Positions 1 through 25,942 of a DNA stretch of 25,942 nucleotides are shown in pieces (within the stretch, counting starts at the first letter, position 1; each line of letters begins with the position of its first letter). The translations under genes and the position numbers were made by a program. Location of the stretch: positions 1 through 25,942 of the forward strand of contig BAAFSQ010000138.1 of assembly GCA_054661495.1 (NCBI GenBank), written 5' to 3'. The stretch comes from Zygophlyctis sp. KS116. Lineage: Eukaryota > Fungi > Chytridiomycota. The notes under the pieces are model-generated. The model ran no database searches. It worked only from the letters and a program-made list of their open reading frames with translations, and had not been told where the DNA came from.

Positions 1-245
1 ACAATAGTTCGGTACTAGATGATATGAAAAACACACCTTTAAATGAAGGGCTTCTAGGCAATCACTCCAGATCTAGCATAATAACCCCTGGCGGTTCTAA
101 AGAGTTGAATCAACGGCCTAAAAAAGAGGCTATTCATGGGCCTCTTATTTATGCAATTCCAAAAAATAACAATAGTTCGGTACTAGATGATATGAAAAAC
201 ACACCTTTAAATGAAGGGCTTCTAGGCAATCACTCCAGATCTAGC
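1..245 (+). repeat. 168-bp-period coding duplication (77 bp identical: 1-77 = 169-245)
   Basis: ACAATAGTTCGG...CCAGATCTAGC is present twice. It encodes NSSVLDDMKNTPLNEGLLGNHSRSS, with a 56-aa period. Confidence 0.9.
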
Positions 246-1292
246 GAGGGAATTTTTGGAATTGGTAGAAATAGAAGCAGCACTTTATTATCCGTAGATA
301 AAAACGATCCAACACATAGTCTTACACCAATAAGAAAAGGTCCAGAGGAAATAATTTTCCAAGAAGGATTACTGGCACAAAAAAAGCAGCCTATTAACCA
401 CACAGCTGGCTATGGACCCCTAATATCCGCCATACCCAAAACCAAAGCGGAAGTACAGCCTGTCAATGATCTAGATCATGGTCTAATAGGCCAGATGCGC
501 TCTCGAGAAAGTTTTATACAGAAATCTAAAACACCACCAAAACCAAAAAATGTTAATCAAAGGCAGTCGTCATACATGAATCCAGGCTCTTCAGATCCAA
601 CAATGACCCCTAAAAATCAAAGTTTTTATGGATATCCTGCACCTTATTACTTTGGCCCATACAGTCCATATTCCTCTCCCATTGACGCTTCTACTTTAGC
701 TACTATCCCAACACCTGAATCTGCTGAATCATCACATTCATATTTTAACACAAATCCTCAATATTTCAATCAAGCCGTAAATGCACAATCTGGAATGTAT
801 CAGACCCCTCTTTCATTCTTACCAATGGATTACCAACAAGCACTTTTTTACCAACAATACATGTATTCCCTAGAATCCCAAAAGAAACCAAAAAATAAGA
901 AAAAGAATAAAAAGAAAAAAGGTAAGAAAAAAAAGAAGGAATCCTTATTGATTACCAATAGTAAATTGGAACCGGTAAATTCTCCATTTAGCATGCAAAA
1001 TCACTTATTTTATAATAATCAAGAACAAATGAACCCTTCACCAGCTGAACCATTTGTAAGACCAATAATTGAATCTTCTTCAGAAGAGTCTGTCGGATCA
1101 GATCAAGAGAAACTATGGTCTATTTCTCAGCGGAATTTAAATCATCCATCAAGAGGATCTATTGAATCAGAAGATAATTTTTATTCTCTGGGAAATACGA
1201 TTCAAGTAAATTATTCTGTTACAGGTACAGATGGGAACCAGACTAGTTTAAATGCAGTTGAATCATCTTCGGAAGAATCTGTCGAATCTTAG
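1..1292 (+). CDS. 3' part of a low-complexity protein with GLLG/GPLI motifs, probable tandem paralog of the downstream Skg3/Caf120-like gene (likely begins left of the window)
   Basis: ORF 24..1292. The window starts inside a 168-bp-period repeat, so the true start is probably upstream. Motifs EGLLGNHSRS, GPLIYAIPK, GPLISAIPK and HGLIGQMRSRE resemble GPLLGEVQKE and GGLLGQMDLKEKE in the next gene. It also has a poly-K tract and a Ser/Glu-rich tail. Confidence 0.6.
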   Translation, partial: NSSVLDDMKNTPLNEGLLGNHSRSSIITPGGSKELNQRPKKEAIHGPLIYAIPKNNNSSVLDDMKNTPLNEGLLGNHSRSSEGIFGIGRNRSSTLLSVDKNDPTHSLTPIRKGPEEIIFQEGLLAQKKQPINHTAGYGPLISAIPKTKAEVQPVNDLDHGLIGQMRSRESFIQKSKTPPKPKNVNQRQSSYMNPGSSDPTMTPKNQSFYGYPAPYYFGPYSPYSSPIDASTLATIPTPESAESSHSYFNTNPQYFNQAVNAQSGMYQTPLSFLPMDYQQALFYQQYMYSLESQKKPKNKKKNKKKKGKKKKKESLLITNSKLEPVNSPFSMQNHLFYNNQEQMNPSPAEPFVRPIIESSSEESVGSDQEKLWSISQRNLNHPSRGSIESEDNFYSLGNTIQVNYSVTGTDGNQTSLNAVESSSEESVES

Positions 1293-1317
1293 AATTTCGC
1301 GTGTCAAAAATTGCTCA

Positions 1318-4300
1318 ATGCGTGGAGCCAGGCCTGGACGTCGAATCAATAAAATACAACAAAAGTCAGAGGATGCTGAGAAAGATTTAAAGATTGAAAA
1401 GATTGCAAATGATGTAGAAGAATATATAGTTTTATCTGAATCTTTGCCAGTTTCCCGTTCCTTATCGTCATCGTCTGGACAATCCAGCGAGAAATCATCA
1501 TCCAGCGATGAATCGACATCTCCTATACTACTCAGCAAAAATATGATTAGAAATGCATCAAATACTGGCTCCGGAGGAAGCGGAAAATCACTGGAAAGTG
1601 GGACTTCTGCTGATAAGGACAAGAAAAGTTGGAAAATGGATGATTTTTATCGGATTTATTCATGTAAAAAGTATATTTCTGGTTATTTATACATGGTATA
1701 TGGTAAGGAGTGGATAAAAGTCTATGCCGTCATTACGGGGGAAATGCTGCGGGTCGTTAAAGTTCCAGATTTAATTGCCGTACAGACTTATGAATCCGAA
1801 TCAAATTTGGAACAAATGGTTGATAAAGAGATAAATCCATCTTTAGAGACTCTGGAATTGTTTAATCAGGATGAACCAGTCGTTTTAGATTCTATCAAAG
1901 ATTCCTTATCAGCTGTATATTCTTCAGATTATACTAGTGATATTCAACCGCTTCCTCCAATACCATATACATGTTTTTTTAGTATAGACAAGTATAGCTT
2001 TGCTTCATCATCATTCATTTCTGCAAATTCTTGGGTCCATGCAGCAATGTTGTCTGCTTTCGAGTATGGACTACTAAATGTACATTTTTCATTTAGTTTG
2101 CTAAGAGTTGTACCATACATAAGGATTTGGTCAGATTTTGACATATTACCATTCAAGTCTAGAAAAGTTAAGCATTTGGAATGGGATGGGGATTGTAAAA
2201 TAAGGTTACAAGTACAATCAGAATGGAAAGAGTTTTATTGCAAAATTAATAGTGCTGGTGAGTCTTTTGTACCTAATTTAATAGTATATAGAGCTCATAC
2301 AGTATCTGAAGAAAATGATCAAAAATCCTCGGGGGTATTATCAAAGTTCTTTCATGGAAAGAAGTCTAATTCAAATGAAATAGGAAAACCAGATGAACCT
2401 CCAAAAGATTTTCTGGTCAGTCCTGCACAAATGACGTTTTTTTCAAGTATTTCTGACTACAAGAAAGGAGCTCAGCCTATATTTATTATGACTGATGTCA
2501 GCTTTGTGTATGCCCTGTGGCCCAAAACTATGCATCATATTAAATCAGATGCCGTGAATGAAATTAAAATTATGGGTAGTTTCAAGCTCTTGCAAGAAAA
2601 CGGTAAATGGGCCCAGCTACTAAATCCGGACAAAAACTCTCAGCCATGTTCAGTAAATTTGCAATCTGCAAATACTCATGAATCTCTTCATTGGCTTGTA
2701 GCGATTTTAGGTGCATTTGCATTAGATGCTGATGTAAATTCTTTTGATATAAATGCTGCCGTTTGGTGTAGTCCGCCTACAGATTGGGGAGATCTTTGTC
2801 TGAAGTTAGATGAAGTAGCAGGATTGTCAGGATCTATATCTCTTTTAGGATCGTTTTATGAATATTACAAGCTACTGAATGGTAAAAAAAGCATGCTGAA
2901 AAATGGATTATTTTCAGAATGGCAGCGCTCAGTAAAAAATAGTGTTGATACACGCAGAGATTATGAAAGAAAGGAAGTTGAATTAAAAGTAAATGCGCTT
3001 CTTCTGTGGCTTTATAAACTAAAAAATGGAGAAATCCACTTACCGAATTGGGTTGAAAATGAATTAAATGAAAAAATTGGCCCAAAATATAACGATTCAG
3101 CGCAAAATAAGTCGTATCCATCTGATTCTGAGATAGAAGATGACAGATCACCAAAAAATAGATCAGAACTAGATATAAACACAGCAGGTAGTTTTTCTTT
3201 TTTTTTGAATTCTAGGTAGTCAAAGATCAGGAGACGCCCTAAAAAAATCTAACAAAGATCAACTAGCTATTAATGCAGAAGATGCGACTGTGGAAAATAC
3301 GCATCTCCAAAGAGTCTCTAGTGAGAAGCGAAAAGCTGCCAAGAATTTTCTGCTTGGGCTCTCTGAATCTTTGCCAAAGATGTTTGAAAGAGGAGAAGGT
3401 CTGCCTAGCTCTGTTTGGTATCAAGAAGAGGAAAGTAGAATTAAGGAACGAGAAGAATTCGTTGTAATTCTGGGAATAATTAATATTTTAGGGTGATCAA
3501 GCCAGTCCTATCGCAGATATTCCAATCTATGAAGCTAACTCCTTACTAGAAAAAGAAGCTAAAACTGTAAAAAAATCTGGTTTGGAAAACTTTCATATTC
3601 CTGAAAAGCAAGTACATATATTCGCTGAGAATTCTCTCTTGGATAGAACTGCAATGCCCAGGGCTAGTATGATCAAAAGTGTCGGACCTCTTTTGGGAGA
3701 GGTTCAAAAAGAAGGAAACAAGCCGAAATTAGAGGGAGGTTTACTCGGTCAGATGGATCTTAAGGAAAAAGAGTATGCGCACTTTCGCAAAAGTGGTGGG
3801 TATCGTGCTACAATGATTCCCCAGCCAACCAATCCACTGCATATGGTTCAAGTTTATGAAAACACAGAAACGATCAACAAGCGCAACTCGTCACTATCGT
3901 CTACTGGACCGAATCTAGCGCAATTAGACGTCAGGTACATTAATCATCGATATAATGAAAGTTTTAGCTCCATGGGCGGTGGTCAGACGTCAAATAATCC
4001 GCCAATAATGCCTGTTTTGGATCCTCGAACGTCATTGATCACTGCTCAATTAGATCCCAGAATGTCATTTATTAATCAGCCATTAGATCCCAGAATATCA
4101 TTTATCAATCATCCATTAGATCCCAGAATGTCATTCATCAATCAGCCATTAGATCCAAGATTTTCATTTTTATCTCAACCACAAGATCCAAGAGTGTCTA
4201 TGTCTTTAAAAGATAGTAAACATCTCAGATTAAATCCTGTTGAACTCAAGCTAAACAGCCTACCAACTAAGTCTAATACGCAATCTGTAGGATCATCTGA

Positions 4301-4853
4301 ATCCTCTGAATCTGGAAATGATCCAGCCGATACAGGTTCCGGAGAAGAATCAGGTACAGATTCTTCTTCAGAAGGGTCATCATCTGATGAACATGAAAAC
4401 CAGGAACCTTTGTTTGCAAATCTCAAAGAGAATGAAGACGATTCCTCTGGTAGCGATACCTCCGGTAGCTCCTCCGCTAGCTCCTCAGCAGATAGCAGTA
4501 AATCTGACGAAAACGACTTGGAAAATTTCAAATATCCTGTTCCATACCCAATGTTTGGTCAAGCACATTTTCAGAATCATTTGCTTGGAATACCACCTCC
4601 AATGGGCCCACAATTTCTCCCTGGAAACTTTCAGATGAATCATGTACAGCCTATAGATATTTCACAATCATCTGTTTCCAAAACATCTGATTCATCATCT
4701 GCTAGTAGTGGGGCAGAGGAGTCTCCTATCAATGATAAGCCCAAGAATTTTCTTCAAAATGATTCCGGTACAGAATCAGATTCCAGTGCATCAGCTGATG
4801 AATCTGCAGTTAAAAAGCCTAGATCATTTGTATTGCCTGGAAAGCGAAAATGA
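1318..4853 (+). CDS. Skg3/Caf120-like PH-domain protein with long disordered C-terminus (~1159 aa, 2 introns)
   Basis: ORFs 1252-3219, 3290-3496 and 3582-4853 join in frame by removing GT-AG introns 3188-3215 and 3464-3491 (28 nt each). PH-like motifs: YISGYLY..WIKVYAVITGEML, 'WVHAAMLSAFE', 'EWKEFYC', 'VYALWP', 'WLVAILGAFAL'. ATG 1318 is preferred because 1252 overlaps the upstream gene. Confidence 0.65.
4020..4203 (+). repeat. 33-bp coding tandem repeat, ~6 units of LDPRxSFINQP
   Basis: GAT-CCx-xGA (DPR) recurs at 4020, 4053, 4086, 4119, 4152 and 4185. Confidence 0.9.
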
Positions 4854-4943
4854 TTCGCGATTGCGATTTCACTCGCGTGACTGCCGTCATAATACATAGC
4901 ATTGGTTTATAAATAGAATGTCAATTTATAAATAAATATCATA

Positions 4944-6277
4944 ATGAGATCAATGGTACTATTTGTTTTTGCATCTGCATTTCTATATGCTGGAGCATCA
5001 GACTGTAGTGTTGTGTTATCCTTGTGGAAAAGCTTTGGAAGAGTGGTTCCTTTAGATCCTAACAATAATAAGGCTGATGCATGCTGTGAAATGATCGGAA
5101 TAGAGTGTAACAAAGATTCTGTAATGAGAATCAACTGGAATGGCCAAAGTCTTGTTGGTAACATTACATCCAACATTGGGGACTTACGATCACTAAATAG
5201 CTTAATCCTTTCCAACAATTCAATCGATGGAATTATTCCTGATACAATTGGGAATTTAGAAAAATTAGAGAATTTAGAATTAAATTCTAATATTCTTTAC
5301 GGTAACATACCATCCACAATCGGAAAACTGAAAAAGCTACAAAAATTGTCATTATCGGACAATCAGCTTTTTGGATCCGTACCCCGGTCAATTAGCAACT
5401 GCCAAGATTTAAGGTCATTGTAAGATTTTATCATATTCTTACCATAGATCACTGCAAAACAATAAGCTAACTGGAAACATTCCTCCTGATCTAGAAATTT
5501 TGGATAAACTTAAAAGTCTCAACTTGAGCAGCAATCAGTTCTCAAACACCATCAGTGCTTGCTTGATTAATGGAATGTCAAGTCTAATATCATTGTAAGA
5601 ATCAATAGAATAAATATTATAGAGATATGTCGAATAATCCTAATCTTACGGGGGCAATTTGGCCAGCTTCCAAAAATCTTACATTGTAAGAAATTTGAAA
5701 ATCTCATTTTAGTTTGACTTTACGGACCAGCCTTACTGACTGCACTAACGGAGAGTCAAGCAATGCGGCTTGTAAAGAGATGAAATGTGTAAGACCAGCT
5801 GATGGGAATGCTGTAGCTTGGTGGATTGTTGGACTATTAGGCGGAATATGGGTTATTATATTTGGAATAGTTGGATACTGGCTTTATACAGAGTCTTTGA
5901 AAAGAAAATTAGCTTCTGGTGATCATGAAGATGGCAAATCTATGGTCAGTGGTGATGATGACGATACCGATAGTGTGGTCACCAAGTTGGACGGGCTAAT
6001 GCAAGAAAGACGAAGCTATAATTCGACTTTTGAAACCAGATCATTTACCAATTTATTTAAGCAAGGTGCCTTCAAAGATAAGCATGAATCAGAAAGTTAT
6101 GCTGAAAATCGTCCCATGGTGGTTTTACAGCCTCATACACCTGCAAATGATGACGAGTTAGAGATCGCAGTTGGAGACTTGGTAGAATTAATAGAAAGGT
6201 TTGACGATGGATGGGCTTTTGGCAAAAGCAAAATTACAGACAAATCAGGAGTTTTCCCATTAGTTTGCCTAGAATAA
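4944..6277 (+). CDS. Signal peptide - plant-type LRR - transmembrane - SH3 receptor-like protein (3 introns)
   Basis: N-terminal hydrophobic signal, Cys-containing LRR cap (CCEMIGIEC) and LxxLxLxxNxLxGxIP repeats. Introns 5420-5447, 5595-5622 and 5686-5712 restore LSLQNNKLTGNIPP and LDMSNNPNLTG. TM segment WWIVGLLGGIWVIIFGIVGYWLY. C-terminal SH3 (DELEIAVGDLVE..DDGWAFG..GVFP). Confidence 0.85.
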
Positions 6278-6300
6278 GAATAAAATGTATTTTTTTATAT

Positions 6301-6985
6301 TTATCCTTTGCGCAGTAAATCTAATCTTGCCTGTAGTTCATCATCTGAAGCTCCTTCTGCAATAGCCACTTTTTGATTTTGTATTGTATTCCCAACCTTT
6401 GCAGTAGGAGCAGCAGCAAACTAAAAGTCAAAATTCTTTCTAATATACCTGTTCACCCAAATCCACACCAATTTCATCTAAAACTTTTTGCAAAATCTCA
6501 TCTGTTTCTTCTTCTTCTCCATCTCCCTCCATAACATCTTCGACAGTATCTTCCAACATTTCTTGCTTCATATCCATCATTTCCGACTCTCTTGTGAAAT
6601 CCATCATTATTTTTTGTATTCCTGGAAGTTGAATCTTTTTATTCATTGATGCCATCGCTTTAGTAACTCCTTTTAGAGCCTCTGTCATTTGTGCTGTAGA
6701 TTTAAGTGTTTGAATTTTCAAGCTGACTGCTTGCAATTGTGTCCTCATTTGATAGAAATTATGAATGTATCTTCTAGTTCTGACTAAATCTTTAGCCTGA
6801 ATTTTAGCCGCATTAGTCTGACCATTTTTTGCAGATTTCTTTATTTCAACAATTAATTTCTTTTCTTGTGCTTCTAGTTTTGTTCTTTCTCTATCCAATT
6901 CTCGCGATGCTTTTGTTAGAGACCTCTGATGCTGTTTAAGCATTTCTGCGGGAGTCTTTCTAGACCCAAAGAGCATTTCCATCAT
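6301..6985 (-). CDS. DID4: ESCRT-III subunit Vps2/Did4 (CHMP2A ortholog)
   Basis: Snf7-family sequence (LFGSRKTPAEML, AKDLVRTRRY, QLQAVSLKIQT). Intron 6421-6448 leads to a final exon ending in the MIM-like ELQARLDLLRKG*. Confidence 0.93.
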
Positions 6986-7101
6986 TATTCAAGAGTTTTC
7001 AGTTTTTCGAGTCGCGCTCGCGTTGTCTGGTAAAACGACCTCTTGACACTTGTTCGCGTGTGAAAGAGTCGCTGATCAATTCTTCTCACTGAAAGAGATT
7101 C

Positions 7102-8076
7102 ATGTCATCAGACAAGGATAGATTGATAGAACAAGAACAGAGAATTTCAGCTTCATTTTTAAAGCATTCCCCAAAAGAGAAATCAATGAATGAAGAAGAA
7201 GAGGAAAACGTTTTAATCTTTTTTGAGACAGTTGCTGGTGTTCATGAAATTGTTAGATCAAGACTATATCGATCAGAGGCAAATTCATTAGAGTCTTATT
7301 TTAATATAAGATGGGGAATTTCTAGAGCCCAGGTTTATAGATATATGGACTGTTATTTTGTTCTAAATCAACTTCAAGGATTTGAGGAATTGCCAGCTAG
7401 AGAAAGATTATGTAGATCATTAAAAAAATGTGCAAAAAATGAAGAGGATATGAGGAAATTATGGGAATATACATTGGTATTGGCTGGAGATGAAAGGCCA
7501 ATTCCTACTCAATTGATTCAGGATGCATGGAATCATCTGAAAAAAGGTAAAAAGTTGGAAATTCAGAATTTGCATGTCCGAAAACGGTCAATTTCTGAAA
7601 ATTCAAGTAAAAGATTGCATTCTCCAAAAAGATTAAGGACATCAAGTCAAACTTCAGAATCAAGAATATCTCCAAGAAGAACAAGGACTTCTAGTCAGAT
7701 TTCAGAACCACAAAATTTAGCAAGGCATATTTCAATTGATGATCTGATCACAAAATTTGAAAAAGAAGAGATTTTGGAGGAAGGAATTACAAAAGAACCA
7801 GTATCTTCAGAATCTGCAGATTATCTAGAATATCTTGAGGAAACTTCAAAGGATCAGACTGTTGATGAATTGGTGCAGGCTCTTTTTTCTACAATGGATG
7901 CATTATCTGAAATGGGCTATAAATTACAACCAAAAGTCGGACAAGGATGGTGTCCAATTCCAATCAAGCAGTGGAGAATGGTACCATCAGATATAGATAT
8001 GAGCATGGAAGTTCCTTCTCTGGTTAGATCTTCATCTTCTGGTATTGTTGACGATTGGCACGAATATCTTGAATAG
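7102..8076 (+). CDS. Hypothetical 324-aa protein with N-terminal helical/HTH-like domain and Ser/Arg-rich middle
   Basis: Single-exon ORF. Motif EIVRSRLYR...LESYF..RWGISRAQVYRYMD...LPARERLCRSL. Confidence 0.75.
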   Translation: MSSDKDRLIEQEQRISASFLKHSPKEKSMNEEEEENVLIFFETVAGVHEIVRSRLYRSEANSLESYFNIRWGISRAQVYRYMDCYFVLNQLQGFEELPARERLCRSLKKCAKNEEDMRKLWEYTLVLAGDERPIPTQLIQDAWNHLKKGKKLEIQNLHVRKRSISENSSKRLHSPKRLRTSSQTSESRISPRRTRTSSQISEPQNLARHISIDDLITKFEKEEILEEGITKEPVSSESADYLEYLEETSKDQTVDELVQALFSTMDALSEMGYKLQPKVGQGWCPIPIKQWRMVPSDIDMSMEVPSLVRSSSSGIVDDWHEYLE

Positions 8077-8138
8077 AATTCTTTTTATTTAATTGTGTCT
8101 TAAATTATGAATTTGTACAGTAGCGATATAGCAAGTAC

Positions 8139-9026
8139 TTAATTATCAGTTTCTGGATATCTAACTAGAAGATTATCATATGCAGCTTGTACTTTAACCC
8201 CCAACTTAATTCTTTGAGGGTCTTTTTCCAAGTACTCATTCAATTCATCATGAGACGCTCTGTGACATATACCGGTCAAATAACCTCTTCCTGAAGCAGG
8301 TAAGACCTTTAAACATGCTCTTAAAGCCTGATCAAAAGAAAAATGTGACTGATGGGGCTCCCATTTCAGACCATCAAGTATAAATACTTCCGTCCCTTTT
8401 AATTTTAATAATGTAGAGTCTGGAATTGAATCAACATCTGCGATATATGAGACATTACCGATTCTAAATCCTGTATTCCAGTATACACCACCGGTTTCCA
8501 TTATGACTCCATGATGAACAGGCAAAGGAATGATTTTAACATCATTCACAAAAAACTCTTCATCTTGTGAAATTAGAATGAAATTCAAATCCCCAACTTC
8601 ACCAGATCCTGTAGCTTTTGTCCTATCTACCAAATACGGAAAGGAAGTTTTAACAGTTTCAAATGTTTCCCGAGTAAGATAAACATTTACAGATTTTTGT
8701 ATTTTTGCTCCCATTGTCCAACCTCTGAGATCATCTAGTCCCATTATAGCGTCTGCATGCCCGTGAGTCAATAAAACTCCATCAATCTTTGATAATTTAT
8801 GCATTGATGTAGTATGTACGACAGAATCATAAAATGTTTTTCCACAATCGATCAGAATAGTTGTATCCTTGACTCTTATCAACGCACTAGTATTCCTTCG
8901 CTTATTCTTACTGGAAGGACTTCTGGCTGCATCAAAACAAACATTGCAAGATATCGGATTTTGAAGTATACATCCTAAATTAGGAACATTGCTGGATGTT
9001 CCTGTCCCCATAAATATTATTTCCAT
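8139..9026 (-). CDS. PhnP/YycJ-like metallo-beta-lactamase-fold hydrolase
   Basis: MGTGTSS start, CxxC..KNKRRNTS, ILIDCG, THGHADA (HxHxDH variant), HHG, YIAD, SHF and GICH motifs. Confidence 0.88.
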   Translation of the reverse strand: MEIIFMGTGTSSNVPNLGCILQNPISCNVCFDAARSPSSKNKRRNTSALIRVKDTTILIDCGKTFYDSVVHTTSMHKLSKIDGVLLTHGHADAIMGLDDLRGWTMGAKIQKSVNVYLTRETFETVKTSFPYLVDRTKATGSGEVGDLNFILISQDEEFFVNDVKIIPLPVHHGVIMETGGVYWNTGFRIGNVSYIADVDSIPDSTLLKLKGTEVFILDGLKWEPHQSHFSFDQALRACLKVLPASGRGYLTGICHRASHDELNEYLEKDPQRIKLGVKVQAAYDNLLVRYPETDN

Positions 9027-9937
9027 TTGCTTAAAGTATGTGATCTTTCACACTGATATTCGAGCGACGTCATTCGGGCTATTATTTCTTCCGACAGATA
9101 ATCTAGATCTTCTATCCAGTTTAGAGCATTTATTCACTATAAAGATAATTGTAATGTAATTTTTCATGTTAGGAAAAGTCGCCCAGAACGAACTGTTTAC
9201 CGTATTTTCTTTTGATCTTTGAAAACTATGTCTTTTAACTCTTGTGCAAAGAGTCGGAACGTATGTTTTTTAGTGTTGGGCAGTAATCGGTTAACTACAA
9301 ATTCGCAAAAGTTTCAACTTTACTTACGCCTACTATTCCTTCAAAGTCCGAAATTATTTTAGTTACAAGGTCCACAATTAAGTTTTACGACATACAAAAC
9401 CGAAAGGAAATCTTGCTATCGAATATTGTAAATTGATTTTTCTTACTAGGCTAGGATACCTTAAAGATTGAGCGTTCAATGTGCGAATACCAAATTGATC
9501 TTGAAATTGCATATATAAAATATCTCGATGGGCTTCTTTAGGCGGCAAGAGTGAGTGAGATCAATTCTGGATTTTCTCCAAAAAGGCATTCCACCGATCT
9601 GTAATCTTCTGTCATGAAAAATACAGTAATTCGATTGGGGTGTCTTAGACTATTCCTGGAGCGAGTAGATTTGTCTTAGTACTTAGTTGCAGACAAGCTA
9701 CAAATTACAAAACTTTTCTGAAATGACAGGTTTTCCCAAGAAACTTTGTTTGGACATTGCCCATATTTTTACATGCGATGGGAGCTCTACTTAAGTATTG
9801 TCCGAACGAAACATGTCACCTATAAACGTCAGGCCCCCTTGCTTTCCCGTTTATGCTTTCCCAATTTAAAAAAAAACTAGGTAAATCTATTAGATTAATG
9901 ATGTAGAACCTGACTATTTACTAATTGTGTAGACAAA

Positions 9938-10911
9938 ATGATGAATCTGATTTTACTCGTATCGCTTGCTGTAATCTCTGTAACTGGAAAAATAGAAGCA
10001 TCCAAAGCAGGACACCTCATTTCTACTTTTTCTACAAATGACAAAACTTCTGGCCAAGGAAATTCTATCAGGCCTCAGAAATCAAAGCATTTCGCCAAAG
10101 AACTCCCGATTGGGATCGGTTATAATTATGGAGCAGCAGTCATGACCGGACAAGTCAACATCTATCATATTTACTATGGTAGCTGGTTTAATGATTCATT
10201 TATATACTGGAATATGAATAATACAGGCAGACTCTTGATTGAAGATTTTGCTCGTAATGTTGGAAAGTCTGAATGGTACGATACTAATCGCCAATATTAC
10301 TATCAAAATTCATCCAAAAGCCATCGTCAATACGTTTCTAAGAATGTCGTCTTTAAGGGTGGTTTGATAAGTAATTACTCTCGCGGTTCTAGTTTGGAAA
10401 ACGATGATATCTTCACAATTGTACGAGATCATATAAAGGATTTCAATGGTGGAATTCCTGATCCAAACGGAATATATTTTGTCTTGACTTCTCCAGACGT
10501 TTCCGTGACTGACTTTTGCACAAGGTTTTGTGGATGGCATTCCTTTTTGAAAGTTTCTTCAACCATTGTTAAACTCTCGTTTGTAGGAGTTCCAGACTTT
10601 AGTTGTAACTGTTTTGGTCAATACGCTTCACCAAATAAATTACCAGAGATAGAGGCCTTGCTAAGCATATATGCTCATGAAGTGGTTGAAACTGTTTCAG
10701 ATCCAGAATTGGATACTTGGAAGGATATTCGTGGAGAAGAAAACGCTGATAAATGCTCAGTAAGTTTTTATGTATTTATTATTAGTGGAACTGGGGAAAT
10801 TATTACTATACGGGTTCATATTTGACTGGTTTTTATAATGCAATCGTTGGGTCTAAAAAGTACTTGCTTCAAACTAATTGGGATCCAACAACTGGAAGCT
10901 GTGAAAACTAA
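9938..10911 (+). CDS. Secreted PHI-1/EXORDIUM-like (phosphate-induced protein 1) protein
   Basis: Signal peptide. Motifs IYYGSW, IYFVLTSPDV, FCGWHS, SPN, AHEVVETVSDP and ENADKC. Intron 10760-10785 (26 nt) restores WNWG...KKYLLQTNWDPTTGSCEN*. Confidence 0.85.
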
Positions 10912-10986
10912 TTTAAAAAAGAATAAATTGAGATTTACAGAGAGTTGAGAGCAAACGGTGAGCGTCAAGGTTGGTCACAACAGAGA

Positions 10987-13039
10987 ATGACATTTCAGCA
11001 GTCTATAGACAAGATAATTTCAGCGATCATACATAATAATATCAATCCTTGGTTTTTAAATTGGGAAAAGTCCAGATCTAATGCATTTCAAGATCAATTA
11101 AAAATACTCTTGAGCTCTGTTTTTGTAAAGTTGGGAAGCGGTCTCGGGAAAATGGACAAGATGCATTTTGTGACTTGTATTACTCAGAAACTCAAATTGC
11201 ACTTGAGGCATTATAGGAATATTGAAGGATCGGTCGGTGAAATTTCTGAAATTCCAATAGAAAAATATCTGAAATTATCAAGGAAAATACTAAATTATTC
11301 TCTTCCAAGGAAGGATTCTAGATCTGATCTTTTGACCAGTTTCTTGAATGAAATTCTCGCTGGAACTATTTTACCGCTCCTGATTCGTAAAATATCTAAT
11401 CCGCACTTTTTAAACACAATCATTGCAAGTTCATTATCAATTTCAGAGTCAACTCCAAAGAAAAAGATTAAGGATCTCTATCTTTTAGACATTTTGAAGA
11501 AGGGAATAGGATTGTTGGAATTTATACAGTTTTTAAAAGATCAAAATGCGTATCCAATGATACAATTTTATTATGCAGTAGATTCATATAAAAAAATATT
11601 TGAATTTATGCAAGAAAAAGCCCAAAAAGACTCTGATAAAAGTAAACATGCTCTAGAAATTTTCAAATTATTCTTCTCTTCAAATGCAACTTCACAATCT
11701 AGGATATACTTGCATGGAAATGATGAATTGATAAAGAAAATACTTGAAAATATTCAAGATAATGTAGACTCTAAAGTTTTTGATCCTATTTTAAAATGTA
11801 TTCTAGGACTTTTAGAAGATAGATATCTTCCAGTGTTTAAGAAATCAAAGTATTATACGGAATATTTGAAAGGGAGCTTAATAGGGAATTCTCCTGGATT
11901 AAAAAGGAAAATTGGTTGTAGGAATTTAGAAATTGTACTTTTATTTAGTTAAATAATAGGAAAAGCAGACATTAGAATCAAAATTTATGGAAAATTTTGA
12001 TTTAAGAATCATGGGGAAATTAGATGTTTTATCTTTACAAGATGATTTAAAGTTTTTAGACTCGAAAATTACTGATACTGTGGATAAGGACTTGTTATTA
12101 GATTTGGAAAAAGAGAAGAAGCAAGTTTTAGAAAAGATTAGAAGTATGGATTCAAGTTTAAATTTTGATAAGTTTTGGTCTGGACCTGAAAAAGTACAAG
12201 CTGAAAAGGAACCAGAGGTCATTCATAAAGGAAATAAATGTTCAAAGAGTATTTCAAGGGCATTATCTTGTGTTGGACACAAATTTAGAAGACCATTGCA
12301 ATCATCTAAACCAAAAACTCGCTGTAAATCACAAGATCCATTCCATCGGAGGAAAGTCGAAGACGTGGACTCTGTTAAGCTTTTACAAGAGTTGAAATCT
12401 TTTCAAGGATCATCATCAGATGAAACTATACGATCATATGTGAATCTTGAAAGGACAAAATCAGATTCAGACTATGAGTCAATTCGAGAAAAGGAATTGC
12501 AGGTAGTGAAATATTCTGGACCTCCTCAAAAAGCACATAAAGTGAAACTGGAGGAAATGAACTTTGTTTTGGATTGTACTTGTGAAGTTATCGAGGAAGT
12601 TTTTCATCTAAGTGCTCCCACAAATTGGTTGCGTAATCAAGGTCTATACCTTGTAAAAACGCTAATACGCAATACCTATGGATCAGTTATATCTGATATG
12701 ATTCAAAAAAATGTAGAAAGCATTCTTAACGAGGAGAATATATGTTTATATTTGGACACAATCAGAGAATATATTTGGCCAATTGAAGATTTATCTGATC
12801 CCACAAATGAAGAAAAGAATCTTGCAAAAACAAACGCATGGAACCTTTTAATGCAAGAAAATACACCTCGCGAGACTACTTTGGGGATTGGTATAGATCG
12901 TATTCAAAAAATTGTCGGAAAGTACAATACAATAATTGGACTAACTCGTTTATTTAATATGCTTCAACATGAAGAATTGAATCGCATATTGATGTTTAGC
13001 TTTTTACAAGTTCTTGTAGAGCAATCTTGCACTCTATAA
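10987..13039 (+). CDS. SNX13/14/25-Mdm1-like sorting nexin (PXA, RGS, Nexin_C domains)
   Basis: PXA-like INPWF and FLNEILAGTILPLL..ISNPHFLN. RGS-like FIQFLK..IQFYYAVDSYK..IFKLFF..YLPVFKKSKYY. Nexin_C EVFHL..NWLR..LFNMLQHEELNR. The two ORFs are joined by intron 11935-11959 (25 nt). Confidence 0.75.
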
Positions 13040-13057
13040 ATATATAAATTTTTGTTC

Positions 13058-14077
13058 TTAAATGTTTGAAATATTCAATCTTGTTTCACCAACCTCTTGT
13101 TTACATATTGGACAATTTACACTTTTAGTCAATAGCCAAGGATCAATGCCTATATTTTAGTTTGATATATATAATACATATGGAATGATATACATGATTG
13201 CATGGAGTCATAACTCGCAGATCCTGCCCTGGTCCAAATTCTTCTAAACAAATTGCACAAATAGTTTCTTCTCCTGGAAGATCTTTTAATCTATCATAAT
13301 CTATAATAGGCAAGCTTTCTAATGCAGAATGAGTTACAACCGTATATTTTTTTGAACGTCTCGTCTCACCAAAGCACGATGTGATTATGAATGAGAGAAC
13401 CAGTAAAACCAAAAATATCGGCACCATTGTAAAATCTGAAAATATTGAGCTATAATTCCTCTTTATATCTGCATCCAATCCTTCTTCTCTAAATATTGAT
13501 GATTTCGGACTAAAATCTTTTCCTTTGTACAAGTAAGAAATTGATAACATCAACGATCTATACGTAGATTCAGTGACAAAAAATGATGGAACGGATATAT
13601 CAGACATATTCCTAAATATTTCTGCCTCTCTTTCCAACTGCTCATCATCACAAATCTATCGATAAATTATTAAAATAGTCATACCACCACTGCAATTGCG
13701 CCTAAAGCCTGAACCGTCCGGAGTTTGCGTACAATGTTGCATTCGCCCTGTCGAACTAATGCAATCCAAGAATATTCAAGTGGAAGGTATGGATATGAAG
13801 AAAGTGATTCTGAAATTTCTGGATAATAAATGTTGGAAAGTTGGAAGCTAGAACATGCAAGATCACTATTATCTGGATCCAAAAACGATATGGGAATAAA
13901 AGAACCTTTAATGCCTGAATTTCTTAATACTGGTCCGACTCTTGATTCCTTTGCTCTATGAATTATAAATATTCAATTCAAATACGTGTAATAATCTCCA
14001 TTGTTTAATAGAATAATCGTATCTGCATTCATAGCAATAATGCATTTGAATAGCATGAGGAATACGTAGCGGTTCAT
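13058..14077 (-). CDS. PA-TM-RING-H2 E3 ubiquitin ligase (RNF13/RNF167/RMR-like), 3 introns
   Basis: Signal peptide MNRYVFLMLFKCIIA, PA domain (WIALVRQGEC..K.RTVQALGAIAVV), a TM segment, and RING-H2 CAICLEEF..LRVMTPCNHVYHSICIDPWL..CPICK. Introns 13956-13985, 13656-13684 and 13150-13177. Confidence 0.88.
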
Positions 14078-14216
14078 AATGTTCACTAAACGTGATAAAT
14101 TCGGAAAATACAAGAGTTCTTTCTCATTGAGAGTCTGATTTTATTTAGTGTCCGAAATTATTGACTTGAAGTAAGAATCGGACAGAGTTTGACGTGATTT
14201 TACTGTTATTAAATCA

Positions 14217-14468
14217 ATGACCAGTCTGTCTGATTCTAAACATTCACTCTCTATAAGTACCCCAGAGTCTTTTGATCTAGGAGATACCTTGAATGTTATG
14301 TTTGCAGTTTTAGTCATGGTTGTATTTTTAGTTTTCTTAGGGATGGTTGCAATCATTTATCTATTTTATCAATGGCTGAATAAATTCAAAACTTCATCTC
14401 GAATCAAATCTAAACAATTAAATTCAGCAGAATTAGAAAAAGTTCATTCATTGATTTCTAAATTGTAA
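14217..14468 (+). CDS. Small single-pass membrane protein (83 aa), unknown function
   Basis: ATG-initiated ORF filling the gap between genes. One long hydrophobic segment (VMFAVLVMVVFLVFLGMVAIIYLFY) is followed by a basic tail. Confidence 0.5.
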   Translation: MTSLSDSKHSLSISTPESFDLGDTLNVMFAVLVMVVFLVFLGMVAIIYLFYQWLNKFKTSSRIKSKQLNSAELEKVHSLISKL

Positions 14469-14480
14469 AAATAAAACGGA

Positions 14481-17400
14481 TCATTCAACATCATAGTTAA
14501 GATTAGGGGCAAGCCATCTTTCAATTTCAGAAAGGGGCATCCCTTTACGATCACTATAGTCTTTAATTTGATCTTTTCCGACTTTTCCAACCGCGAAATA
14601 ACTAGATTCAGGATGAGCAAAATATAATCCAGATACGGATGCTGCAGGTAACATGGCTAAAGATTCAGTCAAAGAAATATTGGTAGACTTTTCAATATCC
14701 ATGAGATTCCAAAGTGTGAGTTTTTCAGTATGATCAGGTTGGGATGGATATCCAGGTGCAGGACGTATCCCTTGGTATTTTATTTGAATCATTTCAGAAG
14801 GAGACAGGTTTTCATCAGTCCCATAGCCCCAAAATTCTCTCCTTGTTCTTTCATGCATCAACTCTGCAAAAGCTTCAGTTAATCGATCAGCAAGAGCCTT
14901 CAGCATAATTATAGAAAAGTCATCATAAGTTTTCTCAAATTCAGCACATTTTTCATCTACTCCAAAACCGACAGAAACTGCAAATCCACCAATATAGTCT
15001 TTTAAACCAGATGTAGAAGGAGCGACAAAATCTGATAAACAGTAATACGATTCACTGGAATCAGAGTCCTGATATTCAATTGAACAAAAAATACCTTTTC
15101 AGCTTGCTGTCGAAGTCCATGGAATTTAGCGGTAGGATTAGATCTATCTTCGTCACTATATACTTGAATATCGTCCCCGACTGAATTCGCTGGATAAAAT
15201 CCGACAATACCAGTAGCTTTCAGTATCTTCTTCTCTATAATTGTCTTCAACATATTTTGAGCATCATTATACAATTTCTTGGCTTCTGGACCGATTTCAG
15301 CATCATTAAAAAGCTTGGGAAATCCACGATTAGGATACTTTCCACGGAGTTGCCACGTCTGGAAAAAAGGATTCCAATCAATATATGGTATTAAATCTGT
15401 TAAGCAGTAGTCATTAAAAATCTTGGTTCCAATAAATGAAGGCGCAGCAGCCGGCAAACTTTTGGTCCAATCGATAATAAATCGTTTATTGATCGCTTCC
15501 TGGTAGTCTAGATATCTTCTATCCTTGAGTCCTTCATAGTGTTCTGCCCTTAAATCTTCGTACTCATCAGCCACATCTTCAATGTAATCTTTCACTTATT
15601 TTATGATTAATTTACCTGGTCGAACATCATCATCCAGCAAGGAAGACACAACTACAACTGACCGAGAAGCGTCCAGGACATGAATTACTGGTTTTTCATA
15701 GCGCGGCGCTATCTTGACGGCCGTATGCATTTTGGATGTCGTAGCACCCCCAATCATCAACGGAATCTATTCTTAACAAAAATGTATTTACTTTTAAGTT
15801 TTTTCGCTCCATTTCTTTCGCAACGTAGACCATTTCATCCAAGGATGGAGTAATTAGTCCTGAAAGTCCCAAAACATCCGCCTTGTGTTCAATGCAAGCA
15901 TTGAGTATCTTATCACAAGGTACCATAACTCCTAAATCTACTACTTTATAATTGTTGCACCCCAAAACAACACCCACTATATTTTTTCCAATGTCATGGA
16001 CATCACCCTTCACAGTCGCCATAACTATCGTTCCATTATAAGATGCATTGGGATCATCATCTTCTAGCTGCAGCGACGCTAAGTTGGCAAGTCTCTCCTC
16101 CTCCATAAATGGGATCAAATGTGCCACAGCAGATTTCATCACACGAGCTGATTTGATAACTTGGGGCAAGAACATTTTCCCAGCCCCAAAAAGATCTCCA
16201 ACAATCTTCATTCCAGACATCAAAGGTCCTTCAATTACATTCAATGGTCTTGGATAGAGCTTAGTATTTGATCGAGCTTCTTCCGTGTCCTCTAAGATAT
16301 GTTTCGTGATTCCTTTAACCAATGCATGCATAAGACGTTTTTCGACAGGTTCATTTCTCCAAGCCTCTGCTTCTTCTTGATTCTTCACTCCATTATTTCC
16401 ATGAGATTCAGCGTATGCCAACAATTTTTCTGTAACTTCAGGATCACGATTCCATACTGCATCCTCACAAATTTGCAGAAGGTCTTTTGAGATATCATCA
16501 TATATAGTCAAATACCCCGCATTGACGATTCCCATATCCAATCCAGCCTTAATAGCATGGTAGAGAAAGACTGAGTGCATTGCCATTCGAATTACTTCTT
16601 TACCTCTGAATGAGAAAGACAGGTTAGACACTCCACCACTTATCCGAGCGCCCGGTAAATGTTTTTTAATCAGACGACAAGATTCGATAAATTCTACCGA
16701 ATAATTATTGTGCTCCTCTGTAATGTTAGATTGAATGTATCTATACCTAAACCGGTTGCTATTGTCAAAATATTTGGATCAAAGATGATATCACAAGGAC
16801 GAAAACGCACCTTTTCTGTAAGAATTTTGTAGGATCGGGCACATATTTCAAATTTCCGGTTCGCATCCACTGCTTGGCCTTCTTCATCAAACTGAGAATG
16901 TTATATTAAAGAATCTTACAGCCATGCAAATAACTGCTGCTCCAAAGCGCCGCACAATCGTGGCCTTCTTAATAAACTCCTCTTCACCCTCTTTAAGAGA
17001 TATTGAATTCACGATACACTTCCCTTGTGCACACTTGAGCCCAGCCAATATCACCTCAAAATTTGAAGAATCAACCATAATTGGAACTCTTGCGATATCT
17101 GGCTCGGATGCAATATAATTCATAAACTTCGTCATTGCGGCTTTACCATCCAATAGTCCTTCGTCCATATTGATATCAATCACCTGTGCTCCATTTTCGA
17201 CTTGAGCTCGGCCTATTGCTAATGCTTCTTCATACGCTCCATTTAGAATTTTTTTTGCAAATACTCTTGATCCTTTAATTGTTAAAGAGAATTTAAAGTA
17301 CCAGAGACATTACACCTCTCCCCAATATTCACAAACCCTGTTGTAGTATCCATTTTAAGATTTTCTAGCCCGGCTACAATTAGAACATAAGGATCAAACG

Positions 17401-18431
17401 CAGGAATTTTTCTTGGGGCATATTTTGAACACATTTTTACAAGTGCCCGAATGTGATCAGGAGTGGTTCCACAACATCCACCTAGAATATTTAATAATCC
17501 TAAAGATGCAAACTTTTCTACTTGAGCAGCCATTTGTTCTGGCAGTTGATCATATTCACCAAAAGTATTTGGAAGTCCAGCATTAGGATAACATATAGTG
17601 TAACATGGACTATGCTTTGAAATATTTTGCATAAACGGAAGCATTTGATCTGCCCCAAGAGCACAATTTAGTCCTAATGCCAATGGCCTAGAATGAACAA
17701 CAGAAGTCACAAAAGCTTCACCAGTTTGTCCAGAGAGTGTTCTACCAGACTGATCCACTATTGTACCAGAAATTAAAATCGGACAAACTGGATAACCATC
17801 TTCTTCAAAAACCAAATCAATAGCGTATAATGCTGCTTTGGCATTTAATGTATCAAATATTGTTTCAACCAGTAATAAATCAACACCTCCATCCAACAAT
17901 CCACGAATCTGTTCTCTGTAAGCCTCAACCATAATGTCAAAAGTAGTATTTCTAAATGAAGGATTTTCCACTGATGGAGAAATAGAGAGTGTTTGATTCG
18001 TTGGACCTATTGCACCTGCAACATATCTCGGTTTATCGGGCGTTTTTTCAGTATATAACTTGCACGCCTTTTTAGCTATTTCAGCTGATACCTACAATAT
18101 TGTTAATTGTATATAGTACCTTGTTAATTTCATATACGATATCTTGCATTAAATAATCAGCTTGTGCGATTGTTGTCCCAGAAAATGTATTTGTCTCAAT
18201 GATATCCGATCCGGCTTCTAAATATTCGCAATGAATTCCAAATATAACATCTGGTCTGGTCAAACTCAATAAATCATTATTTCCTTTTAGAAAGTCTTTT
18301 GGATGATCTTTAAAACGATCGCCCCGGAAATCTGATTCGGTGAGTTTATGCTTTTGGATCATAGTCCCCATAGCGCCGTCAAGGAACATGATCCTCCGAG
18401 CCAATTCATCTTTTAGTTGCATAATCGTCAT
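14481..18431 (-). CDS. metH: Cobalamin-dependent methionine synthase (MetH/MTR), ~1252 aa, 7 introns
   Basis: Hcy-binding LDGAMGT and GGCCGTTP, pterin domain [11 protein letters not shown]12 motif GDVHDIGKN and LSGLITPS, activation domain [14 protein letters not shown]. Introns 18092-18119, 17273-17301, 16892-16919, 16718-16746, 15767-15791, 15589-15615 and 15069-15094 give one open frame. Confidence 0.97.
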
Positions 18432-18484
18432 TAAAAACCCAGACCTACTTAAAACTCAAACAGCAAACATCTAATCGGCAATTA

Positions 18485-20046
18485 TTATTCATTCGTGACT
18501 AATGTAGGAGAATAGTAGGAATGCATTGCATCTTCATACTTTAATATATCCTCCGATAAGGATTCTCTCTTGATTTGTTCATGCCTTCCGACTTGTATAT
18601 ACCACCAAGGAATACATAAAAGTACGAATCCAAATCCAATCAATGCATGGAGAAAATATGGGATACTTGATTCATGTTCAGCTGGTGGAACAAATGGAAT
18701 TACAACAATGAAGACACATACAATCAAAAAGAAGATATTTGTGATCCAAGGGCTTTTCAATGGTCGATCTACATCTGGTTTAGTAAATCGCATATAAAGA
18801 AGTCCAACTACAGTAGCACCATAGAATATCCATTCAGGATAAGCTGAAAGATTAATTAGAAACTATAAATTAATATAATCATTAAAAGTACATTGAAAAC
18901 TTCACCAGGAGGAGGACCAAGCATCAAAATTAGAGTATTTACCATATGCAAAAATAGTCCACCAAGAGGAGCTCCTTCTTTAGTTTTATAACTAAAATAA
19001 GAAGAAAAAGGAAAGAATCCCTCTCTAGCAGCGCTCTCTGTGACTCTACTAACACCAAATGTTGCACACATCGAAGATCCAAAAGCAGATAATCCAATAA
19101 AGAATGGAATTACTCTTTGACCAACAACTTCACCCATTGTAGATTTAAAGAATGTTCCTGCTAAAATAGCAGATTTTGGATCAATTTCAGAAGCTGGAAT
19201 GACCAAAAAGTAAGAAGTGACTGCAGCAAGATATAAAATAGAAGTTATCCCTACTGCACTAAATGTTGCTCTGGGTAAAGTTTTAATTGGATCAATGAGT
19301 TCATCAAGAGAGTAATTTAAATTATTCCATCCATCAAAAGTAAAGAATGCTTTTAAAAATGCACCACTTAGTGCATTAGGATCTGATTTAGTTCCTTTAA
19401 AAGGATTAGAGAAATTAGATGCTCTTGGCATGGATGTTAATCCTGTTGAAGCTGTTATTCCTATCAACAATACTAGAGAGAGTAGAAGAATTTTCATTAT
19501 TGATAAAGAATCTTGAATTTTCACACCCATTCTAGGAGCATATCCATGAACCAATGTTGCAAATACAATTGCAAAAACACCTAGAGCCCTACAAACCCAA
19601 TCAAAATATTGCGATAAAAAGGGGAAATCTTGATCATTATCCATAATAAAACTCTTTGAACCAAACAGTGCGTATAAGCAGTATTCACCAAAAGCCACAC
19701 TAAGAGCAGCACTAGCCCCTGGACCTATTAAGAATACCCTAGCCTGAGTAAACATAAAAGCAAACAACCCTCTTGTATTTGGGAATGCATATGCTAGATA
19801 CTCTTTTTCACCGCCCGACACAGGTCGCATTGTCCCTAATTCTGAATAAGCCCATGCTCCAGTGGTAGCAACTATTGATCCCAATAAAAAACAGATTAAC
19901 ACCATTCCTGGTGACCCCACATCTCCCAAGATCAATGCAGGTAGAGAGAAAATGCCTGCTCCTATAGACATTCCAACGCACATCAAGGTTCCAGAAAACC
20001 AAGTGATTGTCCTATTTGGATCATTGATCAGACTTTCTTTTTCCAT
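18485..20046 (-). CDS. APC-superfamily amino acid permease, LAT/Mup1-Mup3 (methionine permease)-like
   Basis: GMSIGAGIFSLP, YSELGTMRPVSGGEKEYL, FTFDGWNNLNYSLDEL.DP.KTLP, AAREG, RPLK motifs and about 12 TM segments. Intron 18863-18891 joins the two ORFs. Confidence 0.88.
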
Positions 20047-20129
20047 TTTTTTCAACTGAGCAAAGCAAATTTTCGGACTAGCAGCACATGAAACTAGGAA
20101 ATTTTGAGTGTTTCATCTGGAAATGTATC

Positions 20130-20168
20130 AAAATTTAATTGGTGCGTATTTCATATAAAAAAAATTTC
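20130..20168. repeat. Left end: candidate TSD AAAATTTA (20130-20137) and subterminal inverted repeat (20147-20168)
   Basis: TATTTCATATAAAAAAAATTTC matches the reverse complement of 24738-24759 (TATTTCATATAAAAAAATTTTC) at 21 of 22 positions. Confidence 0.7.
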
Positions 20169-20334
20169 ATGTTCTAAAAATTTCACGTTCTGAGTTCAAT
20201 TCCCGAAAAAATTAAAACCTTTCAACTTAAACTTTCAAGTTTCGGAATATTCACTTTAACTTGATTGGTCAAAATGTAGCATTACGTCATTTATAAGATA
20301 TGAAAAGGGATTTTGGGGGCGCGTTTTCTTTAAA

Positions 20335-22095
20335 ATGATGTCTGTAGATCCGCAAACACCTCAAAGAAGAGTATCATCTTCCGAAACGTATACGTATATT
20401 TCTAAATAATAGACCATCAAGAAAACGCTTCAAATCGGAAATGGAAGAAGGTGTCAATCAAAGGTATAGTTTTTTATTTTAATTGTTAGAGTTGCTGATT
20501 GTTTGGCTATAGCGCCGCCTGTCTCTGAATTATGTGGACAGAGGACATGCGCACTCCTTGATGCAATAGGTACAAATAATTAATTTAATAATATAGGTAG
20601 TTCTTTGGGGGTAGACCCCATCGCGATCTTAACGATTTTATTGCCTGTTATATCATTTTTAATGGGATCTAACTGTTTCATTACGGCTGATGATAGTCTA
20701 AACTGGAAGGAGCCGATAATTCTTTTTTCTCTTTTAGTGGGTCGAAAAGGGACGCGCAAATCTCCTATTCTTAAAACAATATATGAGCCACTTCGTCAAA
20801 TGTTGCGTTGCCATCAGACGGATAATGTTGATTATATTTTCCTTGATGGAACTTTAGAAGGAATGACAACTCAATTGATGATTAATGACGGAGAAATGCT
20901 GCAGATTACGAATGAGGCAGAACATTATCTAAACAAATTATATTCATTAAAAGGTTACTATCATAATTATTAATAATAGATGATAATAAATTTAGAAGTA
21001 TGTATCTTAACTTTCATGGGGGTGGTCAGTTCAAATTTGTTACCAAAACTCAGGGAGCCACAGAAATAGAAAATGTTGCCCTTAATTTTATTGGTTGTAT
21101 ACATCCGAAAACAATTATAAGTTTTCTTAACCGTAATGAACAAAATCATGACGGTCTTCTAGAAAGGTGATTAATAGAAACAATTCATATTATAGATTTT
21201 TGATTTCAACATTTAACGTGGAGTTTTCAACTATGGAAGACATGCGTAAAAATTTTTTTGATTCTTCAATTTTAAAAGGTAACGAACACACTTAATTATA
21301 GATATTTTTGGTAGAATCTGGGAACAACATCATAAAGAAGAAGAAAAACAGAAAATAATTTATTCAACGGATAATGTTGGTCAATTAAAATTTGATCAGA
21401 TTTTTAATTCTATTTCGATCTTAAGAAGAAATTCAAATAATGAAGACCTCCACGCAGAGTACGGCAAACTTCCTGGAATGGTTCTTCGGATAGCTGGAGT
21501 CTTAAATATTTTGGAAAATGTAATTCTATTGATTAAAAAAATAGGCGTTAGAAAACAAAGGGTTTTCCTCATTTATTACTGCTGATACCATTGAAATGGC
21601 ATACAATGTAGCCAATTATTATTTGACGCAGCGGTAGCATTTATTATTTCAATTTTTAGTGTAATCTTGAAAAATGGTAAGTTTGAAAACGATTTCTGTG
21701 TAATCATGGACAGAAGTTTAGAAGAAGTCGTCATTTGTCCCACGAACTCAGAAATATTCAATGTGAAACGTGTTCTATACTGTTCCGGAAGATCTTTGAG
21801 TAATTCAGATATCGTCAGGGCAAAAAGGATTGACACATCTGAAATTGAAAGAACTTTGGATTTGATTGATTTAGCCGGATTTGGGAAAGTCGCTAAATCA
21901 ACCAGCTTAAGTAACAGAAATAGAGGGGTATTTTCTAGCATTAACCAATAGGAACCGATATTAAAATTGGAAAAGTTTTCTTCTTCACAAATTCTTTCCA
22001 CCGGAATCGGCAGAGCCCGATTTCGACTGTTTCGATTGGAAATATCAGCACTGGATAATTCTATCACGGGAGTGGACGAAGATCTATTTATTTAA
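20335..22095 (+). CDS. DUF3987/YfjI-like (MCM-related) AAA+ ATPase with probable C-terminal winged helix, ~509 aa, 9 introns
   Basis: Introns 20388-20412, 20464-20489, 20570-20596, 20954-20979, 21167-21195, 21279-21301, 21520-21544, 21634-21659 and 21928-21951 give one open frame. Motifs: W.EP..LF.LLVGRKGTRKSP (Walker A), T.EG, ITNE (Walker B variant), FIGCIHP, DGLLERF (Arg finger), GKLPGMVLRIAGVL and ITADTIEMA..V..YY..Q. Confidence 0.8.
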
Positions 22096-22148
22096 AAAAA
22101 ATTTGAAGACTTGAATCTCTGAGATGTCCTAAGCCACTCAAGTTTTTT

Positions 22149-24461
22149 ATGCTATGTGTTAAATGTCAAACATTTTATTCTTTTGCAGAATTTCTGAATT
22201 TTAAAACAGGGAAGTTGAATAAAACTTGTAGCATTTGTTTAGGAACCAAACATGCACAAATAGGGAAAATAGTAATCTTGGACAACTTTTCTGACATAGA
22301 TTTTCAGGACTTATTTCCAGAAGCCATCGTAATTATCTCAGATTCTCAAGACTTTGAATATATTGATTTAAAGGAGCTTTTTAATGATTTGAATAATGAA
22401 TGCTTTGAAAAAACTGGATATAAATTTAGGATAACTCAAATTACTGAAAATCACATTTATTCAAAATGCAGATACTCTGATAAAATTCAGGCGACAGAAG
22501 TCACAGACAGAAAGAGAAAGAACTTCGGCAAAGAAAAATTTAACTGCTGTGGAATTCTTTACATCCATAGAAATTTAAATTATTTCTCAATTTTTTTCAA
22601 ACATATTATAGCCCATCAGGAGTACTTGGATGTATGTGTAAATGGTGAAATCCTAGATGAAATAAAGGAAAAGGCGCGATTGATGACCCCTTCTCAGATT
22701 TATAAGCAGCTTTTATCAGCTAATCATGATAATGAAAAGATGAGAAATATCACTATATCTCAGATTAGGTAGGTTTTGGAAATTCTAACAAAAGAAATAT
22801 TTGGAAAAAAGAAAATAGCTACTTAGATGAAACTGTAGAAGCTCTTATAGGAAAATCAAATTATCTCAAATCAATTGAAATTTTTGAAGGTATCTTTAAT
22901 CGATGAGAATTTAGATTTCTTCAGTTTTTATACGCCTTTCATAAATCACAAAAATTACTCAAATTACTGCATATTGGATTCGACCTTTAAAACAAATCAA
23001 GAAGGATTGGAATTATTTGTTTTGATTTTTTTATATGATGGAGAGGGCTATCCCTCTAGTTATTTATTTTTGGGACGGAAAGCTCCGGCTGGTCAAAGAC
23101 AGCAAAAGATTTCAAGATGGTAGTATTATCAAGGTTAATATAATAGGCTGGACTCTATAAAAAAAATGGGTGTATATCCAGTTTTTGTCAAAATGGATAA
23201 GGATGTTGGTCAGATCAAAGCCACTCAGAATACCTGGCCAAATGCCACCATTAGTCTGTGTCTATGGCATATTCTCAGAGCTATTAAAAACAGATTGGAA
23301 ACTGTGAAATCACCCCGACAAGTAATTTTACAAGCGTAAGATTGAAATTAATCTTAATTACAGAGAGGATATTGATATTGAAATTCAAATGGATGTCAGA
23401 AAAAAGACATCAGAAAATGTCAATCAAAGACTCCCGTCCAAAAATGATATTTCAGAGATTTTATGTATTGTAAAAATGGCATGCCTGGAGCATCAGAAGA
23501 TACCAACAAGCTCAGGAGATTATCTTGAAAAAGCTATGATCCGTAACAAATACTTGAAAAAAATGATTCTATTCTGCTTGGAAAAAAATATTTATGACAC
23601 ATTAGCGTATCTTTATTACGAGTGGTTTTCTAAAGATCAGTTTTTTCTCTGGGCTAGATCAAGCAACGAAACTTTTGTCTGTAGATACCGGACGTCTATG
23701 TTCGCCGAAAGTCATTTCAGGTGAGCTTTTTTTGTAACATATATAGAATTTTAAAAAGGGACTTTTTCAATTCTTTTGGGCGCCCAAATTTAATAATGTG
23801 CCTCACGATTATTGATAAGTGGCTTTTGCCAGCATTTAATCAAAAATTATTGCAAACATTATCCAAGAGAAGAGAACCTAATTGGTTCAAAGACTTTTTA
23901 AATGAATGGAGCAATCTTCTTAGTCATGATTTGATATCTAAAGAGACATACACCGATATTTCCAAATGGGTGTGTAGCTGTGAACATTTCAAAATCTCAT
24001 GTTTCTATTTATGTCAGCATTTAATCAGTAAAAGTCAACAAGCACCGAAATTTAGATCTCAAATAAGAATTCAAGACATATATCCGTTTCTTGTTTTTCA
24101 GAATGGTACAGAAGATGTAGTTGTGCCTAATATACCAGCTGAATCATTTATACTTACGTCGAATATACCTACAGAATCTAATTTACCAGCTGAATCATTT
24201 ATACCCGATACGAATATACCTACAGAATCCAATGAAACCTGTGATAAAGAGGGGTCAGAAACTTATAACAAAATCATCAACTTAATTCAATTTCTAGGGA
24301 AGGAAGCTAATCAACATCAGTTTAATATTCAACAATTGAATGTCATCGAAAAAAATCTTAAGAATGCATTCAAATACAAGGAAGATATTGAAGTATTTAC
24401 TAAAGCTAAACAAATTCCGAGGACCTGGAAGGATTTAAACGAAAATACTATGTATTGCTAA
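22149..24461 (+). CDS. MULE (Mutator/IS256-superfamily) DDE transposase with SWIM zinc finger, ~726 aa, 5 introns
   Basis: Introns 22769-22794, 22890-22914, 23120-23146, 23336-23363 and 23721-23746 give one open frame. N-terminal CxxC..CxxC and WRKY/FAR1-like C..C..H.H motifs. Catalytic LDSTFKTN, MDKD, CLWH (CxxH) and TSMFAESHFRILK. SWIM WVCSC...CQHL. Confidence 0.9.
24129..24230 (+). repeat. 51-bp (17-aa) duplication in the transposase C-terminal linker
   Basis: NIPAESFILTSNIPTES / NLPAESFIPDTNIPTES. Confidence 0.8.
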
Positions 24462-24584
24462 AGAATATAGAAAATTCATAAAAATAATCTGTTGAGTCAA
24501 TCCGTAGTATATACCAATGTTAAGCAGCGCGTCCGCATGAGCGGGCGTAAGATGTCCGAGAGTTAAAGAATTTTTTTTTTATTG

Positions 24585-24658
24585 TCCGAAAGTTGATAGT
24601 TGAAGAATGAATATTGAAAGTTGATAGTTGAAGATTGAAAATTAAAAGTTGAAGATTG
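24585..24658. repeat. Right subterminal repeat cluster (GAAAGTTGATAGTTGAAGA x2 plus a partial copy)
   Basis: The 19-mer occurs at 24588-24606 and 24616-24634, with a partial copy at 24644-24658. Inverted counterparts lie at the left end (20219-20246). Confidence 0.75.
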
Positions 24659-24737
24659 CAATCAAAAAGATAAGTTTATAATCTAGTGATAATATTGCAG
24701 TTTATTAAATATAATGCTATAAGCAAGTTTTACTTAG

Positions 24738-24776
24738 GAAAATTTTTTTATATGAAATAGAGGGGTTTAAAATTTA
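24738..24776. repeat. Right end: subterminal inverted repeat (24738-24759) and candidate TSD AAAATTTA (24769-24776)
   Basis: Mirror image of the left-end arrangement with identical 9-nt spacing. Confidence 0.7.
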
Positions 24777-25016
24777 GCGAAAATTATTATTGATTTTAAT
24801 AATTTTACTAATTTTACTGCTGCTGAAATCACAGCACAATGTATAATCACTGATTAGATCTTGGTCTTGGATTTGACCCTGGACTAGAACGCGACTCGTT
24901 AAATTCGCGTGAAGAAAAGCGTTGAACCGACGCTGGACAGACGCTGAAAAACAAAGGCTCAAGCTTAAAAAGTAATGACCTCTTATATTAACTCTCTTAG
25001 ATATTCTATACTACTA

Positions 25017-25942
25017 ATGACAATCGAGTAATTTATGATTTTTAAATAATCAGCGATAATCCTCTTAGGCTTAAATCTCCCAAAATATCCAATGCATCGG
25101 AACTAGGACCTCCACTATCGGCTCCAGGTCCAATTTCTTCTCAAGTCTTTGTTCCGCCTCCGCCAAATACCAGCGCTTATCTGACTAGAAAGAAGAAAAA
25201 GGTTAATCCAACGACTACATTCTTTTCTCCACCTTCACAGAGTGATGCTTATGCTGGAAATTTACAGGAATATAGTCACTTATCGAAAAATGACAAGTAA
25301 GACTGACTATTTTAATTTTATTTATAGACAAAGAAATAGTTTGACTTCTCCAGAAATGTTTAATAGATCAAACCAGGGCTCTCCACTGATCGGTATTGAT
25401 TCAGAAGTCAATCCTCCAATTCAGAAATTTTCAGATAATCAACAGTCTTTTGACCAGGAAGCCAATGATCTTTACGGGATGGATGAGCAGTCTGGTTTAG
25501 ACGAGGTTGATCGCGCACAAGATGGATATGATCTGCAACAAGGACGGCCAACTTACGAAATGGATCTTCCGACTGATGCCTATGATGAGCAGCTAGAGTA
25601 TGAAGATCAACGTGGCCAGCAATCTTATGGTATGGGCGATCAATATTACCCTCTGGATCAGCAGACTTATGGTGCCCCGAATGATCGGTATGATTTACAG
25701 GAACAGCAATTGTATGGGGCAGGTGGTCAGTATAATCAAGAAGAACAGCCAATCTATGGTGTTAATGACCAATATAATAATCTAGAAGGTCGGCCGGCAT
25801 ATGATGGCAATGATCAATATAATCAAGAAGAACAGCCAATCTATGGTGGTAATGACCAATATAATAATCTAGAAGGTCGGCCGGCATATGATGGCAATGA
25901 TCAATATAATCAAGAAGAACAGCCAATCTATGGTGGTAATGA
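25017..25942 (+). CDS. 5' part of a disordered Pro-rich then Tyr/Gln/Asp-repeat protein (runs off the window; alternative in-frame ATG at 24975)
   Basis: Introns 25028-25053 and 25297-25327 give an open frame (MTIDDNPLRLKSPK...FSPPSQ...YNQEEQPIYG...) to the window end. It is absent from the ORF track because it has no stop in the window. Confidence 0.7.
25731..25942 (+). repeat. 87-bp (29-aa) tandem coding repeat YNQEEQPIYG(V/G)NDQYNNLEGRPAYDGNDQ
   Basis: Near-identical units start at 25731, 25818 and 25905. Confidence 0.92.

Follow-up and report, generated by a model that had tools for sequence, protein, structure and literature searches.

A Mutator-like transposon of a chytrid fungus combining a DDE/SWIM transposase gene with a DUF3987/MCM-like ATPase gene

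Fifty MULE clades are described, and a survey of MULEs contains neither the word helicase nor the word ATPase. The transposases of the MULE/MuDR superfamily are DDE enzymes with a CxxH motif and a SWIM zinc finger, the TSDs measure 8–11 bp, the inverted repeats are 14–500 bp long or absent, and in elements such as the two-gene maize MuDR (mudrA/mudrB), Mutyl (mutB) and VANDAL (vanB/vanC) an accessory open reading frame accompanies the transposase (PMC6446971). A dedicated helicase gene or domain is known from the fungal DDE transposons AcademH and KolobokH, in which a RecQ/SF2 helicase accompanies a transposase of the Academ or Kolobok type (PMC9587614, PMC10799480, PMC10045372). The prokaryotic TnGBS/IS256 elements share the transposase superfamily of the MULEs and generate 8–9-bp repeats; TnGBS couples its transposase with a plasmid-like replication protein, conjugation and circular intermediates, and prokaryotic Mutator-like elements transpose via circles with asymmetric use of their ends (PMC3942029, a paper that mentions neither helicase nor ATPase). 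Finally, the DUF3987 (PF13148) family of phages and bacterial mobile elements, including AgaPH, N4 dns and Corndog, belongs to SF6 (PMC4889955), and one bacterial PriCT-DUF3987 protein acts as an oligomeric helicase with 5'-3' polarity (PMC11724360).

Here, we describe a MULE of Zygophlyctis sp. KS116 with a DUF3987 ATPase gene, and animal relatives of this ATPase beside KDZ transposases. In the published papers searched, neither pairing was found described.

Anatomy and mobility of the element

The window, i.e., the whole analysed stretch of 25,942 nucleotides (contig BAAFSQ010000138.1), contains at positions 20138–24768 an intact MULE of 4,631 bp (Table 1). Its gene content is restricted to two co-oriented genes with a gap of 53 bp, the first encoding a DUF3987 (MCM-like, SF6) ATPase and the second a DDE/SWIM transposase; no primase (AEP or DnaG) is adjacent or fused, and the element lacks a polymerase. 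Both spliced models are open, in line with the original prediction of two intact, intron-containing genes, and the nine introns it gave for the element are those of gene 1, the total being 14. The intron models rest on the open frames and on positions shared with divergent copies, because none of the RNA runs searched contains this stretch. The complete D-D-CxxH-E set anticipated for gene 2 is present, D260, D324, CLWH and E485 being conserved in 9–11 aligned copies. Of the two domains expected, PF10551 (MULE) was matched in the exon-wise Pfam search with E 6e-5 and SWIM weakly, and Atlas look-alikes of the transposase are mostly fungal hypothetical proteins, some of them with SWIM.

Table 1. 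Positions of the element's features in the window (TSD to TSD).
Feature	Position	Strand	Remarks
Left TSD AAAATTTA, 8 bp	20130..20137	.	Sequence; single-copy empty site in X2, X3, X4
Left terminus ATTGGTGCG	20138..20146	+	No match to right terminus; AT start in 4/4 full copies
Left arm of subterminal inverted repeat, 22 bp	20147..20168	+	95% complementary
Gene 1, DUF3987/MCM-like AAA+ ATPase	20335..22095	+	ATG 20335 to TAA 22095; 10 exons, 509 aa
Gene 1 introns 1–5	20388-20412, 20464-20489, 20570-20596, 20954-20979, 21167-21195	+	GT-AG; all nine introns 23–29 nt
Gene 1 introns 6–9	21279-21301, 21520-21544, 21634-21659, 21928-21951	+	GT-AG
Walker A GRKGTRKS (K116)	20740..20763	+	GxKGxxK(S/T) kept across copies
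Walker B MLQITNE, D-to-N (N167, E168)	20896..20916	+	hhhhNE versus canonical hhhhDE
Sensor-1 position GCIHP	21093..21107	+	H here; Q in bacterial and animal relatives
Arginine-finger motif DGLLERF	21150..21199	+	R243 split by intron 5; kept across copies
Lid/sensor-2 motif KLPGMVLR	21466..21489	+	K..G..LR kept across copies
Gene 2, MULE transposase	22149..24461	+	ATG 22149; 6 exons, 726 aa
Gene 2 introns (5)	22769-22794, 22890-22914, 23120-23146, 23336-23363, 23721-23746	+	25–28 nt
Gene 2 catalytic positions	D260 at 22977, D324 at 23196, CxxH 23259-23270, E485 at 23707	+	
SWIM zinc finger CxC...CxH	23973..24020	+	Pfam weak, E 0.079; conserved in most copies
Short GC-rich hairpin	24530..24547	+	Common to C128, C693, C149, L076; folding not beyond shuffles
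Subterminal GAAAGTTGA-type direct repeats	24588..24643	+	Mirrored reversed near left end, about 20215-20245
Right arm of subterminal inverted repeat	24738..24759	-	Pairs with left arm
Right terminus, AAACCCCTC from outside	24760..24768	-	AAACCC(C/T) in 4/4 full copies
Right TSD AAAATTTA	24769..24776	.	Sequence; empty site

Matched inverted repeats and a candidate 8-bp TSD had been proposed. The TSD and the ends were confirmed by the empty site and by other insertions, but the extent of the repeats had to be revised, as the 22-bp inverted repeat begins 9 nt inside the ends and the outermost bases are unmatched. Across copies the repeats measure 22–31 bp and start 7–9 nt inside mismatched termini, and these outermost 7–9 nt are unlike between left and right in every full copy, following a fixed left/right pattern that differs from MULE/MuDR elements. 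The subterminal GAAAGTTGA-type repeats are probably binding sites of the transposase. The 3' segment rich in GC was also considered as a structured origin of replication, a reading that was dropped because folding z-scores ranged from +1.4 to -2.5 and the motif varies among subfamilies. The present insertion lies upstream of a host start codon, at a distance of about 85 bp.

An empty site carrying a single AAAATTTA, which had been proposed as a check, was found in three independent metagenomes (X2, X3 and X4), in which position 20129 is joined to 24769 and the eight TSD letters fit either side of the joint. X4 moreover contains a near-identical element elsewhere, with other flanks and a 9-bp TSD. 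Extra genome copies with different TSDs, likewise expected, were recovered: 9 bp were found in the full copies C513 and C431, as in the full copy L076, 9 bp being the usual length and 8 bp that of the insertion described here. Since independent metagenome contigs contain the element or its empty site, an assembly artefact is ruled out. The empty sites represent unmodified pre-insertion alleles and are uninformative on a copy versus cut mode of transposition. A metagenome scan for relatives yielded one short contig, a scan of viral contigs none, and pattern searches with the consensus ends added little. The element is almost certainly a two-gene MULE that is autonomous and has moved recently.

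The ATPase as a long-standing, exchangeable part of the element family

The order ATPase-then-transposase was observed in at least ten genome copies, counted where the ATPase lies directly upstream of the transposase N-terminus, and in one full copy from another sample, which speaks against a one-off capture. Nor is the ATPase a single-copy host gene, as it has about 20 matches in the genome and is missing from the empty site. Copy number, empty site and fixed upstream position of the ATPase support the proposal of a MULE lineage in eukaryotes that carries an ATPase of its own, of the DUF3987/MCM-like type. The identities among copies are 36–68% for the ATPase and 35–63% for the transposase. 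Divergent ATPase copies show pN values of 0.22–0.34 versus saturated pS values of 0.7–0.85, the closest informative pairs have dN/dS ratios of 0.16, 0.25 and 0.33, and the ATPase is kept by purifying selection. The saturated synonymous divergence, together with the shared intron positions, agrees with the long residence in eukaryotic genomes that had been suggested.

The expectation of congruent gene trees was not borne out. The ATPase and transposase trees conflict strongly (AU p below 1e-50 in either direction), strict co-inheritance is rejected, and the incongruence shows that halves of the element were swapped between subfamilies. The ATPase has long belonged to the element family and was exchanged between subfamilies by recombination, similar to the recombination known to reshuffle the two genes of maize Mu (PMC10401008).

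These incongruent trees would also be compatible with a passenger role of the ATPase, as a Pack-MULE-like captured gene or a separate mobile gene present inside MULEs by chance, as would the lack of matches to ATPase exons in the examined stretches of the genome's other MULE families and the ATPase copy C403, which adjoins a Crypton and lacks the MULE left end. However, position and orientation are fixed in ten copies with saturated synonymous sites, the gene is under purifying selection with intact motifs, no host-type single-copy orthologue was found, and the ATPase is not included in other Crypton copies, which start about 300 bp beyond its stop. This explanation is largely refuted and regarded as very improbable. 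The ATPase of C403 has its nearest relative in a full MULE copy, and the idea that the ATPase is also paired with a Crypton recombinase is not supported. A Pack-MULE was rejected on the intact transposase, the full-length ATPase under purifying selection and the failure to find a host source gene.

Family, motifs and possible roles of the ATPase

As expected for the ATPase, PF13148 was matched on three gene 1 exons that follow the order of the profile (E 2e-6, 3e-4 and 2.5e-4; exon 4 over the cut-off) and in other copies with up to 38.7 bits, and the Atlas value is 0.96. The fungal ATPase is linked by HHalign (99.3%) to a Clytia homologue, whose full-length model (pLDDT 86.5) has exclusively MCM proteins as top PDB matches; the predicted fold of the fungal fragment is of low confidence and uninformative, and the ATPase profile gave no match when searched against PDB sequences. 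Exons 9–10 are conserved among copies and gave no significant profile match when a C-terminal winged helix was sought. The Walker A, DGLLERF and K..G..LR.A..L motifs noted in gene 1 are present and kept across copies, and in the copy alignment the Walker A lysine, catalytic glutamate, arginine finger and sensor 2 are all conserved. Walker B reads NE in 13 of 13 rows of alignment A1 and is altered only in two degraded copies; together with the sensor-1 histidine this suggests that the protein may hydrolyse ATP slowly or not at all. The NE weakens the case for a canonical active helicase, not that for family ancestry.

Family match, motif order and the MCM-like fold of a relative connect the protein to the phage and bacterial DUF3987 helicases, from which it differs in being eukaryotic and spliced, in its Walker B NE, in the missing primase or PriCT partner and in its DDE partner. 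Identity with AcademH or KolobokH was rejected, since the present element combines an SF6 AAA+ protein of the DUF3987 family, a predicted ring former, with a MULE transposase. In animals, i.e., cnidarians and other marine animals, DUF3987 relatives with a canonical DE in Walker B adjoin KDZ (Kyakuja-like) transposases in seven of nine loci inspected, which points to a generic service in transposition. The best trees do not join fungal and animal ATPases (p-AU 0.05 for a single origin).

We favour, at a probability of roughly 45%, that the ATPase is a DNA motor aiding a replicative step of transposition. The DDE transposase inserts the element with its 8–9-bp TSD, and the ATPase would assemble on element DNA as an MCM-like ring. 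Its most likely job would be to unwind the element after an asymmetric first cut by the transposase, so that host polymerases may copy the element out or a branched intermediate may be resolved; as the element lacks primase and polymerase, any synthesis would be the host's. A parallel for such copy-out or resolution might be the circle-forming prokaryotic Mutator-family elements, of which TnGBS uses a plasmid-like replicase and conjugation. Counted in favour were the conserved Walker A lysine, catalytic glutamate, arginine finger and sensor 2, the MCM-like fold predicted for the full-length homologue, and the asymmetric ends of every full copy, which by analogy may resemble prokaryotic end use. 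Counted against it were the Walker B NE and sensor-1 histidine, the short N-terminal region and missing primase partner, and that transposition of most MULEs proceeds with no ATPase.

In the main rival, the ATPase would be ATP-dependent and act as a switch or filament for target DNA capture or for transpososome activation or remodelling. This would be suited by the near-invariant exchanges of D for N in Walker B and of Q for H at sensor 1, which fit slow hydrolysis, and by the 53-bp distance to the transposase gene. AAA+ partners such as MuB, TnsC and IstB, whose genes also adjoin a DDE transposase, serve bacterial systems in this way. These are, however, prokaryotic proteins of another, non-MCM AAA+ clade and usually co-evolve with their transposase, whereas the two trees are incongruent here, and the relatives in animals retain the canonical DE next to an unrelated transposase. 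A switch is considered possible but not probable.

Next to these roles, the ATPase might act on the host, by anti-silencing, by chromatin remodelling at the element ends or by steering donor-site repair, comparable to VANC or TET/JBP. Accessory genes crossing superfamilies are often anti-silencing factors, TET/JBP occurring in 11 lineages (PMC12730594), and a function that does not depend on the transposase would agree with the free swapping of halves. The sole characterised DUF3987 protein is nevertheless a replicative-type helicase and the exon-wise Pfam search revealed no chromatin-reader domain in any exon; a host-directed role is considered unlikely.

Implications for eukaryotic DDE transposons

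An MCM-like motor family so far known from phages and bacterial mobile elements is found here beside a eukaryotic Mutator-type transposase. Quite tentatively, a phage-type MCM-like helicase might have been recruited for replicative, copy-out transposition in two or more superfamilies of eukaryotic DDE transposons (MULE and KDZ/Kyakuja-like), which would form an unrecognised mechanistic class. The means by which Mutator and other eukaryotic cut-and-paste transposons multiply, and the tasks of their accessory genes, are long-standing questions; MURB is not known to have enzymatic activity. The accessory gene here belongs to a defined enzyme family with testable motifs, and the 4.6-kb element that carries it is compact, intact and polymorphic, which turns the question into an experiment with two proteins. 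Moreover, many unannotated animal DUF3987 genes would be explained as transposon cargo by the association of this ATPase family with KDZ elements in animals.

Mobility and structure of the element

The element is bounded by two copies of AAAATTTA, and in three metagenomes, each from a different study, Logan contigs contain the empty site, in which 20129 is joined to 24769 with a single AAAATTTA 8-mer, confirming the bounds and the candidate 8-bp target site duplication (TSD) of the original prediction. A near-identical element flanked by a 9-bp duplication was found at a different site in sequencing run X4, runs X3 and X5 contain additional flanks, and near-identical element ends are present within the genome on contigs C576, C363 and C380. 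Further copies with different TSDs, which the prediction had called for, exist as well, i.e., the full-length divergent copies on contigs C513 and C431 and at L076, a locus of a JGI sample, each with a perfect 9-bp TSD. The element moves by DDE transposition generating 8-9-bp TSDs and is currently polymorphic; the empty site and the alternative insertions are among the new results of this analysis. The insertion in the window neighbors a host gene for an amino-acid permease, lying ~85 bp upstream of its start codon.

The postulated matched inverted repeats are present, but in each of the four full copies they are set back 7-9 nt from the ends, and the outermost bases are asymmetric, with AT at the start of the left end and AAACCC(C/T) as the reading of the right end in 4/4. 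Because all four share this pattern, the asymmetry is a family trait, and decay is ruled out as its origin.

The two intron-bearing genes are open after splicing and 53 bp apart with gene 2 downstream, as described before, and the nine introns claimed apply to gene 1, whereas gene 2 adds five to the element. Support for the introns, as read from the DNA, comes from open frames and from same-codon introns in ~60% identical copies; none of the RNA runs contains the element stretch. The window corresponds to contig C138, part of a eukaryotic assembly of 12.7 Mb, and DNA of this assembly turns up again in freshwater and estuary metagenomes. The window also encodes a cobalamin-dependent methionine synthase, which is typical of early-diverging fungi and not of Dikarya.

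Features of the window and of further loci (L, fetched loci; C, contigs; G000, genome of Zygophlyctis sp. KS116)
Feature	Location	Description
Element	window:20138-24768	MULE
Gene 1 (ATPase)	window:20335-22095	509 aa; nine GT-AG introns (23-29 nt)
Gene 2 (transposase)	window:22149-24461	726 aa; five introns (25-28 nt)
Tandem copies	window:24127-24228	two of 51 bp in last transposase exon; P/E/S/T-rich, low-complexity
Methionine synthase gene	window:14481-18431 (-)	spliced; named from translation only
Coding tandem repeat	window:25600-25942	87 bp; Q/Y/N/G-rich; runs off contig end
Clytia unit	L067:7710-13280	ATPase and KDZ genes
L053	G000:C403:1500-7688	ATPase copy beside Crypton
L039	G000:C149:17500-24200	two transposase remnants, tail to tail
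Telomere-like repeats (CCCTAA/TTAGGG)	L015:1564; L024:5039; L032:4325	short

Conservation and exchange of the two genes

Searches were run exon by exon; alignments, joined or per exon, served solely to check frames, to build trees and to compute dN/dS. The domains expected were recovered in this way, as three ATPase exons match the DUF3987 profile, in the order of the profile, and MULE and ZSWIM RNaseH-like domains were matched by transposase exons, SWIM only weakly. The predicted catalytic set of the transposase (D260, D324, CLWH, E485) is kept together with the SWIM cysteines in 9-11 copies, and the Walker A motif and Arg finger reported for the ATPase are conserved among copies, as is sensor 2. 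Across the fungal ATPase family, the Walker B motif is NE instead of DE, a change newly described here, and the sensor-1 position is H instead of Q; the original prediction mentioned neither.

ATPase exon 4 matches the genome at ~20 places and transposase exon 4 at 12. In ten copies (C138, C513, C598, C128, C431, C484, C339, C379, C1016, C131), the transposase N-terminus is immediately preceded by the ATPase, and L076, from a separate sample, has the same order, which identifies the ATPase as a recurring gene of the element and not a single-copy host gene. C693 runs into the contig edge, and no link was found at C298 or at a second C131 fragment. Among six two-gene copies, the ATPases are 36-68% and the transposases 35-63% identical. 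The ATPase pN is 0.22-0.34 with saturated synonymous sites, and its dN/dS is 0.16, 0.25 and 0.33 for close pairs and 0.5 versus the degraded C339. The element family selectively retains the ATPase, and that it is a mere passenger has very little probability.

The congruence of the two gene trees considered earlier did not hold. The C513 ATPase groups with C431, its transposase with C598, and the alignment of either gene rejects the topology of the other (AU p below 1e-50; alignments anchored on the window's exons, some rows partial). C138, C513 and C598 have an intron past the catalytic E that C484, C431 and L076 lack, a distribution in agreement with the transposase tree. This incongruence, new in this analysis, indicates a stable two-gene architecture whose halves are exchanged between copies, resembling maize mudrA/mudrB, for which exchange of halves was also reported (PMC10401008). 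The NE Walker B keeps alive the explanation that the ATPase acts as an ATP switch in target capture, but the free exchange of halves speaks against a tight protein pair, and we regard this switch as unlikely.

Relatives of the ATPase and neighboring elements

Among 1.84 billion representative proteins, the close relatives of the ATPase are metagenomic exon fragments only, followed by bacterial DUF3987 proteins and an animal-type family. One close fragment, P0089 (NCBI MEN9446334.1), is filed under a Bacteroidota MAG and lies on a 3.7-kb contig, which is probably a mis-binned eukaryotic contig. A full-length animal homolog is linked to the gene 1 ATPase by HHalign (99.3%), and the top PDB matches of its predicted fold (pLDDT 86.5) are all MCM subunits; for the fungal fragment itself, the quality of the model was insufficient. 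A single origin of the fungal and animal ATPases is borderline in the AU test (p-AU 0.05; L077 read through its break with X).

A link of animal DUF3987 ATPases to KDZ transposases emerged here for the first time, as a KDZ gene lies within ~6 kb in 7/9 animal-type loci inspected, i.e., L067 (Clytia), L069, L070, L071, L072, L073 and L077 (L070 and L071 being one sample, and L077 assigned via 35% identity to the Clytia KDZ), and is absent at L043 and L068. In these seven, the KDZ (CxC5 where scanned) accompanies an ATPase with canonical Walker B, and inverted repeats enclose L069-L072. In Clytia hemisphaerica (GCA_902728285.1), both genes form a 5.6-kb unit that lies within a UBR gene intron and carries a 38-bp inverted repeat with mismatched outer bases, a candidate 8-bp TSD GAAAACTT and 86-bp GC-rich tandem repeats.

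Pairing of the ATPase with a Crypton is not supported, since other Crypton copies start ~300 bp past the ATPase stop, which is new evidence. At L053, sequence resembling the C431 right subterminal region precedes the ATPase copy, and a Crypton (NDC10_II, GCR1_C) comes after it, an arrangement suggesting a rearranged piece of a MULE next to an independent Crypton. At L039, the right subterminal regions of the remnants are fused without terminal repeats. The telomere-like repeat of L015 sits exactly at the truncation point of a right-end fragment and therefore suggests that breaks were healed with telomeric sequence. Further MULE transposases, whose open frames are longer and which do not match the exons of this family, occur at C89, C349, C900 and C149:17297; no ATPase match was found near them in the fetched stretches of C89, C349 and C900.

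Possible role of the ATPase

DUF3987 is an MCM-related SF6 family (PMC4889955), which includes an oligomeric 5'-3' helicase with a primase-polymerase as partner (PMC11724360). Prokaryotic Mutator-family elements form circular intermediates and recognize their ends asymmetrically, and TnGBS adds a replicase (PMC3942029). Among the papers searched, those mentioning DUF3987 all deal, judged by title and abstract, with phages or bacteria, a MULE survey does not mention a helicase or ATPase, and nothing was found on KDZ, Zisupton or MuDR combined with MCM or ATPase. Helicase-encoding eukaryotic DDE transposons are already known with AcademH and KolobokH, whose helicases, in contrast, are RecQ. The element belongs to the MULE superfamily, and its accessory enzyme is apparently undescribed in the papers searched. 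A role of the ATPase directed at the host is quite improbable. With a probability of roughly 45%, the ATPase may instead be a ring motor that would unwind or resolve the transposition intermediate, and such motor action would favor a replicative outcome using host polymerases.
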